NCBI GenBank assembly: GCA_017410375.1
Contig: JAFQQW010000058.1
Coordinates: 9,192-73,191 of the forward strand
Direction: 5' to 3'
From: Clostridia bacterium
Lineage (GTDB): Bacteria > Bacillota > Clostridia > RGIG6154
DNA: 64,000 bases
Shown: one piece after another, positions 1 through 64,000 of the stretch
Layout of the letters: each line of letters begins with the position of its first letter
Position numbering within the stretch: the first letter of the stretch is position 1
Notes under the pieces: generated by a model
Database searches by the model: none
What the model was told of the DNA's origin: nothing
The model's input: the letters and a program-made list of their open reading frames with translations, nothing else
Translations under genes and position numbers: made by a program

Positions 1-53
1 ACATAAACCTCGTCCAACATTGCCGCATATTTCTTAAATCTTTCAATTGCCAT
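1..53 (-). CDS. 5' end of a minus-strand gene running off the left edge (MAIERFKKYAAMLDEVY...), probably a phage head-morphogenesis gene
   Basis: ATG at 51-53 (minus) with GGAGG 7 nt upstream; only 17 codons visible. Confidence 0.25.
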   Translation of the reverse strand, partial: MAIERFKKYAAMLDEVY

Positions 54-120
54 ATTCATTTCCTCCATTTTCGTATTTTAATTTTTTCTTTACTTTTTGG
101 CTGATGCGCACGCCGTTCGC

Positions 121-426
121 TTACAGCCCCAATGCCCGTCTTAATCGCTCTGCCTCGGGATCGTCGCTTTCACCGCCTGCAGGACCCGTAAACTGTACCG
201 CCTGCCCCTCAAACAAATAAGGGTGCTCGGAAAACAACTTCTCCACCGATGCCTCGGGGGTCAGATCGGACATATCCTGCTCGGCTAAAATGCCCTCTGC
301 CGCCGATACCGAACGCACTGAACGGGCGCTTAAATGTGCTCTTGTCACCTCTTTGCGCACCTCGCTTAAAATCTCAGCAATCTGCGCATCCTCTAAGGCA
401 TAGCCCTCCAAAAACTGTCTGTCCAT
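121..426 (-). CDS. hypothetical small phage-associated protein (101 aa)
   Basis: ORF immediately downstream of and overlapping (ATGA) the portal-like gene; no recognisable motif. Confidence 0.4.
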   Translation of the reverse strand: MDRQFLEGYALEDAQIAEILSEVRKEVTRAHLSARSVRSVSAAEGILAEQDMSDLTPEASVEKLFSEHPYLFEGQAVQFTGPAGGESDDPEAERLRRALGL

Positions 427-1541
427 TACAACACACCTCCCTTTTCACCGTACAAATAGCTTCGTACCTCCTGCGGTGTTAAAACGCCTTTGTCTAAAAG
501 CAACAGCAAATCCGAAATTTCGTCTGTCTTTCCGGTTAAAACCGAATCGTCAAAGTGGAACACCGCCTCTGCCTTACCTTCTTCGCAAAGCCCGTACACA
601 CTTAAAATATCCTTTGTTGCCTGCAACATATCATAAAGGGCTTTTTCCAATGCCCTTTGTAATGTTTTCACAGTCGCATAGGTGCGGTGTCGCATGATTT
701 TAAGCTCGGTCGCGGTGCGTGCCGAAAGATTTGCATCCGACAGCGTTCCGCGGGACAGCGCACAGCAGTCCTCAATCCTCTGCAGAATGCAGTTTAAGCC
801 CTCTATAATGTCTTTTTGACGAAAGGCAGGCGAATAATCGCAGAACAAATCGTCCTTGCCTGTGCAAAGCAGGCGATACAGCCGTTTATCGGGAAGCTTA
901 GGCTCACCCTTTTTGTCCCTGAAAAAGGCGGTATCTGCCACATACAGCGCACGGTTTCCGCTTTCAAACTCCCAGAGCAGGCGCGAAAACTGAGCCTCTG
1001 CCTCGGAAATCAATCGGTGCGCCTTTTCGCAAAAGGGCATCCCGTCGGTGGTGGAAAAATAGCCGTAAAGCGGTGTGGTGCGATTGGGAAAACGCACTTC
1101 CGCACGGTATTGCTTCCAGTTTTCGGGCATCGTTTCCAAAATTCTGCCCTTATACATGGCAAAATTCATAACTACATACTCATTTGGCAACTGGGTATGC
1201 CGTTCCACACGCACCGTATCTCCCTGCCGTTCGTAAAACTCAACTACGGTGGGCTTGCCTGTGCTCTCATCCCGCTCTAAAATTTTGTAATCCCCGTTTT
1301 TAACTGCCATTGCCTGCATTTTACCGCCTGCAAAATAAGGCTTTAAGATGACCGAGCCATGCAGCAGCCCCTCGGTCACATGGCTTGTGATGTTTTGCAA
1401 AATGGCATTTGCCGTATCCTGCAGAGCAGGTGCGACGGTTGTTTTAAGCTCCAGGGTCGTAAGCTCTGCCACCGTTCGGGAAATACTCTCTTCCAACCGA
1501 AGCGTATTTCCCTTTTCGGATATTTTATCTGAATCCAACAT
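426..1541 (-). CDS. phage portal-like protein (about 372 aa); start moved to the ATG at 1539-1541, which follows AAAGGAGG
   Basis: Position directly after the terminase large subunit. The ORF-track N-terminus (to 1640) is translated from a copy of repeat family A and lacks an RBS. Confidence 0.45.
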   Translation of the reverse strand: MLDSDKISEKGNTLRLEESISRTVAELTTLELKTTVAPALQDTANAILQNITSHVTEGLLHGSVILKPYFAGGKMQAMAVKNGDYKILERDESTGKPTVVEFYERQGDTVRVERHTQLPNEYVVMNFAMYKGRILETMPENWKQYRAEVRFPNRTTPLYGYFSTTDGMPFCEKAHRLISEAEAQFSRLLWEFESGNRALYVADTAFFRDKKGEPKLPDKRLYRLLCTGKDDLFCDYSPAFRQKDIIEGLNCILQRIEDCCALSRGTLSDANLSARTATELKIMRHRTYATVKTLQRALEKALYDMLQATKDILSVYGLCEEGKAEAVFHFDDSVLTGKTDEISDLLLLLDKGVLTPQEVRSYLYGEKGGVL

Positions 1542-1629
1542 CTGTTCCTCCTTTCTCGCTTTTTGATCGTACGCGTCGCAACAAGCCTTCCTTTTACGCA
1601 TATGCTTTTTTATCAGGCTGTTGCTCCTT

Positions 1630-2808
1630 TTAGCCACCATAACACAAAATTGTACTCACAAAATAGCGGATGTCATCCATCGCGTGGTCTGAAACCTGCA
1701 CCACCGTATCGGTTGTGGCATCGGTGTCCCAGGCATAGGTCTCAAACTCCTTTTTTGTCGCCCTGCAGGCAGGACTGAAGCTTAAATATCCCTGCTCCAA
1801 CAGCGAGGACACCCGCCGAATGCCGTCCAGCACGCGATTTTTGGCTTTGCGCACCGAAAACCTGCCCGAGCGGCGTATCAGTTCGATAAAGGATGCCGCG
1901 GAGGGGTCAACCACCACACACGAAATGGGTCGGTCGCCCGCCAATTCCTCTAACGCCTTGTAATACTCCGCATCGGTCTTTAAGCTTTCTGTGGCTTTGC
2001 CGTCATGATAATACTCCCTGATGCGGTGGGCGTGCTTTCCCACCACCTGCCAAAGCCCCATGGAACACGGGTTTAAAGTCCCGTAATCCACCGAAATGTA
2101 GTAAGGATAGCCTGCGCGCTCTTGGACTTCCCTCACATGCTTTTCGGGGTCGAACATGGGGTACACCAACCCGGATGCAACCACCCAGTCCCCTTCCACA
2201 AACCGTTTGTAAAAGAGTCCGGTATACTCTTTTTTTAAATCGCGAATGTAGTCGGCGGGTAAAAACGTGTTGTCATCTATGTGAAACCGGACAGAAAGCA
2301 AACTTAAATCAGCACGGTCTAAATATTTTTCTTTCAGCCAGTGCCGGGGACTGTCCGGGTTGGTGGTCGCAATCAGCTTTGCGCCTTCTAAGCTCAGGCG
2401 CGAGAGCAACATGGAAAAAAAGCTTTCGGGAAGCAGAGTCAGTTCGTCTAAATAGGCACCGTACAGCGTCATACCGCGGATTTTGCTTTCCGCACCGCTG
2501 TCGCCTGCGCCCTCAAAATATACTTTGCGGTCAAACAGATTTCCGCTCTTTTTGGCAAGGGAGTATGTAAAATGATTTGCCCCTACCATGTTTTGCAGAA
2601 GCTCCAAAGCGTTTCGCTCTAAGGTATTTAAGGTTCGGCCTGCCATTAGAAAGGTGCTCCCTTTGGGCGAGGCGGCAACAAAAAACGCAAACAGAATGAG
2701 CGAAATGTAGGTCTTACCGCTGCGCACCGCCCCCTGCAGGATGTTGATACGCTTCAAGCCCCCTTGTTTGAACAGCTTTAAAAGCTCTGCCTGTTTTTCG
2801 GTTACCAT
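1630..2808 (-). CDS. phage terminase large subunit, PBSX/XtmB-like
   Basis: Walker-A GAVRSGKT near the N-terminus, ATPase then nuclease-like C-terminal half, AGGAGG RBS, followed by the portal-like gene. Confidence 0.8.
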   Translation of the reverse strand: MVTEKQAELLKLFKQGGLKRINILQGAVRSGKTYISLILFAFFVAASPKGSTFLMAGRTLNTLERNALELLQNMVGANHFTYSLAKKSGNLFDRKVYFEGAGDSGAESKIRGMTLYGAYLDELTLLPESFFSMLLSRLSLEGAKLIATTNPDSPRHWLKEKYLDRADLSLLSVRFHIDDNTFLPADYIRDLKKEYTGLFYKRFVEGDWVVASGLVYPMFDPEKHVREVQERAGYPYYISVDYGTLNPCSMGLWQVVGKHAHRIREYYHDGKATESLKTDAEYYKALEELAGDRPISCVVVDPSAASFIELIRRSGRFSVRKAKNRVLDGIRRVSSLLEQGYLSFSPACRATKKEFETYAWDTDATTDTVVQVSDHAMDDIRYFVSTILCYGG

Positions 2809-2811
2809 AGT

Positions 2812-3078
2812 TCACGCCTCCTGCATTGCCTGAATCATCTGTTCAAGCACGGTATTTTCTTCGGACTGTTCTAAACCGCAAAGCCCTAAAATTTCTTTGG
2901 CGGCAGGCACAGACCCTTTCTTTACCGCCAGTTCAAACAGCGATGCTAAGAGCAGTACACCCTTGTCCGTGCGTCGCTTTGTAAGCCCGAAATTCCGCTT
3001 TAAAAACTTGGCTTCCTCCGCCGTCACGTCCTGCCTTAACAGCAGTTCGGTCTCCTTTTTAAAATCATAGCCCTTCAT
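2812..3078 (-). CDS. hypothetical small phage protein (88 aa)
   Basis: ORF between the DNA-binding protein and terL; position would fit a small terminase-associated protein but no motif supports that. Confidence 0.35.
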   Translation of the reverse strand: MKGYDFKKETELLLRQDVTAEEAKFLKRNFGLTKRRTDKGVLLLASLFELAVKKGSVPAAKEILGLCGLEQSEENTVLEQMIQAMQEA

Positions 3079-3653
3079 TTTTTATCAATCCTTTCCGCCA
3101 GAGCCTTCACTCTTTCCCGATGCAGGATTCTTTTGGCTTCGTAGTCATTGTCCCTGCCCGAAAAATTGTTAAATTTGCTTTTTTTAGTACGCGGCGCAAA
3201 GCCGCTTGTTTTGTTATTGTTTAAATTGTTATATTTGTTATTATTGTTATATATAATAGAAGAATTTTCCTCAACGGACCCTGAGCGGACCCTCAACGGT
3301 TCCTGAGGTGGTTTCACACAGGTGATTTTGCTGTAATTTAAAAGGGTTATGAGCAGTCTGCCATTGCCACATGACTGGACCCTCACGGGACTCTCAGGAA
3401 ACTCTGACTCTAAAAAATGCAGAACTTTTTTGAGTGCCGGCTGAGAAACGGTTTGCTTTGAACCGCCTTTGCCCGATTCGCAAATCTCGCAAAGCTCTTT
3501 TTTGGTGGTGTAAAACTGTCCGCGCTCCAAGCCTGAGCCGTCCCGATATGCCGCCTTCATCAGCATATATAGATAAATTTTTAAGTAATAGGGTGGCTTT
3601 TCCCAGATTGCCGACTCCATAATGCCTCTGTCTAAGGGGACAAAACCTTCCAT
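3075..3653 (-). CDS. phage-associated winged-helix DNA-binding protein (possible terminase small subunit or replisome-organiser N-domain-like); start uncertain, alternatives at 3845 and 3950
   Basis: W..PYYLKIYLYMLMKA...G.F..T..EL helix-rich N-terminus, Asn/Lys-rich linker, basic C-terminal helix; GAAAGGA RBS 8 nt before the ATG at 3651-3653. Confidence 0.4.
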   Translation of the reverse strand: MEGFVPLDRGIMESAIWEKPPYYLKIYLYMLMKAAYRDGSGLERGQFYTTKKELCEICESGKGGSKQTVSQPALKKVLHFLESEFPESPVRVQSCGNGRLLITLLNYSKITCVKPPQEPLRVRSGSVEENSSIIYNNNNKYNNLNNNKTSGFAPRTKKSKFNNFSGRDNDYEAKRILHRERVKALAERIDKK

Positions 3654-3667
3654 ATCCCACATCCTTT

Positions 3668-3889
3668 CTAGGGTCTTAAGTAATAGACCTCTTTTAAATA
3701 GAGCCTCTCTTCTGCTTCCAGAGAGTCCAATTTCCGAAGCAGTATTGTTTCGCACATTTTGCATAAAATGCCGTTTGAGGCCGTTTTTTCGCCGCATACG
3801 CAACGTTTCGGCATAGCCTGTCTGATGTTTTCGCCTCGCATACATGTTTCCTTTTTCCTTTCTGCCGAAATGGCAATGTTTTTCGCCAT
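3668..3889 (-). CDS. possible small zinc-ribbon protein (CxC-x11-CxxC); overlaps the alternative N-terminal extension of the previous gene in another frame
   Basis: Motif KRCVCGEKTASNGILCKMCE followed by an amphipathic helix; its ATG is the terminal ATG of a family-A 28-mer repeat. Confidence 0.3.
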   Translation of the reverse strand: MAKNIAISAERKKETCMRGENIRQAMPKRCVCGEKTASNGILCKMCETILLRKLDSLEAEERLYLKEVYYLRP

Positions 3890-3934
3890 ATGCTTTTTTA
3901 TCAGGCTGTTGCTCCTCTTTCGCTCTGCGCCTCC

Positions 3935-3992
3935 AGCTACTCGCTTCCACCTCATCAGTCTCGCTTTGCTCGACAGCTTCTCCTCAAGGGGA
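3935..3992. repeat. degenerate copy of twin-palindrome repeat family B (CTTCTCCTCAAGGGGAAG)
   Basis: Same cacctcatc-[palindrome]-[CTTCCCCTCAAGGGGAAG] order as the copies at 5352, 5697 and 28855. Confidence 0.5.
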
Positions 3993-4194
3993 AGCCTTTT
4001 TTGTCATTCTGAACGAGCAACGCGAAGTGAAGAATCTCCCGTGCAGATGATTTTATACCAAAACAACCTTCGTTCGTTTCTCAGTTGCACTACGCAACAC
4101 GATCTCAAAAAAATAAGTTTCCTAGCGTACCCTTCTACCCTCTCTACAAGTTTCCTCAGTACTTTTGCTTGTTGCGTTACGCAACGAACACTTC

Positions 4195-4340
4195 AAAAAA
4201 TAAGCAAGCGGAGCTTGCGTATCGCAAAAAGTATTTCGCAGAAAACTTTTTGCGGAAACGGAGTACCAGACCGAAAAACGAAGTTGTGTTTTTCAAAACG
4301 CAACGAGTAAAAAGGTCTCGGTACGACGTGCTTAAGGTTG
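4195..4340 (+). repeat. repeat family A copy: hairpin GCAAAAAGT-ATTTCGCAGAAA-ACTTTTTGC plus a conserved 3' tail
   Basis: Homologous to 5120-5240, 5450-5560 and 16265-16395. Confidence 0.6.
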
Positions 4341-4392
4341 CTTTCGCAACCGATGCCATTATTATACCACAAAATCCCTAATTTGTCAATAG

Positions 4393-4430
4393 TTTTTGGC
4401 AAAAAAGTTGCGTTATGCAACTTTTTCTTG
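4393..4430 (+). terminator. hairpin AAAAAGTTGCGTTATGCAACTTTTT followed by a T-run
   Basis: 10-bp stem, loop GTTAT, then CTTGTTTTTT. Confidence 0.45.
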
Positions 4431-4486
4431 TTTTTTACACACTTTTTGCCTTTCGCAAAACACTCGCTTGCTTCACAATCCCTTTT

Positions 4487-4735
4487 TTAATAGAGTTTAA
4501 TTTCATATTTTTGAATCAACCGCAAAAGTTTTTCTACTTTTTCGGTGTCGTCCAGTTTTTCACTACGCACAATTTTTTCCACCTTTTCAAAAAACATATT
4601 ATACGCCTCGTTGTATATCTGCTCAAAATCCATGTTCTGCATGGTTCTCCACACCGCATCGCTGATATACGTTTTAATCATACGGTTTGTGATACTTTTC
4701 CGAAAATCTTCTTTATTAAAATACATTTCAGACAT
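4487..4735 (-). CDS. small conserved hypothetical protein (82 aa), paralog of 18609-18857
   Basis: MSEMYFNKEDFRKS...EKLDDTEKVEKLLRLIQKYEIKLY, about 50% identical to the 18609 ORF; AAGGAGG RBS 8 nt before the ATG. Confidence 0.55.
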   Translation of the reverse strand: MSEMYFNKEDFRKSITNRMIKTYISDAVWRTMQNMDFEQIYNEAYNMFFEKVEKIVRSEKLDDTEKVEKLLRLIQKYEIKLY

Positions 4736-4944
4736 TTGTTTGTCCTCCTTAAATAAAAAAAGTGCGCAGCCCGAGAGCCACGCACCAAAAAGACGCAGTG
4801 ACTCCATTCCTACGGTTGCAACACCACATAAACATCATCCCACATAACAGAGGTATGACAAGAATAGAGTGTACGCTTTTTACAAAGATAGCGTACCCTC
4901 TGTTTATGTGGTTTATGTAATTGTTTATGTAATGTTGCATGTTC
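4736..4944 (-). promoter_or_regulatory. structured 5' leader (riboswitch- or attenuator-like) of the small gene, ending in a terminator that abuts the RBS
   Basis: Long-range helix CCACATAAACAGAGG / CCTCTGTTATGTGG; conserved core GCTATCTTTGTAAAAAGCGTAC; block CTGCGTCTTTTTGGTGCG; hairpin GTGCG...CGCAC plus T7; homologous to 18414-18608. Confidence 0.35.
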
Positions 4945-4973
4945 AGTATATCATACTTTTTTTAATTTATCAA
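4945..4973 (-). promoter_or_regulatory. sigma-A-like promoter TTGATA-17-TATACT for the leader and small gene
   Basis: -35 at 4968-4973 and -10 at 4945-4950 on the minus strand with a 17-nt spacer. Confidence 0.4.
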
Positions 4974-5119
4974 CCTTTTTTAACAGGAAATTCATTTCTC
5001 TCCCTCCGTCACCGCTCTGCGGTGCCACCTCCCTCGTCAGAGGGAGGCAAAAAAGGCTCCCTTGTGTAAAGGGCGCTGTCGAACAAAGTGAGACTTAAGG
5101 GAGAGAAAATGCGAACGGA

Positions 5120-5240
5120 GTGAGCACCAGCCAAAAAGTATTACTTGTAAACTTTTTGGCTAAAAGGAGCAACAGCCTGATAAAAAAGCATATGCCGACA
5201 AGGCGTATGTGTAAAAGGAAGGCTTGTTGCGACGAGATTC
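5120..5240 (+). repeat. repeat family A copy, including the invariant 28-mer GAGCAACAGCCTGATAAAAAAGCATATG (5167-5194)
   Basis: Hairpin GCCAAAAAGT...ACTTTTTGGC; the 28-mer is identical to the copies at 1599-1626 and 3887-3914 (both in minus orientation). Confidence 0.65.
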
Positions 5241-5351
5241 TTTAGGGGTGCTGTCCAAATCTTTGATTTGGCTAACAGTCCCCTATGCAACAGCGCTCCA
5301 AATCTTTGATTTGGTTAAGCGCCACTGTCGCTATCGCTCAGATTGACACCT

Positions 5352-5440
5352 CATCCGTCAACTTACAGTTGACACCTTCCCCTCAAGGGGAAGGCTATGG
5401 ATGGTGCTGTGTTCAGGGCTGGCTTCGCATTCAGAATGCG
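5352..5440 (+). repeat. repeat family B: GTCAACTTACAGTTGAC + CCTTCCCCTCAAGGGGAAGG twin palindromes with a conserved flank
   Basis: Near-identical copy at 5697-5790; inverted copy at 28855-28910. Confidence 0.65.
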
Positions 5441-5449
5441 CGAGCGGTT

Positions 5450-5560
5450 AAGCAAAATACTTTTTGCAGGCAAGCCGAAAAGTATTTCAAAGAAAACTTT
5501 TCGGCTAAAAGGAAGAGCAACAACGAAAAGGAGCACTTTGTCGTAAGGCAAAGTGTGATA
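5450..5560 (+). repeat. repeat family A copy (hairpin CCGAAAAGT-ATTTCAAAGAAA-ACTTTTCGG)
   Basis: Same loop consensus ATTTCNNAGAAA and AAAAGGA(A)GAGCAAC tail as the other copies. Confidence 0.55.
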
Positions 5561-5696
5561 ATACCGTTGTTTGCTCTGACGCGGGGGCGCCGCGGTCGAA
5601 ACGCAGGAGCGTAAGTTCCTGTCGTTTCGGGTTACCGCAAGAGAGCTTGGTATGGCAGAAATGCTATGTGTATGCGCTTTTTCAGGCTTCGCATTC

Positions 5697-5790
5697 AGAA
5701 TGACACCTCATCCGTCAACTTACAGTTGACACCTTCCCCTCAAGGGGAAGGCTATGGATGGTGCTGTGTTCAGAGCTGGCTTTGCCTTTA
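5697..5790 (+). repeat. repeat family B, second direct copy
   Basis: About 95% identical to 5352-5440, including the GCTTCGCATTCAGAATG flank. Confidence 0.65.
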
Positions 5791-5855
5791 GAATGACAAA
5801 AAACGAAGACCTCTTTAAAAGAGGTCTTCGAAAAGCAAAATATCAAATTTAAATA

Positions 5856-7538
5856 TTATTCGCCTTCAACAGCGGCTTTCTGTGCATCGTAAGCTGCAGT
5901 CCATTCGGAGGGCTGGAGCGGAACTTCGGGAGCCGGAGCTGCACCGGATGCCTGGTTTTCGGTGATGTAAGCATTCATCTGCTCAACATATTCCTTACCA
6001 CCCTGTGCATACCATTTTTCCAATGCTGCATCGTATTCAGAAACTTCCATCTGACCTGCGCAGATCTTGGTTACAACCTGAACCAATTCGTCCTGAGCGG
6101 TGATGAACTGAGTGCTGGATGCGATTGCGGGAACGAAGCCGTTATCCAAAGAGTCAATCTGGGTAACCTGGCCAATGTGGAAGTTGTTTAAGGTAATATC
6201 TTCCATATGAGCGGTCTTTGCGGGGTCGATACCACGCAGTGCGAAGAATTCAGGGTCACCTGCTTTTCTTACGATACCGGCCGGGAATGAAGCACCTCTG
6301 CCCTGTTCGCCGGGTTCAACCTGGATGCTGGTCTTAACGCCGCCGATCATTTCATAGGTAATACCTTCAACACCGTTTGCTACCATATCCCAAACTTCGT
6401 CAGAAAGGATGTAGTCGCAAAGCTGGATGAAGTTGTTCGGTTCAGCACATGCGGTGAATACGCAGAACTGACCCCACATGGGTTTGTAGTAACCGTTACC
6501 TGCTACAATGCCGTTATCATCCTTTGCAAAGAGGTATTCAACGTAAGAACCTTCGGGGCTCTGTAAATTGTTGTTTGCTTCCATCAAAGATTTTTCATGG
6601 CTAGCGATATCGCCTACGAAACCGATACCGAGACCATATCTCTGCTGTTTGAAGTTATCGTTAACAGCGGTCTTGGTGAGGGTCGGGCCGTCCTTATCGA
6701 GATAGCCTGCCTTCTGGATTTCCTGGGTGTAAGCGAGCTGCTTCTTGAAGATGTCAGACTTCTGAGAATACTGCGGGAACATGTAATCATAGTCTTCGCC
6801 TTCGTAAGCGTACCAGCCATAGTCACCATAGAAACCACGGGTGAATTCAAAAGGACCAAACTGCTTTGTGGTATCGTCAGTCCAGCAAGAGGTAGCCAAA
6901 GTATCGTTCTTACCGTTGTTATCCGGATCGTCTTCGGTCATTCTCTTTAAGAGTTCTTTGAATTCGTCTGCAGAAACTTCATGGAATTCACGGTCGAGGT
7001 ATTCGCCAAGGCCGATGTTCTTGAGCCAGTCAGCACGAACGATGATACCTTCGTTACGGGTCAGAGATGTTCTCGGAACCGCATAGATTTTGCCGTCATC
7101 GAGGGGTTTAACGCCTTCCCAAGCGGTGGGATAGGTGTAAGCCATCAGGTTGGGGCAGTTTTCTTCGGTTAAGTATTCGTCCAGTGCTACAACCTTACCA
7201 GCTTCGCATACGTCGATGTAAGCCTGTACGGTTGTGGTCGGGAACAATGCTGCGTCCGGATATTCACCGGAAGCAATCATGAGCTGTAACTGTTCCAGAT
7301 AACCGGAACCGGATGCTGTCTGAATTTCAACTGTAACGCCGGTCTTTTCTTTAAAGCCTTCGATGATCATTTCATCGATAACGGTAGGACCTTCAGCGCT
7401 ACCAATGTTACCGAACACGGTTAAAGTGTCGGCTGCATTTTTCTTGCCGCCGTCTTTGCCGGAGCCGTCACATGCTACCAAAGAAAGTACCAGAGTAAGC
7501 GCCAGCATCAGAGCCAAGATTTTGCTTAACTTTTTCAT
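5856..7538 (-). CDS. ABC transporter extracellular solute-binding lipoprotein (family-1 sugar SBP, LplA/YtcQ-like)
   Basis: Signal peptide plus lipobox LVACDGSG; about 560-aa SBP architecture; last gene of a three-gene importer operon. Confidence 0.8.
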   Translation of the reverse strand: MKKLSKILALMLALTLVLSLVACDGSGKDGGKKNAADTLTVFGNIGSAEGPTVIDEMIIEGFKEKTGVTVEIQTASGSGYLEQLQLMIASGEYPDAALFPTTTVQAYIDVCEAGKVVALDEYLTEENCPNLMAYTYPTAWEGVKPLDDGKIYAVPRTSLTRNEGIIVRADWLKNIGLGEYLDREFHEVSADEFKELLKRMTEDDPDNNGKNDTLATSCWTDDTTKQFGPFEFTRGFYGDYGWYAYEGEDYDYMFPQYSQKSDIFKKQLAYTQEIQKAGYLDKDGPTLTKTAVNDNFKQQRYGLGIGFVGDIASHEKSLMEANNNLQSPEGSYVEYLFAKDDNGIVAGNGYYKPMWGQFCVFTACAEPNNFIQLCDYILSDEVWDMVANGVEGITYEMIGGVKTSIQVEPGEQGRGASFPAGIVRKAGDPEFFALRGIDPAKTAHMEDITLNNFHIGQVTQIDSLDNGFVPAIASSTQFITAQDELVQVVTKICAGQMEVSEYDAALEKWYAQGGKEYVEQMNAYITENQASGAAPAPEVPLQPSEWTAAYDAQKAAVEGE

Positions 7539-7645
7539 CTTTTCTTCTCTCCTTTTTAATTTTGCTTTTATAAGAACACTTTCCTTTAAAGTGTACCTAT
7601 TCTTTTTTATATCTTTTTTATCATCCTATTATATTTTTTGACCTA

Positions 7646-8518
7646 TTATTCTTTTACAGAACCTACCATCATACCCTTAACGAAGTATTTCTGAATGAAG
7701 GGGTATACGATAAGAATCGGGGCAACGGTAATGATAAGCGCCGCATACTGGAAGTTAATCGGGTCGATAACTTCATCTACGATATCTTCTTCCGCACCTG
7801 TCATCTGCTGCTGGATGGAAGAACCGATAATAACTTCACGCAGGAACAGCGCCAGGGTCCATTTTTCGGTGCTTCTGATGTAGTAAACAGCTGCTGCATA
7901 AGAGTTCCACTGACCGATTGCCACGAACATTGCAAGGGTTGCAATGATTGCTTTGGAAAGCGGAGCCATAATCTTAAACAGAATAAAGAATTCGGACGCA
8001 CCGTCGATTCTTGCTGCTTCTACCAGCGAATCCGGAATACCTTCCATAAAGTTCTTCATCAGGGTCATGTTGTTTGTGGAGAACAAAGCAACAAAAATCA
8101 GCGCCCAGATGGTATCTAACATACCCAAGCCACGGATTAAGTAGAAAGTAGGAATCAAGCCGCCGCTAAACATCATAACGATGATGAAGTAGGTCATGAT
8201 ACCGCCCTTACCTCTCAAATCCTTTCTGGAAAGCGGATAAGCGGTTAAGAGGTACATGCAAACGGCAATAACGGTTGTAACGATGGTTACGAAAATGGTG
8301 TTACCGTATGCACGCCACAGGCTTACCTTTGCTAAGGTTTCGGTGTAAGCACCGGTGTTCCAGCTTGTAGGCCAAACCATCAGGGGGTTGTTGATAATGT
8401 CATTGTATGAGCTGAAGGATACTGCAAATACGTTTAAGAACGGATATAAAGTAACCAACGCTACCAAACCAACGAGGCAGAAATTAATATAGTCAAAAAA
8501 GTAAATCTTATTTTTCAT
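7646..8518 (-). CDS. carbohydrate ABC transporter permease (LplC/YtcP-like)
   Basis: Six-TM MalG-like permease with an EAA-loop region; adjacent to the partner permease. Confidence 0.85.
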   Translation of the reverse strand: MKNKIYFFDYINFCLVGLVALVTLYPFLNVFAVSFSSYNDIINNPLMVWPTSWNTGAYTETLAKVSLWRAYGNTIFVTIVTTVIAVCMYLLTAYPLSRKDLRGKGGIMTYFIIVMMFSGGLIPTFYLIRGLGMLDTIWALIFVALFSTNNMTLMKNFMEGIPDSLVEAARIDGASEFFILFKIMAPLSKAIIATLAMFVAIGQWNSYAAAVYYIRSTEKWTLALFLREVIIGSSIQQQMTGAEEDIVDEVIDPINFQYAALIITVAPILIVYPFIQKYFVKGMMVGSVKE

Positions 8519-8521
8519 TGA

Positions 8522-9484
8522 TTACCACAATCCTTTCTGTCCGATTTTACGCGAGATGAAGTTTGTTGTCATAACTAAGAAGAAGCTTACTACAGACTTA
8601 AACAAACCAACCGCGGTAGAGAAACCGAAGTCGCCCTTAACGATACCGATTTTGTATGTATAGGTTTCGAATACTTCCGATACCTCAGCATTCAAGCTGT
8701 TGGACAACAGATAAATCTGTTCGAAACCGTTGTTCATAACGGTACCCATGTTCAGGATCAATACGGTTACGATGGTGGACATAATGCCCGGCAGGGTGAT
8801 GTGCAGAATTCTCTGGAAACGGTTTGCACCGTCGATAAGAGCTGCTTCGTAAACCTGCTGGTCTAAGTTAGAAAGTGCTGCAAGGTAGATAATAGAAGAC
8901 CAACCGCAGCCCTTCCAGATGTTGGCGATAACGATAACGCCACGGAAGTATTTCGGATCCTGCAGGAACAGAATCGGGTCGCCGCCCAGTTTTTGTATAA
9001 TGAAGTTGATAGGACCTTGCGAATCCAGGTAGTTAATCAACATACCTGCGATAACAACCCAAGAGATAAAGTGCGGGAGGTAAGATACCGTCTGCACAAA
9101 ACGTTTGAACAGGTCTTGTTTTACTTCATTTAAGAGAATTGCGAGAATAATCGGGAACGGAAAACCGAAAATCAGATTGTAGAATGAAAGTACAACTGAG
9201 TTAAAGAATACGTGGTAGAATTCATCCGAACCAAAGAGGATTCTGAAGTTTTCAAAACCGATAAACTCACTGTCTGCAATGCTGTCAACCGCTTTAAAGT
9301 CCTGGAACGCAATCACGATACCGAACATAGGCAGGTAGTTGTAAATCAATACATACAGCATTGCCGGCACAAGCAAAATATAAAGCCATTTGTTTGTAAT
9401 GATGTACTTAAACAATGACTTCTTGGGGGCAACATAAACGCCCTCCGGGTAAACCGCTTGTAATTTTTTACCCAACTTTGTCAC
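8522..9484 (-). CDS. carbohydrate ABC transporter permease (LplB/YteP-like)
   Basis: Polytopic permease of about 320 aa with the N-terminal extension typical of LplB. Confidence 0.85.
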   Translation of the reverse strand: MTKLGKKLQAVYPEGVYVAPKKSLFKYIITNKWLYILLVPAMLYVLIYNYLPMFGIVIAFQDFKAVDSIADSEFIGFENFRILFGSDEFYHVFFNSVVLSFYNLIFGFPFPIILAILLNEVKQDLFKRFVQTVSYLPHFISWVVIAGMLINYLDSQGPINFIIQKLGGDPILFLQDPKYFRGVIVIANIWKGCGWSSIIYLAALSNLDQQVYEAALIDGANRFQRILHITLPGIMSTIVTVLILNMGTVMNNGFEQIYLLSNSLNAEVSEVFETYTYKIGIVKGDFGFSTAVGLFKSVVSFFLVMTTNFISRKIGQKGLW

Positions 9485-9627
9485 TCCCTTTCAAAAGATT
9501 ATACTTTTACAGTACTTATATCATACCACTTTCCACCAAAAAAGGAAATGTGTTTAAATTGGTTTTTTTTCTAAAAATATGTGTTTATATTAGATTTCAA
9601 CAAAAACCGATTGTTTTTTTTATAAAA

Positions 9628-9666
9628 AATGTACAAAAAAAGGAACTCCGCGGTTGGAGTTCCTTT
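9628..9666. terminator. bidirectional rho-independent terminator AAAGGAACTCCGCGGTTGGAGTTCCTTT
   Basis: GC-rich 11-bp stem flanked by A/T runs on both sides; lies just 3' of nhaC. Confidence 0.6.
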
Positions 9667-9682
9667 GGATGTACTTTTTTAA

Positions 9683-11311
9683 TTATGCCTCTTTTTTGCC
9701 AAGAGTTGCTTTGAGCACCAGAGTGGTTGCAACCATCAATACGATTGCTACGGGCAGAGCGATGAATACGTTCTGAACATAGCCTGCGATGATGAAGGAA
9801 ACAAACGATACAGCCGCAACGGTCAGCGCATAAGGCAACTGTGTGGAAACGTGGCTCACATGGTCACACTGTGCACCGGCAGAAGCCATGATGGTGGTAT
9901 CCGAAATAGGCGAGCAGTGGTCACCGCAAACCGCACCTGCGAGACATGCGGACATACCGATAATCTGCATTTCAGAGCCGTTGGGGAATACACTTACCAC
10001 AATCGGGATTAAGATACCGAAAGTACCCCAGGATGTACCTGTGGAGAATGCCAGGAAGATTGCTACCACAAAGATAACTGCGGGCAGGAGTGCCTGCAGA
10101 CCGCCTGCAACGCCACTCATAATGTCTGCTACATAGATGTCAGCACCCAAGAGAAGTGTCATGTTCTTCAAGGTGGTTGCCATGGTCAAGATAACCAGAG
10201 CAGGAACCATGGTCTTAAAGCCTGCAGTTACGCAGTCCATGCTTTCTTTGAAGTTGATGGAGCGACGGATCAGGAAATAGATTTCAATAATAACCAGCGC
10301 GATGATTGCACCTAAGGGCAAAGCAAAGGTTGCATCGGTGTTTGCAAATGCACCCGCAAAGGTTTCGCCTGCCCAGAAACCGCCGTTATACAGCATGCCC
10401 CAGATACAAGCTACAATTAAAACCACGATGGGGAAAATCAGGTCAAACATGTTGCTCTTTTTGTTCTGTGCCACCTGTTCAGCCTGTTCAGCCTTATCTG
10501 CAACAACGGTGAACAAATCGCCCTTTTCTGCGTTTGCTTCAAAGCGCTTCATAGGACCGAAGTCAAACTTGAGGCAGACAATCATAACCACGAACAAAAT
10601 GGTTAAGAGAGAATAGAAGTTGTAAGGGATTGCCTGAATGAACAGAGAAATACCGCTCACGCCATCGGGCGCAAATTCAGAAACCGCTGCTGCCCAGGAA
10701 GAAATGGGGGCAATCATACAAATCGGTGCTGCGGTTGCGTCGATTAAGAACGCAAGCTTTGCACGGGAGATTTTGTGGGTGTCGGTTACAGGTGTCATAA
10801 CAGAGCCTACGGTTAAGCAGTTAAAGTAGTCGTCTACGAAAATCAGAACACCCAAAACGAAGGTTGCAAGACCTGCACCAACCTTGGTTTTGATGTTTTT
10901 CTTTGCCCAACGACCGAATGCTGCGGAACCGCCGGATTTGTTAATCATCGCAACGATAACGCCCAGCAATACCAGGAACAGGAAGATACCTGCAGTACCG
11001 CCGATGGAATCAATCAAGCCTGCGGTCTGTGCTTCGCCGTCTACTAAAATTTCAGCGGAAAGAACCGACTGAATCGCATTAATGATGTTGAAATCTGCAT
11101 GGAACAAAGCACCAAGCACGATACCAACGAACAAAGAAGAATAAACTTCTTTTGTAATAAGTGCCAAAACAATGGCAACTACGGGCGGCACAAGAGCCCA
11201 GAAAGAATTGTAGAACTGTGCCGACTGACCTTCCACTGCCGCAAATGCAACCACGGGCATCATAATTGCAAGCAATGCAACAATCAGTGTTTTCAAACTG
11301 AATCTTTTCAT
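9683..11311 (-). CDS. nhaC: Na+/H+ antiporter NhaC family
   Basis: About 12 TM helices; NhaC-type sequence with N-terminal signal-like segment. Confidence 0.75.
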   Translation of the reverse strand: MKRFSLKTLIVALLAIMMPVVAFAAVEGQSAQFYNSFWALVPPVVAIVLALITKEVYSSLFVGIVLGALFHADFNIINAIQSVLSAEILVDGEAQTAGLIDSIGGTAGIFLFLVLLGVIVAMINKSGGSAAFGRWAKKNIKTKVGAGLATFVLGVLIFVDDYFNCLTVGSVMTPVTDTHKISRAKLAFLIDATAAPICMIAPISSWAAAVSEFAPDGVSGISLFIQAIPYNFYSLLTILFVVMIVCLKFDFGPMKRFEANAEKGDLFTVVADKAEQAEQVAQNKKSNMFDLIFPIVVLIVACIWGMLYNGGFWAGETFAGAFANTDATFALPLGAIIALVIIEIYFLIRRSINFKESMDCVTAGFKTMVPALVILTMATTLKNMTLLLGADIYVADIMSGVAGGLQALLPAVIFVVAIFLAFSTGTSWGTFGILIPIVVSVFPNGSEMQIIGMSACLAGAVCGDHCSPISDTTIMASAGAQCDHVSHVSTQLPYALTVAAVSFVSFIIAGYVQNVFIALPVAIVLMVATTLVLKATLGKKEA

Positions 11312-11332
11312 TTGTGATACTCCTCACTTATT

Positions 11333-11755
11333 TTATTCTGTAATGATGACCGTTGATGTCTCATCATTCCATTCAACATTAAGTCCGAAGCTTTCGGACA
11401 CGGCGCGCAAAGGCACCATGGTGCGTTCACCGATTAACTGCGGTGCCACATCCAACTGAATCGGTTTGTCATTAACAAACAGAGTCGGTAAATCAATCTG
11501 CATAATCACGTTTACGTCCCCTGCAAAGGCAAACACGGTCTGCGTTGCATCTTCCCAGTAAATGTTTGCACCTAAGGCTTCAAAAATAAAGCGCATGGGA
11601 ACCATTGTTCTGTCGTTTACCAACTGCGGCTGTGTGTCGGGGAACACCAGCTCCTGTCCTTTTAACACCACATGGATGGTGTCCTCTGCAAAAACGGGCA
11701 ACGCCGTTGCAAAAATCAGACTTAAGCTGAGTAACAGACAAAGCCATTTTTTCAT
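11333..11755 (-). CDS. secreted copper-amine-oxidase N-terminal-like (stalk) domain protein
   Basis: Signal peptide; two DRTMVP(M/L)R...E(A/S)(L/F)G motifs characteristic of the Cu_amine_oxidN1 domain. Confidence 0.7.
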   Translation of the reverse strand: MKKWLCLLLSLSLIFATALPVFAEDTIHVVLKGQELVFPDTQPQLVNDRTMVPMRFIFEALGANIYWEDATQTVFAFAGDVNVIMQIDLPTLFVNDKPIQLDVAPQLIGERTMVPLRAVSESFGLNVEWNDETSTVIITE

Positions 11756-11858
11756 CCTCTTTCCTCCCTCTTCCTTTTTTCCTTACTATTGTACACGAAT
11801 TTTTGTGCGTTGTCAATATATTTTAACGAAAAGAAACCGCCAAAGCGGTTTCTTTTTA

Positions 11859-12464
11859 TTACATTCTTTCGAAGTCGGATGCCGGATGCTTGCACAGCGG
11901 ACAAATGAAATCCGAAGGCAAAGGTCCCTCATGCACATATCCGCAAATTTTACATACCCACTTTTCCCCCTCGTCTGCTTTCACCTGGGGCTTGGGCTTG
12001 ATGTTTGCGTGATAGTACGCATAGGTCACCGACGGCTCGTTGTTTAACACCTCCGCCTCGGTAAGCTCTGCCACAAAAAGCGTGTGCGAGCCTAAATCGG
12101 TCATGGAAAGCACTTTGCCTGCCATGTAAGCATTTGCAAAGGTATTTAAGCGCAAAACACCGTTTTCGCAACGGGTATACGCCGCCTCGGACACAAATTT
12201 GTTTACCGCTCTTCCGCTCTGGAAGCCGTACCATTTAAACATTTCAAAGGGCGTGCTTTCTGTCAGGCAGGACACCGCAAAAAGTCCCGTATTTACAATC
12301 ATATCATGGGTTTTGTTCTGCTTGTTCACCGAAAAAACCAGACGGAGCGGATTGTCCGCCGCCTGCATCACCGTGTTTACAATACAACCGTTGTCAAACC
12401 CGTTTTCGTGCGCAGATAGCACATACAAGCCGTACCCAATCTTAAACAATGCCGTTTTATCCAT
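11859..12464 (-). CDS. flavin reductase-like domain fused to a C-terminal rubredoxin
   Basis: C-terminal CKICGYVHEG...CPLCKHPASDFE rubredoxin CxxC pair; N-terminal FMN-binding split-barrel-like region. Confidence 0.75.
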   Translation of the reverse strand: MDKTALFKIGYGLYVLSAHENGFDNGCIVNTVMQAADNPLRLVFSVNKQNKTHDMIVNTGLFAVSCLTESTPFEMFKWYGFQSGRAVNKFVSEAAYTRCENGVLRLNTFANAYMAGKVLSMTDLGSHTLFVAELTEAEVLNNEPSVTYAYYHANIKPKPQVKADEGEKWVCKICGYVHEGPLPSDFICPLCKHPASDFERM

Positions 12465-12527
12465 ATTATCCCATCCTCTCTATTCTGCTATCCTTAATAT
12501 ACCACATTTTCAGCAGTTTTACAAGTT

Positions 12528-13319
12528 TTATTTATACATGTGCTCTAAATTGAGCCGTTTATAGCTTGCAGGGGTTTGTCCGAAGTGTTGCTTGAAAAGG
12601 CGCTGGAAATATTTTACATCCGCAAACCCCGCCTTTTCAGCGGTTTCGGTCACGTTGTAAAACCCGCTCTGCAACAGTCCCGAGGCATACTCAAGCTTTA
12701 AATTGATAATATACCGCGCAGGCGATATCCCGTAAATGCTTTTGAAAACCCGTCTGAAATACGCCTCCGAAACAGATGCCATCTCCGCAAGATACGCCAC
12801 CGAAATTTTCTCTTTACGGTAATTCTTATGCATATAGTCTATGATGCTGTCGGGAATTTTATCCGTCCCCACCGCAGAAACACTCTCCTTTTCGGTCTGC
12901 AGCCGCAAAAGGTACAAAAGCTGATACAAAAGCGCCATGCACGCCTGCTTATATCCCGTTTTTTTCTCGGTCCAGAGCTTGTACATGGATTGGGTAAGCG
13001 CCATCGCTTCTTCGCGGTTTTCGGGCGAAACGGTTTCCACCTCCGACCTTTTTTCCGAGCTGTACCGTATAAAATGAATGGCAATAATGCTCTCCCCTGC
13101 GGTTTCCTGACTGTATTTTTTTGTTTGGGGCAGATAAATAAAATCTCCGGTCTGCACCGTATACTGTCTGCCGTCGCAGGTAAAGCTTCCGCTTCCTGCG
13201 GTACGCACACTTAAGCTGTCATAATGTCTGTCATGGGCAATCCGCAAAACCGACGCAGACCGCCTGATTTTAAACACCCCGATTAAATCCACCAGAACGC
13301 TGTCATTTCCAAAAAACAT
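12528..13319 (-). CDS. AraC-family transcriptional regulator (cupin sensor + AraC HTH)
   Basis: C-terminal dual HTH (SVSEAYFRRVFK...KYFQRLFK); divergent from the hydrolase genes. Confidence 0.85.
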   Translation of the reverse strand: MFFGNDSVLVDLIGVFKIRRSASVLRIAHDRHYDSLSVRTAGSGSFTCDGRQYTVQTGDFIYLPQTKKYSQETAGESIIAIHFIRYSSEKRSEVETVSPENREEAMALTQSMYKLWTEKKTGYKQACMALLYQLLYLLRLQTEKESVSAVGTDKIPDSIIDYMHKNYRKEKISVAYLAEMASVSEAYFRRVFKSIYGISPARYIINLKLEYASGLLQSGFYNVTETAEKAGFADVKYFQRLFKQHFGQTPASYKRLNLEHMYK

Positions 13320-13460
13320 CTTTTGTTCACCTCTTTAATCAGTATATCTTGTTTTTCTTCGAAAGTCAAGTATCGTTTTGTCCACCTTTTAGTGCGATTT
13401 GTGCGTTTACAATCCACTTTAACCGTGTTACTCTATAGATAGAAAGTGAGGTTTAAAAAA

Positions 13461-14810
13461 ATGACTAAAAAAGAAATTTTAAGCAAAATGCTGATTCAGC
13501 CTAAGAAAATCGCCCTTGGCGAAGGCACAATGCAGCTTGACGCAAGCGCAACCGTTAAAACCAACTGCACCAAAGACATTTCGTATCTTTTACAGCTGGC
13601 AAGCCTTAAAAATGCTCAAGTGGTGGATGCAGACACCAAAATCTTCTTCCTTACCGCAGGCGAGGCAACTTTTACAGAACAAGCCGAATTCGATAACGAC
13701 GAAGCCTTCTATTTAAATATAGAAGAAAAGGGCTTTGCAATTGTGGCAAAAACCGAAGACGGTCTGCTTTTAGGCTTAAAGGCGATAATCCGCATGACAG
13801 AAGAATTGTCCGATTGCCTTCCCGTTATGGACATTTACGATTACCCCAACATTCCGTTCCGTGCGGTACACACCTGCATTTTCCGTCCCGATGACGGCAG
13901 TGACAAGGAAGAAAGCCATCCCGATTACATCAAAAAGATGATTAAAACCGCGGCTCTTGCAGGCTACAATCACATTTTCATTGAATTCTGGGGCATGTTC
14001 CCGTACAGCTTAGACTACGCACACTGGCCGAACGCCTATACAAAGGAAGAAATTGCAGATTTGATTGCCTTTGCCATGGATAAAATGCACATCCGTCCGC
14101 TCCCTGCACAGAATTTGACCACCCATGCAGGCTGGAGCCGAATTGTAACCCGTCAGCACACCGTTTTGGACCAGAGACCCGACATGGCAGACATGTACAT
14201 CCCGGGCGGTTGGTGCTTTGCCACCGAAAACCCCAAAACAAAAGAATTTATCAAGCTTTTGATTGACGAGCTGGTGGAAATGTTCCGCAATCCGCCTTAC
14301 TTACATTGCTGCTGTGACAAGGCATTTGGCTTTGGCTCTACAGAAGAGGACAGAACCATGAGCGCAGACATTTTGTTTGCAAAGCATATTTCGTTCTTAA
14401 ACACCTACTTGCGCGAAAAGGATGTCAGAATGGTGATGTGGGGCGATATGCTCTACTCCTCTATGGATGCTCTGTACTGGAAGTGTGACGAAAAAACCTC
14501 TGATTTCATTCCCAAGAATGTTTTGATTAACATCTGGACCCACAACGACCCGGGCAGAAAATGGCAGGATGCGGCATTCTTTGAAAACAAAGGTTTTGAG
14601 ACCGTTTATTCCCCGTTCATGGGCGAAAAGAGCATCGAGAGCATGGTTGCCCTCTGCCACGAAAGAGGAAGCCACGGTATCGTGCAGACCACCTGGCACA
14701 GACCCCAGAGTGCAACACCCTTTGTGATTCTGTCGGGTGCATTGCAGTGGTGCGGTGAAAAGCCGAGCAAAGAGCTGATTGAAACCCATAAGGAAAAGTG
14801 GTACAGATAA
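13461..14810 (+). CDS. putative glycoside hydrolase-like TIM-barrel protein (GH20-like/DUF4838-like)
   Basis: AraC-divergent position; TIM-barrel-like alternation; AAGTGAGG RBS 8 nt before the ATG at 13461; family assignment uncertain. Confidence 0.45.
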   Translation: MTKKEILSKMLIQPKKIALGEGTMQLDASATVKTNCTKDISYLLQLASLKNAQVVDADTKIFFLTAGEATFTEQAEFDNDEAFYLNIEEKGFAIVAKTEDGLLLGLKAIIRMTEELSDCLPVMDIYDYPNIPFRAVHTCIFRPDDGSDKEESHPDYIKKMIKTAALAGYNHIFIEFWGMFPYSLDYAHWPNAYTKEEIADLIAFAMDKMHIRPLPAQNLTTHAGWSRIVTRQHTVLDQRPDMADMYIPGGWCFATENPKTKEFIKLLIDELVEMFRNPPYLHCCCDKAFGFGSTEEDRTMSADILFAKHISFLNTYLREKDVRMVMWGDMLYSSMDALYWKCDEKTSDFIPKNVLINIWTHNDPGRKWQDAAFFENKGFETVYSPFMGEKSIESMVALCHERGSHGIVQTTWHRPQSATPFVILSGALQWCGEKPSKELIETHKEKWYR

Positions 14811-14825
14811 GAAAGGAAATATGTT

Positions 14826-15911
14826 ATGGTAAGCATTCCCGAAAAATTTAAAGACCATCCGATTTTTAACGAGCGGATTTGCGGTACAAATTTCGGTTTT
14901 TTAAACACGAGAGGCTACTACCGCACCGAAAATGCCAAAAAACAGCCCGAGCTGATGCAAAAAATGGGCATCAACTGGACTACACTTAACATCAACCTCT
15001 GTCAGGAAAAGGTGTTTTCCACCAAGCTGTTTATTGATTTCAAGTACACGGTTGGCGAAGACGAAATCATTGAAATGACCCGTCTTTTGCATGAAAAGAA
15101 TGTTAAGGTGCTGTTAAAGCCGTGCTTTACCTCTTTAGACGGTGCGCCCATGTGCTGTGTAGACTTCCCCACCAAGGAAGCCTGCCGTCAGATTGAGGGG
15201 GTTGTAACCGACTACTGGAAAGAATGGTTTGCTTCCTACACCGAAAGCATGCGCTATTTTGCAGACCTGGCTCAAAGGGCAGGGGTAGACAGTATGATGA
15301 TTGGTGCAGAATTAGAAGGTACTGCAGGACAGGACGAATACTGGCTGGATATCATCAAAACGGTAAGAAGTATTTATGATGGACCGATTACCTATGAATT
15401 CACCTTCGCATCCCGCAAAAAACATGCGCTTGAATGGATGAAGGAATTGGACTATTTAAGCTACAGCTACTATCCGCCTGCACAAAAACAGCTTCCCGAC
15501 ACGTACAACGCAAAGGCAGAAGAAATTAACGCACTCCCCACCCCCACAGTGGAGGAAATGGTGGAATTCTTAAAGCCCAGAAGAGACAGAATCAAGTCTA
15601 TCATAGAGCAGTTTGGCAACAAGCCCATTGTGTTTACCGAAGCAGGCGTGCGTTCGTCGCATGGGTGCAGTATGCTTCCCTATAACTTCAACTGGGAAAC
15701 CCGCTATGACGGTGAAGAACAGGCAAATTACATGGAAGCACTGTTCCGGACCTTCCATGACATCCCGGGCTGGATGGGACTGTTTTGGTGGAAATGGGAC
15801 GAAACCCAGCACCGTCCGCACTATCACACAGAGCCGGGGGTAGACAAGGGCTTTACCATTCAGGGCAAGCCTGCAGAAGCGGTCTTAAAGAAATGGTTTT
15901 TAAAGAAATAA
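14826..15911 (+). CDS. putative clan GH-A glycoside hydrolase (GH113/GH5-like)
   Basis: MIGAELEG-type catalytic Glu context and aromatic-rich TIM barrel; co-operonic with the other hydrolase-like genes. Confidence 0.45.
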   Translation: MVSIPEKFKDHPIFNERICGTNFGFLNTRGYYRTENAKKQPELMQKMGINWTTLNINLCQEKVFSTKLFIDFKYTVGEDEIIEMTRLLHEKNVKVLLKPCFTSLDGAPMCCVDFPTKEACRQIEGVVTDYWKEWFASYTESMRYFADLAQRAGVDSMMIGAELEGTAGQDEYWLDIIKTVRSIYDGPITYEFTFASRKKHALEWMKELDYLSYSYYPPAQKQLPDTYNAKAEEINALPTPTVEEMVEFLKPRRDRIKSIIEQFGNKPIVFTEAGVRSSHGCSMLPYNFNWETRYDGEEQANYMEALFRTFHDIPGWMGLFWWKWDETQHRPHYHTEPGVDKGFTIQGKPAEAVLKKWFLKK

Positions 15912-15957
15912 GTTTTGAAAATTATAAATTGCTTTTTAGTATTTGTATGGGCTTACC

Positions 15958-16208
15958 CATTGCATTATAGTATAATAATTGCGACTACAGAAAAAACACT
16001 TCGTGTTTTACATTTATGCAATTATTGTACCACGGAGTGATGAAGCAAGCCGACTACGGCTTGCACTTATGGTATAATAATTGCGACCAAAGAAAAAACA
16101 CTTCGTGTTTTACATTTATGCAATTATTGTACCACGGAGTGATGAAGCAAGCCGACTACGGCTTGCACTTATGGTATAATAATTGCGACCACGGAGTGAT
16201 GACAAAAA
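15958..16208 (+). repeat. tandem direct repeat (about 2.3 x 118 bp), each unit carrying TGGTATAAT and two hairpins
   Basis: The unit TATAATAATTGCGACC...CAAGCCGACTACGGCTTGCACTTATGG recurs at about 15965, 16075 and 16183. Confidence 0.7.
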
Positions 16209-16264
16209 GGCTCCCTCTGACGAGGGAGCTGGCAAACCGCAGGTTTGTCTGAGGGAGAGATAAA

Positions 16265-16395
16265 GCGAGCTTCGCTCGCCCCTCGTGAAAAGTATTTCGA
16301 AGAAAACTTTTCACGAAAAAGGAGCAACCGACCGAAAAACGAAGTTGGGTTTGCCAAAACACAACGAGACAAACGGTCGTGTTGCGACACAAAAA
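16265..16395 (+). repeat. repeat family A copy
   Basis: Hairpin GAAAAGT-ATTTCGAAGAAA-ACTTTTC; tail AAAAGGAGCAACCGACCGAAAAACGAAGTTG...GTTGCGAC matches 4258-4340. Confidence 0.55.
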
Positions 16396-16412
16396 TAAAG
16401 GAGAGTTTTAAG

Positions 16413-17453
16413 ATGGCAATCAAACACACAGGTATCAGCTATTACGGCATCAATTACGTAGAGCATGCCGAAGCAGATTTTAAAGAAATGCTTGAACACG
16501 GTGTGGACACCGTTATCCTGGCAATCACCGAATTTGACATGGATTTCTGGTTTCCCAACATCAATAACATTGTAAAAAAAGCACATGAATTAGGACTTCG
16601 AGTTATCGCAGACCCCTGGGGTATCGGCAAATATTTCGGCGGTGAGCAGGTAAGCTTGTTCTTACAGAACAACATTCATCACCGTCAGGTTTCGGCATAC
16701 ACAGGCGAAGTGTTAAACGCCGCTTGCTTTAATACCAATTCGTTCCGGGACTATTTCAAAGGCATTTGCTTAAAGCTTGCCAAAAACACCGAAGTGGACG
16801 GCTTTTTCTGGGACGAACCCCACTACGCATATCCTAAGGCTTACGCTTCCATCACAGGCGGTGCCGGAGATGACTGGGCTTGCAGATGTCCCGAATGTAT
16901 GAAAAAGTTTGAGGACTACTACGGCTATGAAATGCCCAAATTCATGAACGATGACGTAAAGCAGTTCAGATGGAGAGAAGCGCTTTACACCTTAACAGAT
17001 GTTTCCAAGGCTTTAAAGGAATACAATCCGAATTTGGAAATCACCTGCTGTGTACACGCAACCCTGAACTCGTATTATGTAACCGAGCTTCGGGGCTATG
17101 ACAACTGGGATATGGTGGCAAGCTGTCCGTATTTTGACGTATTCTCCACCACCATCATCAACTGGACCCTGCCCGAAAGCTTTTTCCGTGAAATCACCGA
17201 GCGCACCGTTGCCATGGCGAAAAAGTACGGCAAGCAGTCCGAGCGCTGGCTGATGGGCTACAACAACCGCCCTGCCGATTTTAGTCAGATTGACAAAGTG
17301 GTTGATATGTACGAAGAATTAGGCGTTGACCGCCTGGCAACCTGGACATACAGAGGCGGCTACGGCACATCGGTTGCCGCAAAGGATGCTTTAGAGCTTT
17401 GGGACAACATCGGCAGAAACTATAAGCGCGTTTTGAAAAAGGAGGACAAATAA
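16413..17453 (+). CDS. hypothetical TIM-barrel sugar-processing enzyme (GH42/clan-A-like)
   Basis: GAGAG RBS before the ATG at 16413; hydrolase-like beta/alpha periodicity; the ORF-track start at 16245 lies inside a repeat. Confidence 0.4.
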   Translation: MAIKHTGISYYGINYVEHAEADFKEMLEHGVDTVILAITEFDMDFWFPNINNIVKKAHELGLRVIADPWGIGKYFGGEQVSLFLQNNIHHRQVSAYTGEVLNAACFNTNSFRDYFKGICLKLAKNTEVDGFFWDEPHYAYPKAYASITGGAGDDWACRCPECMKKFEDYYGYEMPKFMNDDVKQFRWREALYTLTDVSKALKEYNPNLEITCCVHATLNSYYVTELRGYDNWDMVASCPYFDVFSTTIINWTLPESFFREITERTVAMAKKYGKQSERWLMGYNNRPADFSQIDKVVDMYEELGVDRLATWTYRGGYGTSVAAKDALELWDNIGRNYKRVLKKEDK

Positions 17454-18203
17454 ATGCAGGATTTTGGTTATTATGAATCTATACTTAAAAATTTAGAACA
17501 GGTCAATGCCACCCAGGAAGAAACTATCAAGGCGGCAGGCAAGCTGATGGCAGATGCCATTGCAGAGGACCGTTTAATTCATGTGTACGGCGGTGGCGGT
17601 CACACCACATTGCCGGTGGGTGAAATGTTTTTCCGTGCAGGTGGGCTTTCTTGCATCAACCCCGTTATGGAAACAGGCCTTTCGGTATTCAATCAGGCTT
17701 TAAAATACTTAGAATTAGAGCGCACCGTAAACTACGGCAGCTCTATCATGAAGTATTATGACTTAAAAAAAGACGATGTCTTAATTATTTTCCACAACAT
17801 CGGCATCAACCCTGCCACCATTGATGCGGCTATGGAAGCCAAAAAGCAGGGTGCAAAAATCATTGCGGTTTCATCCTCTTACTGGCAGGACGAAATGCCG
17901 GCTGACCATTTTATCCGTCATCCCAATAAGACAAACCTCTTTGATTATGCAGACGTTTGCATTGACGATTTCAATCCCGTAGGCGATGCGGTGGTTAACG
18001 TGCCGGGTCTTGATACCCCCATCGCGCCCATTTCCAACATTGTGGATTTTTATATCGCACATTTATTGGAAATCGAAACAGTACGCCAGTGCGTAGAACG
18101 TGGCATCACACCGCCCGTGTGGAACAGCGCCAACACCCCCGGCGGTGACGAAAAGAACGCAGGCTATCTTGAAAAATATAAACCCAGAATCAAAATGTTA
18201 TAA
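17454..18203 (+). CDS. SIS (sugar isomerase) domain protein
   Basis: Rossmann-like SIS fold segments (IHVYGGGGH...); translationally coupled to the upstream gene (TAAATG). Confidence 0.65.
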   Translation: MQDFGYYESILKNLEQVNATQEETIKAAGKLMADAIAEDRLIHVYGGGGHTTLPVGEMFFRAGGLSCINPVMETGLSVFNQALKYLELERTVNYGSSIMKYYDLKKDDVLIIFHNIGINPATIDAAMEAKKQGAKIIAVSSSYWQDEMPADHFIRHPNKTNLFDYADVCIDDFNPVGDAVVNVPGLDTPIAPISNIVDFYIAHLLEIETVRQCVERGITPPVWNSANTPGGDEKNAGYLEKYKPRIKML

Positions 18204-18384
18204 TCAAAAAGGAACTCTGTGTTAAACAGAGTTCCTTTTTTTACTTTAATAAAAAATTCCGTAAAATCTTGTGTTACAAAGCAAAAGTATATTAAAAAAT
18301 AGTATTTTGTGCACTTTTTTTAATTTAAGAAGGGGTAAGCAACAGATTCAAAATAGCACTTTAAATAAATTTTAAAGATAAAGG

Positions 18385-18413
18385 TTGCTATTTGCAAAAA
18401 GATATGGTAAAAT
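18385..18413 (+). promoter_or_regulatory. sigma-A-like promoter TTGCTA-17-TAAAAT
   Basis: Hexamers at 18385-18390 and 18408-18413 with a 17-nt spacer, upstream of the structured leader. Confidence 0.4.
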
Positions 18414-18608
18414 AAATACGACCAAACACAAATGAATATTTACTTCCAAGAGAGATATGCTATCTGTAAAAAGCGTACCTCTGCTTCTGTTGTATCTCTC
18501 ATATGGAAGGATATTTTGTGTTTGGTCGCACGTAACGAAGTTGGAGCTCTGCGTTTTTTGGGTGCACACTTCGTTGTGCACTTTTTTTAATTCAAGGAGG
18601 AAAATGAT
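18414..18608 (+). promoter_or_regulatory. structured 5' leader (riboswitch- or attenuator-like) with a terminator/antiterminator, homologous to 4736-4944
   Basis: 14-bp long-range helix CGACCAAACACAAA (18417-18430) / TTTGTGTTTGGTCG (18512-18525); core GCTATCTGTAAAAAGCGTAC; ACGAAGT / ACTTCGT alternative pairing; hairpin GTGCACACTTCGTTGTGCAC plus T7 abutting AAGGAGG. Confidence 0.4.
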
Positions 18609-18857
18609 ATGTCCGGGCAATTCACTGACAGAGAGGATTTTTTCAAAGATGTACGAATGCGCATGATTAAATACTATATAGAAGACTATGTGCAGAACAC
18701 TATGATGCGTATGGATTTCGAGGAAGTTCTGAACAACTCCTTTGATAAATTTTTTAAGACATTGGAAAAAATCATACATAGCGAAAAGTTAGATGACAGC
18801 ACAAAGGTGGAAAAAATCTTAAAGCTAATCCAAAAATATCAGTTAACATTAGATTAA
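18609..18857 (+). CDS. small conserved hypothetical protein (82 aa), paralog of 4487-4735
   Basis: Shares the EKLDD(S/T)xKVEK(I/L)LKLIQKY C-terminus and MDFEE core with its paralog. Confidence 0.55.
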   Translation: MSGQFTDREDFFKDVRMRMIKYYIEDYVQNTMMRMDFEEVLNNSFDKFFKTLEKIIHSEKLDDSTKVEKILKLIQKYQLTLD

Positions 18858-18870
18858 AGCAGATGCTTCT

Positions 18871-18912
18871 GCCGTTAAAAAGGGCTGTAAATTTATTACA
18901 GCCCTTTTTTGG
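18871..18912. terminator. bidirectional terminator AAAGGGCTGTAAATTTATTACAGCCCTTT
   Basis: 10-bp stem with a T-run 3' on plus and an A-run 5'. Confidence 0.6.
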
Positions 18913-19029
18913 GGAATAGGAAAAAATGTTTGGAATGAACGAATCGAACCCCAAAGGGGTATGCCCGCAATTATACAAAGGTATATTGCGGGTTTGATTC
19001 GTTTATAGCAAAAACGCATCAATCAAAAG

Positions 19030-19064
19030 AAAACACGCAAAAAATTTGCGTGTTTTCTTCATTT
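19030..19064. terminator. hairpin GAAAACACGCAAAAAATTTGCGTGTTTTC, candidate terminator for the giant minus-strand gene
   Basis: 12-bp stem followed by U-rich tracts on both strands. Confidence 0.45.
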
Positions 19065-19153
19065 TGTGCCTTTCTTGTAAGCTTGTAGGAACTTCGTTTG
19101 TCTTTATACTCGCGTTTTTGCGATCCGGACTTTTTTTACATTCCCTTTTATGT

Positions 19154-22100
19154 TTATTTGCCTTTAATGGTTATTGTAGGCTTAAATTTCGACCAGTCTG
19201 CATCGGAGTTATAGGCTTCGGTGATTGTTTTGCAATCTACCAGCAACAGCAACTGTTCCGAATTGCTTCTGTCCTCATTGTTGTCGATTTTTGCGGTAAT
19301 TTTCTGTTCATCACCGTTTAAATCCTTGTAAGCAATTTCAATCTCCAGACCTTTGAGCATGCCGGGTGCCACCTCAAAGGGGAAATCCTTTCTGTTGCAA
19401 ACCAGGCGTAAGCCTGTACCCTCACCTGCGTTGGTGGGCTTAACCGTAAAGGTCTTAAAGTCAGCAGGAAGTGTTGCATCAGAGGTTGCAGGCGGCAAAG
19501 TAACTTCGGGTGCTTCTACCGCACCTGCATCCTCACCGGGCGCAATAATGGTTAAGGTAAACTTGTGCGTCTTTGCCTTGTCATTATCGTAGTCAATTGC
19601 CTTTAAGCCGTTAACGGGGTCAAGCTGCAGAACGGTTGCGGTTTCACGCATTTCGTTCTTCATGATGGTGCCCACAAATTCCTGTTCGTCACCATTGTCT
19701 ACGCTCTTCATTTTAATTTTAATCTTAAGACCCTTTAACATATCCTCAGCCAGTGCAAAGGGATATTTGTCAAGCGGTGTTACAAAACGGAGGCTTTCAC
19801 TGCTTACGCCCTGGGTGCTGTAAGGAATGCTGAAGCTCTTGAATTCGGGAAGCTTGCTGCCGGGTGCTGCGCCCTGCTGGGCAGCATCGCTGTCAAACTT
19901 ACCGCTTGCGTTTAATTTCACATCTTCAAAATCCTTGTCGGGCGAGAGAATCACCATGTCACAAGGAAGTGTTGCAATCAGTCTGTAATCCTGATACGGA
20001 ACAGCCTCGGTGGGTTCAACGCAAAGCACAAACGTACCGTCATCACGCACTTCGTTAGCCGTAATAACACTCTCTAAAAGCACCTTTTGTCCGGTCGCCT
20101 TATCGGTCATAATGCCTTTAATCTGCAAGCCTGCAAGCATGTTCGGGGTAATCTTTTCCCAGGGAGCGCCCTCAAGTCTTGTTACAAAGCGCAAAAGGTT
20201 GTTGCCGCAGCCCATACCGTGAATGGAAGCGGTAAAGTTTTCAAAGGGCTTTAAGCCGGACTTTAATGCCTCAACCTTATCGCCTTTTTTATATGCCTTC
20301 TGCTCGCTTGCCTTGATGGGGCTTAAAGTACCTTCGCCCAAATCAATTTCTTTGCCGGAATGGTCGGTTGCCTTAACGCTGAAATTAAAGTCAGCCTTGG
20401 GATTATCCACCTTAACGATGGTTTCGAAGGGATATACATCAATCTTTCTGCTTTCGGTCTTACCGTCAACCGTATAGGTAAAGGTCACATCCTTTACATC
20501 CTTTGCCATCTTGGTCGAATAGATGTATGCATAGTAGTTATTGTCGTTAAACTGCATGAGATATGCCTTACCGCCGTCAAACTGTGCAACGGTGTTGCCG
20601 ATAGACTGGGAAGGTGTATATTCTCTTACATAAGACGGCACCTTTACATCCGGGTGCAATACCACAGACTGAATGCCCTTTGCAGGAATGGTTAAGGTAA
20701 ACTTACCGTCAACGATTTCAACGGTGGACTTGTTGCCTTCCTTATCGTAAAGGGTTGCGGTTTCGCTATACGAAGAAGCGTTCGGAATCTTGTCACCCAA
20801 AGTAATGGTGGTGGTTAAGGTATCTGCGCCTTCGTTTACAAATGCAACGCCTAAAACGCCGTCCTTTTTCGCAGGTAAGTAGTCAACGTCCGGAGAATCG
20901 GGCTCTACAATACCGCGGTCTAACCACATCCACATACCGTCTTCATCATAGAATTTACCCGAATCAAAACCGTACTGGTTGGTTACAAAGTATGCATAAC
21001 CTTGGTTTACAGCGGTGGGGAATTCTACCTTTCCGCCGGATTTCTGCCAGATGTCATTGATTAAGAAGTCTTCCATGAGCCCCAAGAATACCGGAATATG
21101 ATGCCAGTAAATCAGGTTGGAGTCAGGACCGTCGATGGGATAGTTTGCCTTCTTGTCATGGAACGAATATCTTTCGTAATAGTAACCCGAATAGTTTCCG
21201 AATCGACCAATCATGGCATTTCTTGCCTGGGTGATGAAGAAATCATCGCCTGTATATTCACCAAGTCTTAAACCGGTACCTGCCCACATGTTCATGATGA
21301 TGGCATTACCGTTTGAAGGTGTCATGGTGTGCTCGGTGGACATACCTGCTCTTGCAGGTACCCAACCGGGGCCTGTTTCGGTTTCAATCAGCTTTTCACT
21401 CGGATTTTCGGCATCAAATACCGGCTTATTTACGCCAACCGGGTTACCGATACGCCACTGGGTACCGTCCTTATGGAAGAACCAGGTTGCTTTATCGTTT
21501 GCCATGGGTCTGGAATAGAATTTTTCGGGGGTTACGGTGTAGTCGGTGGTCGCATAATCATTCTGATAGCCTGTGGTCCAGAGCGCCATCATAATCAGCT
21601 GACCCACTTCTTCTGCCGCATCTAAGTATTTCTGTTCGCCTGTTGCTTCGTACGCAGAAATGAACGACTGCAGCATCGGCACATCATTGGAGTAGATAAA
21701 TCCGCCGTAGGGCTTGGTATAGAAGGTTGTGCCTTCTTTCAAGGTGCTGTCAATATATTTGTCGGTTGCTGCCTTGATTTCTTCTTCATACTGACCGGGG
21801 AACATATCGTTCATTGCGGTGTAGCCGGTAACCGCAGAAAGGTTATTGCCTGCGCCAAGCTTAGATACCGCATGGTTCATCAGGAACGGCGTTCTGCCCT
21901 GGGACATACGGTAAAGCGCAAGGTAGGAGGAAGGTCCGAAACCGCCGTTAAAGCCATTCAGGGGCACGGGGGTAACAGAAGTGTAGGAGTTAGAGCCTTC
22001 CACACGCTTAAAGTGCATACCGCCTCTGGAAATCATGTAAGCGATGGACGGAATACCGCGTTCTTCCAAAATTTCTTCGTTGTCGGTGAGCATGTATCTC

Positions 22101-24136
22101 TGCATCAATTCCACAACGTTGGACTGGGTGGTAACCATTTTCGCTTCCATGTTATAAAATGCCATATCCTTGTCATCCCAACCGCCGTAGGTATCGTCCA
22201 TAATCAGGTCGGTACAGTTGTAGATGGCTTCGTTCAAGGAATGATATACATTATGACGCAGGTCAACGCAGTTAAAGATGTCCTGTGCCACATGCTTGTA
22301 GTTGTCATACCAGTCATCGCCGTTGTAAATCAAGCGGTAACCGAAGGTATGTACATCGCCTGCTTCGAAAACAGAGCCTTCAGAGCCCTGAAGCGGCGCA
22401 ATAATCTGACCTCTTACATTGCCGTTGGGGGCACGGAACAAGATACCGTAATCGGATCTGCCGGGGGTTGCAATGTCCTGACGGACAAACAGCGGGTCAA
22501 CTGCAATACCCTTGGTGATTGCGTTCTCGCCTTCACCGAAGGTAAAGGTTACCATAGGTGTAAACATCATGTATTCTGCCAGTACCGCATCGTCTTCGGG
22601 CACAAAATCCTTGGTGTACATCAAGGGTGCGGTTACACGGTCATAGGTACCGTCTTTAAAATCAGAACCGGTAAAGTGTGCAAACGAATACGAGCCGGGA
22701 GTCTTGATGGTTGCATTAAAGGTAACTTTGGGTTCATAGGTTACATCGTTATAAGTATATGTAAGGGTTGCATCTACATTTGCGTTAGACAGACCCAAAA
22801 CAACGGTCTGGTCATCCAGCTTCTGCATGGTGGTGGGAATTAACCACTCAGAGGTACCTGATTTGTAGAAATTCTTGTGACCGCTTAAGGTCAGTTCACC
22901 GTCATGGGTATCAAAGGTAGAGGTAAATCTGTGCCAGGGTGTTTCGGAAAGGGATGCAACGGGCGGTCTGGTAGTGGAAAGCGGTGCGTCGTTTGCACGA
23001 ACTGCCAGTACACCCAAATCCTCGTTTCTGCCCTTTACTTCAATCCAATTGCCGTTTTTGTTGATTAAAATACGGTTCTGGATAACAGAGCCACGGTTTG
23101 TGGTACCCTGATAGAATTCAATTTTAATCTTGTCGTTGCCGATGGTTTCGGAAGCAACGTCTTCGATTTCGCCCTTTGCCCACTGGGGATAGTTACCGGG
23201 AATAATCGCACCGACTTTAGAGCTTTCCTGATAATAATCCATATATCCTGTATCGGAAGGCACAAAGTTTAAGTCAGGACTCACCATAACACCTGCCGCA
23301 CGGGCAAAGAATCTTGAAGTATCCTGGAAGGAAATCTTGTGTGCGCCTTTGGTCAGCTCATACACGCCAACCTCGTCAAAGGAAAAGCCTTCCTTACCGT
23401 GTGCACCAAACTTTGTGGGCGAACGCTGACCGTCTACCGCAATGTGGAAAAAGCGGGTACCGGGCTGGTTGGTCTTATAGTCCTTGGAAAGACCCCAGAT
23501 TTTGTATTTGCCGTCAAAGGGAATGTCAATCAAAAGCTCTGCATCTCCGTCGGTTGCACCGATTTCTAAGGTTTCACCGTCTTTTGTGGTGGTTCTGCCC
23601 TTAATGATGCCGTCGCCGTCTACAGACCAAACACCCAAATCATAGCAGTCGGATACCGAATAGTAACGGGTAAAGGATTCGGCGGATTCCTGATCTAAAA
23701 CGCGGTCAATGGTAACGGTCTGGGTCTTGTCATCCCAGCCTACCTTCGCACCTAAGGATTCGGATACAAAGCGAATGGGAACCAAAGTTCTGCCGTCTTT
23801 TAATACAGCAGGCTGGTCTAATTCATACGCTTCACCGTTTACGGTTGCGGTGGTGTCACCAATGGGCAATACCATCGAGCCGGAGGTATTGCTGTATGCC
23901 GTAACGGTTTCGTTCAATTCGCTCCAGTACACGGTTGTGTCCAGTGCTTCAAAAATGGCACGCATAGGTACCATGGTACGGTCATTCATTAAGATGGGCT
24001 GTACATCAAATTCCAGCTTTTCACCGTTTAAAATAACCGTGATGTTGTCTGCCGCGCTAACGGTTGCAGGCACGAATGCAAGCATGGATGCCAGCATGCA
24101 AAGCACAACAAACAACGAAGTCAGTTTTTTACTCAT
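19154..24136 (-). CDS. giant secreted multidomain protein (1660 aa): signal peptide, two Cu-amine-oxidase-N-like domains, a large probable carbohydrate-active central region, three C-terminal repeats of about 110 aa
   Basis: Uninterrupted 4983-nt ORF; N-terminal hydrophobic signal; DRTMVPMR / GRTLVPIR stalk motifs; C-terminal repeats share LRFV...ML.GL.I.I...G.EQ. Confidence 0.7.
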   Translation of the reverse strand: MSKKLTSLFVVLCMLASMLAFVPATVSAADNITVILNGEKLEFDVQPILMNDRTMVPMRAIFEALDTTVYWSELNETVTAYSNTSGSMVLPIGDTTATVNGEAYELDQPAVLKDGRTLVPIRFVSESLGAKVGWDDKTQTVTIDRVLDQESAESFTRYYSVSDCYDLGVWSVDGDGIIKGRTTTKDGETLEIGATDGDAELLIDIPFDGKYKIWGLSKDYKTNQPGTRFFHIAVDGQRSPTKFGAHGKEGFSFDEVGVYELTKGAHKISFQDTSRFFARAAGVMVSPDLNFVPSDTGYMDYYQESSKVGAIIPGNYPQWAKGEIEDVASETIGNDKIKIEFYQGTTNRGSVIQNRILINKNGNWIEVKGRNEDLGVLAVRANDAPLSTTRPPVASLSETPWHRFTSTFDTHDGELTLSGHKNFYKSGTSEWLIPTTMQKLDDQTVVLGLSNANVDATLTYTYNDVTYEPKVTFNATIKTPGSYSFAHFTGSDFKDGTYDRVTAPLMYTKDFVPEDDAVLAEYMMFTPMVTFTFGEGENAITKGIAVDPLFVRQDIATPGRSDYGILFRAPNGNVRGQIIAPLQGSEGSVFEAGDVHTFGYRLIYNGDDWYDNYKHVAQDIFNCVDLRHNVYHSLNEAIYNCTDLIMDDTYGGWDDKDMAFYNMEAKMVTTQSNVVELMQRYMLTDNEEILEERGIPSIAYMISRGGMHFKRVEGSNSYTSVTPVPLNGFNGGFGPSSYLALYRMSQGRTPFLMNHAVSKLGAGNNLSAVTGYTAMNDMFPGQYEEEIKAATDKYIDSTLKEGTTFYTKPYGGFIYSNDVPMLQSFISAYEATGEQKYLDAAEEVGQLIMMALWTTGYQNDYATTDYTVTPEKFYSRPMANDKATWFFHKDGTQWRIGNPVGVNKPVFDAENPSEKLIETETGPGWVPARAGMSTEHTMTPSNGNAIIMNMWAGTGLRLGEYTGDDFFITQARNAMIGRFGNYSGYYYERYSFHDKKANYPIDGPDSNLIYWHHIPVFLGLMEDFLINDIWQKSGGKVEFPTAVNQGYAYFVTNQYGFDSGKFYDEDGMWMWLDRGIVEPDSPDVDYLPAKKDGVLGVAFVNEGADTLTTTITLGDKIPNASSYSETATLYDKEGNKSTVEIVDGKFTLTIPAKGIQSVVLHPDVKVPSYVREYTPSQSIGNTVAQFDGGKAYLMQFNDNNYYAYIYSTKMAKDVKDVTFTYTVDGKTESRKIDVYPFETIVKVDNPKADFNFSVKATDHSGKEIDLGEGTLSPIKASEQKAYKKGDKVEALKSGLKPFENFTASIHGMGCGNNLLRFVTRLEGAPWEKITPNMLAGLQIKGIMTDKATGQKVLLESVITANEVRDDGTFVLCVEPTEAVPYQDYRLIATLPCDMVILSPDKDFEDVKLNASGKFDSDAAQQGAAPGSKLPEFKSFSIPYSTQGVSSESLRFVTPLDKYPFALAEDMLKGLKIKIKMKSVDNGDEQEFVGTIMKNEMRETATVLQLDPVNGLKAIDYDNDKAKTHKFTLTIIAPGEDAGAVEAPEVTLPPATSDATLPADFKTFTVKPTNAGEGTGLRLVCNRKDFPFEVAPGMLKGLEIEIAYKDLNGDEQKITAKIDNNEDRSNSEQLLLLVDCKTITEAYNSDADWSKFKPTITIKGK

Positions 24137-24198
24137 ACTTCTTCATCCTTTCTTACTTTTTACAGGTGATGTAAAAACTACACCTATTGTATAAAACT

Positions 24199-24228
24199 AT
24201 TATACACTACCCTTTAAATTGCTGTCAA
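24199..24228 (-). promoter_or_regulatory. consensus sigma-A promoter TTGACA-18-TATAAT for the giant gene
   Basis: -35 at 24223-24228 and -10 at 24199-24204 on the minus strand. Confidence 0.5.
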
Positions 24229-24270
24229 TAGCAATATGTTGCGCAAAAATAGCAAAATGTTGTTTTTTCA

Positions 24271-24300
24271 AAAAAGAAGCACCCGCAGAGGGGTGCAAAA
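24271..24300 (-). terminator. hairpin GCACCCCTCTGCGGGTGC plus T-run after the methyltransferase gene
   Basis: GC-rich 6-bp stem followed by CTTCTTTTTTG on the minus strand. Confidence 0.55.
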
Positions 24301-24362
24301 CAAAGATATGTGTTTTTGTGTGAGGTACTTAAAGTTTGCCCCGATTTTTTTTAGACTATACC

Positions 24363-25475
24363 TCATTTTTTAAAATATTGATACAAATCGCATTTAATCA
24401 TGCCGTTATACAGCTTTCGCTTTTTGTCGGCAGGCGTGCCGAAGCATTTTTCAAAATCCTCTAAGGGGGTTAAAACAAACATTTTCCAGTCATTCAGCCG
24501 CTCGTATACCGCGCCCATATTCCGGGCAATTTCCCGGCAGGTTTCCTTGTCCGAAAGACGCTCGCCATAGGGTGGATTGCAAACGATATAACCGCCTGCC
24601 TCTGCATGATTGAAGTTTTTTACGTCCCGTCTGGTTACGGTCACCAAATCCGAAACATGCGCTTTTGCGCAGTTGCCTGCGGTAAGCTCTACCGCAGAAT
24701 CCAAAATATCGCTCGCCACAATTTTAAGCTTGGACGGGCGCATCAAATCCTTTGCCTCTCCCCTTGCAGTTTTAAACATGTCTTCCCCGAAAAAGGGCAT
24801 ATGCTCCGCCCCGAATCGTCTGAAAAGACCCGGTGCAATGTTTTTGGCAATCAGTCCTGCCTCAATGGGAATTGTCCCCGACCCGCAAAACGGGTCTGCA
24901 AACACACCGTCATATTTAAAACGGCTTAAAATCACCATTGCCGCCGCCATAGTCTCTCTTAAGGGTGCCTCGTTGTGCAAAAGGCGATAGCCTCTTTTAT
25001 GTAAGCCCGGTCCCGAGGTGTCCAGCATCAGGTCTACCTCATCTTTAAAAATGCGGAACACAATCTGATGCACCGTGCCCGTTTCGGACAAATCCTCGGT
25101 GCGGTGTCCCTTTTTTAACCGTTCCACCACACTTTTTTTGATGATTTTCTGACAATCGGGCACAGAATGCAGTTGTGATTTTAACGAAGAGCCTTTTACG
25201 GGGAATTTTGCATCCTTCGGGATAAAATCTTCCCAGTTGATGGCATGACACTTGTCAAAAAGCTCGGTAAAGGACAGCGCCTTAAAGGTTTTTAATTTCA
25301 AAAGCACCCGCTCGCCCGTCCGAAGTCCGATGTTGACCCGTGCCGCCGCATTTTTGTCGCCCCGAAACACCACCCTGCCGTCTTCCACAGCGGTGGTTTC
25401 GTATCCTAAATTGCGAATCTCCTTCGCACAAATCGCCTCCATGCCAAACAGCACCGGCACAACATATTCAAACAT
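24363..25475 (-). CDS. THUMP-domain class I SAM-dependent RNA methyltransferase (RlmL/YpsC-like m2G methyltransferase family)
   Basis: NPPYG motif, FADPFCGSGT SAM-binding motif I, N-terminal THUMP-like region; AGGAGGGGG RBS before the ATG at 25475. Confidence 0.8.
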   Translation of the reverse strand: MFEYVVPVLFGMEAICAKEIRNLGYETTAVEDGRVVFRGDKNAAARVNIGLRTGERVLLKLKTFKALSFTELFDKCHAINWEDFIPKDAKFPVKGSSLKSQLHSVPDCQKIIKKSVVERLKKGHRTEDLSETGTVHQIVFRIFKDEVDLMLDTSGPGLHKRGYRLLHNEAPLRETMAAAMVILSRFKYDGVFADPFCGSGTIPIEAGLIAKNIAPGLFRRFGAEHMPFFGEDMFKTARGEAKDLMRPSKLKIVASDILDSAVELTAGNCAKAHVSDLVTVTRRDVKNFNHAEAGGYIVCNPPYGERLSDKETCREIARNMGAVYERLNDWKMFVLTPLEDFEKCFGTPADKKRKLYNGMIKCDLYQYFKK

Positions 25476-25492
25476 CTGTTCCCCCTCCTGTC

Positions 25493-26794
25493 TTACACTT
25501 CCTTTATCAGAATGCTGCTGCACACATCCATTTTAAAGGTAAGGTTATCGGTAATCTCTGCAAAGGTGCCGTCGTGTTCGGCATCAAGCAGATATATTTC
25601 ATACTTTCCTTCTTTTCCAAAGTCAATGTTAACCTCTTTTGATGGTGCATTTTCGTCGTGGTCATCATAATAGGTTACGATACACATCACTTTGCCCTGT
25701 TCATCTTTTCCGCACAAGGTATATATTTTTTCAGGCTGATTTTCGCATCTGATTTCGACAGTTAAATCATAAAACATACCATACCAGTAAAGAGGATAAT
25801 ACCCTTTCAACGGAAGTGTGGTGTAAAAATCAAAAGCACCGCAAAACACGCTTGGTCTTGTGTCATAATACATCAACATATCAATGCCGTCATTTTTTTG
25901 CGCCTCCGAAATACAAGCCATGGTAAAGGTTGCGCCTTTAATACCGTGCATAGTCTGAATGGAATAAATATATTCGTCGGTCCAACCCTTAACATAATTC
26001 CATTCATTTAAAATGCTTTCAGCATTGCCGTAACCGTAGTGATTCATCATTTCACGCACTTGCGTTGCCCTTGCCATCATTTTATTTGGTTCGGTGCAAT
26101 AACAATGCCACGAGAAGAAATCCAATTCAACCCCTCTTGCCTGCATTTCTTTTAAAAATCTTTCGCCCCATTCCACATCAAACGCAATGGCAGGTCCACC
26201 GATTTTAATGTTGGGAAAACATTTTTTCAAATGTTTCGCCGCCGTTTCAAACAGGTCGAAAAACTGTTCATCCGTGCCTGTCCAGCAACCGCCACCTTTT
26301 ACATCAGGCTCGTTCCAGATTTCCCAATACTCCATCCCAAGTTCAAAGCCGTTTGCCCATCCTTGGTTGTAATGGCGAATGATATGTTCACATATTTCCG
26401 CCCATTTCTGAAAATCTTTTGGCGGATTTGCACCGTGTTTTACCACGTGATGCTCAATGGTCTGCCCAAGACGGAAAAAGGTTTGCGTACCTGCATCCAA
26501 AGTTACAAGAACGGATTCATCGGTACACGGAAAATCATAAGATTCGGGTGTGTGCACATCTGCATCAAAAAAAGGAAATATTTTTGTGATATCGTGACTG
26601 TACGGTCCGCCGTATACACTCACAACCCCCGAATCGTGATTACGAGAATAAGGAATTCTTGCCGCTTTATACGCTTCAAAATTACTCTGATTCTGTCCGT
26701 CGGTATGTCGTTTGTGCCAGGGACCACCGTTTGTGGCATTCAAAATTTTAAACTTCTGCCCCGCTTTGTTTAAATCAAATTTCAACATTTCCAT
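25493..26794 (-). CDS. glycoside hydrolase, GH39-like (clan GH-A)
   Basis: WEIWNEPD catalytic acid/base motif typical of GH39/GH5. Confidence 0.55.
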   Translation of the reverse strand: MEMLKFDLNKAGQKFKILNATNGGPWHKRHTDGQNQSNFEAYKAARIPYSRNHDSGVVSVYGGPYSHDITKIFPFFDADVHTPESYDFPCTDESVLVTLDAGTQTFFRLGQTIEHHVVKHGANPPKDFQKWAEICEHIIRHYNQGWANGFELGMEYWEIWNEPDVKGGGCWTGTDEQFFDLFETAAKHLKKCFPNIKIGGPAIAFDVEWGERFLKEMQARGVELDFFSWHCYCTEPNKMMARATQVREMMNHYGYGNAESILNEWNYVKGWTDEYIYSIQTMHGIKGATFTMACISEAQKNDGIDMLMYYDTRPSVFCGAFDFYTTLPLKGYYPLYWYGMFYDLTVEIRCENQPEKIYTLCGKDEQGKVMCIVTYYDDHDENAPSKEVNIDFGKEGKYEIYLLDAEHDGTFAEITDNLTFKMDVCSSILIKEV

Positions 26795-26850
26795 TGCTTT
26801 TCACCCTTTTCATGGATAAAAAACTGCACCAAGGTGCAGTTTTTATCCAA

Positions 26851-28359
26851 TTATAAAGTTGCCATAAACTTATCAAAGTCAGCCTTACCCTTTTCGTCGC
26901 GCTTATACACACCTGCGTGCTCTAAAACAGTTACGAATACCTTGCCCACCTCTTCTTTTAAGATGGCATCCACATTGTCGGCATTCAATTCGGGATGCTT
27001 TTTCAGCACCACGTCCTTTGCCCAGTCTGCATGGGAAGCGGTTTTTTCATCTTTGGTTAAATCCTTGCCGTTGATCAGGGCATCTGCCACTGCGTCTAAT
27101 TCTTCCACCAGACGGGACGGAAGCACCGCAAGACCCATAACCTCAATCAAGCCGATATTTTCCTTTTTGATGTGGTGCAGTTCATCGTGGGGATGATAGA
27201 CACCCAAAGGATACTGCTCGGTTGTGATGTTGTTGCGAAGCACCAAATCCATGGTATACTTGCCGTCACGCATAGAAGCGATAGGTGTAATGGTGTTGTG
27301 GGGTGTGCCGTCGGTTTCTGCAAAGATAAAGGCATCCTCGTCTGTGTACCCTCTCCAGGCACAAAGAATTTTGTCGGACAATTCAATGATTTTTTCCTTG
27401 TCTGTACCCACCAGACGGATAACCGACATGGGCCAGTCCAGACGGCTTACTTCGATGTCCTCAAAGCCTTTTACGGTATAGAACTTTTCGCTCTTGGCTC
27501 TGTGCATGGCAAACACATGGTTACCGCCCTGGAAATGCTCGTGGGTAAGAATGGAGCCACCCACAATGGGCAAATCCGCATTAGAGCCGATGATGTAGTG
27601 ATTAAAGCGGGTCACAAAATCCAAAAGCTTTCCGAACACGCTTTTGTCAATCACCATGGGGATGTGCTTGGAATTAAACACAATGCAATGCTCGTTATAG
27701 TATACATAGGGCGAATACTGGAAGCACCAGTCCTGCCCCTGAATCTCAATGGGAATAATTCTGTGGTTCTGTCTTGCAGGATGATTCACTCTTCCGCCGT
27801 AGCCCTCGTTTTCCACACAAAGCTGGCACTTGGGATAAGAAGCCTGTGCCATATTCTTTGCCGCAGCGATGGCTTTGGGGTCTTTTTCAGGCTTGGAGCG
27901 GTTGATGGTAATTTCAATCTCACCGTAGGAAGAATCCACCGTCCATTTTACGTCCTTTTTGATTCTGCCGCGACGGATGTAGTTGTTGTCGCAGGACAGT
28001 TTATAAAAATAGTCGGTCGCATCCTTAGAGGATTTCTCGTAAAGGCTGTTAAAGGTATGGATAACCGTAGACGGATACGGAGTTAAAGTATCCATAATTT
28101 CGGTATCAAAAATATCTCTGTATACCACGCTGTTGTTTTCAAGCAAGCCCGATTCTGCCGCATAATCCAAAATGCCGTCTAAAATTTCGTCCAGCTCCGA
28201 AACATCGGTGCAAACCGCACCCGTTTCTTCGTATTCGTCTAATTTCAGCTTGGTCAAAAGACGGTTTCTTACATACATTTTATCGTACTCGCCAATCAAA
28301 CCCGTCAGCAAACCGTACGAAATCAGTCTGTCAATATTCTGATAAATCATTTCTTTCAC
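26851..28359 (-). CDS. galT: UDP-glucose--hexose-1-phosphate uridylyltransferase (Gram-positive type II GalT)
   Basis: About 500-aa type-II GalT architecture; conserved N-terminal IxxLIxYGL and internal His-rich motifs. Confidence 0.8.
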   Translation of the reverse strand: MKEMIYQNIDRLISYGLLTGLIGEYDKMYVRNRLLTKLKLDEYEETGAVCTDVSELDEILDGILDYAAESGLLENNSVVYRDIFDTEIMDTLTPYPSTVIHTFNSLYEKSSKDATDYFYKLSCDNNYIRRGRIKKDVKWTVDSSYGEIEITINRSKPEKDPKAIAAAKNMAQASYPKCQLCVENEGYGGRVNHPARQNHRIIPIEIQGQDWCFQYSPYVYYNEHCIVFNSKHIPMVIDKSVFGKLLDFVTRFNHYIIGSNADLPIVGGSILTHEHFQGGNHVFAMHRAKSEKFYTVKGFEDIEVSRLDWPMSVIRLVGTDKEKIIELSDKILCAWRGYTDEDAFIFAETDGTPHNTITPIASMRDGKYTMDLVLRNNITTEQYPLGVYHPHDELHHIKKENIGLIEVMGLAVLPSRLVEELDAVADALINGKDLTKDEKTASHADWAKDVVLKKHPELNADNVDAILKEEVGKVFVTVLEHAGVYKRDEKGKADFDKFMATL

Positions 28360-28427
28360 CCTTCATACATTCATAATAGAATTAGTATATCACATTTTTC
28401 TCCGTATTGCAAGCAAAAAAGCAAGTC

Positions 28428-28787
28428 TCACGACTTGCTTTTTTCTAAGTTGTTTAAAATTTCTTCGCAAACGCCTTCAAAATTTTGGTTTAATTCCAAA
28501 TTGGAATATCTGAAAACCTGAATCCCCAGCCCGCTTAAATACGCATCTCTTTCCGCATCCCGCTTTTCGCCCGCCTGCTCAAAATGCTGAGAGCCGTCAA
28601 GCTCTATCACAAGCTTTGCAGAAGCGATGTAAAAATCAACAATATATGAACCGATAACCTTTTGGCGGTTTACGGTAACGGGCAAATTTTTCAGAAAATC
28701 ATACCAAAGATGCTTTTCTTCTTTGGTCATGTTCTTACGCAAGGCTTTCGCGTTGCCGGTCAGATTTTTATTATTTGTTTTGTTCAT
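28428..28787 (-). CDS. DUF559 endonuclease-domain protein (Vsr-like fold)
   Basis: Standalone 119-aa ORF; the ORF-track TTG start at 28832 lies inside a repeat hairpin, ATG at 28787 preferred. Confidence 0.6.
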   Translation of the reverse strand: MNKTNNKNLTGNAKALRKNMTKEEKHLWYDFLKNLPVTVNRQKVIGSYIVDFYIASAKLVIELDGSQHFEQAGEKRDAERDAYLSGLGIQVFRYSNLELNQNFEGVCEEILNNLEKSKS

Positions 28788-28814
28788 TTCCACCTCATCC
28801 GAGTTGCGTTCCGC

Positions 28815-28910
28815 AACCCACCTTCCCCTCAAGGGGAAGGCTTTTAAGTTCCATCTACCTCAAAAGGCTTCCCCTTTGAGGGGAAGCTGTCAACGAAGTT
28901 GACTGATGAG
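28815..28910. repeat. repeat family B: one CCTTCCCCTCAAGGGGAAGG hairpin plus an inverted full copy (CTTCCCCTTTGAGGGGAAG-GTCAACGAAGTTGAC-TGATGAGGTG)
   Basis: Reverse-complement arrangement of the 5352 and 5697 elements, between the GH78 stop and the DUF559 start. Confidence 0.6.
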
Positions 28911-28935
28911 GTGTAGCTTGCAAAGCAAGCGTCCC

Positions 28936-31062
28936 TCAAAATCTATATTTCCCTGCCTTTTTCCATTCGGTTTTGCCATCTATTGTCACATAGCAGTCAA
29001 TGGGAATCTCGATTTCGTAATGTACCCTTTCTCCCTCATACTGCCATGCCGATTTTATCAAGCCATACATCGAATGGAATTCTGCATTTAAATCGCCTAA
29101 CTGCTTATCAGGCTTGGGTGCAATTTCGATGCCCTTTTCCGAAACGCGAATGCCTGCAGAGACCGCATACACCCACTCTAAAACCGAGCCGTAGGCATAA
29201 TGATTAAAGGAATTCATATCCTTGCTCCAGAATGTGCCGTCCTCTTTTTTGCTGTCCCAATGCTCCCAGATGGTGGTTGCCCCCTGGTTTACCGAAAACA
29301 GCCAGGACGGGAATTTTTCCTGCAGCAACAGCGTGTACGCAAGCTCTGTATAGCCGTTTTCGCTTAACGCAAACAGTAGATAGGGCGTACCCACAAACCC
29401 TGTGGTTAAGCGGTTGCCGTTTTGCTTTATCATTTCCGCCAATTGGTCTGCAATCTGCTTTTTATGGTCGGTCAAATCAAAATGCAGTGCCAACACACAT
29501 TCGGTCTGGGTTTTAAAGACAGGAAACCGTTTGATAAACGCCTTTCGTACATTCTCTGCTTTTTGGGCATAAAAATCATATTTGCCGTTTTGCAAAACCT
29601 TTGCGGATTTTGCCACTAAATCGGCACAGTATTTTAAGTAAGCCGAAGCAATCAAGTCCTCATCCGTTGCGCCTTTGTAAGAGCCTTCTTCATTATCCAG
29701 ACCCAGCCAGTCCCCGTGACCGCTGTGTCCGACCCATAAATTCTGCTCCCTCGAAGTGGATTCCATGTACGAAATCCATTTCTCCATCATGGGAAAATGC
29801 TTTTGCAAAAGGTCTTTGTCGCCGTACATCTCATACAAAACCCAGGGACAAATGACCGCCGCATCGCCCCAGGCAGGGGACAGAAAATCGGCATTGATTT
29901 TGTTCTGCACCACAAAATTCGGCACGGTATCGGGAACGGCACCGTCATTTCGTTGCTCAGCCTGCATATCGTTTAACCATTTGGTAAAGAATTTCTTTAC
30001 ATCATACTGATACGACGCGGTCTTGATAAATACCTGCGCATCTCCCGTCCAGCCCAATCGCTCGTTGCGTTGCGGACAGTCGGTGGGAATGTCCAAAAAG
30101 TTCCCTTTTTGTCCCCACAAAATATTTGAGAACAGTTGATTTACCTTTTCGTGGCTTGTTGCTATATACCCCGTGCGTTTTAATTCGGAATGCACCACAA
30201 TGGCAGTAAATTTCGTTTGCTCGGGCGCGCTGTCCACACGGACATACCGAAAGCCATAAAACACCGTTTTAGGCTTATAGCTTTGCTTTCCGTCTTTACA
30301 AATATATTTATAAATACATTTTGCATCGCGGTAATTTTCGGTATAGAAATTGCCGTCTTTATCCAAAACCTCCGCAAAGGAAAGAGAAATTTCTTCGCCA
30401 TTTTTTGCATTGGTTTCAAGCCCGATATAGCCCGTAATTTCCTGCCCGAAATCCAAAACCCTTTCGCCTTTCGGGGTCACAAAGGTTGCAATCGGCTTAA
30501 AACGTTCCTGCTCCTTGATTTCTTCCCCCTCTTGCGGAATTAAAATCGCCTTGTTGTAGCAGGCATGCTGTACTGCTTCCGGCTCACTTTCAAAGTTGGC
30601 GTCAAAAATTTCACCGTCATATATATCAGAAAAAAGCACCTTGCTCTTTTTGACCTGCCAGCTTAAATCGGTGCCGATGCGCTCGGTTTCCGTTTCATAC
30701 TCTAAAATAAGCTCTGCAATAAGAGACGGCTGACTTTGAATCTGACTTTGATAGCTTCTGGTAATGCCGCCTCTGAACCAGCCGTTGCCCACAAGTACCG
30801 AAAGGGTGTTTTCTCCCGCTTTTAAAAGATGGGTTACATCATAGGTCTGGTACTGCAAGCGTGTAATAAAATCGGTACAGCCCGGTGCCAGTACATACTC
30901 CGACACACGCGCATCATTTATTTTTGCTTCATATACCCCAAGACATGTCAAGGTAAGGCTTGCAGATTGCAAACCTTTTTTGACCGTTATGCTTTTTAAA
31001 TACTCAGGACAAATCCCCTCAAAATTGCTTTGGGGAACAATCCATAAACTGTCCTTTAACAT
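28936..31062 (-). CDS. alpha-L-rhamnosidase (GH78)
   Basis: GH78 N-terminal bacterial rhamnosidase region (GNGWFRG..) and length; AAGAGGTG RBS before the ATG at 31062. Confidence 0.7.
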   Translation of the reverse strand: MLKDSLWIVPQSNFEGICPEYLKSITVKKGLQSASLTLTCLGVYEAKINDARVSEYVLAPGCTDFITRLQYQTYDVTHLLKAGENTLSVLVGNGWFRGGITRSYQSQIQSQPSLIAELILEYETETERIGTDLSWQVKKSKVLFSDIYDGEIFDANFESEPEAVQHACYNKAILIPQEGEEIKEQERFKPIATFVTPKGERVLDFGQEITGYIGLETNAKNGEEISLSFAEVLDKDGNFYTENYRDAKCIYKYICKDGKQSYKPKTVFYGFRYVRVDSAPEQTKFTAIVVHSELKRTGYIATSHEKVNQLFSNILWGQKGNFLDIPTDCPQRNERLGWTGDAQVFIKTASYQYDVKKFFTKWLNDMQAEQRNDGAVPDTVPNFVVQNKINADFLSPAWGDAAVICPWVLYEMYGDKDLLQKHFPMMEKWISYMESTSREQNLWVGHSGHGDWLGLDNEEGSYKGATDEDLIASAYLKYCADLVAKSAKVLQNGKYDFYAQKAENVRKAFIKRFPVFKTQTECVLALHFDLTDHKKQIADQLAEMIKQNGNRLTTGFVGTPYLLFALSENGYTELAYTLLLQEKFPSWLFSVNQGATTIWEHWDSKKEDGTFWSKDMNSFNHYAYGSVLEWVYAVSAGIRVSEKGIEIAPKPDKQLGDLNAEFHSMYGLIKSAWQYEGERVHYEIEIPIDCYVTIDGKTEWKKAGKYRF

Positions 31063-31072
31063 AAGACACCTC

Positions 31073-31954
31073 TTATTTTGCAATCAAAGTATCGTTTTTC
31101 TCTTCCACATCTGCAAAATGCGGACGTTCTGCACCTTTGGGATTGTTGGGCTGATGGTATGCAAATTTCATGTCGCCTGCTTTGTCATAAAACAGCATAC
31201 CGTGTCCGCCGTCTTTGGAGAAAAGCAACTTTTCTTCGTGTGCCCAGTTGCCAAGTACAGAGCCGTTATCCGAATAAGAAATGGCTTCGCAGTAGCCCTC
31301 TTTGGTAAAACTCGACCAAATCATAAGCAAACGACCGCTTTTTGTTCTGTACATAAACGGACCGTCTGTAACAAAGTTGCCTTTACTGTCACAATTCTGC
31401 CCCGGCGCATACCCCACTTCACACACCCCGGGAAGGGAGGATGCCGTAAACAACACCTTGGGCTCGCCTACCGCTTTTGTCAAATCCTTTGACAATTCAA
31501 TGACGCACATTTCTCCGTCGTGCACCTGCACCCACTCGTGGCAGAACACCATATAAGGCGTGCCGTTTTCAATGTGGAGCGTACCGTCTAAGCACATCCA
31601 GTCAGCAGGTGTTACGGGACCTTCGCTATGTAATTTAAAGGGACCCAAAGGACTTTCTGCCTTTAAAATCTGCGTACCGCGCATTTTGTCTTTGGCATAA
31701 AAGGTAGCCAACATATAATATGCACCCTCATATTTATGCACCTCGGGCGCCCAGAAATTTCTGTCCGACCAAAAATCCGCAGGGGGTGTAAACACCTCAA
31801 TGGGGTCGGAAAAGGTCTCTAAATCGTCGCTTACATACACATCAAGCCCTGTGCATAAGCCCCAGGTTTCGCTGCCCCGGCTTCCGTACATATAATATTT
31901 TCCGTCCTCATAAAGCACAAAGGGATCTCTGATGTTAATATCTGTATTTTTCAT
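31073..31954 (-). CDS. GH43-family glycoside hydrolase (five-bladed beta-propeller; arabinanase/xylosidase-like)
   Basis: N-terminal IRDPFVL catalytic-Asp motif; recurring WAPE / W..E blade motifs. Confidence 0.8.
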   Translation of the reverse strand: MKNTDINIRDPFVLYEDGKYYMYGSRGSETWGLCTGLDVYVSDDLETFSDPIEVFTPPADFWSDRNFWAPEVHKYEGAYYMLATFYAKDKMRGTQILKAESPLGPFKLHSEGPVTPADWMCLDGTLHIENGTPYMVFCHEWVQVHDGEMCVIELSKDLTKAVGEPKVLFTASSLPGVCEVGYAPGQNCDSKGNFVTDGPFMYRTKSGRLLMIWSSFTKEGYCEAISYSDNGSVLGNWAHEEKLLFSKDGGHGMLFYDKAGDMKFAYHQPNNPKGAERPHFADVEEKNDTLIAK

Positions 31955-31969
31955 GTTATTTTCTCCTTT

Positions 31970-32746
31970 TTATAAACAAATGTCCGCAAAAACGGGAGAA
32001 TGGTCTGTGGCATCCAATATGGCTTTATCGCAAACCACCCGATACTGCTCTGTTTTAAATGTGCCCATGCCGATAATATAATCCAGCGACATACTGTACG
32101 GATTTTGGGTGGTCTTGCCATGGTAAAAGCCCTTTTCATCCGCCACCGGGTCCCCGTGCATGGTGGACACATCATCTTTATTTTCGGTCAGGTCAAAAAG
32201 CACCTCTGCCTTTTCGCCCTGAAACACCTTAAATACCGGATGGTCTCTTTTACTGTTCAAATCGCCAAACCCGAACACGGGACAATCAAAACGCTCTTTC
32301 ACAAAACGCATCAATCCAACAAGCTGTTTGGCATTTCGCACACGGATTTCATCATCCTTTGGACAATCATATTTCCACCAGAAATGGGTGTTGAAAACAC
32401 CAAGCCGTTTTCCGTCTTTTTCAATAACCGCCCAGGTAACGGCTTTGGATTGGTCGGGCGTTTCGGTTAAATATTCATATCCCTTTGCCAAAATATCCCA
32501 TGTCTTTGAAATTGCCATAGGCACATAATTGTTGTTATAAAAAAGCTCTGTACCCAAAATACGGTAGTTTTCCGAAAGGCGTTTGAACAGCTTTGCATTG
32601 TACCATCCTTGGGTAATTTCCTGCAAGCCGATTACATCGGGTGCATATTTCCGGAAGGTTTCAAAAATGCCGTCCTCACGCACCTCTACCGGGTTCCCGA
32701 AATAGTCGCCCCAGATATTGCTTGTCATAATTCTCATAACAGACAC
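31970..32746 (-). CDS. endonuclease/exonuclease/phosphatase (EEP) family hydrolase
   Basis: N-terminal TSNIW...GLQE and C-terminal SDHSPV motifs of the EEP fold. Confidence 0.7.
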   Translation of the reverse strand: MSVMRIMTSNIWGDYFGNPVEVREDGIFETFRKYAPDVIGLQEITQGWYNAKLFKRLSENYRILGTELFYNNNYVPMAISKTWDILAKGYEYLTETPDQSKAVTWAVIEKDGKRLGVFNTHFWWKYDCPKDDEIRVRNAKQLVGLMRFVKERFDCPVFGFGDLNSKRDHPVFKVFQGEKAEVLFDLTENKDDVSTMHGDPVADEKGFYHGKTTQNPYSMSLDYIIGMGTFKTEQYRVVCDKAILDATDHSPVFADICL

Positions 32747-32749
32747 CTC

Positions 32750-33562
32750 TTAAAATTCCACCACGCAACCGTCGTAAGACACTTCCAGTCCCATGGGATT
32801 TACCTGTGCCTCCAGCTCATGGTGAATGGGCGCGCCGTTGTGAGAAAAATGGTTGATGTAAAGCTTTGTATCGGGCTTGATTGCATCGCCTAACCGTTCG
32901 CGCACACGCTGAATGTTTGCAATACCCATGTGTCCGCCCTCATCCGATGCAGGTATATTCACATTGGTGCAGTCAAAGGAAATCATGTCAAACCGAATGT
33001 TATTCTCGGCAATATACGCAAATACCTCATCGTAGAGGTAGCCCGTGTCATGGGCATAGAAAAGGGTTTTGTCACCCTGACGGATGATATAAATCAGCGC
33101 ACCGCTTCCCTCCGCATGACGGGCAGGCAGGGCGGTAATCTGATAGTCCCCTGCTTCAACCGTCTCAAAAGGCTCTATTTTAATAACCTCTGTCTGCTTG
33201 GATGCACCATTTTCTTCAAAGTAGCGGTACACATCCCCTCCGCAAATCACTTTCAGATTGTTCTCGCGCATGTTGTGTGCAAAGGGCGGATGCTTGTAGT
33301 GCAGCTCGTTGGGATAAAAATGGTCGCTGTGGCTGTGTGTCACCAACAAAAACTTGATTTTATCTCCTTCAATATCATTTTCCAGAAAATGATGAAACGT
33401 ATCTGCAGGCAAGTCAATCAGCAAATCGTCGTTTATAATAGACTGAGAACGGGTACGGATGTTTTTACCCTTTAACCGTCTGGATACAAGACATTTTTCG
33501 CATCTGCAAAAAACACCCGGAAAGCCCTCTGCCGCCGCAGTTCCTAAAAATGTAAGTTTCAT
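32750..33562 (-). CDS. MBL-fold metallo-hydrolase (PhnP-like phosphodiesterase fold)
   Basis: THSHSDH metal-binding motif; N-terminal LGT...G beta-lactamase fold. Confidence 0.75.
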   Translation of the reverse strand: MKLTFLGTAAAEGFPGVFCRCEKCLVSRRLKGKNIRTRSQSIINDDLLIDLPADTFHHFLENDIEGDKIKFLLVTHSHSDHFYPNELHYKHPPFAHNMRENNLKVICGGDVYRYFEENGASKQTEVIKIEPFETVEAGDYQITALPARHAEGSGALIYIIRQGDKTLFYAHDTGYLYDEVFAYIAENNIRFDMISFDCTNVNIPASDEGGHMGIANIQRVRERLGDAIKPDTKLYINHFSHNGAPIHHELEAQVNPMGLEVSYDGCVVEF

Positions 33563-33734
33563 ATTTTATTCCTCCCCTAAAAATTGGTCTGTCCACTACC
33601 CATTTTGCAAAGTTCCCCATAGAATTTGCGAACGTATTCCGGACAGATTGAAATTAAGTTAGTTCTATTCTATCACAAACAAATTTCGATTTCAATAACC
33701 TCTGCACAAAAATCCCCATTTTCTGCACAAAAAC

Positions 33735-33762
33735 AAGCGTCCCCATTACGAGGACGCTTACT
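33735..33762 (-). terminator. hairpin AAGCGTCCTCGTAATGGGGACGCTT plus T-run after the sugar ABC operon
   Basis: 8-bp GC stem followed by GTTTTTGTG on the minus strand. Confidence 0.55.
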
Positions 33763-33794
33763 CAAAATCTAAAACGCTGCGCACTTATTCATTT

Positions 33795-34832
33795 TTATCC
33801 CTGATACACCAGATTCTTTTCAATCATTTCGTCAACGTTTGTTGCATCCCACCATGCACCGGAGATATCAACCTTCTTCTGAACCTCCTTGCCTTCCAGA
33901 GCAAATACCGCCTGTTCAACTGCCTGATAACCAATCTGGAACGAATCCTGTGCAACAGAACCTATAAGCTTAGGACCTGTTGTTTTCTTCATCCATTCAA
34001 TCTGTTTTGTACCGGCATCATATCCTGCAAACTTGATTGCATCATACTTTGCACCGGCAGCACCGATAGCATCATAAACCTGTTTAACAACGCCTTCGTT
34101 TGACATAAAGATGGCATCTGCACCCTTTTCGGCAAGTGCTTCGAGAGCTGCTTTATAAGCATTATCTGCATCACCGGGCTTAACTTCCTTTTCAATTGTG
34201 TATTTACCCTTTGTTGCTTCGTCAGCATCTGCAAGCTCTTTGAACTTATCAATAAAGCCTGCCGCTCTGTCAATACCGGTCTGCGTTTCATCGTGCTGAA
34301 TCACACCGATGATATAGCCGTCAGAAGCTGCAATATCGTCCTTGAGCACTGCATAGAAATTTTCAGCAACTGTGCCTGCTGCAAGATAGTTACTTGTTGA
34401 AACATGTGCAACCAACGGGTTTTTGCCTGCTGCATCCAATGCTGCAATATCGTTTGCCCAGATACCGCTGTCGAACTGAACTACGGGAATATCATTATCC
34501 TTAGCCTGTGTCAGGAGATCAACAAAGCCTTCACCAATAGTCGCTAATACGATAGCCGATGCATTGTTGGAAAGCGCTGTCTGAACCATTTCCATCTGCG
34601 AGGGAAGGTCTTTTGCCGATTCACTCGCAGGCCCTCTGAATGTGATTTCGTAACCATATTTAGCACCCGCTGCTTCCGCACCTGCTTTTACAGACTGCCA
34701 GAATGCGTGTGATTCGCCTTTTGCAACTACAGCAATGGTCTTACCTCCTGTTGCTTCGCCGGTACCACCGCAACCTGTAAGAGTAGCCACAAGAATTGTT
34801 GCCAGCAAAATAAGTGATAATACTTTTTTCAT
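33795..34832 (-). CDS. sugar ABC transporter substrate-binding lipoprotein (RbsB-like periplasmic binding protein fold)
   Basis: Lipobox LTGCGG; type I PBP fold of about 345 aa; operon with the RbsC- and RbsA-like genes. Confidence 0.8.
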   Translation of the reverse strand: MKKVLSLILLATILVATLTGCGGTGEATGGKTIAVVAKGESHAFWQSVKAGAEAAGAKYGYEITFRGPASESAKDLPSQMEMVQTALSNNASAIVLATIGEGFVDLLTQAKDNDIPVVQFDSGIWANDIAALDAAGKNPLVAHVSTSNYLAAGTVAENFYAVLKDDIAASDGYIIGVIQHDETQTGIDRAAGFIDKFKELADADEATKGKYTIEKEVKPGDADNAYKAALEALAEKGADAIFMSNEGVVKQVYDAIGAAGAKYDAIKFAGYDAGTKQIEWMKKTTGPKLIGSVAQDSFQIGYQAVEQAVFALEGKEVQKKVDISGAWWDATNVDEMIEKNLVYQG

Positions 34833-34902
34833 AAAACATCCTCCTTTTTTTTATTTTTTGCTTTTCTTTTGTTTTGCGCGCGCTTTATTTTTTTGCTTAA
34901 TA

Positions 34903-35922
34903 TTAAGCTTTCACTTTTTCTTTTTTAGGCTTCTTTTCTATTTTAACTTTGCTCGCATTTTTGTTTTTAATAACGTCCATAAGTACTGCTACGACGACAA
35001 TGATACCTGTTAAAACATATGTAACATACGTTGAATTTACATTTAAATTGAATCGTGCAAGTACAAAGTTAAGTCCACTTCTGATTACAACAAGCATAAT
35101 CGCACCGATTACAGAGCCGGCAATTGAAGCAGTACCGCCAGCAGCGGATGTACCGCCGATGTATACGCCTGCAATGGCATCAAGCTCCATACCATTGCCT
35201 GTTGCGGATGCTACTGTTGTAAAGGATGCTGCCCAGAAAATCGCTGCAATACCTGTTGCAATTCCTGCGATTGTATAAGCAATAATTTTGTATTTGTCTG
35301 TGTTTATACCCGAAAGCCTTGTCGCTTCTTCATTACTGCCGATTGAAAGTATGTATCTTCCAATTTTGCATTTGTACATAAGATACATACAAATCAGTGC
35401 AAACAGCAACACCCACAGCAAGCCCACAGGTACGCCGTTAAAGTTTGAAAACACTTTATTAAACCATGTTCCACCCGGGAAAAAGATATTGGGAATCGAA
35501 ACTATAATTGCACTGAGCCCTCTTCCAAACATCATTGTTCCGAGCGTAGCTATAAATGCCGGAATTTTAAGCTTAGCAACCAAAAGTCCATTTACAAAGC
35601 CAACTACGGCACCAATTGCTATCATAACAGGAATTGTAAACCCAAGAGGCATGCCGTTCATATACAGCTTACCTGCAACAACTGCTGCCGCAATGCAAGT
35701 TGTACCGATCGAAAGGTCGATACCGCCTGTTGCAATGACAAATGTAACACCAAGTCCCATAATAGCATATGGAGCCAATGACTGTGCCATACTGACTATA
35801 TTATATTTCCCTAAAAAATTTGGATTCAATATCCAGAATACAAGCACCAGAACTGCAAGCGCAGCGATGATAATCATGTTCTGCATGCTTTTCCTTACTA
35901 AAGCTGCAAATGAATTTTTCAT
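34903..35922 (-). CDS. sugar ABC transporter permease (RbsC-like)
   Basis: About 10 TM helices; GAAGGGAGAG RBS before the ATG at 35922. Confidence 0.8.
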   Translation of the reverse strand: MKNSFAALVRKSMQNMIIIAALAVLVLVFWILNPNFLGKYNIVSMAQSLAPYAIMGLGVTFVIATGGIDLSIGTTCIAAAVVAGKLYMNGMPLGFTIPVMIAIGAVVGFVNGLLVAKLKIPAFIATLGTMMFGRGLSAIIVSIPNIFFPGGTWFNKVFSNFNGVPVGLLWVLLFALICMYLMYKCKIGRYILSIGSNEEATRLSGINTDKYKIIAYTIAGIATGIAAIFWAASFTTVASATGNGMELDAIAGVYIGGTSAAGGTASIAGSVIGAIMLVVIRSGLNFVLARFNLNVNSTYVTYVLTGIIVVVAVLMDVIKNKNASKVKIEKKPKKEKVKA

Positions 35923-35953
35923 ACTATATTCTCTCCCTTCATCAAACAACTGC

Positions 35954-37453
35954 TTATTGTTCTCTCATTGTAGCATAAGCCATTATTTTTTCCTGTGTTG
36001 CATCCTTTATGTCAATCTCACCGGTTATACGACCTTCACACATTACCACAACCCTGTCACTAAGTCTCTGGATTTCTGTCAGTTCAGATGAAATCATAAT
36101 AACTGACTTGCCTTGAGATGTAAGTTCTTCCATCAAAGTATACATCTCGCTCTTTGCTCCAATATCAATACCTCTTGTGGGTTCGTCAAATATAAAAATA
36201 TCTGAATTTTCGAGAAGCCATCTTGCAATAATAACCTTCTGCTGATTTCCGCCCGAGAGATTTTTAAGCAATTGCTTCATGGAAGGAGTTTTGGTCTTAA
36301 GCTTCTCATTTTCCTTTGCCGTTTCCGCTTCGACCATTCTATCGTTAATCCATCCGAATTGAATGAATTTTTCAAGGGATGCCAGCGCTGAATTTTCCGC
36401 AACAGATTTATCAAGCATTAGCCCGTATCTTTTTCTGTCCTCCGAAAGATAACAAATGCCTCTCTTTACTGCATCCTCCGGTGTCTTGATTTTAACTTTT
36501 TCTCCATTCACGAAAATTTCACCGCTGTCAATAGGGTCTGCACCATAGATTGCACGTGCAACCTCCGTTCTTCCGGCGCCCATAAGCCCCGAAAAGCCTA
36601 ATATTTCGCCTTTTCTTAATTTGAAGCTTACATTCTTTATTTCCTTGCCTCTGGTTAAGTTTCTAACCTCAAGTACAACTTCTGCATCCTCCGGAACACT
36701 ACTTTGTTCCTTTTTATCGCCATAAATGACTCTTCCGACCATCATTTTAACGATTTCATCTTTGGTTGTATCTTTTGTCAGGGCAGTTCCTACATACTCA
36801 CCGTCGCGCATTACGGTAATCCGGTCAGAAATCCGATTGATTTCATCCATACGGTGCGAAATATATATCATGCCTATACCTTTAGCCTTAAGGTCATTCA
36901 TAATTTTAAAAAGTTCTTCAACTTCAACCTGCGTTAAGGCAGCAGTAGGTTCATCAAGAATCAGTATTTTGCAATCTCTTGAAACCGCCTTGGCAATTTC
37001 AACCATTTGCTGTTTTCCCACAGTAAGCGTACCGAGCACCGCAGAGGGGTCTATTTTAACACCGATTCTGTCAAACAACTCCTTCGCGTCCTGCTCCATC
37101 TTTTTATCGTCTATGTATATCCCCTTCACCATAGGCTCTCTGCCTATATAAATGTTTTGTGCAACCGTTAAATGATTCATCATATTGAGTTCCTGGTGAA
37201 TAATGCTTATGCCGGCGTCCTGAGACTCTTTAATGGTGCCAAATTCCACTTCCTGTCCAAAAAGACGGATTTCACCGCCGTCGCGCTTATGAATTCCGCA
37301 CAAAACCTTCATAAGAGTTGATTTTCCTGCTCCGTTCTCACCCATAAGAGCATGCACTTCGCCCTCTTCCAGCTCCAGGTTTACATTTTTCAAAGCATGG
37401 ACTCCCGAAAATCTCTTGTCTATGTCTTTCATTTCAAGAATAATCTGACCCAT
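35954..37453 (-). CDS. sugar ABC transporter ATP-binding protein with two ATPase cassettes (RbsA-like)
   Basis: Two Walker A motifs (GENGAGKS, GLMGAGRT), two LSGG signature motifs, length 499 aa. Confidence 0.9.
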   Translation of the reverse strand: MGQIILEMKDIDKRFSGVHALKNVNLELEEGEVHALMGENGAGKSTLMKVLCGIHKRDGGEIRLFGQEVEFGTIKESQDAGISIIHQELNMMNHLTVAQNIYIGREPMVKGIYIDDKKMEQDAKELFDRIGVKIDPSAVLGTLTVGKQQMVEIAKAVSRDCKILILDEPTAALTQVEVEELFKIMNDLKAKGIGMIYISHRMDEINRISDRITVMRDGEYVGTALTKDTTKDEIVKMMVGRVIYGDKKEQSSVPEDAEVVLEVRNLTRGKEIKNVSFKLRKGEILGFSGLMGAGRTEVARAIYGADPIDSGEIFVNGEKVKIKTPEDAVKRGICYLSEDRKRYGLMLDKSVAENSALASLEKFIQFGWINDRMVEAETAKENEKLKTKTPSMKQLLKNLSGGNQQKVIIARWLLENSDIFIFDEPTRGIDIGAKSEMYTLMEELTSQGKSVIMISSELTEIQRLSDRVVVMCEGRITGEIDIKDATQEKIMAYATMREQ

Positions 37454-37526
37454 ATTTTCTCTCCTTTCTCCCTAAAACCATCATACCATATTGCCATTTC
37501 CTCGTCAATATCTTTTTTATTTACGT

Positions 37527-38051
37527 TCAGACCTTATTTTTAAACCTTACCAGCGAAGCAACCGCTGAAATCATATTGAAAACCTCTGCCACTATTCCGC
37601 CCAGTGTAAAATTGAAAATATTATGAATCAGCCAAGCAGGAGAAAGTGCTGCAACCTGAAAATATCTTATCTTCTTTCCGGCCTCATACCACATCAATAC
37701 ACTCACCACCAAAAGCGAAACATACGGAAGTGTCGTTAATATAATTTGAAGGATATCCCCTTCAAGCAAGGTCAGTGAATAGATATACGCAACCGTAAAC
37801 AGTGCCTCTACAAGTAGCATCTTCCATATTTTATTGTTCTTCTTCATATACAGCACGCCTCTTACCAGAATTGTAAGATTAAAAAGTGCACCGCCATATG
37901 CGCCTATAAGCAAGAAGTTTATAAAAAACATCAGTCCGCCTATCCCCTGCACAAAAACCAGTTTTTTACTGTTTTTGCACTGAAAAGACAACACAAACAA
38001 CAAAAGTCCGAATATACCGAAAACTTGTCCAGTAATCTCTCTGACGCCCAT
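37527..38051 (-). CDS. YgjV-family small inner-membrane protein
   Basis: 174 aa with about 5 TM helices and a YgjV-like hydrophobic pattern; own strong promoter. Confidence 0.5.
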   Translation of the reverse strand: MGVREITGQVFGIFGLLLFVLSFQCKNSKKLVFVQGIGGLMFFINFLLIGAYGGALFNLTILVRGVLYMKKNNKIWKMLLVEALFTVAYIYSLTLLEGDILQIILTTLPYVSLLVVSVLMWYEAGKKIRYFQVAALSPAWLIHNIFNFTLGGIVAEVFNMISAVASLVRFKNKV

Positions 38052-38160
38052 TTTTCACCCCGTTTTAATGTATCCCTATAATTTTATGAAAATCCGAAAC
38101 AATATATTATTTATATTAATTATATAATTAGGTTACAGGAAAGATGCACCTTGTTTTTAA

Positions 38161-38340
38161 TGAATTGACAACTTCGTTGTCATGAATTGGCTAAAGCCAT
38201 GAATTGTTGCTATCGCAACATGAATTGAATTGCCTATATAATGCACGAAGTGTAATTCATGAGCCGCAAGGCTCAATTCATGAAATCACAGATTTCAATT
38301 CACGACGAAGGCAATTCATTGAGTTTGCTTTGCAAACTCA
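38161..38340 (-). promoter_or_regulatory. 5'-UTR array: four AUGAAUUG-type and four CAAUUCAU-type 8-mers interleaved with tetraloop hairpins
   Basis: Hairpins GACAAC-TTCG-GTTGTC, GGC-TAAA-GCC, GTTGC-TATC-GCAAC, GAGCC-GCAA-GGCTC, GAGTTTGC-TT-GCAAACTC, each flanked by the 8-mer; lies between the promoter and the YgjV start. Confidence 0.5.
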
Positions 38341-38368
38341 TTATATCATAAAAAATATTAACTTTCAA
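38340..38368 (-). promoter_or_regulatory. strong sigma-A promoter TTGAAA-17-TGaTATAAT (extended -10)
   Basis: -35 at 38363-38368, -10 at 38340-38345, TG at -15 on the minus strand. Confidence 0.55.
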
Positions 38369-38377
38369 TACTTTCCG

Positions 38378-38406
38378 CAAAAAAAACGGAGCTTTCGCTC
38401 CGCTTC
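38378..38406 (-). terminator. rho-independent terminator GCGGAGCGAAAGCTCCGC + T8 ending the polysaccharide operon
   Basis: Perfect 7-bp GC stem with GAAA loop and a U8 tract, directly after the ugd stop. Confidence 0.75.
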
Positions 38407-39591
38407 TTAATCTCTGAAATATAAGTCTCTGGTATACACCTTATCTAAAACATCCGCAATGTCCTCCGAATAGCGGTTTGCCAGAATTACGTCGCTGATT
38501 TCCTTAAACTCTGCCAAATCACGGATTACACGGCTGTTAAAGAATTTGTCATCATGCATGGTCGGCTCATAAATAACCACCTCAATGCCCTTTGCCTTGA
38601 TACGCTTCATAACCCCCTGAATAGAGCTTTGACGGAAATTGTCCGACCCCGCCTTCATGGTCAGACGGTAAATGCCAACCGTCTTGGGTTGCTTTGCGAT
38701 AATCTGGTCTGCAATAAAATCTTTTCGGGTGCCGTTTGCCGCCACAATTGCCGAAATGATGTTTTGGGGCACATCATTGTAGTTTGCAAGCAACTGCTTT
38801 GTGTCTTTGGGCAGACAGTAGCCGCCGTACCCGAAAGAGGGATTGTTATAGTGATTGCCGATTCTGGGGTCTAAGCCAACCCCCTCGATGATGGATTTTG
38901 TGTCTAAATTCCGCACCTGTGCATAGGTATCCAACTCATTAAAGAAAGATACGCGAAGGGCTAAGTAAGTGTTTGCAAAAAGCTTTACCGCTTCTGCCTC
39001 TGTAGGGTTCATGTAGCGGATTTCAATATCCTCTTTTAAAGCCCCGTCTTTTAAAAGACCTGCAAAGGTTTCTGCCGCTTTTCTAAGGCGTGCATTCTTT
39101 ACCGGCACACCCACAATGATACGGCTGGGATACAAATTGTCATAAAGTGCTCTGCCCTCACGCAAAAATTCGGGGCTGAACAAAATGTTGTCACAGCAAA
39201 ATCTTTCCCGCACCGATTCGGTGTAGCCTACCGGCACGGTGGATTTGATAATCATCACCGCATCGGGGTTTACTGCAATCACCTGCTCGATCACACTTTC
39301 TACCGAGGACGTATCAAAATAATTTTTGTTCGGGTCATAATTTGTGGGGGTGGAGATGACAACCATATCCGCATCCTTGTACGCAGACGCCCCGTCTGTG
39401 GTTGCGGTTAAATTCAGTTCTTTTTTGCTTAAATATTCTGCAATTTCCTTGTCCTGAATGGGTGAAATGCGATTGTGAATCATATTCACCTTTTCTTCAA
39501 TAATGTCTACCGCCGTAACGGTATTTTTCTGTGCCAGAAGAACGGCAACCGAAAGTCCTACATACCCGGTGCCTGCAACTGCAATTTTCAT
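38407..39591 (-). CDS. ugd: UDP-glucose 6-dehydrogenase
   Basis: N-terminal [15 protein letters not shown]-binding motif; UDPGDH central and C-terminal regions with the catalytic-Cys context GGYCLPKD. Confidence 0.9.
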
Positions 39592-39733
39592 AAAAACATA
39601 CCTCTTTCTTAAGTTTTCTGCTCTCCCCGCCCGACATCTCTGTGGCGGTTTCAAACAGCCGGTAGGTTTTATGCACTACTCGTCCCTGTGGTGTCTCCTA
39701 TGGCAACGAAAATGCAATGTGCTGTATTAAAAT

Positions 39734-40468
39734 TTATTTTATACCTTTATAATCCTTCTGTACCTGTTCGTAGCTTTCTAAATTGCCGATGTCATAGCGC
39801 TTGCCGGGCATTTCCATGGCATGCACCTTAGTCTGCTGACAAAGCCATGCAATGTAGCTTCCGGGCGCGTCCACACCGCAGCCGTCGTTGATGCCCTTTT
39901 CCACAAGGCGCGCATCGTCCCTGGTATAGAAATAAAAGGGCGGGGTTGCCCAATGGGTTTCGGGATTGGGCGATTTTTCGGTCATTTTCAAAACCAAATC
40001 ATTTTCATCAACGGTTACCACACCGCATTTTAAAAGCTTCTGATCGCTTTCTTCATAGTAACGCATAATGCAGGAGGTCTGCTTTGCTTTTGCGTACTTA
40101 ATAAACTCGGTAAGCGAAAAATCCAACAGATTATCCCCTGCGATAACCAACATATCGTCATCAAGCCCTAATTGATCAATGGTAAACTGAATGTCCTTTA
40201 CCGCCCCTAAGCGGGTTTCATTGGATTCGGTGCCGTCATCCACAACTGTGATTTTCTGGCTCTTTTCAGCCGCCCAGGCATCAAAATGATGGGCAAACTT
40301 GTGGTTGGAAATCACCACATATTCGTCAATCTCACCCAAAGTGTCAATATCGTCAATCAGCCAGTCCAAAATGGTCTTGTCCTGAACCTTTAAAAGAGGC
40401 TTGGGGAAATTTTCGGTTAAAGGATACAGTCTTGTGGCATAGCCTGCCGCTAAAATCAAACATTTCAT
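39734..40468 (-). CDS. sugar-1-phosphate nucleotidyltransferase (NTP_transferase fold)
   Basis: LILAAGYATRLYPLT...PKPLL signature of sugar nucleotidyltransferases; AGGAGTG RBS before the ATG at 40468. Confidence 0.75.
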   Translation of the reverse strand: MKCLILAAGYATRLYPLTENFPKPLLKVQDKTILDWLIDDIDTLGEIDEYVVISNHKFAHHFDAWAAEKSQKITVVDDGTESNETRLGAVKDIQFTIDQLGLDDDMLVIAGDNLLDFSLTEFIKYAKAKQTSCIMRYYEESDQKLLKCGVVTVDENDLVLKMTEKSPNPETHWATPPFYFYTRDDARLVEKGINDGCGVDAPGSYIAWLCQQTKVHAMEMPGKRYDIGNLESYEQVQKDYKGIK

Positions 40469-40473
40469 ATTGT

Positions 40474-41655
40474 TCACACTCCTAATTCTGCACCGTCGGC
40501 ACTGTCACAAAAATGTACCGAGTACTTGCCCTTAAGTTCCGGGAACGCCTTTAAATATTCTTCGCTTACCTGTTGCTCAATTTTTTCTGCAAAGGCAGGG
40601 TCGATAAGCGCCATACAGCACCCCTTAAAGCCTGCACCCGAGAATCTTCCGCCGTAAATACCGTCAGTTTTGGTCATAATTTCATAAAGGGTTTTAAGCT
40701 CGGGCGAGCCGGTTTCCCAATTATAAATGGAAGAATGACCGCTTTCAAAAGAAAGCTTGCCGTAGGTTTCAATATCGCCCTTTCTCCAGGCCTCTGCACC
40801 CCTTTGCACCCGGTCAAATTCGGTGTACCAGTGCTCGGCACGCTTTGCCCAGTTTTCAGGCAGTTTTTCTTTGTATTTCAAATACACTTCATACGGAACG
40901 TGTCTTAAATTCGCTTCTTCAAATTTGCCGTACTCCATACCTGCATACGCCTGCAACGCATACGCCGCCGAACGGCATTCGTCCACTCGCATGTTAAATT
41001 TGGAGCCTGCAAGGGTTCTTTCCACGCCTGAAAACAGCACCATAAGCTTATAGGGCTTCATGTTGGGATTTGTGTCAATCAACTCAAAGCTGTCGTCCAT
41101 TGTATCTAAGTACAAAAGCTTATCCTTTTTGGAAAACACTTCGCAAGACTGGTCCAGCTTACCACAAGAAACACCCACATATTTATTTTCCGCTTCCTTT
41201 GCAGTGAGTATCATTTCAATCGGAGAAAGGGTTACATTGTTCACCTTACAAAGTGCGGACAAAAACGCAATGATAACCGCCGCCGAGGAAGATAAGCCCC
41301 CGATAGGCAAGCTACCCTCAATCACACCGCAAAGCCCGATTTCTAAGTTTCTTCTTTTGGCAAGGGCCAGTGCCGCACCGCGCAGATAATCTGCCCAGTC
41401 GTTCTGCTTTTCCTTTGGAATGGACGATACATGGAACTGCGCACGCTTGTCAAATTGCAGGGAATTTAATTCAATGACCCCGTTCTGTTTGGGACGGTAG
41501 GCGATATGAATGCCCTTGTCAATGGCAAAGCCCGTAATTTTGCCCAACTGATGGTCGCTGTGGGCACCAATGGGGCAAATGCGGTAAGGACAAAAGGCAA
41601 GCGCCTCCGCTTCTCTGTGATAAATTTCAAAAAACTTCTCCTGACATCTCATCAT
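40474..41655 (-). CDS. GHMP-family sugar-1-kinase, galactokinase-like
   Basis: Galactokinase signature R.CPIGAHSDHQLG and GHMP ATP-binding motif PIGGLSSSAAV. Confidence 0.8.
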   Translation of the reverse strand: MMRCQEKFFEIYHREAEALAFCPYRICPIGAHSDHQLGKITGFAIDKGIHIAYRPKQNGVIELNSLQFDKRAQFHVSSIPKEKQNDWADYLRGAALALAKRRNLEIGLCGVIEGSLPIGGLSSSAAVIIAFLSALCKVNNVTLSPIEMILTAKEAENKYVGVSCGKLDQSCEVFSKKDKLLYLDTMDDSFELIDTNPNMKPYKLMVLFSGVERTLAGSKFNMRVDECRSAAYALQAYAGMEYGKFEEANLRHVPYEVYLKYKEKLPENWAKRAEHWYTEFDRVQRGAEAWRKGDIETYGKLSFESGHSSIYNWETGSPELKTLYEIMTKTDGIYGGRFSGAGFKGCCMALIDPAFAEKIEQQVSEEYLKAFPELKGKYSVHFCDSADGAELGV

Positions 41656-41673
41656 AACTTATATTAACTCCAA

Positions 41674-42741
41674 TTATAAATAGAATTCTTTATACCATTT
41701 TGCAAATTTTCTTAATCCCTCTCGAAGTGACGTGGACGGCTTAAAGCCAAAGTCCGCTTCCAAAGCAGAGGTGTCTGCATAGGTTACCGGCACGTCACCC
41801 GGTTGCATGGGTACTAACTTTTTGTGTGCATCAAAATCAAAATCCTTCGGAAGCACGCCGGCACCTACTAATTCCTGCTGCAGAATATCCACAAAATCCA
41901 GTAAATTTTCGGGTGAGTTGTTGCCGATGTTATATACCGCATAGGGCGGAAGCGGTAAGCCGTCCTCCCCTGCTTTTTTCTCGGGTGCACACGCCATAAC
42001 ACGCATCACACCCTCTACAATATCGTCCACAAAGGTAAAATCACGCTTGCAGTTGCCGAAATTGAAAATTTCAATGGTGTCGCCTTTAATCAGCTTATTG
42101 GTAAAGCCGAAATATGCCATATCGGGACGTCCTGCAGGGCCGTAAACGGTAAAGAACCGAAGCCCCGTGGAAGGAATGTTATAAAGCTTTGAATAGGAGT
42201 GTGCCAGAAGCTCATTGGACTTCTTGGTTGCCGCATACAGCGACACGGGATTGTCCACCTTATCGTCTGTGGAATAGGGAATTTTTTTGTTCGAACCGTA
42301 AACCGAGGAACTGGAGGCATACACCAAATGCTCTACAGGATGGTTTCTGCACGCCTCTAAAATGTTGTAAAACCCGATTAAATTGGACTCAATATACACA
42401 TCGGGATTGGTAATGGAATACCGCACCCCTGCCTGTGCCGCAAGGTTTACCACCACATCAAATTTGTGTTCTTCAAATAAGCCCTCCAGCATCACTTTAT
42501 CTGCAATATTGCCCTTTACAAAGGTCCATTTTGCGTTATGCTTTGCCTGCTCCTTTTCAATTTCGGTTAAACGGTACTCTTTGATAGACACATCATAGTA
42601 ATCGTTCATGTTATCCAACCCCACAATATGCATGGGCGTATCGGTTTTCATGAGCGATAACACCAAATTTGCACCAATAAAGCCTGCCGCACCGGTTACC
42701 AGTATGGTTTTGTTTTCAAAGCTTACATTCTTTTCTCTCAT
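41674..42741 (-). CDS. NAD-dependent epimerase, UDP-glucuronate 4-epimerase-like (Cap1J/GlaE type)
   Basis: TGAAGFIG Rossmann motif, LDNMNDYYD, YxxxK context; next to ugd; TAAGGAGT RBS before the ATG at 42741. Confidence 0.8.
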   Translation of the reverse strand: MREKNVSFENKTILVTGAAGFIGANLVLSLMKTDTPMHIVGLDNMNDYYDVSIKEYRLTEIEKEQAKHNAKWTFVKGNIADKVMLEGLFEEHKFDVVVNLAAQAGVRYSITNPDVYIESNLIGFYNILEACRNHPVEHLVYASSSSVYGSNKKIPYSTDDKVDNPVSLYAATKKSNELLAHSYSKLYNIPSTGLRFFTVYGPAGRPDMAYFGFTNKLIKGDTIEIFNFGNCKRDFTFVDDIVEGVMRVMACAPEKKAGEDGLPLPPYAVYNIGNNSPENLLDFVDILQQELVGAGVLPKDFDFDAHKKLVPMQPGDVPVTYADTSALEADFGFKPSTSLREGLRKFAKWYKEFYL

Positions 42742-42755
42742 TATATACTCCTTAC

Positions 42756-45725
42756 TCAAAATTCCAACGAACAACCCCACACATCAATGCTGTTGTCCTG
42801 GAACACTTCTTTTAATCGTTTGTGTACGGCTTCCTTGGTCACGCCTTTTTTTAAGATAACCTGTAAGAATCCGCCACCGCCTGCACCGCAGATGAGCTTA
42901 CCGCAAATTAAATCCTCTATGGATGCAAAAATCTGGTCAATCAGGGTATTTGTAGAGCCTGCATCTACCATTTGAGAAAGCTCCCAATGGCGGTTTAACA
43001 GCTTTGCAAACTCGTCCACATTGCCACGTTCTAATTCAAATCGCATGAGCACTGCCACACGCTGAATTTCGTTTAAGGCATACAGCGAATCGGGCTGATT
43101 GCCCACATATCTGCCGACCACATCCCGAAGCAGGTTTCTGGCAAGTCGTCTTTGTCCCGTATAGATTAACGCAAACCGTTCGTTTAATTCCTTTTTGGTT
43201 TGTTCATCAATTTCCACATGCTCTACCTTTAATTGCTGATTAAGTGCAGGACGGGAAGTGATGTATTTAATGCCGCTTGTGACACCGCCCACCTGATCCT
43301 GCCAGCCACCGCCTGTGGACATAATCTGTTCCATGCAAAGCACATGGCTGTAGAGCATATCCTCGGTAAACGCAATGCCCATAAACTCAAACACAGCTTT
43401 CACGCATGCAGCAGACAGAATAGAGGACGTACCAAGTCCCGAGCCTTTGGGTACATTGGTTACCTCGGAATGCATTTCAAACCCACCACCGAGACGGGTT
43501 AAAATCTCCTCTAAATTGTGTCCCTCTTTGGGAATGATACCGCATGCCAGAAGTGCCGCCTTTTGCAACGCAAAGGGGTCATAAGGGTCACCTGTTTGCT
43601 GTAAAGGCTCAATGGTATCAAATTCTCCGTGCACATCCATGTCCCGGCTGTCAAACACAATTTTCTTTTCGGGAATCTTGATTAAAGTCACTTCCACAGG
43701 CTTTTCGCCGTTTAAGAAGATTGCCGCATTTAATACTGTACCGCCGTTTTCCATGCAGTAAGGCGGCGTATCGCTCCAGCCACCGCCCCAGTTGACTCTT
43801 AAGGGCAGTTTTACGGTGTGCTTATCCTTTGCAATTTTACAGGTTTCATTAAATTTAAGATTATTCAGGGTTCCTTTTAAAATGCCCTCCTGAATGGTTT
43901 TAAAGCATTTGGCAATGAATTTTTCACCCTCGGCACCGCCTAAAGCTACACCGATGTAATAGTAAAGACGCATCGCCATAGAGAAATCCGCCTGCGCCAG
44001 TCTGCGCTCTAACCATTCCTGCTGAATGCAGGTTAATTTGTCTGCCTGAAGCAGTTTTTTCGCGTCCTCCGCAGGCACTTTTGCTTTGATAAGCTTGACC
44101 AAACCGTCCATGCAAACCAACTCATGCATGCGCTGATTCCAGTCAATAATGGCTTTGGGGTCTGCATGGTTAAAGCCTGACGATAAGCTTTGTCTTTCCG
44201 CCTTGCGCCATGCCTCTTTATCCCCCTTACCCTGCGCCATAGCATACACGTTAAGTGCTGCTGCAACCGCATCTTTAATGTTGTCGCAAGCAGGATATAA
44301 ATTCGCCATCCATAGGGTATGATTGTCTGACCCCCAGATATCGGTTTCTTTTAAACCGTTTTTCTCTAAAAACACCTCTAAACTCTGTCCAAAGAACATA
44401 TTTTCTTTGGGATTATCGGTCACGCCGTAAATGCGTGCCACAAATTTCCCATCCTTTTGCTTTAAGCCGTGCAGAACCACATTATCAGGCACCGTTTCGT
44501 CATGAATGTCAATGTAAGACAGCACCACATTGTTGCCCACCTTCGCATCATGATGCACATACGAAACCTCTAAATAGCAGTTTTCGCCAATTTCCGCTTC
44601 ATCCGAAAGTACGCTGTTGTAGCCACCTGCATTTTTGGTGATACTGCTATTGACCTGTCTGCTCCAGCCCAAATCCTTGTAATTTTCAACGCCCTCTGCC
44701 ATAAGCTCCATAATTTCACGGGTAGTACCGAAATGAATAAACTTGGCAGGTGCTAAACGCAAAAGCTTCATGCGGAAAGGTCTTAAAGCTTCCCACACCT
44801 TTTGTCTTGCTTCTTTTAATTCTGCACAAAACTCACCTTCGGGTGCTTCATTATAAAACTGTTCCAAAGTAGAGTCGCTCGCCAAAGGATATAAGAAATC
44901 ACCATACAAAGAAAGACGAACCGTTTCGTTTACAAAAGCATCAAATTTACCTTCTTCGGCAATAAGTCCGAAAAGGGCTTTTAACATATCGGCAGAGAAA
45001 ACAACTGCACCGGTATCAATATCTACCGCACCGCGTTCATTCACCGCGCCTTGTTCGGTTAAAGTTTCCACCGTTTGCTTGTGCAGGAATTTACGCACAT
45101 TGCCGTCCTCACCATTTAAAAATACGCCGTGGTTTTTGCCGGTTTGAACATCTTCTTTAAAGGAAATTGCCGCAGCACCTACTCCGGAATAGTCAATCTG
45201 CAGGGGATTAAACAATAGCAAAACATCGCCCGACAAAAGCAACATCCCTTCACGGATGCGCGAAGGCACAGAAGACATACAAATCATAAATTCATCAAAC
45301 AAAGTAGATGCTCTGCCGTCGGGCAAAGTATGAGGTACAGGCGAAAACAGTTTTCCAAGCGCAGAATACTGTGGTACTCGCTTACTGTCACCGCCACTAT
45401 GAATAACCAGAATTTTCAGATTTTTAAAATCAGTTGTTTTTGCGTGTTCCGAAATATATTTCAACACGCCCAAAGTTGCACCGCCCGAGCCGACACGTTT
45501 ACCTTCGGGGTCGGGAATGACCGCAAAATGAGTTTCAGACGGAAGCATACCATTTTTCTGTCTGTCTTCAATTTGCATCATAAACCCCTCTGCCTGCTTT
45601 TGGTTGGATGCAGTAAGCACCACATAATCCCACCCGGCAAATCCGGCTTTGGTCAAAGAGCGGTTATAGTCATCCCAGGTATCTTTATAGGATTGTGATA
45701 AGAAAAGTGATGTCATATTTTTCAT
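42756..45725 (-). CDS. fkp: bifunctional L-fucokinase / fucose-1-phosphate guanylyltransferase, Fkp-like (989 aa)
   Basis: N-terminal FPGT-like domain (GWDYVVLTASNQKQAEGF), C-terminal GHMP kinase (PKGSGLGTSSILSAACV); the length matches the 949-aa Bacteroides Fkp. Confidence 0.75.
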   Translation of the reverse strand: MKNMTSLFLSQSYKDTWDDYNRSLTKAGFAGWDYVVLTASNQKQAEGFMMQIEDRQKNGMLPSETHFAVIPDPEGKRVGSGGATLGVLKYISEHAKTTDFKNLKILVIHSGGDSKRVPQYSALGKLFSPVPHTLPDGRASTLFDEFMICMSSVPSRIREGMLLLSGDVLLLFNPLQIDYSGVGAAAISFKEDVQTGKNHGVFLNGEDGNVRKFLHKQTVETLTEQGAVNERGAVDIDTGAVVFSADMLKALFGLIAEEGKFDAFVNETVRLSLYGDFLYPLASDSTLEQFYNEAPEGEFCAELKEARQKVWEALRPFRMKLLRLAPAKFIHFGTTREIMELMAEGVENYKDLGWSRQVNSSITKNAGGYNSVLSDEAEIGENCYLEVSYVHHDAKVGNNVVLSYIDIHDETVPDNVVLHGLKQKDGKFVARIYGVTDNPKENMFFGQSLEVFLEKNGLKETDIWGSDNHTLWMANLYPACDNIKDAVAAALNVYAMAQGKGDKEAWRKAERQSLSSGFNHADPKAIIDWNQRMHELVCMDGLVKLIKAKVPAEDAKKLLQADKLTCIQQEWLERRLAQADFSMAMRLYYYIGVALGGAEGEKFIAKCFKTIQEGILKGTLNNLKFNETCKIAKDKHTVKLPLRVNWGGGWSDTPPYCMENGGTVLNAAIFLNGEKPVEVTLIKIPEKKIVFDSRDMDVHGEFDTIEPLQQTGDPYDPFALQKAALLACGIIPKEGHNLEEILTRLGGGFEMHSEVTNVPKGSGLGTSSILSAACVKAVFEFMGIAFTEDMLYSHVLCMEQIMSTGGGWQDQVGGVTSGIKYITSRPALNQQLKVEHVEIDEQTKKELNERFALIYTGQRRLARNLLRDVVGRYVGNQPDSLYALNEIQRVAVLMRFELERGNVDEFAKLLNRHWELSQMVDAGSTNTLIDQIFASIEDLICGKLICGAGGGGFLQVILKKGVTKEAVHKRLKEVFQDNSIDVWGCSLEF

Positions 45726-45758
45726 CGTTTTCTCCTCATTTCAATTTATATATTGAGC

Positions 45759-47318
45759 TTATTTTGCGTGTTTAAGAAAGCGGGAAAATAAAAGTGTTTT
45801 CGCCATTTTAACAGTTTCTTTCAAATAATTGTTTCGCGCAAACACCAAAAGCAGGAATGCTGCGGTCAAAACGGCAGTAAACCCTGCGCGCAACACAAAT
45901 GCGACCAAACTCGTTTTCATACCGAATACCAAGAAATTCAGTTTGTACATCAAGAATGCCCCTGCCGCCGCAATCAGCAGATACGCCGCATTTTTGGAAT
46001 AATAAAGCCACACATTGCGTTGCAAAGCGTGTTTATACACAATCAAAGGCTCCACCCAAAAGGTAACCAGAATGTTACTGATTAACGTACCTGCCAAAAC
46101 GCCGAACACACCGTAATGGCGTACCAATATCAGCGAAACAATCAGATTCATAATAGATTCAATAAACACTCTGTATCTGTCCTGCCAGAACAGACCACAG
46201 GCAGATTTAAATTGTTCAGCTGTCTTCTGCACACCCAGGAAATAAAAGTTTGCCGTAACAATCAGCACAACCTCAATACCCATACAGTAAGTTTTACCCA
46301 ACCAAAGTGCTATAAAGGGTTCAAACAGGCAAATCATACAAATACTACAGAAAGCATGAATGAAATAATTAACAAAATATGTATGGCAGAATACATCATA
46401 CAACCTCTGTTTGTCGGCACTTTTTTCAGATGCATTCAGATTACCGATGCTTGCCGTCAAAGAAGAGGTAAACATCATGGTGAAATTGTTTAACGCATTT
46501 TTAATAACAAGATAGTTAGAATAAAAACCTGCCGAAGCAACATTTACACAAGAAGCAATAATAAAGCTGTCGGTGCAGTTAATAATCAGACTCCCCGCGC
46601 GATTGAACACCAACGCAGTGGTATTTTTGACAATATTCTTTTTGTCTTCGGGGTCAACAGGATTCACCTTACCACCAAAAAATTGCGGATACAGCTTTTT
46701 GGCTTTATATGAAACAAATCCGTATATAACGGTATTCTGTAAGGACTGCAGTGCGAGATATACCATATATTTCTTTGTCAGGAACAAGAAGAAAATCTCC
46801 AGAATATTAATTGCCGCAACACTGACTATTTTGACTTTTGAAACAATGTACGATTTTTGGTGTGCAACAATCACACATTGCTTGTCTGCAAAAAAATAGA
46901 AAGAAACCGTGCTGAGCAACATAAAAAGATAAATTACGTAAAGATTTTCAGGGATATCCGGCGTTTCTTTCAGCAAAGAATCCAAAAACGGCATCAAAGC
47001 CAGCCCGATACACAGCACCACAACGCCTATTATATAATAACACGTTCTGTACAAGCGGAACAATGTACGGCATTTTTCGGTATCCCCATCCGCAATAGGC
47101 TTGTACACACTGTATGTAATGGCAGTCCCGATACCCACATTTACGATTTCAATCATATTGATGATGTTTAAGAAAACCGCATCAATCCCCAAATAATTCT
47201 GCCCCAAAAATTTGATAAAAAATGTTCTGGTAACAAATGGCAAAATTGTAATCAAGAGTGTATTCAACATGCCGTATTTTAAATTTTGAAACGAACTATG
47301 CGTTCTGCTTTCCGCCAT
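45759..47318 (-). CDS. wzx: polysaccharide flippase Wzx (MOP/MATE-like polysaccharide biosynthesis protein)
   Basis: About 14 TM helices; N-terminal loop pattern of Wzx/RfbX. Confidence 0.75.
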   Translation of the reverse strand: MAESRTHSSFQNLKYGMLNTLLITILPFVTRTFFIKFLGQNYLGIDAVFLNIINMIEIVNVGIGTAITYSVYKPIADGDTEKCRTLFRLYRTCYYIIGVVVLCIGLALMPFLDSLLKETPDIPENLYVIYLFMLLSTVSFYFFADKQCVIVAHQKSYIVSKVKIVSVAAINILEIFFLFLTKKYMVYLALQSLQNTVIYGFVSYKAKKLYPQFFGGKVNPVDPEDKKNIVKNTTALVFNRAGSLIINCTDSFIIASCVNVASAGFYSNYLVIKNALNNFTMMFTSSLTASIGNLNASEKSADKQRLYDVFCHTYFVNYFIHAFCSICMICLFEPFIALWLGKTYCMGIEVVLIVTANFYFLGVQKTAEQFKSACGLFWQDRYRVFIESIMNLIVSLILVRHYGVFGVLAGTLISNILVTFWVEPLIVYKHALQRNVWLYYSKNAAYLLIAAAGAFLMYKLNFLVFGMKTSLVAFVLRAGFTAVLTAAFLLLVFARNNYLKETVKMAKTLLFSRFLKHAK

Positions 47319-47320
47319 GT

Positions 47321-48619
47321 TTACCTCCTTTTCAATTTCCGCGTGGTTTTTTGATTAACATAATCTATGATGTAGGGCGAAGCCGGCACCATAAAAAGAA
47401 TACATGTAGGAATGATAAAATTTAACATAACGGGCTGTGCAACATACATAATAAAGAAGATAATATACAAAGCCGTATATTTGCAGTTTAAATTTAATTT
47501 TTCAAACCCCTTTTTGATAGTTTCAGCCATTTTGTAGTAAAAAACACCCATAGCCGCAGTGAACCAAAATCCATATCTTGCCATATCCGAGAACAACTGC
47601 GAATGTTCGTGCACAACATATGTACCGTTGCCCGCCCCCTGATAGTAAGAGCCAACCCCGAGACCATAGGTGTTGAAGAAAGTCTCCAAGTCCCACAGCC
47701 AACGGTCGCTTCGTGCCGCCATATCACCGGTCGCCTCACCGCCAATCAGCGAGCTGCCCATATCATAAACCTTCCAGGATATATAGTGATTTTCAATGTG
47801 TGTTGCCGCTTCCTGTAACCACGCACCAACAACACTTTTAAAAAACAGCAAGAAAGCAAGCGAAAAAATAGTCACCACAAATTTGGTTGCAGGCGTTCTG
47901 TTTTGCAAAATAACCAAAACAGGCGCAAGAAAAGCGCAAACAAAAACAGTACCGGTTGAGCAAATAAGTGCAAGACAAAAACAAATGATAACAATAATCC
48001 AAGCCGCCACTCTCACCCAGCATTTTTTTAAGCATTTGCCTTGTAACATACACAAAAGCATTGTACCGATCAGAATAGAGCAGTAAATATGATGCACATT
48101 ACCGATATTTTTGAAATAGTTTTCCGCTATCATGTCGGTTTGACTTGAAAATTCACGATAGGATGCCGGATTTTCAATAAGACCGAGCAATGTTGTAAAA
48201 AGCGTAAACGCAAATGCAAGAAAAACAACGCACCCCAAAGAACCGAGCGCTTGCTTTTTATCGGTATAATAATAGTAATAGTATACAAGAAATACATACC
48301 ACGGTCCTGCAATCATAATAAACATTTCTGCCGCGTTACCGATACCAAGCAAGGCAAAATATACATATATCCCGATAAAAAGGAATGCCAGCACACCACA
48401 TATTGTTCCGTTAAAAAACCAGTTTGGTCTTAAAAAGTAACTTGTGCAAAACCATCCGCCCATAACGGTTGCCATGATAAGCGTATACAAACCACCCAAA
48501 AGGGGCGCTTGTACAATAGGCACAATCATCAAAAAGATGGATACCATTGCAAAAAAGTAATTGGAAAACAGCCAGAATTTTTCACTGAAATCTGCTTTTC
48601 TTTCCAAATTGTACATCAT
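47321..48619 (-). CDS. wzy: oligosaccharide repeat-unit polymerase, Wzy-like
   Basis: Polytopic membrane protein with one large extracytoplasmic loop, in a wzx-wzy context. Confidence 0.5.
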   Translation of the reverse strand: MMYNLERKADFSEKFWLFSNYFFAMVSIFLMIVPIVQAPLLGGLYTLIMATVMGGWFCTSYFLRPNWFFNGTICGVLAFLFIGIYVYFALLGIGNAAEMFIMIAGPWYVFLVYYYYYYTDKKQALGSLGCVVFLAFAFTLFTTLLGLIENPASYREFSSQTDMIAENYFKNIGNVHHIYCSILIGTMLLCMLQGKCLKKCWVRVAAWIIVIICFCLALICSTGTVFVCAFLAPVLVILQNRTPATKFVVTIFSLAFLLFFKSVVGAWLQEAATHIENHYISWKVYDMGSSLIGGEATGDMAARSDRWLWDLETFFNTYGLGVGSYYQGAGNGTYVVHEHSQLFSDMARYGFWFTAAMGVFYYKMAETIKKGFEKLNLNCKYTALYIIFFIMYVAQPVMLNFIIPTCILFMVPASPYIIDYVNQKTTRKLKRR

Positions 48620-48628
48620 TTCACTTCC

Positions 48629-49741
48629 TCATTTACATCTATACTTAATTTTTCGGTATAACCACACTTTAAAGGGCGGCGACACCGTATATTTTTTCAA
48701 TTTCTTCAAAATATTTTCCGCACTTAATCCTTCAAAAAAGGCGTCTCTCTCTTTGTGCATTGCTATATTCTGATGTTGTTCCATGGCGGTATGTTCTATT
48801 TTTTTCACACGACAATCTTCTTTTGCCGCTTGCAGCAATGCCTCACCTTTCGAGGTGTGCACAATGGCTTTTCCTGTGCCTCTCTCATCCGCGAAAGTCG
48901 CATCATATTTGGCAATATCAAAGAAATCACCTATCGTTATATCCGATGCGTGCATTTTATCCTGCGCACTGCAGGTATAACAACTTTTACGCAAAAACAG
49001 ATTCTGCAGATACCCGCGCATATACAAATCGTCCTGATGATATTTGCAATATCTGACTTTTGCCGACTGAATGCGTACACTGTACGCCCGCCAGGAAATA
49101 CGCTTATCCCGAAACGCGATTTTTTCAGGTCTCCCTTTGGCAATTTTCCGACTGTAAAAATCAAAAACTTTCGGACTGCCTACACCGTGGCATAAAAAAT
49201 CCACAAGGTACACATTGTCACGCGCACCCAAAAACGCTTTAACTGCACCAATCTGGCAAGGTGTTCCGCAAATCAGAACTTTCTCGCCTGCATCCGCCTT
49301 TTCTTTCAGAAGCGGTAATGCATCGTAAAGATTGCTTTGTACATATTTGGAACCAAGCAGTTTTGCGAGCTCGTTTTGGTTATTTGCCGCCTGATGGGAA
49401 AGCATACCTTTCTCATCAAATGCCGCACCGAACACGGTGCCGCCCTGCCCGATGATCCACATCGCCAAAGCAGAAAACATCCCGCCCGAAGAAGATTTTT
49501 GCAATACTTCAGGGGATTTATGTACCGTTGCGTACACACTTTCCCGAATGTCCGTCTGTACCGTCTTTTGCAAGGCAACGCAGTTGCGCATACATTTACC
49601 GCATTGTGTACATCGCGTACCGACTATCTCCGGATATAAAAATCCCTCTGTATTTTCTCGCATGATTATCGCCTGTGCGGGACAACCTTCGGCACATACA
49701 CCGCAACCGACACATTCATTTTCGGGCAAACGGATATTCAT
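48629..49741 (-). CDS. coenzyme F420 hydrogenase/dehydrogenase beta-subunit-like Fe-S protein (polysaccharide pyruvylation-associated)
   Basis: N-terminal 2x[4Fe-4S] ferredoxin motifs CVGCGVCAEGCP / CTQCGKCMRNC; partner of the pyruvyl transferase. Confidence 0.7.
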   Translation of the reverse strand: MNIRLPENECVGCGVCAEGCPAQAIIMRENTEGFLYPEIVGTRCTQCGKCMRNCVALQKTVQTDIRESVYATVHKSPEVLQKSSSGGMFSALAMWIIGQGGTVFGAAFDEKGMLSHQAANNQNELAKLLGSKYVQSNLYDALPLLKEKADAGEKVLICGTPCQIGAVKAFLGARDNVYLVDFLCHGVGSPKVFDFYSRKIAKGRPEKIAFRDKRISWRAYSVRIQSAKVRYCKYHQDDLYMRGYLQNLFLRKSCYTCSAQDKMHASDITIGDFFDIAKYDATFADERGTGKAIVHTSKGEALLQAAKEDCRVKKIEHTAMEQHQNIAMHKERDAFFEGLSAENILKKLKKYTVSPPFKVWLYRKIKYRCK

Positions 49742-49752
49742 TGTACTCTCCT

Positions 49753-50922
49753 TTATAATAATTCCTTCAACGCCTTTGCGGCGGTATATGCATTTTCAAC
49801 ATATTCGGGCATAATTTCCTGCAAATGTGCACGAACTTCCTCTTTTTTGTCATCCAACGCACGGTATGCCTGTGTAAGTTCATCCTTGCCGTGCATATCT
49901 TTCATGGAAATGACATATCCTTGCTCGGTGCCAAACAAATCCCGTGCAATGCCGACAGATTTTATGCTGTACCCGATAACCAATGTAGGCACACACATCG
50001 CGTATGCCGAAATGGAAGAATGGGTTCTTGCACAAATTAACATTTCACATTTGGAAATGATATCCCGAAGCTGTGCATATTTATAATCAGTACCGATTAT
50101 TTTCACACGTCCGGTATGTACATATTGGTCAAACAGTGGTTTCATACAAGCATAGTCGCTGTTTCCGTCAAAATTTACATGTGGAATAAACAAAATATTT
50201 TTTTCGGTATCATTTAAAATGTATTCAATCAGATTCTGCACCGATTTAAGTACATCTGCATTTTTGCCGCCCTGCGTAACAATGGGACTGAAATTGATGC
50301 CCACCGTATTGGGTTCCACCTCAAATTTACTGTCTTCCTTCTGAATGGTAAAAGCGGGATCGGACACCCGTACCACCTTTGCATTTTTCAATTTTCCGGA
50401 CAACGCATTAAAGGTTTCTTCTTCGCGTGCGGTAATCAGTGCATAGCCGTCCAAATCAGCAATCATGGCATCATTTAAAAATGCCGCATCCACACTGCAC
50501 CCCCACAAGACACGTTTAAAACCGGCCTTGTCAATCAAACGGTTACTGTAATACAACCATGCAGGCGTTTCGCAACAATAGTTGTCCCCGCCAATGGACA
50601 TGAACACTGTATCCTTCGGTTGTTTTTGGATACTCTTTTTAAAATTCGGATATGTTTTTCTTGCCACAATTTCTTCATCTTTAAAGAATTTACGCCAAGC
50701 ACCGTAAATTTTACGCAAAAACTTGTTTTTTGTATAACTGTCGGGATAAATTTCTTTTATTGTTCCCTTTGGAAGAAAACGATCATCCGCCGCCTTTTCC
50801 AGACTGGAAAGCACAAATTCGTTATCCTCTTTGCCAATCATATTTACGCTGGACACCACAATGGCTTCACAACCATGGTTATTACATCCGCCATGTCCGT
50901 ACATATAATATCTTTTTTTCAC
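49753..50922 (-). CDS. polysaccharide pyruvyl transferase (WcaK/CsaB family)
   Basis: N-terminal YGHGGCNNHGCEAIV (GxxNxGDxAI-like) motif of PS_pyruv_trans. Confidence 0.75.
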   Translation of the reverse strand: MKKRYYMYGHGGCNNHGCEAIVVSSVNMIGKEDNEFVLSSLEKAADDRFLPKGTIKEIYPDSYTKNKFLRKIYGAWRKFFKDEEIVARKTYPNFKKSIQKQPKDTVFMSIGGDNYCCETPAWLYYSNRLIDKAGFKRVLWGCSVDAAFLNDAMIADLDGYALITAREEETFNALSGKLKNAKVVRVSDPAFTIQKEDSKFEVEPNTVGINFSPIVTQGGKNADVLKSVQNLIEYILNDTEKNILFIPHVNFDGNSDYACMKPLFDQYVHTGRVKIIGTDYKYAQLRDIISKCEMLICARTHSSISAYAMCVPTLVIGYSIKSVGIARDLFGTEQGYVISMKDMHGKDELTQAYRALDDKKEEVRAHLQEIMPEYVENAYTAAKALKELL

Positions 50923-52037
50923 AGCTTATTCACCTCATCAAAAATTGCTTGCATTTCCGCTTCCAGATCGGTTGCGTTGTGCTTGGCTTTGCACGCCGCA
51001 TACGCTTTGTCGAAATCGATTTCCCCGGCCATAGCGTTACGTAATGCATCGGCACAGCTTTTCGGGTCGTCTTTGCGATACGCAAATACATGCCCATACA
51101 TAAATTCTTTTAAATTGTCATAATCTGGCACAACAATCGGCTTTCTTGCCGCACACGCCTCATATATCAATCGCGTCTGATGCGCCTTAGTCGGCGAAAA
51201 CAGTACCGTATCACAAGCTGCATACAATTGTTCCACCTGTTGTGTAGGCGGAACAATTTCAATTTTGTCTGCAAGACCATGCTTTCGTATATACATAAGA
51301 CAAGTTTTGGCATAACTTTGTGCCTGTGCTTCTTCAAAGGTTTTGGAAGAAACAATTAACAATTTACAGTTTTCTGTTTCTTTCAATGCTTTTAATGCCG
51401 TCAATGTTCCCTTCAATCGATTGATACCACCCAGAAACAGTATCTTTTTGGGGTTGTCGGAATTTAAAAAGCCTTCCTGCTTGTCATACAAATCAAAATC
51501 CACTTTATCATATAAAACAGTTTTAAAAATATCTGACTTGTCGAAAAAGTGCATATCATATGCCGAAATGAACACCAACCCATCAAAATGTGCTGCCATT
51601 TGTTTACGGATATGTGATGCATACAGAGTGTCCGGCAAAGTTTCCCTTTGCAGACAAATGGCTTTCTTGCCATATTTCTTTGCAATCGCCCCTGTATAAA
51701 ATAAGGTAAGTGAATTGGCAATCACCAAATCACAATCACTATTTTTAATACAATTTTCTATGATTTTTTTCGTTTTGCACACATGGCGCATGGAACTCCA
51801 GAATGAGGGCGACAACAGATTGGTCACACCACCGTTATAGTAAGGATTTGACATAACCCACGGCACACGTTGCACCGAAAAACCATCCTTTTCCAAACGT
51901 TTGCATGTATCTTCAGGCTTGGTTGTGTTTAAAAAGGAAACGGAATCTCCACGATTTTTAAGTGCATTTGCCAACTGCATCATGCTGACTGAAGAACCGC
52001 CCCACACACCTGCGTGATTGATAAAAAGAATCTTCAT
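50919..52037 (-). CDS. glycosyltransferase family 4 (GT-B)
   Basis: N-terminal MKILFINHAGVWGG and a C-terminal E-x7-E-type region. Confidence 0.75.
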   Translation of the reverse strand: MKILFINHAGVWGGSSVSMMQLANALKNRGDSVSFLNTTKPEDTCKRLEKDGFSVQRVPWVMSNPYYNGGVTNLLSPSFWSSMRHVCKTKKIIENCIKNSDCDLVIANSLTLFYTGAIAKKYGKKAICLQRETLPDTLYASHIRKQMAAHFDGLVFISAYDMHFFDKSDIFKTVLYDKVDFDLYDKQEGFLNSDNPKKILFLGGINRLKGTLTALKALKETENCKLLIVSSKTFEEAQAQSYAKTCLMYIRKHGLADKIEIVPPTQQVEQLYAACDTVLFSPTKAHQTRLIYEACAARKPIVVPDYDNLKEFMYGHVFAYRKDDPKSCADALRNAMAGEIDFDKAYAACKAKHNATDLEAEMQAIFDEVNKL

Positions 52038-52951
52038 TATTTTTTGCCCCGTTTCAGTAATTTCCTTATTTTTTTCTTCCAGCGGAGCATAAGGGGTCGA
52101 CGGAATATTTGTGCAACCGCCTTTTCAATGCGCGCGTCTAATTCTACATTTTCAAAACGCACTTTTCCCTTATTTTCGTTAATTTCCGTATCAAAACGGG
52201 TATCTGCGCTGCTTACATGTACGCCCGACCCGTCGTTTCCGCCGTTGGAAACCAATGTTTCTTTCGGCAAAACAAAAAGCATATCATTTTTAAAGGCGTT
52301 ATATGTAAAACGAATTGCCCAGGAATCAATTCTGCCTTCCATTTGCGACATCAGCATCTCGGTTCTGTCGCAACCGGTTTTATTAAAAGCTTTAACTTGC
52401 TTTTTATCTTTTATAAATGTTTTATAGTCACGGATTTCCCAGTCGATTTTTTCCCAACGGTCTTTCCAGGTCGCCCAGGCATAACTGGAACCCCTGCCCA
52501 TCACAAAAACATCATGTTTATAATCAGCAGGGAAGGTTATGGGCAATGTGTATCCGCCCAACGCCCAGATTTTTTGATTGTCACGATAAAATTCCAAACC
52601 TCTGTTCATATAATCCAGAAAATCTTCCGAAACCACGTTATCATCTTCCACAACAATCACATTGCCGTGCTTGCCGATAACATTGTTTACACCCGAAATA
52701 ACCGAGTTTGCCAGCCCCTGGTTTTGGGGAGCTTCCACAACCTCTACTTCGCCAAACCATTCTTTGATCGCATCGGAACGGATATATTCCCGCACCTGCT
52801 CCACTTTTTCGGCAACCTTTTCATTTTTAGGACCATCCGAAAAAATATACAACTTGCTTTCCTTTGCTTCAGGACATTTTGAAAGAGAGGTCAGCAATCT
52901 TTTTGCGTGGTCCGCTCTGTTATAAACAAAAACAACAATTGGTGCTTTCAT
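52037..52951 (-). CDS. putative GT-A-fold glycosyltransferase
   Basis: VVEDD DxD-like motif after a Rossmann-like N-terminus; TAGGAGC RBS before the ATG at 52951; family unclear. Confidence 0.45.
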   Translation of the reverse strand: MKAPIVVFVYNRADHAKRLLTSLSKCPEAKESKLYIFSDGPKNEKVAEKVEQVREYIRSDAIKEWFGEVEVVEAPQNQGLANSVISGVNNVIGKHGNVIVVEDDNVVSEDFLDYMNRGLEFYRDNQKIWALGGYTLPITFPADYKHDVFVMGRGSSYAWATWKDRWEKIDWEIRDYKTFIKDKKQVKAFNKTGCDRTEMLMSQMEGRIDSWAIRFTYNAFKNDMLFVLPKETLVSNGGNDGSGVHVSSADTRFDTEINENKGKVRFENVELDARIEKAVAQIFRRPLMLRWKKKIRKLLKRGKK

Positions 52952-53074
52952 AATTTTGCTCCTATCTGTCGCCGAACAAACTATATGCTTTGGACGACAA
53001 TTTCTTAATCCGCATAAAGCGGGCAATATGTCACGCACCGTCTTCCGACACAGCGGCTGACATATTCACTTAAA

Positions 53075-53973
53075 TTACCAATAGCAAGCGCCTTCCACCT
53101 GCTGTGCTTTTTCCGGCGTTTCCGTTTTGGAAGGACGAACCCAATGTTCGTTGTACAATTTGGAAACAATGGGATGATTATCCCAACGGTTACCCTTGAT
53201 ACCAAATAAAATTTGTGTAGCGCCACCCATATGTATTGCGGTTTTACCTGCTTTTTTCAACATGCAAGCGAGAGAAAACCCATACGCACCGCAACCGAGA
53301 ATCGCAACATCAAAATCTATTTTCATTGCCTCGTCATACATATAGTTCAGTGCATCAAACCAAGTTTCGAAGGAAGTTTCAAAAAAAGCTGAAGACTGTA
53401 CCGCTTTTATTGTTTTCAATTCAAATTCGGGCAGTACATCCGGATTTTCAAACAACAGCTCTCTTTTTTCATACTGACTGCGAATGGTTTCCTCAAACGG
53501 ATGGATAACCAAAACTTTTTTGCCTTTCAATGCAGCTGACCAGGGTTCATTCCAGTAATAAGGCTCCAGTCCGCGGGGAACGCAAACTTTTGCCTGTGGT
53601 GAATACAATTGAAGCAAAAAATCTTCCATGGGCCAAGCATAAACACCATACAAATCCGCTTCGCGGGATAAATCACCCTGCATTTTGCCGAAACGGTATC
53701 CCAGATCGGCATCATTCGGGAAAAATCCTGCATTCCGACACAAACTCAACATACAGTCGTCGCTGATTTTTTCTCTTTTCCCCATGTCCATTTCCAAAGC
53801 CTGCACCAATGTGCATCTTTAATTACATGATTCGCCTGCTCGGCAGACATCAACGGTCGTCCTGCGTATTTCTTCTCTTTAGACAACGTAAAACATTTTA
53901 ATTTTTTACGGACTAATCGCCATAAACCGGCAACCCTACATTTATTATACAGTGCTTTCATCCTGTTCACCAT
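53075..53973 (-). pseudogene. polysaccharide-locus gene of unknown family split across two frames (53746-53973 and 53075-53809); possible frameshift at an A6 run, or two genes
   Basis: Two same-strand ORFs overlap by 64 nt in different frames; T6/A6 homopolymer at about 53766-53771; the C-terminal part has a GCGAYGFSLA nucleotide-binding-like motif. Confidence 0.3.
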
Positions 53974-53985
53974 ATCCTTTCCGTT

Positions 53986-54900
53986 TCAACGTTTCAACAA
54001 AGCAGACATTTTCCGTTTTAAAATCTGATACAAAAATCTGTATCTCGCTTTCCAGACAGACATAACCTTTTTGGGATCGCCTGCGTAATACCTGTATGCT
54101 ATATTTTTATGAAAGCCTTGAATATGCAAAAGCATCATCATAACCGGTTGCCCTGTTTTTGTGTCTGTACAGTATGCCTTTTTATCTTCAAAAGAAACAT
54201 CCTTATATATTCCTTTCATCGCAAATCGGGTATCACTTTTTTTGGCAATATGGCTATCGAACGAAATGTTATCCCGAATCTGCAACAAGTCATAACGGGT
54301 AACACCGCAGTCTTTTACAAACATTTCAATCATGTACATATCGGTAATGTTTCTGCTGCCACCGTTGGCGTTTTTTTCGTTGGCACGAACATCTTTCAAA
54401 TGCTGTAAACATTCCGCGTCGGTGTAATATCTGAAGGTGTTGTCCACAAGCTTTGTAAGCACATCCACATTCTTAAAAACGTTACATCCGGGACCATATT
54501 CCCCATGCAAAGTCACATCGGCATCGCCACAATATTTATCGTGATATTCTGTTATGTCTCCATATACCAAAACATCCGAATCCAGGCAACAAAATCTGCC
54601 CGTAATACCTGCCTGCAACACAAAATCACGCATATACATCCACCGCTGGAAACAAATTCGTTCCACGAATCCGTTCATACTGCTTAAATGCACATAAATT
54701 TTTTCGAACTCTTTTGCTGTTTTTTCGCAGGTAGTCATATCTACATGCTGAATGCCGAACTTTTCATAATGCTTGTTTTTTTCGTCACCGATTAAATAAA
54801 TATCCGAATTGGGGTTGGACTGTATAATCTGATTAAATGTATATTGTAAATAGAAAGAGTCGCCTTTATGAAAAAAGATTAACGGTATTCCTGCTTTCAT
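53986..54900 (-). CDS. putative glycosyltransferase with DxD motif (GT32-like / capsule-biosynthesis-like)
   Basis: CLDSDVLV DxD motif; location inside the GT cluster; family uncertain. Confidence 0.4.
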   Translation of the reverse strand: MKAGIPLIFFHKGDSFYLQYTFNQIIQSNPNSDIYLIGDEKNKHYEKFGIQHVDMTTCEKTAKEFEKIYVHLSSMNGFVERICFQRWMYMRDFVLQAGITGRFCCLDSDVLVYGDITEYHDKYCGDADVTLHGEYGPGCNVFKNVDVLTKLVDNTFRYYTDAECLQHLKDVRANEKNANGGSRNITDMYMIEMFVKDCGVTRYDLLQIRDNISFDSHIAKKSDTRFAMKGIYKDVSFEDKKAYCTDTKTGQPVMMMLLHIQGFHKNIAYRYYAGDPKKVMSVWKARYRFLYQILKRKMSALLKR

Positions 54901-56111
54901 TTTAAAATACCTCCCAAAAAGTCTACAATTCGCTTACCCTGCACCTTATAATTCTTTTCATCCAATGCATACCGCTTAGACGCTTCGCCTTTTTCGGCAA
55001 GCACTTGCGCATCCTGCGTCAGAACTGTTTCAATACAGTTCCGGATTGCTTCCGCCGAGTCATTTTCGATTGGATAAATGTAGTCAAAATATGCTTTCGG
55101 GATACCGCCGACTGTTGTAGATGCCACCGTAGTTCCCGAAGTCATGTATTCTAAAATTTTGGACGGGAATGCATAATTGGCGTGGTCTTCATCAGGCGAT
55201 TTTACACTAATCAAAAGGTGTGCCGCCTTTTGATGTTCCAACAAATCCTTTCGGTCAACCTTGCCGAAATAGTGAATGCGACTGTCTTTTGCTTCGCATT
55301 CTTTTATGTAGTCAATCAAATCTCCATAACCAAACAACCATAGATTATAGTCGCCCTCTACCTGCATAAATCCGTCTAAAAGCTTGTCAATATTAAAGCT
55401 TTTGGAAAGGGCACCGGCATACATAACAGTTTTTTTGTCATTCTTAGGTACATCGTCCGTAATATCGAAAATGCTTGCATCGGAAAATCCTTCCACCAAA
55501 ACCGCAGGTTTTTCTTCAATTTTCATTTTCTTTGCCATATGTTCGGTAAGCAGAATATATGAATCAAATCCCGTCTGCAGCTTTACCATTTTGTTGCTGT
55601 AATGGTCAGTCATCAAGGTTTTCAAGCCTTTTGTTTCGTGCATTTTATAAAGGTAAGCCGGCAAATCAGAAATCAGACCGCATGTCTTTGTACCGTATTT
55701 CTTGCCCAACTTCTGTGTTGGCGCGGAATAAGGCGGATACACGCTGTAATTCAAAATCACCTTATCCTTGACATCCTTGTTTTCTTTCAACCATTTTTTC
55801 AATGCTCTGCGTGTACCGATTGCAGCACACATCTGCTTTAAAAACATCAGATTAATGCAGGGAATCCAGGTAACTTCTTTACCGAAATTAAGCTTTTCTT
55901 TACGTTTACCCCAGGCAAACAAGTTGCCACCCGGATATACACTTACGGTAGGCAAAGACACAACCGTAACATCGGCACCTGCTTCTTCCAAGCCTTTAAC
56001 AAGCATATTTTCAAAATTAACCGGTGCGTTGGAAGGTTTTACCTTGCTTTTGACCGCAATATCATCTAATGTCTTGTCGTTAATTAACGAACCCAAGAAA
56101 AATATTTTCAT
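54897..56111 (-). CDS. glycosyltransferase family 4 (GT-B)
   Basis: FPSKILEYMTSG E-x7-E motif region. Confidence 0.75.
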   Translation of the reverse strand: MKIFFLGSLINDKTLDDIAVKSKVKPSNAPVNFENMLVKGLEEAGADVTVVSLPTVSVYPGGNLFAWGKRKEKLNFGKEVTWIPCINLMFLKQMCAAIGTRRALKKWLKENKDVKDKVILNYSVYPPYSAPTQKLGKKYGTKTCGLISDLPAYLYKMHETKGLKTLMTDHYSNKMVKLQTGFDSYILLTEHMAKKMKIEEKPAVLVEGFSDASIFDITDDVPKNDKKTVMYAGALSKSFNIDKLLDGFMQVEGDYNLWLFGYGDLIDYIKECEAKDSRIHYFGKVDRKDLLEHQKAAHLLISVKSPDEDHANYAFPSKILEYMTSGTTVASTTVGGIPKAYFDYIYPIENDSAEAIRNCIETVLTQDAQVLAEKGEASKRYALDEKNYKVQGKRIVDFLGGILK

Positions 56112-56983
56112 ACGTTCTCCTCTTCAAAAAACTGACCGAATTTTTCGTCATATTCAGGCGGATTAAAGGGCACAAGCCCACCACCCGAGTGGAATGTCAA
56201 TTCACTAAACAGAATTTTACCGTTATTTTCATACAAATCCACACGAACAAAACGAAACGGCTTTGCAAGCTTTTCTGCAATTTCCACAAGCTCCGCTTTC
56301 TTTTCGGTAAGCGGATATTCAATATTCGGATACCCGAATTTTACGGGGATTTTTTCAAACTTTTCACTTAAAACATTGGTATACCGTTTGCCGTCTTTAT
56401 TCACATTCTGACAAATCAGCTTCACTTTTCCGTTAAAGCAATACAGCTTGTATTCCGCCAAGCAATCGGAAAAATCAATGTATTTGTCGCACAAAATGCG
56501 CGGCTTGATGTTTTTATAATTCTTTTCTCTGTCTTTGTAATAGAAATTGGTTTTCAGCCACTTATCAAACTTTTGCTTGGCATCCGCCTTATCAAGCTTT
56601 TCCTTATCGGTAACGATAATGTTAAAGCCCGAGGCATGGGTTGCCTTTAATGCAAAGCTTTTAGGCAATTTATCAAAATCAATTTCATCAAAAGAATTGT
56701 AAACGCCCAAAACTTCATTCAAAACCTCTTCGCCGACACATTCTTTCACATAGTTATGTACTTCGTACTTGTCGGTATATTTATCATATCCGTACTTTTC
56801 ATCCTTTAATTTTTCCGCAATGATATGCTGATTAAAGGTTTTTGGATTTTTAATGTCCATCCGCTTACCGAACACAATAAAGTACAAAAGCTTTGAATAA
56901 CTTTCATCGCTCATCAGCTTGGGAAACCGCTGACTGAACTTTATGGTAAGCACTTTAAGTACCATTTTAATTTTCCACAGCAT
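56108..56983 (-). CDS. TupA-like ATP-grasp fold amidoligase (teichuronopeptide-type)
   Basis: About 290 aa; KATHASG...FRFVRVDLY motifs of the ATPgrasp_TupA family. Confidence 0.6.
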   Translation of the reverse strand: MLWKIKMVLKVLTIKFSQRFPKLMSDESYSKLLYFIVFGKRMDIKNPKTFNQHIIAEKLKDEKYGYDKYTDKYEVHNYVKECVGEEVLNEVLGVYNSFDEIDFDKLPKSFALKATHASGFNIIVTDKEKLDKADAKQKFDKWLKTNFYYKDREKNYKNIKPRILCDKYIDFSDCLAEYKLYCFNGKVKLICQNVNKDGKRYTNVLSEKFEKIPVKFGYPNIEYPLTEKKAELVEIAEKLAKPFRFVRVDLYENNGKILFSELTFHSGGGLVPFNPPEYDEKFGQFFEEENV

Positions 56984-56988
56984 ATGTA

Positions 56989-58119
56989 TTAAACCTCGTT
57001 AAAGCAATCCACATATTGCTTGATAATCTCATCAATTTTGAGCTTGGAATCAATAAATGCCTTTGCATTGTTGCAAATTTCGTCATATTCTGCTTGTTCC
57101 ATATCGCAAAAGGCTTCAATCGCCTGCTCAAATTTTTCAGGGGCAGAAAGAGGCAACGCACAACCGCCGTTTGCCTGATTGATTCCGTTCCAGGGTGTGG
57201 TATCGCTGATGATAATGGGACGCTTGTGAATCATACCCTCCACAATGGAGTGTCCGTAATTTTCACCGATGGTAGGCATGTAGTAGGCATGGTACTTTGA
57301 TACCGTTTTGCCCACATCCTCATGGTCTACCGAACCGCAATAGTTCAGCTTCACATTTTCGGGCAGCTGAACTGCAAAGCACTTGTCATAGTATTCTCTG
57401 TTTTCGATGGGCCCGTAAATATCATAGGTTACATTGCCCTTGATATTTTTAAGACGTTCCACACCGTAAAGCAAATTTTTGGTATCCTGAATACGCGCAA
57501 TATAACAAAGTTTTAAATCGCCTTTTTCCTTTGTAATGGGCTTAATCTGGCTGTTATCCGCATAAGAAAAATTGTTGATATTGTAAATATCTTTGGCAGA
57601 AATGCCCATATATTTTACCATATCGTTAAGCTCTTCGTTGCCTGTTGCCTGATATTTTACACCTTTTAAGTACCCAAGCCATTTCAAAGCTTTGGTGTAC
57701 ACCGACTTTTTCAGATAGCCCTGCTTAAAGCGGTTTTCGCAGATTTCACCCCGAGGCGCAATCACAACACCCACATTTTTATGCTTTTTCTTGTATTTCA
57801 AAACGGGAATCACATGATTGTGGCTGAAAAAGCTGTTCTGGTAAATCACATCAGGCTGAACTTCCTCAATAATGGGATAAATATCTTTTCCGGAGGTTTT
57901 GCCGTATGGGCAATAAAATACCTTCCCGAAATCAAAAGTATTCCATCCGTTTTCAATGCCCGGAAGCGGTTTGGAATCCCCTACCTCAAAATTCTGAGAA
58001 ATGATATAAACTTCAAAATCATTTTTGATTGCCTGCACCACATTCATAATGCTCACCGGAGGTCCGCCACCGTTCTTCTGGGGCGGAAACAGCGATGCCA
58101 TAATCAGTAATTTTCTCAT
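56989..58119 (-). CDS. glycosyltransferase family 4 (GT-B)
   Basis: GT-B two-Rossmann layout with a C-terminal EGMIHKRPII-type donor-binding region. Confidence 0.75.
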   Translation of the reverse strand: MRKLLIMASLFPPQKNGGGPPVSIMNVVQAIKNDFEVYIISQNFEVGDSKPLPGIENGWNTFDFGKVFYCPYGKTSGKDIYPIIEEVQPDVIYQNSFFSHNHVIPVLKYKKKHKNVGVVIAPRGEICENRFKQGYLKKSVYTKALKWLGYLKGVKYQATGNEELNDMVKYMGISAKDIYNINNFSYADNSQIKPITKEKGDLKLCYIARIQDTKNLLYGVERLKNIKGNVTYDIYGPIENREYYDKCFAVQLPENVKLNYCGSVDHEDVGKTVSKYHAYYMPTIGENYGHSIVEGMIHKRPIIISDTTPWNGINQANGGCALPLSAPEKFEQAIEAFCDMEQAEYDEICNNAKAFIDSKLKIDEIIKQYVDCFNEV

Positions 58120-58120
58120 T

Positions 58121-59278
58121 TTACTTTCCCTCTTTTACATCTTTAAACAGTTGTTTAAACTGCTCTGCTACTCTTTCTTTTGAATATATTTCTTCTGTCG
58201 CTTTTCTTGCATTTTTGCCCATCTCAAGGCGTTTTTCCTTGTTTTCATACAAATCCAGCACACAGGATGCAATGTCCTTTGCGGTTAAGCTTTCGGGACA
58301 AACCCCTGCATTGTTGTTTATCACGGTATTGTAAAGGTCATTGTCTTTGTTACAAACCGCAAGTATCGGCATACCGCAAGCCATCATGTTGAACGTTTTG
58401 CTGGGCATAAAAAGTTCCGACATTTTATCTTCCTGGGAAACCAAGCCCACATCCCCCGACGCCATAGACATCTGAAAAACATCTTCAGGCTGGTGCGGTA
58501 ACAGTTTTACATTTTCAGCACCATTATCTATTGCCGCCTGCACAAAATCGCAACCGGGACCTTTGCCGATAAACAAAAACAGAATATCTTTTTTATCTTC
58601 CAACGCATTAGCCGATTCCAAAAGAAGCGGAATGTTGTGTCCTAAGCCCAGCTTCCCCGAATACAGCACAACGAATTTTCCCTCTAATCCCTGCTCTTTG
58701 ATGAAGCGGTTTTCTTCTTTTGGGATAGGCTTCATAAAATCAGGGTCGCAAGGATACGGAATCACTGCAATATCCTGCTTTTTCTTTAGTGGCTTGTTGA
58801 TGCTTTTGGCCATTACTTCACCTAATGTCACAATTTTATCAATTTTCGGGAAAGTGCGATTGTTTAAAAAATGCCACCCTTTACAAATCAAATGCACAAC
58901 GGGATTGCCTGTGCTTTTTTCCACCACATGCGGATAAATATCCCAGTTCATAAAAACAAATTTAGATTTGGTCTTTTTCTTACACCACACACCAAGCAAA
59001 CTGTTAATGGGCGGATTGGAAGTAGCATACACCAAATCAAATTGCATATTTTTATTCTGCTTCATAAATTTACGCACATCTTTGCGGTACTTTATCCAGC
59101 AAATAAAACGACTTTTTAACGAGCGAGGGTCATGGGGTGCTGTTTTATGAATTGTAATATTCGGCTGTTCTTTCGGTTCGCTGCCGGTTAAAAGATGCAC
59201 TTCGTCGCCCTCAAAAATTTTAGATAGTTGTTCTACCTCATCAGAACCTAGGTTCTGATTCAACACAAGAACTCTCAT
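58121..59278 (-). CDS. glycosyltransferase family 4 (GT-B)
   Basis: GT4-like C-terminal domain (FMPSKTFNMMACGMPIL). Confidence 0.75.
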   Translation of the reverse strand: MRVLVLNQNLGSDEVEQLSKIFEGDEVHLLTGSEPKEQPNITIHKTAPHDPRSLKSRFICWIKYRKDVRKFMKQNKNMQFDLVYATSNPPINSLLGVWCKKKTKSKFVFMNWDIYPHVVEKSTGNPVVHLICKGWHFLNNRTFPKIDKIVTLGEVMAKSINKPLKKKQDIAVIPYPCDPDFMKPIPKEENRFIKEQGLEGKFVVLYSGKLGLGHNIPLLLESANALEDKKDILFLFIGKGPGCDFVQAAIDNGAENVKLLPHQPEDVFQMSMASGDVGLVSQEDKMSELFMPSKTFNMMACGMPILAVCNKDNDLYNTVINNNAGVCPESLTAKDIASCVLDLYENKEKRLEMGKNARKATEEIYSKERVAEQFKQLFKDVKEGK

Positions 59279-59299
59279 AATTTATCCCACTTTTCTTTT

Positions 59300-60571
59300 T
59301 TATACTTTATCCTCGTTAATTGCCGTCTGATATTTTCCGTTTTTTCCGAGTGCTATATCTTCAACTTGTTCCAGAACAAATTCACCTGCACCAAAGCAAT
59401 CTCTTAAACGATCTAAAAGCTGTTCCCGGTCTGATTCCTCAATTCTGCCAACATATTTTAAAATATAAACATAATTTTTCTTTTGTACCATCTGATACTT
59501 TACGATGCCGGTAAACGGTTCTGTAACCGCCGCCATCATCACATTGCTTACAGCTCTGCCATCTGTTGCAGTTAACTGTCCTGCAACACGCCCGTGCAGT
59601 TGTTCCAATGTTGTAATGGCTCCGCGTTCCTCCAAAGAAACACCCAAGTCGCCCGTGTCGTACCGAATCAACGGCATTGCGCGATTATATAAATCCGTAA
59701 GAACAATTCGTCCGATTTCGCCCGACTCTACAGGTTCATCCGAATCAAGCTTCAGAATTTCAAAATAAATACTTGCCGTATTCAAATATAGCTTCTCTTC
59801 ATACGCCTTTGTAATGCCAAACAAACCGTTCTCTTCGTTGTCATAGCGATTAAAAACAGGACATTCAAAGGCCTGCTCCAGATTCCTTTTAAGCTGTATG
59901 GACAGCATATCCGAATCACATACAATCAATTTAACTTTAAATGCTTTACAATCTATCTTTTCACGTTGTATAAACAGCAGAAACTCTTTCATCGCAGACG
60001 CATAGCCAAACAAAACGCATTTTTTGTGTTTTTTCAGATACAACGCAAGCTCTTTTTTCTTTGCATCATCAAAAGTGGCGATGTTTACATTATAAACATT
60101 CTGCATAAAAGACTTTAGTTTAGACTGCTTATAATTGCTCACCCAGTTCCGGATAAATATGTATTTTGTGCCTAGTTTCCAGCCTATCCGGTTATGACAA
60201 TATACTAAATCACAAACTGTTCGGTTTCGTTTTTCAGCGTTCTGCACCACTTTAAAGGGTGTGCCGGTTGAACCACTGGTATACACCGTGTGTAAGTTTT
60301 GTCCTTCAAATTCATCCGAAAGAAACTCTGTTTCTGCTTTTTCACGGAATTTTAATTTTGTCATAACAGGAAATTCGGACAACTCCGGTGATTTTATATT
60401 CTTATAATAGGGAACATGTGCTATTGTATACTGTAATATTGCTTTTAGTCTGTCCTGTCTTACTAACCCCTGATGTATTGCAATATCTTTATAGCATTTT
60501 CGCTTTTTCCCTTTTCCTAATACAAAATCAGACACCCAGAAACCTGCGTTTCTGAACCATGCACCGAACAT
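59300..60571 (-). CDS. phenylacetate-CoA ligase / F390 synthetase family adenylate-forming enzyme (CapK-like)
   Basis: YTSGSTGTPFKV AMP-binding motif; length and layout of PaaK/CapK. Confidence 0.75.
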   Translation of the reverse strand: MFGAWFRNAGFWVSDFVLGKGKKRKCYKDIAIHQGLVRQDRLKAILQYTIAHVPYYKNIKSPELSEFPVMTKLKFREKAETEFLSDEFEGQNLHTVYTSGSTGTPFKVVQNAEKRNRTVCDLVYCHNRIGWKLGTKYIFIRNWVSNYKQSKLKSFMQNVYNVNIATFDDAKKKELALYLKKHKKCVLFGYASAMKEFLLFIQREKIDCKAFKVKLIVCDSDMLSIQLKRNLEQAFECPVFNRYDNEENGLFGITKAYEEKLYLNTASIYFEILKLDSDEPVESGEIGRIVLTDLYNRAMPLIRYDTGDLGVSLEERGAITTLEQLHGRVAGQLTATDGRAVSNVMMAAVTEPFTGIVKYQMVQKKNYVYILKYVGRIEESDREQLLDRLRDCFGAGEFVLEQVEDIALGKNGKYQTAINEDKV

Positions 60572-60572
60572 A

Positions 60573-61535
60573 TTATAACCTCCGAATCATCACTTCGTTA
60601 TATTTCATCATATAGATGCCTTCATCATAGGCACCGATATTTTTCTTGTTTTGGATGCCGTGGATGTTGTTCTGAATGAGCGTCATGTGGTCGCATCCGC
60701 TTTCATAAGCGTGGGGATAACCGCCGCCGAAACGGGGATTGACCTCTGAAATGTAATACGCACCGTCCACATCAAAAACGTCAATATCAATCTGTCCGCT
60801 GTAGCCTGCTTTTTTCACGAAATCCTCAATGAGTGCAAACAGCTTTTCATCCTTGAAGGATACCGCCTTATCGGTCTCCCCTGCACGCATGAGTAACTTT
60901 TTCTTGGTGAAAATGGACACAATCTCGCCCGACAGCATATCAATATACACATCCGCGCCGATTTCCTGTCCGTCCATAAATTCCTGAATCATCAGTCCCT
61001 CGTGATGTGCAAAGAGATTCTCTACCGTCTCCTTGTCATACACCTTGGAAATGGTTATACTGGCAGAACCGCAAATGGGCTTTACAAACACGGGATACTT
61101 TGCTTTTCCCGCTTCCACTTCCTTAAAGAACTCTTCTTTGTCAATATAGCTTTTGGCACAGTTATAGCCGTTATCCCGAAGCCATACATACATATCCCAT
61201 TTGTTTAAAGACATTTCGCAAAGCTCGTAAGAAGAACCTACCACCGTAACACCCAATTCTTTAAACTTGTCCTTATGCTGAGCAAGCAAAGAAAGCTCGG
61301 GGTCAATAAGGGTTAAAACCGCGTCAATCTCTTCTTTTTTGCAGATATCAAAAATAATGTCTATGTAGCCATCTTCTGTCATACGGGGCACCTGATAGAA
61401 CTTGTCCGCCTCATGCACCGCAGGCGCTAAATTGGTCATATCGGTCGCAACAACTTTGCCGTTGTTGCCTACCGTCCGTTTAAAATACTGCACCACTTTA
61501 TCCCGGGTGCCTGCACTTAAAATCAAAATATTCAT
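60573..61535 (-). CDS. ATP-grasp domain protein (amino-acid/carboxylate ligase, CPSase-like)
   Basis: ATP-grasp B/C-domain pattern (YPVFVKP...GSAS...EVNPRFGGG). Confidence 0.75.
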   Translation of the reverse strand: MNILILSAGTRDKVVQYFKRTVGNNGKVVATDMTNLAPAVHEADKFYQVPRMTEDGYIDIIFDICKKEEIDAVLTLIDPELSLLAQHKDKFKELGVTVVGSSYELCEMSLNKWDMYVWLRDNGYNCAKSYIDKEEFFKEVEAGKAKYPVFVKPICGSASITISKVYDKETVENLFAHHEGLMIQEFMDGQEIGADVYIDMLSGEIVSIFTKKKLLMRAGETDKAVSFKDEKLFALIEDFVKKAGYSGQIDIDVFDVDGAYYISEVNPRFGGGYPHAYESGCDHMTLIQNNIHGIQNKKNIGAYDEGIYMMKYNEVMIRRL

Positions 61536-61538
61536 ACC

Positions 61539-62198
61539 TTACACCTTTTCCTTTTCCAGCTCAGCTTTTCGGATTTGTGCAAAATTGCCTTCGGTGGCAT
61601 TGGTGTTTTCCGAAATGTCACTGCGCTTTAACACCTTCATTGCGGTCATAAAGATAATTTTGATGTCCATCCACATGCTGATGTTTTGCACATATTCCAC
61701 GTCCAGCTTAAAACGATCCTCCCAGTTCACGCTGTTTCTGCCGTTCACCTGCGCCCATCCGGTAAGACCGGGACGCACATCGTGCCGATGGCGTTCGGTT
61801 TCGTTGTACCAGGGCAGGTATTCCACCAACAAAGGTCTCGGACCTACAATGGAGATATCGCCTTTTAAGATGTTAATTAAAGAGGGCAACTCATCGCATG
61901 AAGTCGAACGTAAAAATTTGCCATACTTATTCAGGCGCACCTCGTCGGGCAGGAGATTGCCGTCTTTATCTTTGGCATTGGACATGGTGCGGAATTTTAA
62001 AAGCTTAAAAATCTTTTCCTCACCGGTCTTTTTATCAATTTTACCGGGTCGCATTTGGGTAAAGAACGGATTTCCGCGCATAGCAATGGCACCGACAATC
62101 GTAAAAATCAACAGAAACGGCGACAAACACACCAGTGCGATAAAAGAAAGCAAAATATCCAAAAATCGTTTAAAAAACTTTGCGTACAAACTGAACAC
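61539..62198 (-). CDS. undecaprenyl-phosphate sugar phosphotransferase, small PglC/WecP-like initiating transferase
   Basis: Single N-terminal TM then the Bac_transf core (DELPSLINILKGDISIVGPRP). Confidence 0.85.
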   Translation of the reverse strand: MFSLYAKFFKRFLDILLSFIALVCLSPFLLIFTIVGAIAMRGNPFFTQMRPGKIDKKTGEEKIFKLLKFRTMSNAKDKDGNLLPDEVRLNKYGKFLRSTSCDELPSLINILKGDISIVGPRPLLVEYLPWYNETERHRHDVRPGLTGWAQVNGRNSVNWEDRFKLDVEYVQNISMWMDIKIIFMTAMKVLKRSDISENTNATEGNFAQIRKAELEKEKV

Positions 62199-62203
62199 TC
62201 CTC

Positions 62204-63451
62204 TTATTCAAAACAGCTTCTGATGATTTCAATCACAACATCCTGCTCCTGCTCTGTCATACGGATATCGCTGGGCAAGCACAGACCACGATGGAAAATA
62301 TCCTCGCCCACTTCAGAATAGTCGCCCGATGCAATGTAGGCATTGGTACGGCATCTGCCGTCGCCCGTCGCGGTTACATAGGGATTCATGCGGAAGATGG
62401 GTTGCATATGCATGGGCTTCCAGATGGGTCTGCCCTCTGCATTGTATTTGGCAAGTGCCTCTAAAATTTCTGTGGGACAGCTTTTTCCGCTTTCGGGAAT
62501 GAAAAGTGCCTCGCTGTCACTTCTGACCTGCTTGCACATAGCATCTTCGTCAATCAAAAGGCAGGACAGCCAGAAGTTCGGTTCGCATTCTTCGGGATTA
62601 TAGGGATTCATCGAAACGGGCAAATCCTTTAATCCCTCTTTGTAGCGCATATAAATTGCCTTTTTCTTGGCAATATGTTCTTCCAAGTACGGAAGCTGAC
62701 CGCGTACAACCCCCGCAATCACGTTGGACATGCGGTAATTGTAGCCGATTTCCTCATGCTGATACCAGGGTGCATTCTCACGGCTCTGGGTAGACCATTT
62801 GCGCGCACGGTTTGCCGCTTCCAAATCGTCGGTTAAGAGCATACCGCCCGAAGAGCCGGTTATAATTTTGTTGCCGTTAAAGCTGATGGCATTATATGTA
62901 CCGAATGTACCTGTCTGCACACCCTTATAAGAAGCACCAAAGGATTCTGCCGCGTCCTCAATTAAAATTGCACCGTGCTTTTCACAGACTGCCTTGATTT
63001 CATCCATTTTGGCAGGTGTGCCATATAGGTTTACGCTCACAACCACCTTTACATCCGGATACATCTCAAAGGCTTTTTCCAACGCCACCGGGTCCATGTT
63101 CCAGGTATCCCGTTCCGAATCAATAAATATCGGGATGCCCCCCTCATACACAACCGGGTTTACGGTTGCACTGAAAGTCATGTCCGAGCAGAACACATAA
63201 TCGCCTTTTTTAATGCCTGCAAGCTTCATGCAAAGGTGCAGTGCCGCAGTTCCGGCAGACAAAGCCACTGCATACTTGCAACCGATTTTTTCTGCCGCAA
63301 GGCGTTCCACCTCATTGATATTCTTGCCAACCGTAGACATCCAGTTGGTTTCGTACGCCTCTGTCACATATTGAATCTCTTCGCCGTGCATGCATGGCGA
63401 AGCAAGCCAGATTCGATTTTCGAACGGCTTGAACGCTTTTGTATGTGCCAT
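62204..63451 (-). CDS. DegT/DnrJ/EryC1/StrS-family PLP-dependent sugar aminotransferase
   Basis: Fold-type I aminotransferase with SxNGNK(I/L) lysine region (ISFNGNKIIT); first gene of the operon, GGGGG RBS. Confidence 0.9.
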   Translation of the reverse strand: MAHTKAFKPFENRIWLASPCMHGEEIQYVTEAYETNWMSTVGKNINEVERLAAEKIGCKYAVALSAGTAALHLCMKLAGIKKGDYVFCSDMTFSATVNPVVYEGGIPIFIDSERDTWNMDPVALEKAFEMYPDVKVVVSVNLYGTPAKMDEIKAVCEKHGAILIEDAAESFGASYKGVQTGTFGTYNAISFNGNKIITGSSGGMLLTDDLEAANRARKWSTQSRENAPWYQHEEIGYNYRMSNVIAGVVRGQLPYLEEHIAKKKAIYMRYKEGLKDLPVSMNPYNPEECEPNFWLSCLLIDEDAMCKQVRSDSEALFIPESGKSCPTEILEALAKYNAEGRPIWKPMHMQPIFRMNPYVTATGDGRCRTNAYIASGDYSEVGEDIFHRGLCLPSDIRMTEQEQDVVIEIIRSCFE

Positions 63452-63523
63452 ACTTTACCCCCCATATGGTCAATTTTTAAATTTCGCACTTATATATGTA
63501 AAAACACATGATTATTCTTTATA

Positions 63524-63552
63524 ATTATATCACGAAGCAGTATCTTTGTCAA
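63524..63552 (-). promoter_or_regulatory. perfect consensus sigma-A promoter TTGACA-17-TATAAT driving the polysaccharide operon
   Basis: -35 at 63547-63552 and -10 at 63524-63529 on the minus strand; leader of about 65 nt to the DegT start. Confidence 0.6.
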
Positions 63553-63596
63553 CGTATTTTCTATCCCTCTTTTCGGTCAAAAAGCCTCTTTTTTTG

Positions 63597-64000
63597 ACAT
63601 CTGAAGCGTTCCGCCCATTCATACAATGTAGGGCAGGGGCTTGCTCCTGCCGAAAAAGGCGAAATGATACGCAGGTACTTCCCTACAAGACGTTAATTTG
63701 ACATCTGAAGCGTTCTGCCCATTCATACAATGTAGGGCAGGGGCTTGCTCCTGCCGAAAAAGGCGGAACGAGCAAGCCCGTTCCCTACAAGATTGTAATA
63801 AAACAACTTTGTGCTTGCAAATTTTGTTAAATTGCAGCAAAATTCAATTGCAGAGAAGCAGCTGTGCGAAATGATACGTAGGTGCTTCCCTGCAAGACGT
63901 TAATTTGACATCTGAAGCGTTCTGCCCATTCATACAATGTAGGGCAGGGGCTTGCTCCTGCCGAAAAAGGCGGAACGAGCAAGCCCGTTCTCTACAAGAT
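63597..64000. repeat. tandem long-palindrome repeats of about 100 bp (three or more copies, one with an internal deletion of about 120 bp), running off the window edge
   Basis: Unit GACATCTGAAGCGTTCTGCCCATTCATACAATGTAGGGCAGGGGCTTGCTC...GAGCAAGCCCGTTCCCTACAAG at 63597, 63700 and 63907. Confidence 0.7.

Follow-up and report, generated by a model that had tools for sequence, protein, structure and literature searches.

Genes and repeat copies at the locus

The window, a stretch of 64,000 nucleotides from a Clostridia bacterium, carries on its minus strand a large terminase gene of the PBSX family (terL, 1630-2808; Pfam Terminase_6N and Terminase_3), a portal gene of 371 aa (426-1541; called on contigs either identical or related to this one, with a weak SPP1_portal match) and a zinc-ribbon gene of 57 aa (MRGENIRQ..., 3668-3841; gene calls in L022 and L031). 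A repeat named here family A is represented in the window by four full copies and three fragments. The larger copies mentioned in the preliminary description were recovered by the covariance model R1, which places four of them, all on the plus strand, with scores of 68-82 bits. The pattern of the 5' hairpin, AAAAGTATTTCNNAGAAAACTTTT, was counted three times, for an expectation of 0.01.

The unit has a length of about 110 nt and one of its strands folds into two hairpins. From 5' to 3' it is composed of the hairpin P1, the purine-rich linker AARAGGAG, a long rod (P2, an A-rich internal loop and P3) and a 3' GACG. P1 contains 15 bp and one bulged A; its base covaries and its upper part is constant in sequence, an invariance that is inflated because the copies of other genomes were retrieved with a P1 pattern. 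The rod, of about 65 nt, is closed by P2 and its inner part is specific to each subfamily. In the aligned copies the 3' GAC is found in 20 of 20 sequences and the final G in at least 90%. Compensatory changes, with both sides altered, affect 19 of the 40 base pairs, and none of 500 shuffles reaches the observed values; paired cells represent 91.8% of the alignment, versus 34-53% when the partners are slid. The ratio of G-U pairs to A-C mismatches (40:14) favours a single folding strand. Five diverged copies of the window type share the same architecture, comprising P1, P2 with one bulged base, an A-rich loop of about 9x9 and P3, with fold z-scores from -6.4 to -8.5.

Copy A (5111-5242, plus strand; model match 5127-5239, 68.5 bits) represents the youngest subfamily. 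Its P1 is CCAGCCAAAAAGT-A-TTAC/GTAA-ACTTTTTGGCT, its linker AAAAGGAG, its P2 GCAACAGCC/GGCT-T-GTTGC and its P3 GCATATGCC/GGCGTATGT; it ends with the tag GACG and folds with -44.5 kcal/mol (z -6.7). The 5' extension of copy A, from position 5111, is also found in fragment G and in the two copies of A in the sister strain L030 (98.7% identical). Copy D (4220-4333, plus strand; 81.5 bits, z -7.1) belongs to a diverged subfamily with the P2 GTACCAGACC/GGTCT-C-GGTAC. It is antisense to its flanking genes, and a perfect minus-strand promoter is located at 4389-4361, copy D beginning about 28 nt downstream of its -10 hexamer. Copy E (5471-5586, plus strand; 73.2 bits, z -8.5), also diverged, has the P2 GAGCAACAACG/CGTTG-T-TTGCTC and is directly preceded by an inverted fragment of a P1 arm (around 5453-5466). 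Copy F (16281-16394, plus strand; 71.8 bits, z -6.4; P2 GCAACCGACCG/CGGTCG-T-GTTGC) is in sense orientation, its 3' end lying 19 nt upstream of a host gene of 346 aa (ATG 16413) that displays no match in Pfam.

The three fragments B, C and G are on the minus strand. Copy C (3880-3919; 40 nt at 93% identity to A) is limited to the linker and, from the second hairpin, its 5' half. It breaks off directly after GCATATG, and the called start of the zinc-ribbon gene (3841) follows 46 nt further downstream. In L031 a full copy of family A is located directly upstream of the zinc-ribbon gene; if the two sites are orthologous, an old site with the young sequence of C would suggest gene conversion. Fragment G (91-120), a seventh piece absent from the preliminary description, consists of 30 nt of the 5' flank and first P1 arm of A (27 of 30 positions identical to 5111-5140). 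It begins directly after the stop codon of a 101-aa gene (121-426), and the homologous spacer of L033 is devoid of it.

The 28-mer and the terL-portal junction

The 28-mer GAGCAACAGCCTGATAAAAAAGCATATG is present, exactly as previously described, at 1599-1626 (minus), 3887-3914 (minus) and 5167-5194 (plus). None is expected by chance (no match in 100 shuffles) and no further copy was found with up to three mismatches. It spans the 5' arm of P2, the loop and the 5' arm of P3, which in the youngest subfamily together form the rod's 5' half. Its invariance holds for the strain of the window but not for L030, where CCTGAAAAAAA(A)GCATATG stands inside the 28-mer in each of the two copies of A.

The terminal ATG of the 28-mer was thought to be a start codon common to three reading frames. 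The three frames do exist on paper and an AAGGAG is indeed found upstream, at 22 nt; as starts, however, these ATGs are not retained by the gene calls, which begin further downstream. For the portal gene the start is ATG 1541, which is preceded by GAAAGGAGG and lies 58 nt downstream from the ATG of the 28-mer; the portal genes of relatives start at the homologous codon. Similarly, the start of the zinc-ribbon gene is ATG 3841, preceded by AAAGGAAAC and located 46 nt downstream, and in L031 the frame upstream of this codon is closed by a TAG ten codons up. The ATG of the 28-mer is itself base-paired within the palindromic P3 stem GCATATGC, without a Shine-Dalgarno sequence at a working distance. 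There is no ATG in copies D, E and F, and no homologous ATG in the copies of other genomes. As for the proposed KRKACCD micro-peptide, it is the translation of the common 3' part of the repeat (GTAAAAGGAAGGCTTGTTGCGAC), and two copies have it in one frame only because they differ by a deletion of 15 nt. The identity of the 28-mer in A, B and C is probably due to recent copying or homogenisation, and not to selection on the ATG or on a peptide.

Copy B (1574-1636) comprises the linker and the second hairpin without P1 (identity to A of 94% over 47 nt and of 91% over 35 nt). Its 28-mer is located downstream of the terL stop (1630) and ahead of the portal gene, in agreement with the preliminary description. 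The last residues of terL (...ILCYGG*) run into the repeat, which provides the stop codon (TAA, 1630-1632). The terL-portal spacer measures 88 nt in the window and 103 nt in L030, versus 32-36 nt in three relatives (L031, L032 and L033) whose terL are 75-85% identical (85% for L031), so copy B is an insertion. Copy B is 91-94% identical to A, whereas the phage genes share only about 78% identity with those of L031. No target-site duplication was seen at copy B. Its P3 has been lost by a 15-nt deletion between two GCATATGC repeats, whereas the L030 counterpart retains the full P3 (fold z of -1.5 in the window versus -6.0 in L030); copy B is a decaying fragment. The unrelated prophages of the window and of L014 each carry a family A copy between terL and portal, a coincidence that may or may not be due to chance.

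Dispersal and interpretation of family A

Outside the window, at least 22 further copies were detected (22 matches of the hairpin, distributed over 21 loci of four MAGs of ruminant-gut Clostridia/Oscillospiraceae), all with an identical layout. They adjoin unrelated housekeeping genes (PcrA/UvrD, Mfd, EamA, aquaporin, aldehyde dehydrogenase and alpha-amylase), and their orientation is about even relative to the upstream (12 same, 9 opposite) and downstream (13 same, 10 opposite) neighbours. Family A occupies intergenic sites in a clade of uncultured ruminant-gut Clostridia. From the 1-10 exact hairpin matches per MAG, the copy number looks like tens rather than hundreds. It differs between the window and L030: in the latter, A is tandemly duplicated and neighbouring modules are present or absent relative to the window. 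A long variant of 390 nt, with a foreign insert of 290 nt inside the rod, has been amplified at three or more loci. Its three copies agree in the 5' P1 and linker and in the 3' closing arm followed by GGACGAG, with a sharp 3' boundary. Since long variants keep both termini around a foreign insert, the ends of the repeat matter.

From these data, family A is probably a non-coding, structured and interspersed chromosomal repeat, that is a REP/BIME-, BOX- or MITE-like module included in mosaic palindrome clusters. The copies would spread as DNA, and a trans-acting enzyme may recognise the folded strand through the constant upper P1, the closing stem and the GACG tag, by analogy with the HUH/Y1 transposases acting at REP and IS200/IS605 ends. 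The patches B, C and G would then result from short-tract gene conversion among neighbouring copies; as these pieces are partial, recombination fits them at least as well as transposition. A tblastn search of 330 kb of sequence with IS200 TnpA and E. coli RAYT queries recovered no transposase or recombinase.

An unlikely alternative is a functional structured RNA duplicated into many transcripts, for example a stability or processing element acting as the substrate of a double-strand-specific RNase, or a protein-binding small RNA or leader. Selection at the RNA level would then bear on the fold and on the purine-rich GGA/GGAG segments. The strong covariation and strand-specific G-U pairs would suit such an RNA, as would the total length and geometry, constant despite very different inner sequences, and the conserved unpaired linker and A-rich loops. 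Moreover, B, C, F, G and the copies of L014 and L031 are in sense, within or ahead of operons, and the orthologous copies of two species, L002 and L012, show 3 differences over 115 positions, versus 6% for the whole locus, one of these differences preserving a pair as G-U. However, the nearly random orientation of the copies argues against this reading. All the genes flanking A, D and E have the opposite orientation to these copies, on whose strand no sigma-70-like site was detected between 3850 and 5900. Copies also decay within the lifetime of a strain (the deletion of B, the truncated C and G), the foreign insert in the rod was tolerated and amplified, and no Rfam family matches family A, even at E<=10.

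It is also improbable that concerted evolution acts alone, old immobile palindromes being overwritten from the nearby donor A by short-tract gene conversion or template switching, with no present-day transposition. The fragments B, C and G are indeed patches of 30-63 nt and not whole units, all within 5.2 kb of A; the zinc-ribbon site of L031 resembles that of C, whose sequence is nevertheless 93% identical to A, and by comparison with the L033 spacer, which has a similar length, G takes the place of the first 30 nt. However, the terL-portal spacer exceeds that of the three relatives by 52-71 nt, so sequence was added and not merely overwritten. The presence of the family at unrelated loci in several genomes and the amplification of the composite long variant are further arguments against overwriting alone.

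A folded site for site-specific recombination, recognised by its shape (an integron attC-like, prophage attachment or packaging site), is very unlikely. The attC sites are read as a folded single strand with two stems, an unpaired centre and extrahelical bases on one strand, and their structure is more conserved than their sequence. Family A similarly combines a conserved structure with little conservation of sequence and has two stems around an unpaired region, and all window-type copies display a P2 bulge at a fixed place and a symmetric unpaired loop between the stems; copies are also concentrated at the margin of the phage-like gene cluster. In contrast to attC, the R''/R' cores (consensus RYYYAAC/GTTRRRY) are not conserved, D having GTACC/GGTAC, and neither an integrase nor a cassette array adjoins the copies. 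Both orientations occur beside housekeeping genes, the copies of other genomes lack the bulge, and no member of the family was found in the IMG/VR viral contigs. Finally, a portable translation-initiation cassette is hardly credible: each of the three ATGs does open a frame, which in two cases continues into a real gene, but good Shine-Dalgarno sequences precede the downstream starts, as in relatives, and the comparative data already contradict this reading.

Comparison with known systems

Family A is itself new, and its class of bacterial repeat is ordinary and already known. The Gut-1 RNA motif (RF01706) is likewise a repeated-hairpin motif from gut metagenomes, of unknown function, but differs in sequence and structure. 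A near-threshold Gut-1 match (42.9 bits for a gathering score of 50, E 4.6e-7) adjoins the terL-portal copy of L014.

MITE-like repeats are represented by Correia/NEMIS in Neisseria, BOX and RUP in Streptococcus pneumoniae, bcr1 in the Bacillus cereus group and ERIC/RU-1 in enterobacteria. These non-coding, multi-copy repeats of 100-150 nt can be modular (BOX A/B/C), have strong predicted folds with compensatory changes, and insert between co-transcribed genes, sometimes extending into ORF ends. Family A resembles them in size, non-coding multi-copy nature, modularity, folds and insertion sites. The recently active MITE-like unit proposed in the preliminary description holds in a broad sense, for a non-coding unit that is dispersed in multiple copies, was gained at the terL-portal junction and varies in copy number between strains. 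It does not stand as a MITE in the strict sense: terminal inverted repeats, target-site duplication and a parent IS are absent or not demonstrable, no terminal inverted repeats being seen in the unit, and partial pieces are common. RU elements are treated in PMC2759123.

The REP/BIME "CGTC-tagged" palindromic repeats were described by Di Nocera et al. 2013 (PMC3733652), whose main text contains neither "Firmicutes" nor "Clostridi*". They have stems of 8-9 bp and loops of 4-5 nt, and no dedicated transposase is known for this class (PMC3733652). The hairpins of family A are longer (35 nt and about 65 nt), contain internal loops and are joined, as two different hairpins, by a conserved linker; its copy number also looks lower, at tens and not hundreds. 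Both are nevertheless intergenic imperfect palindromes that form hairpins on one strand and carry a conserved unpaired end tetranucleotide, the GACG of family A being CGTC on the other strand. Both also occur together with other palindromic modules in mosaic clusters, where the arrangement can be head to head, as for copy E and its inverted P1 fragment.

Structure and distribution of the family A repeats

All the full copies of family A share a layout composed of a first hairpin (P1), a purine-rich linker (AAAAGGAG, AAACGGAG or AGAGGAG), a rod closed by the stem P2 and a 3' tag. In P1, a bulged A separates a lower stem of 11 bp from an upper stem of 4 bp, which is capped by a triloop. The alignment of 20 copies reveals that the tag, located directly 3' of the closing stem, consists of an invariant GAC and of a following G conserved in at least 90% of sequences. 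In the window-type copies (A, D, E and F of the window, and the copy of the related contig L031), P2 has 10-12 bp with one bulged base on the 3' strand, and encloses a symmetric A-rich internal loop of ~9x9 nt and a stem P3 of 8-10 bp. P2 covaries between the copies A (GCAACAGCC/GGCT-T-GTTGC), F (GCAACCGACCG/CGGTCG-T-GTTGC), D (GTACCAGACC/GGTCT-C-GGTAC) and E (GAGCAACAACG/CGTTG-T-TTGCTC). The folding energies of the window-type copies are well under those of shuffled sequences (z between -6.4 and -8.5). In the 20-copy alignment, 91.8% of the paired cells are complementary, against 34-53% with slid partners, and both-sided changes are observed in 19 of the 40 pairs; these values were reached in none of 500 shuffles. 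G-U pairs number 40 against 14 A-C mismatches, the majority of which come from misaligned window-type rows, and this excess indicates that one strand is the folding strand.

A covariance model of the family (R1) places four full copies in the window, all on the plus strand and with scores of 68-82 bits: A (5127-5239), D (4220-4333), E (5471-5586) and F (16281-16394). These are the larger copies of the preliminary description, and the 5' hairpin that it assigned to them was recovered with the pattern AAAAGTATTTCNNAGAAAACTTTT at 4227, 5478 and 16288 (0.01 matches expected). The model detects the copy B (1574-1636, minus strand) weakly (19 bits) and nothing convincing across the remaining 48 kb of the window. 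A repeat search aligned A with B (47 nt at 94% and 35 nt at 91%, with an indel between them) and with C (3880-3919, minus strand; 40 nt at 93%), and the piece G (91-120, minus strand) with 5111-5140 (27/30). B comprises the linker and the rod without P1, whereas C is limited to the linker with the rod's 5' half, and G to a 5' flank and half of P1. The window therefore totals four full and three partial copies, and no conserved ORF is present in the family.

Outside the window, the P1 pattern matched 22 times, at 21 loci of four MAGs from the ruminant gut (Oscillospiraceae SIG556; Clostridia RGIG2515, RGIG2589 and RGIG5713), in which at least 22 copies were counted. Most of them display the standard layout (16 full-length and one cut by a contig end; 83-131 bits with R1), with a rod made of P2 (8 bp), P3 (6 bp) and P4 (11 bp) and with the same overall length as the window copies. 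The remaining matches are either a long variant or a copy reduced to P1 directly followed by GACGAG, without linker or rod (L020, 1514-1560). In the latter, either the rod was precisely deleted, or P1 and the tag represent an older unit that received the rod. The long variant (390 nt) has a rod interrupted by ~290 nt of foreign sequence. At least three complete long copies are present in RGIG2515, with both ends in common and a 3' boundary that is sharp at GGACGAG. One of these copies lies between terL and the P22-type portal gene of an unrelated prophage. Adjoining a long copy, between terL and the P22-type portal gene of an RGIG2515 prophage (L014, 2997-3073), the Gut-1 RNA motif (RF01706) is matched just below threshold (42.9 bits for a gathering score of 50, E 4.6e-7).

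The neighbours of the MAG copies include housekeeping genes (PcrA/UvrD, Mfd, EamA, aquaporin, aldehyde dehydrogenase and alpha-amylase), and the orientation of the copies relative to neighbouring genes is roughly even. At an orthologous locus of two species (L002 and L012, 94% identical), the copy is kept in both with 3 differences over 115 nt. In the MAGs, the unit is included in nested palindromic modules, with GC-rich hairpins and low-complexity arms inverted on both sides, and some of these modules, such as TCCAAATCTTTGATTTGG, are common to the MAGs and the window.

No gathering-score match was obtained with Rfam 15 for family A or for the whole window, and at E<=10 the region 3900-5900 and L014 gave only microRNA- or snoRNA-type noise over the copies. 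No tRNA or tmRNA was found. Neither the 28-mer nor the P1 pattern matched IMG/VR viral contigs; a relaxed P1-plus-GGAG pattern found nine loci there, none of which is a family member according to R1 (best score 25 bits, P1-like hairpin only). The 22-mer CAGCCTGATAAAAAAGCATATG gave three matches in JGI metagenomes, all corresponding to one chance match in a coding region of an unrelated organism.

The 28-mer and the starts of the neighbouring genes

The exact repeat GAGCAACAGCCTGATAAAAAAGCATATG is indeed present three times, at 1599-1626 (minus), 3887-3914 (minus) and 5167-5194 (plus), with no additional copy at up to three mismatches and none in 100 shuffles. It corresponds to the 5' arm of P2, the 5' half of the internal loop and the 5' arm of P3, and its terminal ATG falls within the self-complementary P3 stem GCATATGC. 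This ATG had been proposed as a start codon shared by three reading frames, which is wrong. Gene calls on identical and related contigs place the start of the portal gene (371 aa, minus strand) at ATG 1541, after GAAAGGAGG, and that of the zinc-ribbon gene (57 aa, minus strand) at ATG 3841, both downstream of the repeat, and the homologous codons are used as starts in relatives. In L031, a TAG closes the frame upstream of the zinc-ribbon start, and the copies D, E and F contain no ATG. A purine-rich site does exist upstream of the ATG, but the sole nearby AGGAG is 22 nt away, outside the working distance of a Shine-Dalgarno sequence. A promoter for leaderless mRNA inside the 28-mer was also considered and dropped, the true starts being downstream and the other members having no ATG.

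The micro-peptide KRKACCD is the translation of the 3' part of the repeat, and A and B carry it in one frame solely as a result of the 15-nt deletion by which these copies differ. Neither a start codon with a ribosome-binding site nor a frame conserved in homologues was found for the putative micro-ORF. The peptide MPTRRMCKRKACCDEIL and an N-terminally extended portal protein are expected to be absent from translation. Nor is the 28-mer invariant: in the sister strain L030, both A copies read CCTGAAAAAAA(A)GCATATG, and from this variation the 28-mer is under no visible constraint. The coding or initiation reading of the 28-mer is wrong; the annotation is relieved of a false lead, with neither a shared start codon nor a KRKACCD peptide, and the portal (1541) and zinc-ribbon (3841) starts are corrected.

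Insertion, turnover and genomic setting

As noticed in the preliminary description, B sits at the junction of terL and portal. The terL-portal spacer measures 88 nt in the window and 103 nt in L030 (GCA_054267915.1, 98.7% identical), against 32, 36 and 36 nt without the element in the relatives L031, L032 and L033, where terL is 85%, 77% and 75% identical. The last ~33 nt of the window spacer align with the entire spacer of these relatives, so that the extra sequence is the repeat. The stop TAA of terL falls in the GGCTAAAAGGAG of the repeat, and this codon is now supplied by the insertion. In L030 the P3 of B is intact (GCATATGCC-GATAA-GGCATATGC), whereas the window copy has lost 15 nt between two GCATATGC copies and its fold is not separable from shuffles (z of -1.5 versus -6.0). 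B is an insertion that is now decaying. No direct repeat flanks it (TTATGG... / ...CGTACG), the nearest empty sites (72-78% identical) being too diverged to fix the exact junction; distant terL relatives from IMG/VR (~40% identity) are too far to serve as empty sites.

In L030, A is present as a tandem duplicate and adjacent modules are present or absent, so its copy number differs between strains that are 98.7% identical. The presence/absence at orthologous sites expected of a mobile repeat is observed both in the terL-portal spacer and in the copy number of A. For the gene at 16413 and the SBP gene, exact-protein matches were found only on contigs 99.98-100% identical, which leaves no second empty-site comparison at F or E.

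The window is a bacterial chromosome and not a phage genome. Its left end carries a PBSX-family large terminase (1630-2808, minus strand) with the portal gene, also on the minus strand; the region 3950-5850 is dense in repeats, with a single called gene (82 aa, ~4487-4735, minus strand); from 5856 onwards are found an ABC transporter, a Na+/H+ antiporter, an AraC regulator, glycoside hydrolases and others. Identical contigs exist in public metagenome assemblies (L022 and L038). Several contigs of the same or related strains start or stop in or beside repeats (L022, L031, L037 and L039), which suggests that the repeats fragment metagenome assemblies.

The PBSX-type terL/portal cluster of the window (1-4000 with 9683-11755) and that of L032 (252-7075; terL 77% identical) both adjoin Na+/H+ antiporter and Cu_amine_oxidN1 genes. 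This shared neighbourhood suggests that a phage-like element, possibly domesticated, has been inherited vertically. The L032 cluster is cut short after the 99-aa gene, where PrmA follows, and the ABC transporter operon of the window is absent from L032. A perfect sigma-70 promoter (4361-4389, minus strand; TTGACA, 17 nt, TATAAT, TG before the -10; 12/12) faces the zinc-ribbon/terL/portal operon, and TTGACA-17-TATAAT also lies upstream of the L032 cluster. Read as its reverse complement, D starts ~28 nt past the -10 hexamer, and a hairpin resembling a terminator comes next (4218-4204; GCAAGCTCCGCTTGC and TTATTTTTTG); together they could form a short leader transcript or an attenuator. The palindromes GTTGCRYTAYGCAAC around this promoter (~4086-4100, ~4172-4186 and 4408-4422; similar in L032 at ~3100-3300) look like putative repressor operator sites of the phage-like element.

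Other repeat modules lie in the non-coding stretch: the CCTCAAGGGGAAGSC hairpins (3972-3997, 5371-5396 and 5728-5753), TCCAAATCTTTGATTTGG (5254-5275 and 5297-5318; also in L010, another MAG), GTCATTCTGA...GAAGAATCTC (4002-4040; also in L032), a 101-nt direct repeat (5338-5438 and 5695-5795) and an inverted pair of 50-nt units (4997-5046 and 16211-16260). The presence of some of them differs between the window and L030. Just upstream of F lie three tandem repeats of a 102-nt unit (15965-16270, 97% identical), each with the hairpin GGTATAATAATTGC...GCAATTATTGTACC, and a related 27-mer is located at 18402-18428. The GC-rich motif GGGGCGCCGCGGTC(G/A)AAAC...GGGTWACCGCAAGAG, without Rfam match, is conserved between the window (~5590-5650) and L032 (~2975-3035), in opposite orientations relative to the phage-like genes. 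Finally, the minus strand at 4761-4973, just upstream of the 82-aa gene, resembles a small-RNA gene of ~175 nt: a site similar to a promoter (4973-4945; 10/12, TG present) is followed by a long hairpin (4847-4918) and then by one that looks like a strong terminator (4786-4761).

Nature of family A and comparison with known systems

Most simply, family A can be read as a chromosomal repeat of the REP/BIME/MITE kind: structured, interspersed and non-coding. The mobile repeat initially proposed was right in outline; the mode of spread of its copies is an inference, and the terminal inverted repeats of a MITE are absent. The ends would be what gets recognised, as suggested by their being kept while the interior varies or holds an insert. 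The constancy of the upper P1 suggests that a protein contacts it in a sequence-specific manner; this invariance is inflated, the other genomes having been found with the P1 pattern.

For the three 28-mer copies, short-tract gene conversion from the nearby A is an alternative to be taken seriously: B, C and G are patches and not whole units and, if C and the L031 copy occupy orthologous sites, an old site carries a young C sequence. A role of family A at the RNA level is possible. The strand-specific pairing, the constant geometry and the sense-oriented copies within operons are in favour of it, whereas the random orientation, the absence of a promoter on the strand of the antisense copies and the rapid decay argue against it. 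Among specific candidates, self-cleaving ribozymes such as the hammerhead were dropped, core motifs and Rfam signal being absent, as were a CsrA-type GGA decoy (pure speculation) and an operator-like GTTGCG half-site common to the tails of A, B and F (absent from D, E and the other genomes). We consider it improbable that the unit is more than selfish DNA, namely a shape-defined substrate for an undescribed structure-specific enzyme or RNA-binding protein of these Clostridia. The features read would be the constant length, the constant upper P1, the bulged closing stem, the symmetric A-rich loop and the GACG tag. Such a substrate could be part of a novel recombinase system of Bacillota that recognises hairpins, or be an RNA module (processing, stability or protein titration) that prophage late operons could have acquired, in two cases between terL and portal.

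Should family A have a cognate enzyme, the features for its recognition have now been defined. Full-text literature and Rfam searches returned no such repeats for uncultured Bacillota, the literature yielding general work on REP/REPIN/RAYT; family A adds a well-structured, covarying, GACG/CGTC-tagged mosaic repeat from these bacteria.

The core consensus of integron attC sites is RYYYAAC ... GTTRRRY. In contrast, the cores of family A vary (GCAAC/GTTGC in A, B and F, GTACC/GGTAC in D, AAACAAA/TTTGTTT in other genomes), and its neighbours are housekeeping genes and not an integron integrase or a cassette array. Like MITEs, family A is short (~110 nt, below 300 bp), non-coding and multi-copy, but P1 is not complementary to the closing arm and GACG, each hairpin being internal, and no transposase gene was found beside the copies among the neighbours checked. 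For the RAYT genes (Y1 HUH transposases) associated with REP/REPIN elements, a tblastn search with IS200 TnpA and E. coli RAYT gave nothing at E<0.05 in 330 kb of sequence. No transposase is known for the CGTC class of palindromic repeats (PMC3733652), and the terms "Firmicutes" and "Clostridi*" are both absent from the main text of that article. Compared with the GTAG/CGTC-tagged REPs, family A is likewise an imperfect palindrome with a conserved unpaired tetranucleotide at its end, GACG being CGTC on the other strand, whereas its hairpins measure 35 nt (P1) and ~65 nt (P2-P3/P4) with internal loops, instead of the 20-40 nt, the 8-9 bp stem and the 4-5 nt loop of REPs.

Follow-up and report, generated by a model that had tools for sequence, protein, structure and literature searches.

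A mobile twin-hairpin repeat of gut and rumen bacteria and their viruses is associated with DUF559 nuclease genes

The twin palindromes repeated in the window, by which we refer to the whole stretch of 64,000 nucleotides of clostridial DNA analyzed here, are best explained as one mobile unit of 47–50 nt rather than as two binding sites. Units of this kind constitute a tiny, sharply bounded mobile repeat of gut and rumen bacteria and their viruses, and they are associated with genes encoding DUF559 proteins. Our preferred reading, held with moderate confidence, is a REP/RAYT-like system that would be driven by a Vsr-like PD-(D/E)xK nuclease of the DUF559 type, the catalytic activity of which is predicted.

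The units follow a common order, namely CACCTCATC followed by C or A (the type base), hairpin 1, A followed by C or G, hairpin 2 (CTTCCCCT-loop-AGGGGAAG), and G or C followed by a terminal C, over ~47–50 nt. From inside to outside, they comprise three modules: the fixed flank CACCTCATC, hairpin 1 and a fixed pyrimidine/purine hairpin 2. The window harbors eight units, five of which belong to family B (starting at 5347, 5704, 3948, 28791 and, on the minus strand, 28866) and three to sister families (4997 and, on the minus strand, 5055 and 16210). These units and the associated gene are as follows:

3948–3996, plus strand: imperfect A-type unit of family B, reading CACCTCATCA, GTCTCGCTTTGCTCGAC, AG, CTTCTCCTCAAGGGGAAG, CC and then a T6 run.
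4997–5049, plus strand: sister-family unit of the same architecture, reading TCTCTCCCTCCG, CACCGC-TCT-GCGGTG, CCTCCCTC-GTCA-GAGGGAGG and C.
5055–5106, minus strand: degenerate sister-family unit of the CTCCCTT..AAGGGAG type, forming a convergent pair with 4997–5049.
5347–5395, plus strand: C-type twin-hairpin unit of family B (folding −17.5 kcal/mol, z = −5.5), made up of CACCTCATC at 5347–5355, the type base C at 5356, hairpin 1 at 5357–5373, hairpin 2 at 5375–5394 and a terminal C at 5395.
5704–5752, plus strand: second copy of the 5347 unit, with hairpin 1 at 5714–5730, hairpin 2 at 5732–5751 and the same 3′ tail TATGGATGGTG, here reaching 5763.
16210–16260, minus strand: sister-family unit, reading TCTCTCCCTCAG, CAAACC-TGC-GGTTTG and GCTCCCTC-GTCA-GAGGGAGC.
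28428–28787, minus strand: DUF559 gene for a Vsr-like PD-(D/E)xK nuclease of 119 aa, with a unit at its 5′ end only.
28791–28841, plus strand: C-type unit at the gene-proximal end of the DUF559 cassette, with the flank CACCTCATCC at 28791–28800 and its own hairpin 1, GAGTTGCGTTCCGCAAC.
28866–28913, minus strand: inverted A-type unit, its reverse complement reading CACCTCATCA, GTCAACTTCGTTGAC, AG, CTTCCCCTCAAAGGGGAAG and CC.

The two main copies lie within a 101-nt direct repeat (5338–5438 and 5695–5795) that is 95% identical, in agreement with the preliminary description, which had also given the stem and loop sizes correctly: hairpin 1 of these copies has 7 bp and a 3-nt loop, and hairpin 2 can be drawn with 9 bp around a 2-nt loop or with 8 bp around a 4-nt loop. 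In the 5347–5395 unit, the 3′ tail TATGGATGGTG, which extends to 5406, pairs with the 5′ flank, and the resulting outer stem closes both hairpins. The sequence CCTTCCCCTCAAGGGGAAGG has exact matches at 5375, 5732 and 28821 and one match with three mismatches at 3976 (0.00 expected from shuffles), and GTCAACTTACAGTTGAC matches exactly at 5357 and 5714 (0.14 expected). A degenerate copy had been proposed near 3935–3992; it is real, at 3948–3996, and imperfect, as one pair in hairpin 2 is mismatched and hairpin 1 contains an internal loop (z = −0.9), and its hairpin-1 variant was encountered again in two other loci (L175 and L352). Similarly, the inverted copy reported within 28815–28910 was recovered, whereas the accompanying "solo" hairpin at 28821–28840 turned out to possess its own flank and its own hairpin 1. 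The units at 28791–28841 and 28866–28913 thereby form a convergent heterotypic pair, which folds at −40.2 kcal/mol (z = −10). The sister-family pair at 4997–5049 and 5055–5106 jointly folds at −28 kcal/mol (z = −5.2), and the CTCCCTT..AAGGGAG family also flanks DUF559 genes of 55–59% identity.

Across the family, hairpin 1 retains its shape and is free in sequence. Among 235 distinct versions, 83% contain an uninterrupted stem of at least 5 bp, compared to 15% of shuffles, and four to six pair types occur at each position of the stem. The occurrence of 235 sequences with compensatory changes argues that structure, and not sequence, is recognized in hairpin 1. Moreover, type base and closing pair of hairpin 2 change together (C with C-G in 185 cases, A with G-C in 67, other combinations in 13). 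As an indication of which strand folds, G.T and A.C mismatches within hairpin 1 were compared; they number 3 versus 21, and 0 versus 4 at internal positions, counts that are register-dependent and too few to be relied on. The whole window gave no Rfam match at the gathering threshold, a permissive scan of 3800–5900 returned chance-level matches only, and neither tRNA nor tmRNA was found. Two further candidates were considered and discarded. Reading A-type units on the opposite strand gives CTGATGAG, reminiscent of a hammerhead ribozyme; this candidate was rejected because an invariant base of the hammerhead core is broken in most copies, which read CGGATGAG, and because GAAA and the stem III context are absent from the units. 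A coding repeat was likewise rejected, since hairpin 1 varies in length, the units are read in differing frames and both strands are used.

Units were detected in at least 120 stretches in a scan of viral contigs and in at least 120 stretches in a scan of genomes (Clostridia, Selenomonadaceae and Bifidobacterium isolates), the isolates carrying them including Bifidobacterium, Neglectibacter and Lachnospiraceae. The motif is therefore not the product of one local duplication confined to the window. We identified 148 pairs of 100% identical units located in unrelated flanks, in which identity is limited by CACCTCATC on one side and by one base past hairpin 2 on the other side. Furthermore, related phages exhibit empty and filled sites for the units. 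A phage SNF2 helicase gene contains a 31-codon in-frame insertion in comparison to a 68%-identical homologue, and additional long phage ORFs hold in-frame unit copies. Together, identical units in unrelated flanks and empty sites indicate insertion rather than evolution in place. Neither a target-site duplication nor a target motif was found at unit sites, and the flanks are random.

The units are found singly (solos), as inverted doublets and in arrays; one locus (L297) contains a BIME-like array. The preliminary description had likened them to REP or BOX elements, a comparison that holds for a short, structured, multi-copy and sharply bounded repeat found in these three arrangements and differing in presence between relatives. 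Divergent pairs up to 1.5 kb apart fall into two spacer classes, 14–106 nt and 339–445 nt, and wherever it was checked the longer spacer corresponded to DUF559. Heterotypic combinations account for ~80% of divergent and 24 of 25 convergent pairs, with a random expectation of ~37%.

The gene at 28428–28787 matches Pfam PF04480 (DUF559) with E = 5.6e-31 and 107 bits (cutoff 20.6) and PDB 3hrl with E = 6e-13; it also matches the NCBIfam YcjD equivalog, below the cutoff, and all matches of the protein are to DUF559 and related restriction-endonuclease-like (REase) families. Residues D51, E62, D64, H68, D77 and R80-D81 are invariant in eight cassettes, and these acidic and histidine residues would fit an active nuclease, the catalytic assignment being a prediction from sequence. 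DUF559 is under purifying selection, with a median dN/dS of 0.24. This DUF559 clade alone comprises at least 7,990 clusters at 90% identity and is almost absent from plasmid and cultured-phage collections.

The preliminary description had correctly placed a copy next to the DUF559 start and had missed that DUF559 is the gene associated with the units. Read on the gene strand, 28791–28841 presents hairpin 2′, hairpin 1′, CGGATGAGGTG, gaa and ATG; the position of CGGATGAGGTG just before gaa-ATG indicates that the unit flank provides the Shine-Dalgarno sequence (GAGGTG) of DUF559. The same 5′ arrangement is encountered in six other loci (L125, L159, L221, L135, L161 and L194). In related loci, DUF559 is bracketed by two inverted units, one contributing the Shine-Dalgarno sequence and the other the last codons and the stop. 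In the window the right-hand unit is absent, and the gene ends within a plain terminator hairpin, the loop of which contains the stop codon. A promoter-like sequence, TTGACA-N16-TATATA, is located upstream of the left unit and may drive DUF559. A 1,123-nt cycle, for which circular or tandem forms may exist, is represented in loci L377–L379.

This association was observed whether loci were selected by unit or by protein. In the unit-selected loci together with the window, 10 of 10 DUF559 genes abut units, typically with 3–5 nt from GATGAGGTG to the ATG and with the stop inside hairpin 1, and homologues of the window gene with 60–75% identity adjoin units in nine other loci. Among protein-selected DUF559 genes, 62 of 66 lie within 140 nt of a perfect pyrimidine/purine hairpin and 34 of 66 are flanked by one on both sides, the hairpin core being identical on the two sides in 29 of these 34. 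The density of such hairpins is 5.3 per kb near DUF559 versus 0.058 per kb elsewhere, a ~90-fold difference. The C-terminal TSSVT[S/L/T], which is encoded by the unit, is present in 57 of 60 sampled homologues, and the hairpin-2 family tracks the DUF559 clade; this is a pattern that simple co-inheritance of gene and ends could also produce. DUF559 is present in only ~4% of unit-selected loci, and units vastly outnumber genes. Distant phage DUF559 genes (35–50% identity) are mostly without such hairpins. Consistent with an association of the family with inverted repeats, a published survey reported a 14-fold enrichment of DUF559 among genes flanked by inversion-prone inverted repeats (PMC9881135). 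In the literature, the motif string was found in no paper, and no paper on DUF559, YcjD, PF04480 or COG2852 was found to tie the family to repeats.

A decay series connects the cassette to the gene-less pair. Pair spacers retain remnants of the gene ends (GAA-ATG and ..ATTAA), one locus (L194) carries a 40-aa stub fused to the right unit, and another (L161) contains a DUF559 gene with a stop and a deletion. At the locus of the window in a sister strain (L359), DUF559 is frameshifted and truncated, and the two convergent units of the window share a single hairpin 2 there; recombination between hairpin-2 copies demonstrably reshapes loci. Among 380 loci, none represented an empty site for a complete DUF559 cassette, the sister strain carrying a decayed copy, and each exact DUF559 allele that was looked up has one genomic context.

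In the REP/RAYT-like system that we favour, two inverted units, usually one C-type and one A-type, constitute the terminal inverted repeats of a cassette of ~0.47 kb. Its sole gene encodes a DUF559 nuclease of 119–123 aa with a Vsr-like PD-(D/E)xK fold, for which the reverse complement of one flank serves as ribosome-binding site and the other unit supplies the last codons and the stop; one intact cassette gene with its 5′ unit is present in the window (28428–28841). By analogy with REP/RAYT, DUF559 would recognize hairpin structure in single-stranded or cruciform DNA and nick beside it, after which host replication or repair would copy units, and now and then the whole cassette, elsewhere. 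With unlike ends, C-type and A-type, left and right would be distinguishable on each DNA strand. Since PD-(D/E)xK nucleases cut DNA by hydrolysis and have no joining activity, this chemistry leaves the insertion step unexplained, which weighs hardest on solos at non-homologous new sites. The solos at 5347, 5704 and 3948, the inverted unit at 28866 and the sister units at 4997, 5055 and 16210 are best explained as non-autonomous derivatives.

An unlikely, though serious, alternative is that DUF559 is a free-standing selfish gene of the homing-endonuclease type, which would use the units as landing pads and, for its expression, as ribosome-binding site, mRNA-end hairpins and terminator; the spread of the units would then be owed to another enzyme, to template switching at hairpins or to recombination between copies. 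The Vsr/DUF559 group indeed includes the group I intron homing endonuclease I-Bth0305I, a Vsr-like "EDxHD" enzyme (PDB 3r3p; PMC3424549), with which DUF559 shares the fold group, a small size, a sporadic distribution and degenerate copies or pseudogenes in close relatives. Matches in PHROGs are to HNH and homing endonucleases, and both the excess of units over genes and the reshaping of loci by hairpin-2 recombination would agree with this alternative. Homing, however, fits allelic spread and not exact-ended 47-nt solos at unrelated sites, including sites inside ORFs; no other candidate enzyme was seen beside units, and a coding sequence that runs into the unit in nearly all sampled homologues denotes a closer relation than that to a landing pad. 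Moreover, we know of no homing endonuclease gene with structured terminal repeats of which hundreds of further copies occur independently of the gene.

It is improbable that the units are cis-acting RNA or DNA signals selected by the host, such as terminators, mRNA stabilizers or processing sites, repeated for their usefulness and not by mobility. Their strong folding would suit such a role, and in phage contigs they often lie 14–36 nt upstream of the next start codon with a mild co-orientation bias (29 versus 13), as judged from a rough ORF-based view that serves for orientation only, naive ORF context being unreliable in G+C-rich contigs with many spurious long ORFs. Three hairpin 2 copies of the window (3976; 5059–5073 on the minus strand; 28821) score as terminator-like, but those at 5375 and 5732 do not. 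Thymidine occurs at +2, +3 and +4 after the unit in 61%, 52% and 41% of sites, and the T-run is missing from most copies, including the two main ones; the earlier suggestion of terminators is not supported. Both orientations are used, copies reside within ORFs, no Rfam family matches, and identical copies in unrelated flanks, taken together with empty sites, denote insertion. Finally, we give hardly any credence to the proposal, also made in the preliminary description, that the palindromes are operators for two different dimeric DNA-binding regulators. The two are dyad-symmetric and adjacent, but the unconserved, compensating hairpin 1 effectively refutes this reading; in addition, the unit recurs across phyla, in phages and in coding regions, and no regulator gene is linked to it.

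Returning to the REP/RAYT-like reading, the units resemble REP/BIME/REPIN elements, palindromic repeats that come with the RAYT (TnpA-REP) transposase (PMC2817692, PMC3116915, PMC5581495), in being short structured palindromes with exact ends and no target duplication, and in forming solos, inverted doublets that fold as long hairpins and arrays of alternating orientation. Their doublets join two sequence types, as do Y and Z in E. coli BIMEs, and a small nuclease gene lies between two inverted copies, with the repeat family co-varying with the protein clade as in REP/RAYT. On the other hand, REP palindromes bear a conserved GTAG or CGTC tetranucleotide at one end (PMC3733652), whereas the head here is CACCTCATC followed by C or A, and the unit is a twin hairpin. 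The bracketed gene encodes a PD-(D/E)xK DUF559 protein and not an HUH/Y1 transposase, and the repeats contain its ribosome-binding site and stop codon. The preliminary description had suggested looking for a RAYT-like transposase elsewhere in the genome; a single tblastn with E. coli RayT, of limited sensitivity, returned nothing below E = 4 from the window and 2.35 Mb of related loci. REPs are imperfect palindromes of high copy number that lie mostly outside genes. Units also occur in phages and in frame within genes. RAYTs are single-copy and vertically inherited.

Other known systems share individual features. As in insertion sequences and MITEs, terminal inverted repeats of ~50 bp surround a gene and gene-less deletion derivatives are commoner, with L194, L161 and L359 as intermediates; unlike these elements, the cassette is only ~0.47 kb, shows no target-site duplication and no DDE, serine or tyrosine transposase, and its single ends are discrete repeated units. 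The IS200/IS605 elements and their palindrome-associated derivatives also have ends set by hairpins and lack a target duplication; left and right differ on one strand, as is suggested here by the asymmetry of C- and A-types. These elements depend on a Y1 HUH transposase together with a short conserved target beside the left end, neither of which was seen here. Rickettsia palindromic elements and other repeats inserted in frame into genes, for which we know of no associated gene, differ from the units in sequence, size and hosts. They are likewise palindromes tolerated in frame in protein genes (PMC3184786).

The E. coli and Photobacterium DUF559 genes also adjoin repeats composed of a flank and a pyrimidine/purine hairpin. 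Downstream of the E. coli DUF559 gene ycjD, the end of which runs into the hairpin, this repeat occurs at a median of 17 places per genome, and it differs from the clostridial unit in consisting of a single hairpin and the flank CCCTCACCCTAA.., with no hairpin 1. We take this repeat to be perhaps the "box C" repeats next to fabI/ycjD. More tentatively than the system itself, we therefore suggest that stand-alone YcjD-type DUF559 proteins may act in trans as the enzymes of a superfamily of hairpin repeats that spans phyla, in which the repeat would consist of the flank and the pyrimidine/purine hairpin and Clostridia would add the variable hairpin; they would represent a second, mechanistically distinct class of "REPtron" based on PD-(D/E)xK rather than HUH enzymes.

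DUF559 (PF04480, YcjD in E. coli) is a very large family that to our knowledge has no assigned function, and a defined DNA partner gives it a testable job. If correct, the superfamily reading would account for the role of DUF559 as well as for how orphan repeat families arose, among them the ~17-copy repeat beside E. coli ycjD. It would also explain a class of repeats that are scattered through Clostridial and gut-phage genomes and interrupt metagenome assemblies. If the nuclease does drive the repeats, REP/RAYT would cease to be unique as a known partnership between a nuclease, domesticated or selfish, and miniature palindromic repeats, and structure-specific nickases with a portable 47-nt recognition module might be possible reagents. 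As a separate observation, the repeats give rise to many spurious "hypothetical proteins", for instance those with peptides such as ..TFPSRGRL.. or ..SPQGEG.., and to additional peptides in real phage proteins.

All elements of the twin palindromes claimed in the preliminary description, with family-B copies near 3935-5790 and an inverted copy plus a solo hairpin at 28815-28910, were recovered in the window sequence. CCTTCCCCTCAAGGGGAAGG was exact at 5375, 5732 and 28821 and carried three mismatches at 3976 (0.00 matches expected from shuffles), GTCAACTTACAGTTGAC was exact at 5357 and 5714, and both main copies were contained in a 101-nt direct repeat of 95% identity (5338-5438 versus 5695-5795). 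The hairpin at 28821 was, however, not solo: it is a hairpin 2 that belongs with a CACCTCATCC flank and a distinct hairpin 1 (GAGTTGCGTTCCGCAAC) of its own, and 28791-28913 therefore comprises two complete convergent units, a unit being a fixed flank followed by hairpin 1 and hairpin 2. Using a relaxed scan, we detected eight units in the window, three of which belong to sister families sharing the family-B layout with different fixed sequences.

Units and cassette gene in the window
3948, 5347 and 5704: family-B solo units, in a repeat-rich non-coding stretch of 1.9 kb
4997-5049, + strand: sister-family unit (relaxed scan)
5055-5106, - strand: sister-family unit (relaxed scan)
16210-16260, - strand: sister-family unit (relaxed scan)
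28428-28787, - strand: DUF559 gene, 119 aa, its start abutting the unit at 28791
28428-28913: intact DUF559 cassette gene, the unit at its 5' end and the neighbouring inverted unit

Single-strand folding gave -17.5 kcal/mol (z = -5.5) for 5345-5412 and -40.2 kcal/mol (z = -10) for the convergent pair at 28.8 kb, and paired the 3' tail TATGGATGGTG of units 5347 and 5704 with the 5' flank; this tail looks like the last remnant of a collapsed partner unit. Rfam and tRNA searches of the window returned no match.

The motif is not confined to the window or to one local duplication (such confinement would have spoken against the preliminary description), as the pattern CACCTCATC N14-24 CTTCCCCT N2-6 AGGGGAAG matched at least 120 stretches in IMG/VR viral contigs and at least 120 in a one-genome-per-species collection, a sample in which this exact pattern favours perfect flanks and a perfect hairpin 2. 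Hosts among the matches listed were mostly rumen or gut Clostridia (Oscillospiraceae, Acutalibacteraceae, Lachnospiraceae, Ruminococcus, Eubacterium) and also Selenomonadaceae, many collected loci coming from metagenome bins, some with doubtful host labels (e.g. one 'E. coli' bin contig unlike E. coli); the isolates listed included Bifidobacterium simiarum, B. callimiconis, Neglectibacter timonensis and Lachnospiraceae NE2001.

In 265 distinct units from public sequence, the order was CACCTCATC, a type base (C/A), hairpin 1, A plus C/G, CTTCCCCT-loop-AGGGGAAG, G/C and C. The type base co-varied with the closing pair of hairpin 2 (C with C-G in 185 units, A with G-C in 67, only 13 discordant), which defines 'C-type' and 'A-type' units. 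Hairpin 1 is conserved in shape and free in sequence: it occurred in 235 versions, with 4-6 different pair types at each stem position, and nevertheless kept at least 5 bp of stem without interruption in 83% of these versions versus 15% of shuffles. A role of the units as sequence-specific operators is excluded by this variation.

The units are discrete and mobile. Units of 100% identity were found in unrelated flanks in 148 pairs, representing 39 distinct sequences, the identical stretch starting, for 77 of these pairs, with the first base of CACCTCATC and ending one base (C) past hairpin 2. Flank information was limited to -1 (A/C) and +1 to +3 (C, T/A, T), and flank comparison revealed no target duplication at insertion sites. 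Among related phage contigs, the site empty in L056 was filled in L006 and L089 with different units, and empty L044 and L053 were matched by filled L052 and L116, respectively. The L052 copy forms a 31-codon in-frame insertion in an SNF2-type helicase with an uninterrupted homologue of 68% identity, and a phage portal-like protein and two ORFs of >2,000 aa also carry in-frame copies.

Other modules accompany the units. Directly 3' of the unit, viral contigs (L006, L011, L041, L076, L103, L104) often have another hairpin module, GCGGGCG..loop..CGCCCCTAC(GG); it was co-inserted with the unit in L006 (empty in L056) and lies within a long ORF in L104 (translation ..RADVGIGPYG..). Immediately 5' of CACCTCATC, a further module with the end ..CTCGCAATGA(CAGGGGA) is frequent (L009, L102, L121, L210); in the window, GGCTTCGCATTCAGAATGA at 5686-5704 takes this position. 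At L110 (1484-1640), a head-to-tail unit array with a 54-nt period (18 codons) occupies the 5' end of a 690-aa ORF and is translated as repeated TPHPALRATFPSRGRLRE.

The units also form the ends of DUF559 cassettes. The identification of the window protein as DUF559 is secure (PF04480, E = 5.6e-31; PDB 3hrl, E = 6e-13), and tblastn detected homologues of 60-75% identity in nine loci gathered solely for containing units, each of them abutting units. Across the DUF559 loci examined, the architecture was constant: on the gene strand, the 5' end reads AAAAGC, hairpin 2', hairpin 1' (the inverted-strand reading), (C/T)GGATGAGGTG, ~3 nt and ATG, and the 3' end reads coding sequence, ..CACCTCATC, hairpin 1 holding the stop codon, hairpin 2 and (G/C)CTTT, indicating a ~0.47-kb cassette with two inverted units as its terminal repeats. 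The Shine-Dalgarno sequence is supplied by the reverse complement of one unit flank and the last codons by the other unit; the window gene lacks the right-hand unit and ends at a plain terminator hairpin instead. Spacers of divergent pairs were either 14-106 nt (~36 pairs) or 339-445 nt (~16 pairs) long, the longer ones being DUF559 in every case checked, and no other gene was found between divergent pairs up to 1.5 kb apart.

The link also holds in the reverse direction, and repeat family and DUF559 clade go together. When loci were picked by protein only (66 distinct DUF559 genes, at least 54% identity), a perfect pyrimidine/purine hairpin lay within 140 nt of the gene in 62 of 66; 34 had hairpins on both sides, 29 of these with an identical core. 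The density of such hairpins was 5.3 per kb beside DUF559 versus 0.058 per kb further off. Genes of 60-75% identity carried CTTCCCCT or CTTCTCCT hairpins, and those of 55-59% mostly a CTCCCTT..AAGGGAG family with a AATCCCTC flank. At 90% identity, the clade falls into at least 7,990 clusters; the C-terminus TSSVT[S/L/T], a translation of CACCTCATCAGTCACTTCGTGA, was present in 57 of 60 sampled members, acidic and histidine residues were invariant, and the median dN/dS of 0.24 denotes purifying selection.

Some cassettes have further features. In a 'TSSVTS' subfamily (L245/L085, L125, L277, L194, L161), conservation reaches past the units, with AAGGGACAAAAAAGC left of the left unit and TTTTTTGTCCCTAACTTGACAAAATCATA right of the right one; given this and a complete TTGACA-N16-TATATA promoter-like site ahead of the left unit in L194, the cassette may have its own promoter and an outward-facing -35. 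One exact DUF559 allele (16 contigs; L366-L373) always neighbours a tRNA_anti-like gene, DUF3791, a small 23S_rRNA_IVP protein and a reverse transcriptase, which may be a diversity-generating retroelement.

Pairs without a gene are cassette derivatives. L194 retains a 40-aa DUF559 stub fused to the right unit, L161 a gene with a premature stop and a 3' deletion, and short divergent pairs keep remnants of the gene ends (GAA-ATG or ..ATTAA). Of the divergent pairs, ~80% were heterotypic (C + A), as were 24 of 25 convergent ones, versus ~37% expected from type frequencies; convergent units were 8-29 nt apart, and L297 holds an array of alternating orientation with spacers of 43 and 17 nt. The sister strain L359 (2795-4000; GalT 95% identical) has the GH78-GalT locus of window 28360-28935 with DUF559 frameshifted and truncated, its 3' half replaced by an unrelated 227-aa membrane-protein gene with its own promoter-like sequence and no Pfam match. 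Its two upstream units have one common hairpin 2, corresponding to a 46-nt deletion between palindromic hairpin 2 copies, and the GH39 gene that separates GalT from the RlmL-like gene is missing in this strain. Elsewhere, three independent assemblies (L376-L380) contain a 1,123-nt cycle of a DUF559 cassette and a 184-aa membrane-protein gene, seen as 1,264-nt contigs with 141-nt terminal overlaps and one 1,171-nt contig with a 48-nt overlap; in L376, unique DNA adjoins more than one turn. Either a tandem duplication or a circular form could underlie the cycle.

From its association with the repeats, DUF559, a hydrolytic nuclease, is proposed to be their enzyme: it would recognise the hairpins as structures and nick beside them, and host replication or repair would copy the 47-nt unit to new sites. 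Such an enzymatic role mirrors REP/RAYT systems, whose small nuclease gene sits between copies of the system's repeats (PMC2817692, PMC3116915). Heterotypic ends would make left and right ends distinct on each strand, a hint of strand-specific processing. It is also plausible that the units serve a homing-endonuclease-type gene only as signals and landing pads, since one homing endonuclease belongs to the Vsr/DUF559 group (PMC3424549) and DUF559 decays in relatives. Host-selected terminators or mRNA stabilisers would account for only a minority of copies.

The units behave similarly to REP/BIME/REPIN elements with RAYT but differ in two defining traits: the GTAG or CGTC head (PMC3733652) is absent, and tblastn across 2.35 Mb found no Y1 transposase (best match E = 4). 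They likewise resemble IS with MITEs, but without target duplication or a known transposase class, and have in-frame insertion in common with Rickettsia palindromic elements (PMC3184786). PMC9881135 gives a 14-fold enrichment of DUF559 among genes with inversion-prone inverted repeats on their flanks, a figure that fits the unit-DUF559 link; the passage concerned offers no repeat-element interpretation. Full-text literature, mostly from outside subscription journals, contained no earlier description of this association, and its novelty is therefore provisional.

A similar arrangement surrounds E. coli K-12 ycjD, a DUF559 gene (L356 7190-7830 = NC_000913.3 ~1351190-1351830). Directly upstream is a perfect 17-nt inverted repeat, TCACCTCATTCTGACAA...TTGTCAGAATGAGGTGA, whose 3' arm holds GAGGTG and the annotated start, both sequestered by the repeat, and the ORF ends within a pyrimidine/purine hairpin. 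Across 5,426 E. coli genomes, a 68-nt hairpin segment 3' of ycjD has a median copy number of 17 places; it may be the 'box C' repeat, first described beside envM/fabI. In Photobacterium sp. GJ3 (NZ_CP073579.1; L382 740-960), copies of CCCCACCTAG plus CCTCCCCCTT-GAA-AAGGGGGAGG, both tandem (147-nt period) and inverted, lie 3' of a DUF559 gene (42% identity), alike in flank plus pyrimidine/purine hairpin design but missing hairpin 1. A viral-contig homologue of 39% identity (L250) has 'flank plus hairpin' on both sides. As such hairpins are absent from most of the phage DUF559 genes that are more distant, the association belongs to the stand-alone, YcjD-like clade of ~120 aa.

The 1.9-kb non-coding stretch of the window (3950-5855) is a mosaic of other repeat families, with GGCTTCGCATTCAGAATGA at 5420, 5686 and 5777 (on both sides of unit 2), GTCATTCTGAACGAGCAACGCGAAGTGAAGAATCTCC at 4005 and AAAAGTATTTC..AAAACTTTT at 4226, 5132, 5477 and 16287. 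Further matches join 1574-1636 to 5157-5234 (inverted, 91-94%), 3880-3919 to 1592-1631, and 4202-4327 to 16263-16388 (77%). A 102-nt tandem repeat with a promoter-like TATGGTATAAT core (15960-16191; 2.3 copies, 96% identical) lies directly upstream of sister-family unit 16210, and a second array (period ~104 nt) occupies the right edge (63555-64000). Left of the repeat-rich stretch (1-3950), genes look phage- or plasmid-like, for example the ORF of 291 aa at 3075-3950(-), which has a low-complexity N-rich tail; its annotated GTG start is probably miscalled, since it lies within the flank of unit 3948.

Follow-up and report, generated by a model that had tools for sequence, protein, structure and literature searches.

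What kind of sequence separates the promoters of two paralogous small genes from their start codons, and what does it do there? In the 64,000-nucleotide stretch of a Clostridia bacterium analysed here (the window), two genes for 82-aa proteins are each preceded by a leader of the same layout, copy A on the minus strand and copy B on the plus strand (Table 1). The original prediction held that a helix which keeps its position and changes its sequence between the two leaders is the work of a functional RNA, not of mere DNA duplication. This inference is supported by seven leaders of homologous genes, by about 90 units of the same family and by covariation. Both leaders are real structured RNAs. 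Although there is no transcript or biochemical evidence, we consider it likely that both copies attenuate transcription in cis, each as a self-contained unit, and that the two represent an uncatalogued family.

Table 1. Elements of the two leaders in the window and of the family consensus. Positions are counted from the first letter of the window.
Element	Copy A (minus strand)	Copy B (plus strand)	Family
Extent	4736-4975, promoter and leader	18385-18857, whole unit; 18385-18608, leader, promoter to SD	
Promoter	4945-4973; -35 TTGATA 4973-4968, 17-nt spacer, extended -10 TG-n-TATACT 4950-4945	18385-18413; TTGCTA-17-TAAAAT	TTGTAA-N17-TGTGrTATAmT, 5-8 nt ahead of P1
5' domain	4818-4938; long irregular hairpin, in minimum-free-energy fold		P1, bulge and P2, ~100-125 nt
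P1	4938-4922 with 4834-4818; 17 bp, GCAACAUUACAUAAACA / UGUUUAUGUGGUGUUGC; begins at predicted +1	18419-18430 with 18517-18528	from +1, GCUACAAC... with ...GUGUAGC
Bulge			conserved, 5' side, around GAAUAU; extra side hairpin in some members
P2	4911-4897 with 4853-4840; CCACATAAACAGAGG / CCTCTGTTATGTGG; in minimum-free-energy fold		helix above GAAUAU bulge
P3 (apical hairpin)	4871-4896; GUACGC 4896-4891, loop UAUCUUUGUAAAAA 4890-4877, GCGUAC 4876-4871	18456-18478, P3/core	GUACGC-UAUUGUAAAAA-GCGUAC, apical
Core	4892-4871; GCTATCTTTGTAAAAAGCGTAC, 22 nt	18459-18478; GCTATCTGTAAAAAGCGTAC	
Strand J	4854-4870; 3' side of apical internal loop; ACUCUAUUCUUG 4870-4859, UCAUA 4858-4854	18479-18487; CUCUGCUUC	3' single strand ACUCUUGUUUC, then GUCAUAC
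Closing strands			3' strands of P2 and P1, after J
Linker, P1 to region 2			2-12 nt
Region 2	4791-4812; UAGGAAUGGAGU 4812-4801 pairs with J	18537-18546; GAAGUUGGAG	GAAACAGAGUCACUGCGUUUUUU; terminator and U-run next
Conserved block	4798-4781; CTGCGTCTTTTTGGTGCG		
Segment complementary to P3	4795-4787, into U-tract; CGUCUUUUU		
Terminator	4751-4786; GGUGCGUGGCUCUCGGGCUGCGCACU 4786-4761, then U-run	18562-18581, plus U-run	
SD	4750-4744; AAGGAGG	18594-18600	
82-aa ORF	4487-4735; ATG 4735, stop ends 4487	18609-18857	

All of the elements predicted for copy A were found, at or adjoining the places where they had been put. The TTGATA-17-TATACT promoter, of the sigma-70 type, is present and also has a TG ahead of its -10 element. 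It is predicted to start transcription near 4939/4938, which gives a leader of about 185 nt. The 5' domain starts at this position with P1, an outer helix that had been overlooked. A short middle helix and internal loops separate P1 from P2, the long-range helix of the original prediction, which a thermodynamic check places in the minimum-free-energy fold. The 22-nt core of the apical region occurs once in the window, and 0 of 100 shuffles match it. In the adjacent strand J, ACUCUAUUCUUG is the 5' strand of a long-range pairing of pseudoknot topology and is followed directly by a conserved UCAUA. The conserved block is also where it was expected. It had not been recognized that this block contributes one strand both to the long-range pairing that involves the apical domain and to an antiterminator, whose 5' strand consists of UAGGAAUGGAGU and CACUGCGUC. 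Within it, CGUCUUUUU is complementary to AAAAAGCG of P3. The terminator meets the criteria for an intrinsic one, with an 11-bp stem followed by TTTTTTATTT, and its 5' half doubles as the antiterminator's 3' strand; the U-run, SD and ATG of the 82-aa ORF follow as predicted. The whole leader folds at -75.5 kcal/mol (z = -7.6), which none of 200 shuffles equals, and the 5' domain is more stable in the sense than in the antisense orientation (-47.4 versus -43.5 kcal/mol). The sole ORF inside the leader (4749-4940) lacks an SD and has no counterpart in the other copies, and attenuation through a leader peptide was therefore rejected. Copy A is located upstream of a separate promoter and phage-like genes, with a terminase large subunit at 1633-2808 on the minus strand.

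Copy B has its parts in the same order, with different helix sequences, and its leader also folds better than expected (z = -4.6). The cores of the two copies had been described as identical at 21 of 22 positions; the correct figure is 20 of 22, because a deletion of two nucleotides in the core of copy B separates them. The two 82-aa products are paralogous, as claimed (53% identity, E = 2e-29). Searches of the window with the family profiles (nhmmer) return exactly two matches, copies A and B. The neighbours of copy B are a SIS-domain gene on one side and, on the other, a convergent gene for a 1660-aa surface protein.

The family is large and is not bound to the 82-aa gene, neither of which was part of the original prediction. 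A scan of one genome per bacterial species with the DNA pattern GCTA-N3-9-AAAAAGCGTAY-N0-1-CTCT yielded at least 120 stretches, and nhmmer searches of the fetched loci gave at least about 90 real units of the same architecture in more than 70 MAGs of uncultured gut Clostridia, with several units per genome. Among the matches listed, those with the full architecture are all from uncultured gut Clostridia, Oscillospiraceae or Eubacteriales MAGs, and those from other phyla are all due to chance. The samples behind the MAGs with units are from humans (including Hadza), goats, buffaloes, deer and birds. Searches with the protein, in species-representative genomes and JGI metagenomes, turned up no related loci; the 82-aa family is too narrow for this. 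A phage origin was rejected, since the pattern has only 8 matches in 2.9 million viral contigs, all of them chance occurrences within coding sequence.

Seven distinct leaders located 5' of genes for 82-aa homologues keep P1, P2 and P3 with differing helix sequences. The five of these found outside the window, on contigs encoding homologues (L001, L005, L006, L007 and L010), each contain a promoter, a long hairpin at +1, the apical core, the block, a terminator and an SD. The P3 hairpin is the most conserved sequence of the family, and about 18 unpaired nucleotides are invariant, in the loop (UAUnGUAAAAA), in J (GUCAUA) and in the bulge (GAAUAU). Invariance of the core is partly forced by retrieval with an exact pattern. 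Two subtypes can be distinguished: J reads ACUCU... in type 1, to which copy A belongs, and CUCUGA... in type 2, which includes copy B and has GUCAGAGUGAUACG as region 2. Rfam 15 at gathering thresholds has no match in the window, and in eight loci with canonical copies it recognizes only RNase P and a tRNA; when the cut-off is relaxed to E <= 10, the window and the canonical copies give only chance matches to terminators or hairpins. We did not find the motif in the literature, including papers on structured-RNA discovery, with candidate lists in bulk supplements outside the scope of the search, nor are leaders described there ahead of DUF1273/YpsA genes. The family is previously uncatalogued and may still be present, unnamed, in a bulk candidate list.

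Several measures indicate that the structure has been under selection. RNAalifold, applied to 28 full-length members, recovers P1, P3 and the terminator independently, with double changes in 19 of 30 pairs. In the 28-sequence alignment that includes the long-range helix, 92.4% of cells pair, compared to 78.5% after shuffling, and the covariation score is 0.464 versus 0.217 (0 of 500 shuffles in both cases), dropping to at most 0.125 with slid partners; changes on both sides are found in 25 of 36 pairs. P3 pairs form in 98% of the cells of this alignment, and G-C to A-U changes are seen at the closing pair. The terminator pairs (helix 4) covary as well and are 96% paired. One P1 pair is represented by all four Watson-Crick types (GC 10, AU 6, UA 6, CG 3). 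Because the helix columns are hard to align, we compared duplex energies of cognate and non-cognate strands in 71 units, using 10,000 permutations. Cognate strands form the more stable duplex in P1 (-12.3 versus -4.8 kcal/mol), P2 (-11.8 versus -5.0), the terminator (-18.7 versus -12.4) and the pairing of J with region 2 (-10.3 versus -8.2), with p < 1e-4 in each case. The covariation counts were not corrected for phylogeny and, given the two subtypes and the related sequences, correspond to fewer independent events than they suggest.

In the long-range pairing, the start of region 2, located just ahead of the terminator, is the complement of J, and the two strands covary: the consensus ACUCUUGUUUC / GAAACAGAGU is replaced in other members by GCUCUUCUCG / CGAGAGAGC, ACUUUGUUUC / GAAACAAAGU or ACUCUCACUUC / GAAUGGGAGU, and in copy A the strands form 12 bp at -13.5 kcal/mol. 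The signal persists inside each subtype (p < 1e-4 and p = 0.004). Adjoining this pairing, AAAAAGCG, which spans the end of the P3 loop and the 3' strand of P3, is complementary to CGUUUUUU, and rare variants preserve the complementarity, namely CGCUUUUU in L001, L007 and L108, AAAAAGGCG with CGCUUUUUU in the second unit of L069, GCUUUUUU in L072 and the copy A segment given above. Over its whole length, region 2 can also pair with the 5' half and loop of the terminator, which makes an antiterminator of 13-18 bp. Since the same nucleotides serve in this hairpin and in the pseudoknot, the two exclude each other. In fixed MAFFT columns the antiterminator pairs no better than shuffled sequences, the subtypes and variable loops being out of register, and for this reason the cognate test on duplex energies was used in its place. 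It separates cognate from non-cognate strands in type 1 (-14.9 versus -13.8, p = 0.0004) and in type 2 (-15.8 versus -11.9, p < 1e-4); under a narrow definition of the antiterminator, type 1 reaches only p = 0.059. The AGAG just 5' of P3 can pair with CUCU of J. This alternative extension of P3 is 77.9% paired, compared to 68.2% after shuffling, and scores 0.519 versus 0.345 (0 of 500), and it offers a means of hiding J. The helices, their covariation and the mutual exclusivity of the pairings are shown by the sequence analysis. An attenuator requires an alternative hairpin that uses the 5' half of the terminator and is mutually exclusive with it. The family satisfies this requirement; that termination is regulated is inferred.

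These pairings suggest a model in which the family probably switches its downstream genes through a choice between pseudoknot, antiterminator and terminator. A strong sigma-A promoter would start transcription at the base of a hairpin of about 100-125 nt (P1, bulge and P2), the apex of which would present P3 and the single-stranded 3' strand J. Four segments may then compete: the 3' strand of P3 together with J (segment 1), region 2 just downstream of P1 (segment 2), the 5' half and loop of the terminator (segment 3) and its 3' half (segment 4). Pairing of 1 with 2, a pseudoknot relative to P1/P2, would occupy region 2. With region 2 tied up, the terminator 3:4 would form, and RNA polymerase would stop at the U-run, 14-20 nt ahead of the start codon. 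If segment 1 is unavailable, the antiterminator 2:3 would form first and allow read-through into the gene. An effector that binds the apical domain might hold segment 1, and so might the AGAG:CUCU extension of P3. Actual termination and read-through are inferred, and both the effector and the state that it favours are unidentified.

The genes behind the leaders are diverse. Among 74 units, 56 distinct ORFs begin no more than 60 nt from the terminator, and family leaders precede unrelated genes. About 23 of these cargo ORFs are YpsA/SLOG-like; two representatives scanned with PF06908 score 28.4 bits (cut-off 27.7) and, in the shorter form, 25.9 bits. The remainder includes several families of small helical proteins (MPDYKKLY..., the 75-82-aa group), small lipoproteins with a TGxKYHxxxCxYL motif and a few large secreted proteins. 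The 82-aa product is modelled as three helices (pLDDT 78.6). It has only sub-threshold matches in Pfam and NCBIfam, and hence no known domain there, and a Foldseek search of the PDB gives no match to its fold (best E = 1.5). Its family comprises 8 clusters in addition to copy B, about 10 in all, exclusively from Clostridia MAGs; an exhaustive profile search of 1.84 billion representatives returned three proteins and added nothing convincing. Among the many cargo genes, that of the 82-aa protein is just one, and its product is not the specific partner of the RNA. Leaders can also change places. At the orthologous loci L001 and L005 the flanks and ORFs are near-identical, and an exchange has replaced the leader in its entirety, from +1 to the terminator. 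The leader of L005 is nearly identical to that of the paralogous locus L006. The exchange at L001/L005 implies that leaders move as cassettes.

Such mobility, together with the length and copy number of the inverted repeat and with unrelated GC-rich palindromic repeats nearby, would also be expected if the repeat were an element acting at the DNA level (MITE- or REP-like, a recombination site or a cruciform) inserted between promoter and gene. We give this explanation hardly any credence. Counted over 69 5' domains, G-U pairs number 252 and A-C single mismatches only 4, and 64 of the domains fold more stably in the sense than in the antisense strand (Wilcoxon p = 1e-12). Selection has therefore acted on the RNA of this strand and not on a DNA palindrome. 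The arms are wholly different between the copies with pairing preserved, the predicted +1 is exactly where the hairpin begins, the pairing partner of its apical strand lies beyond the repeat, and the 2.9 million viral contigs lack the element. If the RNA is what matters, the unit could still be primarily a stand-alone gene for a trans-acting small RNA of about 160-220 nt, with read-through into the next gene incidental. All units come with a strong, conserved promoter of their own and a terminator that looks efficient, there are multiple copies per genome, and in six or seven cases (L018, L025, L035, L058, L065, L069 and the start of L007) another promoter and full unit follow without an ORF between. 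Yet these ORF-less units often keep an SD or a few codons, including a stub of four codons in L058, which look like remnants of deletion, and most of the 74 units have only 14-20 nt, with an SD, between the U-run and the start codon. Moreover, J and region 2 covary within each copy and thus pair in cis, and an antiterminator would have no purpose in a pure small-RNA gene. We regard a primary role in trans as unlikely.

The remaining possibility concerns the partner of the RNA. By analogy with ribosomal-protein leaders, the leader might be an autoregulatory operator bound by its own 82-aa product. The leader and the small gene were duplicated jointly, and family leaders are also found ahead of distant homologues: a 78-aa protein behind a family leader in another MAG shares 28% identity with the 82-aa protein (E = 6e-9), and the 77-78-aa proteins behind type-2 leaders elsewhere are distant relatives of the window proteins. 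The same invariant loops, however, precede the approximately 23 YpsA/SLOG-like genes as well as those for lipoproteins, for other small proteins and for large secreted proteins, and the roughly 10 clusters of the 82-aa family stand against at least about 90 leaders. With no recognisable RNA-binding domain or fold in the 82-aa protein either, autoregulation appears very improbable to us.

For the attenuator, our best guess is an effector that is either a small molecule or a dedicated RNA-binding protein, recognising UAUnGUAAAAA, the GUCAUA of J and the GAAUAU bulge. The invariant nucleotides and the pseudoknot amount to a complexity typical of riboswitch aptamers, and a dedicated RNA-binding protein is equally compatible with them. 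In the generic sense of a conserved, covarying sensor domain coupled to an expression platform, the family qualifies as riboswitch-like; direct, protein-free binding of a small molecule is a separate criterion and is only conjectured. In the absence of ligand-binding data, we can propose only tentatively, and with more doubt than conviction, that this is an orphan riboswitch class in which the apical domain (P3 loop, J, GAAUAU bulge and the J:region 2 pairing) directly binds a small molecule. On this tentative proposal the regulon would be made up of SLOG and small helical proteins in a large lineage of uncultured gut Clostridia, and the frequency of YpsA/SLOG cargo would point to a ligand that is possibly a nucleotide-derived signal.

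Several known systems resemble the family in part. T-box leaders (RF00230) are 5' leaders of Firmicutes with many copies per genome, a long effector-sensing 5' hairpin and mutually exclusive antiterminator and terminator hairpins just ahead of the SD. The new family is similar in layout and copy number. Unlike T-box leaders, it has no match to RF00230 even at E <= 10 and no conserved T-box sequence or UGGN bulge, the nucleotides after the antiterminator U-run being variable (GG, AG, G or GA); its cargo does not consist of aminoacyl-tRNA synthetase or amino-acid genes, and its sensing strand pairs with the expression platform itself. A T-box identity was rejected on account of the missing match, the variable nucleotides after the U-run and the cargo of YpsA/SLOG-like and small unknown proteins. 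In ZTP (pfl motif) and fluoride riboswitches, a pseudoknot between an upstream domain and a strand just 5' of the terminator decides termination. The long-range pseudoknot, through which the sensor contacts the platform, is shared with these classes, to which there is no sequence or covariance-model similarity. The 5' domain of the new family is a rod of about 30 bp in place of a compact junction, its pseudoknot is unusually long (10-12 bp, or about 20 bp with AAAAAGCG:CGUUUUUU), and ligand binding is only conjectured. The nested competition between anti-antiterminator (1:2), antiterminator (2:3) and terminator (3:4) recalls attenuators of the trp type, from which the family differs in having no leader peptide and a segment 1 that is pre-organised at the apex of a long hairpin and not covered by a ribosome. 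In Clostridia, c-di-GMP-I (GEMM-I) riboswitches provide an example of one class ahead of many unrelated genes, with several copies per genome and occasional tandem arrangement. The new family likewise combines a single class of leader with many unrelated, often uncharacterised genes. It has no match to RF01051, and both its architecture and its cargo (YpsA/SLOG-like and small helical proteins) are different.

Other regulatory RNAs can be set aside. ANTAR targets and RAT (PRD) sites were rejected by inspection, without a dedicated model: the P3 loop has 11-14 nt, as opposed to two tandem hairpins with hexanucleotide loops, and the antiterminator is an irregular hairpin of 13-18 bp with a U-run loop, as opposed to a RAT of about 29 nt. 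In neither case are PTS or ethanolamine/nitrogen genes found downstream. A 6S-like reading was rejected as well; no Rfam 15 family matches. The best reading of the new family is an undescribed riboswitch-like terminator/antiterminator attenuator.

If this attenuator model is correct, one promoter-leader-terminator cassette governs mostly uncharacterised genes (YpsA/SLOG-like proteins, small proteins and lipoproteins) in dozens of species of uncultured gut Clostridia from humans, ruminants and birds. It would give a handle on the function of the cargo, because the genes controlled by one switch tend to have a common physiological theme. It would also be a compact and modular regulatory part, of which whole-leader swaps between loci are natural examples, and its alternative pairings are spelled out well enough for a few designed mutants to test them. 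To the riboswitch-like attenuators the family would add an orphan of unusual build, with the sensor at the tip of a rod of about 30 bp and reaching back to the platform.

This geometry has a consequence for the pseudoknot. Given the length of the P1-P2 rod and the linker of only 2-12 nt between P1 and region 2, pairing of J with region 2 demands a sharp bend if the rod is to stay intact. The conserved bulge is perhaps the obvious candidate for such a bend. A fold-back geometry would fit matched lengths of P1 and P2. In clean, short members P1 and P2 are each 12-18 bp long, and an automatic partition of all members gives r = -0.40 for the two lengths.

The leader family comprises about 90 promoter-leader-terminator units of uncultured gut Clostridia MAGs, with a proposed attenuator function. 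L001 and L005, two of the loci fetched from other genomes, are orthologous: each follows a PPDK gene, and their 82-aa ORFs and promoters are near-identical. Despite this orthology, the leaders between the predicted transcription start and the terminator are wholly different (L001:4990-5197 versus L005:5400-5625). The L005 leader is instead a near-exact match to the one at a paralogous locus, L006 (5775-6000). Judged from these sequence comparisons, whole leader cassettes have been exchanged by recombination.

The units also occur in tandem without an intervening ORF (L018:5467-5900, L025, L035, L058, L065, L069 and L007:1-110), with both units of the L025 pair lying on the minus strand. The first unit of such pairs often keeps a Shine-Dalgarno (SD) site or a stub only a few codons long, as in L058 (ATG TAT AAC TTT TAA). 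Genes for a family of 84-95-aa lipoproteins recur under the leader (L021, L032, L041, L053, L105 and L125); these proteins share the motif VYxTxTGxKYHxxxCxYL...PCxxCxP and have no Pfam match.

Mechanically predicted ORFs lying wholly inside the leaders of both copies of the 82-aa gene are almost certainly not genes, since they lack an SD site and are not conserved in other family members. In the region upstream of copy B, an Rfam match to OrzO-P remains below threshold (35.7 bits versus a gathering score of 60) and is accounted for by the terminator hairpin.

Features in and around the two copies (window positions unless a locus is named)
Feature	Position	Strand	Remark
Bidirectional terminator	18206-18283		upstream of copy B
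ORFs inside leaders	4749-4940	-	52-69 aa
	18432-18590, 18457-18666	+	52-69 aa
GC-rich palindromic repeats	~5020-5090	-	
	L006:5490-5660, 6280-6390		
Bidirectional terminator	4402-4426		of gene A (copy A ORF)
Perfect promoter TTGACA-17-TGTGGTATAAT	4389-4361	-	directly beyond gene A terminator
Terminase large subunit	1633-2808		phage-like gene

In different genomes the small gene is flanked by GC-rich palindromic repeats, namely CCTCCCTCTGACGAGGGAGG and an element of ~90 nt ending in ...GGGAGCAAGCCCCCGCCCTAC. Both have a REP/MITE-like appearance, and the genome is AT-rich apart from them. Within 3950-4430 (minus strand), the promoter beyond gene A is followed by ~400 nt without an ORF, and then come a 291-aa ORF and phage-like genes. 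This ORF-free stretch contains repeated small hairpins, GTTGCG-n3/4-GCAAC, and may represent either a further structured leader or a group of sites for protein binding.

Follow-up and report, generated by a model that had tools for sequence, protein, structure and literature searches.

A tandem array of short, structured modules ending in a -10 hexamer upstream of a sugar isomerase gene pair in Clostridia: a candidate promoter-carrying mobile element

The window, the whole 64-kb stretch of Clostridia DNA analysed here, carries a short tandem array at 15958-16202, between the flanking genes IJE10_09110 and IJE10_09115, which NCBI numbers consecutively with no gene called between them. The array lies within a group of genes (12528-18203) arranged as AraC / GH20-GH113 / array / 346aa-SIS. 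Downstream of it are a plus-strand gene for a conserved uncharacterised protein of 346 aa (16413-17453) and, directly after this, a gene for a SIS-domain sugar isomerase (17454-18203); both are presumed to be transcribed from the array. Identity of the 346-aa protein across many Clostridia amounts to 75-90%, its gene is followed by that of the SIS sugar isomerase in every locus examined, and genes for a PfkB kinase and a GFO/IDH/MocA protein are often found nearby. The protein has no sequence match in Pfam, NCBIfam or the PDB and represents a conserved enzyme family of unknown function.

The array is composed of two full units and remnants. Tandem Repeats Finder delimits a tandem repeat at 15960-16191 with 2.3 copies of period 102, 96% matches and a score of 436. 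An earlier note made from the letters of this DNA had recognised the strong repetition, which is borne out, but had given it a period of 118 bp with units starting at 15965, 16075 and 16183; given that the repeat finder locates two 102-nt copies (97% identical) at 15965 and 16067 and a third of 27 nt at 16169, that period and the latter two starts are wrong. In the phase used here, a unit begins directly behind one TATAAT and closes with the following one (TRTGnTATAAT). In this phase, the left edge of the array (15958-15976, plus strand, as for all array features below) consists of a remnant of a unit 3' end, reading ATTGCATTATAG where the corresponding unit sequence is CTTGCACTTATGG, and the first hexamer TATAAT (15971-15976). 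Full unit 1 (15977-16078; 102 bp) starts with AATTGC and ends in CACTTATGG-TATAAT, with its hexamer at 16073-16078, while full unit 2 (16079-16180; 102 bp, 97% identical to unit 1) ends in TGGTATAAT, with its hexamer at 16175-16180. A third-unit remnant (16181-16202) follows, in which the left end AATTGCGACC is fused to ACGGAGTGATGA, the initial 12 nt of the h2 segment. It is indeed the deletion derivative that the earlier note took it for: 45 nt have been deleted internally between ACC microrepeats, removing h1 and a', and the copy is truncated after that point.

Each full unit comprises, in order, AATTGC (the inner part of an arm termed a), a linker, a hairpin h1, a further linker, an anti--10 arm a' (GCAATTATTGTACC(A)), ACGGAGTGATGA, a hairpin h2 and ACTTATGG-TATAAT. 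Hairpin h1 (AAAACAC-TTC-GTGTTTT) is located at 15993-16009 in unit 1 and 16095-16111 in unit 2, arm a' at 16018-16032 and 16120-16134, and hairpin h2 (GCAAGCCG-ACTA-CGGCTTGC) at 16045-16064 and 16147-16166. Both hairpins had been ascribed to every unit; they are present, though confined to the two full ones. The strongest internal feature is a 15-nt inverted repeat, TGGTATAATAATTGC / GCAATTATTGTACCA (a/a'), whose arms are 93% complementary and 35 nt apart; the earlier note had overlooked it. The resulting stem, P1, encloses h1 and includes the -10 box as part of its 5' arm. In unit 1, P1 spans 15968-16032, with arm a (15968-15982) pairing with a' (16018-16032), and in unit 2 it spans 16070-16134; a third a arm (16172-16186) lacks a pairing partner.

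The only open reading frame of the array, encoding 78 aa on the plus strand (16016-16252), had been attributed to the repetition itself. It exists, and is likewise regarded here as a spurious product of the repetition, since it has no homologue among 5.8 billion proteins, a search that also served to locate other arrays and returned no match, and its Pfam match is only sub-threshold. The module is thus non-coding, with a length of 68-102 bp across the loci described below. The 346-aa gene has a leader (16203-16412, plus strand), running from the last -10 to the ATG, that is built of other repeat families, pieces of the repeat mosaic found elsewhere in the window. It contains hairpins at 16210-16229 and 16232-16250, followed by a family-A copy at 16263-16388 that is 77% identical to another at 4202-4327. 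The first hairpin, GCTCCCTC-TGAC-GAGGGAGC, and the family-A repeat after it are as previously noted. This hairpin resembles a terminator on the minus strand only, where a T-run follows it. Within 16211-16257, the segment CTCCCTC(TGAC) can pair with either GAGGGAG at 16222 or GTCTGAGGGAG at 16247-16257, forming mutually exclusive hairpins.

Promoter-like sequence recurs at the end of each unit. The motif TGGTATAATAATTGCGACC is found at 16070 and 16172, with a two-mismatch copy, TAGTATAATAATTGCGACT, at 15968, and the search for this motif returned four matches against 0.02 expected. An extended -10 element had been claimed for every unit. This holds for copies 2 and 3, which carry TATGGTATAAT, but not for copy 1, which carries TATAGTATAAT and, as TAGTATAAT, has TATAAT without TG. 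This first hexamer (15971-15976) also lacks a -35 element at 16-18 bp, leaving the array in the window without a recognisable earlier promoter on its left side. Across six loci with homologous arrays, 13 of 15 copies keep TATAAT and 14 of 15 the TRTG extension of Firmicutes, and 30-230 nt separate the last copies from a ribosome-binding site and start codon downstream, a geometry that fits transcripts starting about 7 nt behind the hexamer. In three of these loci the last copy stops right at the end of the hexamer, and leader, ribosome-binding site and ATG come next; in the other three, including the window, it runs 8-23 nt beyond TATAAT, such that the ends of the element are not uniform. These sequence features suggest that the last copy would work as an extended -10 promoter that needs no -35 element, the last TGGTATAAT in the window (16172-16180) being the likely internal promoter of the 346-aa/SIS gene pair. 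The proposal that the array could act as tandem promoters is plausible on motif content.

Comparison with related genomes suggests how the array came to lie upstream of this gene pair. At loci encoding orthologues of the 346-aa protein (84-90% identity), the array is absent and the upstream region is short, unrelated and located beside a divergent AraC gene, next to which these loci have a TTTACA-17-TATAAT promoter. The window keeps that region upstream of GH20. A closer relative (L031/L032) has the gene order AraC / 346aa-SIS-GH20-GH113, and its AraC-side promoter region is conserved with that of the window. This difference in gene order, with the AraC-side promoter conserved, places the array at a rearrangement junction where 346aa-SIS has lost its native promoter. 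In a further close relative (L033), homology downstream of GH113 stops at ...GGGCTTACC, corresponding to window position 15957. After GH113, this relative carries a different repeat family (L033 4118-4225), which resembles window 5330-5460; this intergenic spot hence accepts several repeat families. Metagenome contigs encoding proteins identical to those of the window (L001 and L002) end inside the array, and copy number is not comparable for them because of these breaks. No transposase, including any Y1 transposase, was detected near the array among the ten window proteins scanned. At 426-2808, the window encodes a phage terminase large subunit and a protein with a weak portal-protein match, suggestive of a prophage remnant.

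Homologous modules are scattered among Clostridia. A scan of 185,579 species genomes with the pattern TATAATAATTGC-N25-45-GCAATTATTGTA found two real relatives: a Clostridia metagenome-assembled genome (MAG) from water deer (L004) and MAG S36M_St_31 (L005). A strict 24-nt scan matched only two of these 185,579 genomes. A metagenome scan with a junction 22-mer added three loci (L006, L008 and L010), two of which (L006 and L010) come from one metagenome sample. Further matches from the genome scan (L003) and the metagenome scan (L007 and L009) are chance matches in which the partner arm is missing. Six loci are thus known, with one in the 64-kb window. The five loci outside the window have one to two full units followed by a last copy that is the promoter piece only, then a unique leader, a ribosome-binding site and a start codon. 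Their downstream genes are unrelated, encoding a sugar-binding protein (L004), a MatE exporter (L005), a DUF1599 protein (L006), an AraC regulator (L008) and a TetR regulator (L010). All six arrays lie 5' of genes in promoter position, five of them in divergent intergenic regions; in these five, either orientation faces a gene, and array orientation is consequently weak evidence. The host genomes range from 40 to 62% GC, yet the module itself is AT-rich.

Other searches delimit this distribution. With L005 as the basis of a covariance model, L004 reaches 91 bits, L008 69 bits and the window 61 bits (16068-16180; 61.3 bits, E ~4e-10), within an overall range of 61-139 bits. The model recovers no further copy in the window or in about 230 kb of other loci, with about 360 kb of sequence covered. 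Phage and plasmid collections contain nothing that BLAST matches to the array, and three pattern scans of viral contigs yielded either no matches or chance matches in coding sequence. No TnpA was found at any locus, within about 10 kb per locus. Across the whole window, Rfam returned nothing at gathering thresholds, the best sub-threshold hits (at most 19.5 bits) being to implausible miRNA and snoRNA families. The P0142 loci have a different gene context and are uninformative. No description of such an element was found in the searchable literature, within the limited reach of that search.

The modules fall into two subfamilies. Subfamily A, comprising the window, L004, L005 and L008, has h1, and its a and a' arms are separated by 35-37 nt. 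Subfamily B comprises L006 and L010, from genomes of about 60% GC; its a and a' arms are almost contiguous (1-3 nt apart), and it has an additional hairpin and a second anti--10 segment, TATACCAT, able to pair with the next -10 copy. A model-guided alignment of four loci has 97.6% of its cells paired, and 9 of 31 stem pairs are changed on both sides, compared with none when partners are slid by 1-3 columns, a count drawn from four sequences in an alignment fitted to the structure. Four of the 15 pairs of P1 are changed on both sides. The base n of TGnTATAAT covaries with its partner in a' (G:C, T:A and A:T), L008 has AAACA:TGTTT in place of the ATTGC:GCAAT of other loci, and h2 shows a double compensatory change between units 1 and 2 of L005. 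In L008, a' matches the upstream rather than the downstream -10 copy, indicating that the conserved stem includes the first promoter's own -10 region. Compared with shuffled sequence, a 481-nt region containing the array has a much stronger predicted fold on both strands (z between -10 and -12), with single units at about -6 to -7. On a modest reading, these modules constitute a family of conserved, covarying DNA or RNA structures that Rfam does not list and that share sequence with a promoter element. The complementarity of the arms could alternatively stem from template-switch correction in palindromes rather than from selection.

Several lines of evidence indicate that the module moves and varies in copy number. 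L006 and L010 share about 190 bp that start at the first TATAAT and end exactly at the last TATGGTATAAT, between unrelated flanks. The shared segment carries the same pair of units at both loci, u1 resembling u1 and u2 resembling u2, and both loci come from one metagenome. When the module is conceptually deleted from either locus, a normal arrangement of -35, -10, leader and ribosome-binding site results. L005 and L064 provide a filled and an empty allele of the same LeuA/MatE intergenic region, near-identical upstream through TGATATAAT. The empty allele (L064) has only a TTGTAA-17-TATAAT promoter with TG, 39 nt from the ATG, and the filled allele (L005) has about 198 extra bp, corresponding to two units, directly 3' of the native hexamer. 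The right junction of this pair is less clean than the left, in that the leader between the last -10 and the ATG has also diverged.

Further alleles are found at the remaining loci. Among close relatives, at least three alleles of the L008 locus exist, all diverging right after TATAAT(A). One has a lone promoter with an h2-like hairpin behind it, and the other two have a unit, of 68 nt where h2 is lacking and of 102 nt where it is present. In an additional allele of this locus (L041 1-45), TATGATATAAT is immediately preceded by another hairpin, GCTCCAGTTCGGGAGC; different hairpin modules are thus accepted just 5' of the last -10 copy. Two-unit and one-unit alleles exist at both the L006 and L010 loci, answering the earlier suggestion that copy number be compared among strains: it is variable at these loci, and the array is absent altogether from the orthologous loci of the window's 346-aa gene. 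The one-unit alleles are u1/u2 chimeras with differing crossover points, which fits unequal recombination. They are regarded as real because such chimeric junctions could not be assembled from the reads of a two-unit genome and because the one-unit allele of the L006 locus was found in four samples.

The ends of the module coincide with the -10 motif. Every unit is bracketed by (TG)nTATAAT (the first copy of L006 has TGT and the others TGG), whereas the empty L064 allele has a single copy. Left break points fall right after TATAAT in L005/L064, in L006/L010 and in the L008 alleles, and units end in TATAAT. Given that the exact ends fall within this direct repeat of 6-9 nt, target-site duplication and insertion 3' of the target are indistinguishable. 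The module has no clear terminal inverted repeats: its strong inverted repeat (a/a', 13-15 bp) is internal, and the left end AATTGC matches the reverse complement of the right end GCACTT at 6 of 8 positions in L005, 7 of 11 in the window and 9 of 11 in L006, as judged by eye.

Taken as a comparative pattern, these observations suggest that the array probably represents a short (68-102 bp) non-autonomous insertion module that uses the sigma-A -10 hexamer as its insertion point and is scattered among Clostridia. The best reading is that it is undescribed, a short promoter-carrying mobile module with an unusual target logic. The earlier note had offered a short tandem-duplicated mobile element as the other option to tandem promoters, and that option is backed by the homologues elsewhere, the edges at -10 hexamers, the filled and empty alleles and the variation in copy number. 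The two readings are not alternatives, as the element appears both to carry and to land in a -10 box. Under the proposed mechanism, the module would be mobilised in trans and would land at or 3' of TGnTATAAT, possibly aided by base pairing between a' and the target in single-stranded DNA. Its 3' end, with its own CACT-TRTGn-TATAAT, would then regenerate a promoter for the downstream gene. Insertion would cause little harm because a -35-independent extended -10 at the module end restores the promoter, and arrays could grow by re-insertion because the module regenerates its own target and provides direct repeats. Units would subsequently be gained and lost by unequal recombination.

Other origins of the array must be weighed against this mobile-module reading. 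The array may encode structured RNA, either as a set of small-RNA genes in which each unit supplies a promoter and an RNA of about 80 nt, or as a 5' leader that tunes mRNA stability or processing. The three helices with compensatory changes, the strong folding z-scores and the G-T wobbles of P1 on the sense strand in subfamily A are all compatible with such a role; moreover, read-through from the co-directional GH113 gene, with no terminator in between, would transcribe the whole array in the window. This is nonetheless unlikely. A transcript from the first promoter cannot form P1, given that P1 includes the -10 of that promoter and that a' of L008 matches this first copy only, and read-through from upstream has no source at five of the six arrays, which lie in divergent intergenic regions. 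On the sense strand, h2 is not followed by an intrinsic terminator in any array (including the window array and L005), no Rfam family matches and the downstream genes are unrelated. In the second units of subfamily B, the deviating pairs are A-C mismatches on the sense strand and G-T wobbles on the other. An RNA function would also leave the edges at -10 and the presence/absence alleles without explanation. More improbable still is that no mobile element exists and that fold-back (template-switch) mutagenesis recurred at each locus to produce a, a' and a, followed by unequal crossing-over. A direct-inverted-direct arrangement of -10 sequences is the expected product of two template switches, palindrome arms can be homogenised mutationally, the chimeric one-unit alleles show active unequal recombination, and the 45-nt deletion in the third copy of the window lies between ACC microrepeats at the base of the palindrome. 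Such mutagenesis does not account for the non-palindromic parts common to different loci and genomes (GTGAAGCAAAG...CTTTGCACTTATG, the 24-mer TTGCACTTATGnTAwAATAATTGC and the GAAATCC h1), the same u1-u2 pair at two unrelated loci (L006 and L010), or the conservation of an AT-rich module in genomes of 40-62% GC; these features point instead to common descent and movement.

It is very improbable that the array arose through local tandem duplication of the 346-aa gene's native promoter, selected for expression and without relatives elsewhere. Although the units are 97% identical within the array and each has an extended -10 motif, the orthologous loci use another promoter (the TTTACA-17-TATAAT site beside AraC that is kept upstream of GH20 in the window), and the homologous modules upstream of five unrelated genes contradict a purely local origin. 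There is an equally slim chance that the array is a series of operators, with a dimeric regulator on the a/a' half-sites occluding the -10 box. A 13-15-bp inverted repeat does overlap the -10 in every unit, and forms a nearly contiguous 29-bp palindrome in subfamily B. However, the comparative data contradict this: half-sites 1-3 nt apart in subfamily B and 35-37 nt apart in subfamily A are typical of a stem whose tip varies rather than of a protein site, position n, which a protein would not contact, changes together with its pairing partner, pairing but not sequence is preserved in h1 and h2, and the downstream genes have no shared function. Other candidates were compared and set aside: Fur/PerR boxes for the inverted repeat and Xer/dif arms for the conserved TTATG motif are unfit in spacing and half-sites, as judged by eye; a DNA-inversion switch is rejected because the arms are only 2-37 nt apart; and a single-strand origin or conjugative single-stranded DNA promoter is rejected on the grounds that all loci are ordinary chromosomal metabolic or regulatory genes.

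The candidate mobile module shares features with several known classes of element. The concept of putative mobile promoters has been put forward previously (Matus-Garcia et al. 2012, PMC3488235). Like these, and like the Correia (CREE) elements of Neisseria and ERIC of Yersinia, the module is short, non-coding, dispersed in intergenic regions and internally paired. In common with promoter-bearing MITEs and mobile promoters, it brings promoter parts to unrelated genes and is polymorphic between strains. The two ends of a Correia element are 26-bp inverted repeats, and its TA target is duplicated. In contrast, the strong inverted repeat of the module lies inside it and takes in the -10 box, the -10 motif itself forms the direct repeat of 6-9 nt on either side, an existing -10 hexamer is the insertion point and the units are arranged head-to-tail. 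The module also resembles Listeria LhrC1-4, tandem small-RNA genes, in that a unit of roughly 100 bp containing a promoter-like element and hairpins is repeated, but differs from them in that no intrinsic terminator was found in any unit and the conserved stem includes promoter DNA.

Parallels in target logic are provided by IS200/IS605 derivatives (palindrome-associated transposable elements, PATEs), which are moved by Y1 HUH transposases. These insert immediately 3' of a fixed short sequence, as the module may do, and share with it a similar sequence at the element 3' end, subterminal hairpins and DNA complementary to the cleavage or target site. Their transposition proceeds via a single-stranded intermediate, in which the folds observed in the module would form. 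In IS608, a tetranucleotide target is read by base pairing (PMC5934647, PMC3597680). Each hairpin of IS608 has its guide, of 4 nt, on the 5' side; in the module, the complementarity extends over 9-15 nt and lies 3' of h1. Furthermore, IS200/IS605 elements have similar hairpins at both ends, while h1 and h2 of the module differ in sequence and size; a TATAAT target is not known for the family. REP/BIME sequences and REPINs resemble the module as extragenic palindromic arrays of alternating orientation (a, a', a) that vary in copy number and would readily form hairpins as single-stranded DNA. The usual place of REPs is 3' of a gene or between genes transcribed together; they bear a GTAG-type tetranucleotide, reach hundreds of copies and have no -10 box. 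The module departs from this class in lying at promoters, 5' of genes at six of six loci, and in having one locus in 64 kb.

A bolder reading of the mobile module, possible if doubtful, is that it represents a new class of non-autonomous element that homes into -10 boxes by means of an internal guide, a' (together with TATACCAT in subfamily B), that pairs with TGnTATAAT. Guide pairing would take place with single-stranded target DNA, such as that exposed by a replication fork or an open promoter complex, and integration would follow directly 3' of the hexamer, with the element's own -35-independent promoter keeping the host gene expressed. If this is correct, the module would exemplify an insertion strategy that is harmless by design, with a logic analogous to that of self-splicing introns; promoter strength would be rewired by such insertions and arrays could act as copy-number-variable expression dials. 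If the mobile-module reading holds, -10 boxes would be the insertion targets of small parasitic DNA that rebuilds the promoter it interrupts, providing a new route for promoter turnover and strain-level expression differences in gut Clostridia. Arrays of this kind would also be a source of contig breaks, as where L001 and L002 end within one. Were integration guided by complementarity between element and target, it could be reprogrammed.

Repeats of other kinds are found elsewhere in the window. On the minus strand at 38150-38350, a promoter-like TTGAAA-17-TATAAT site is followed by at least six short hairpins separated by AATTCATG/ATGAATT; this hairpin train matches no Rfam family at gathering threshold. 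Dense mosaics of further repeat families occur at 3945-5800, 28788-28845 and 16203-16400, and include the hairpin CACCTTCCCCTCAAGGGGAAGG in four copies and a 101-nt sequence present at both 5338 and 5695. A second array between genes, which contains hairpins and repeats every 102-105 bp or so, occupies 63555-64000 and continues past the last base of the window. It is unrelated in sequence to that at 15958-16202 and lies upstream of the promoter of the gene at 62204-63451 on the minus strand.
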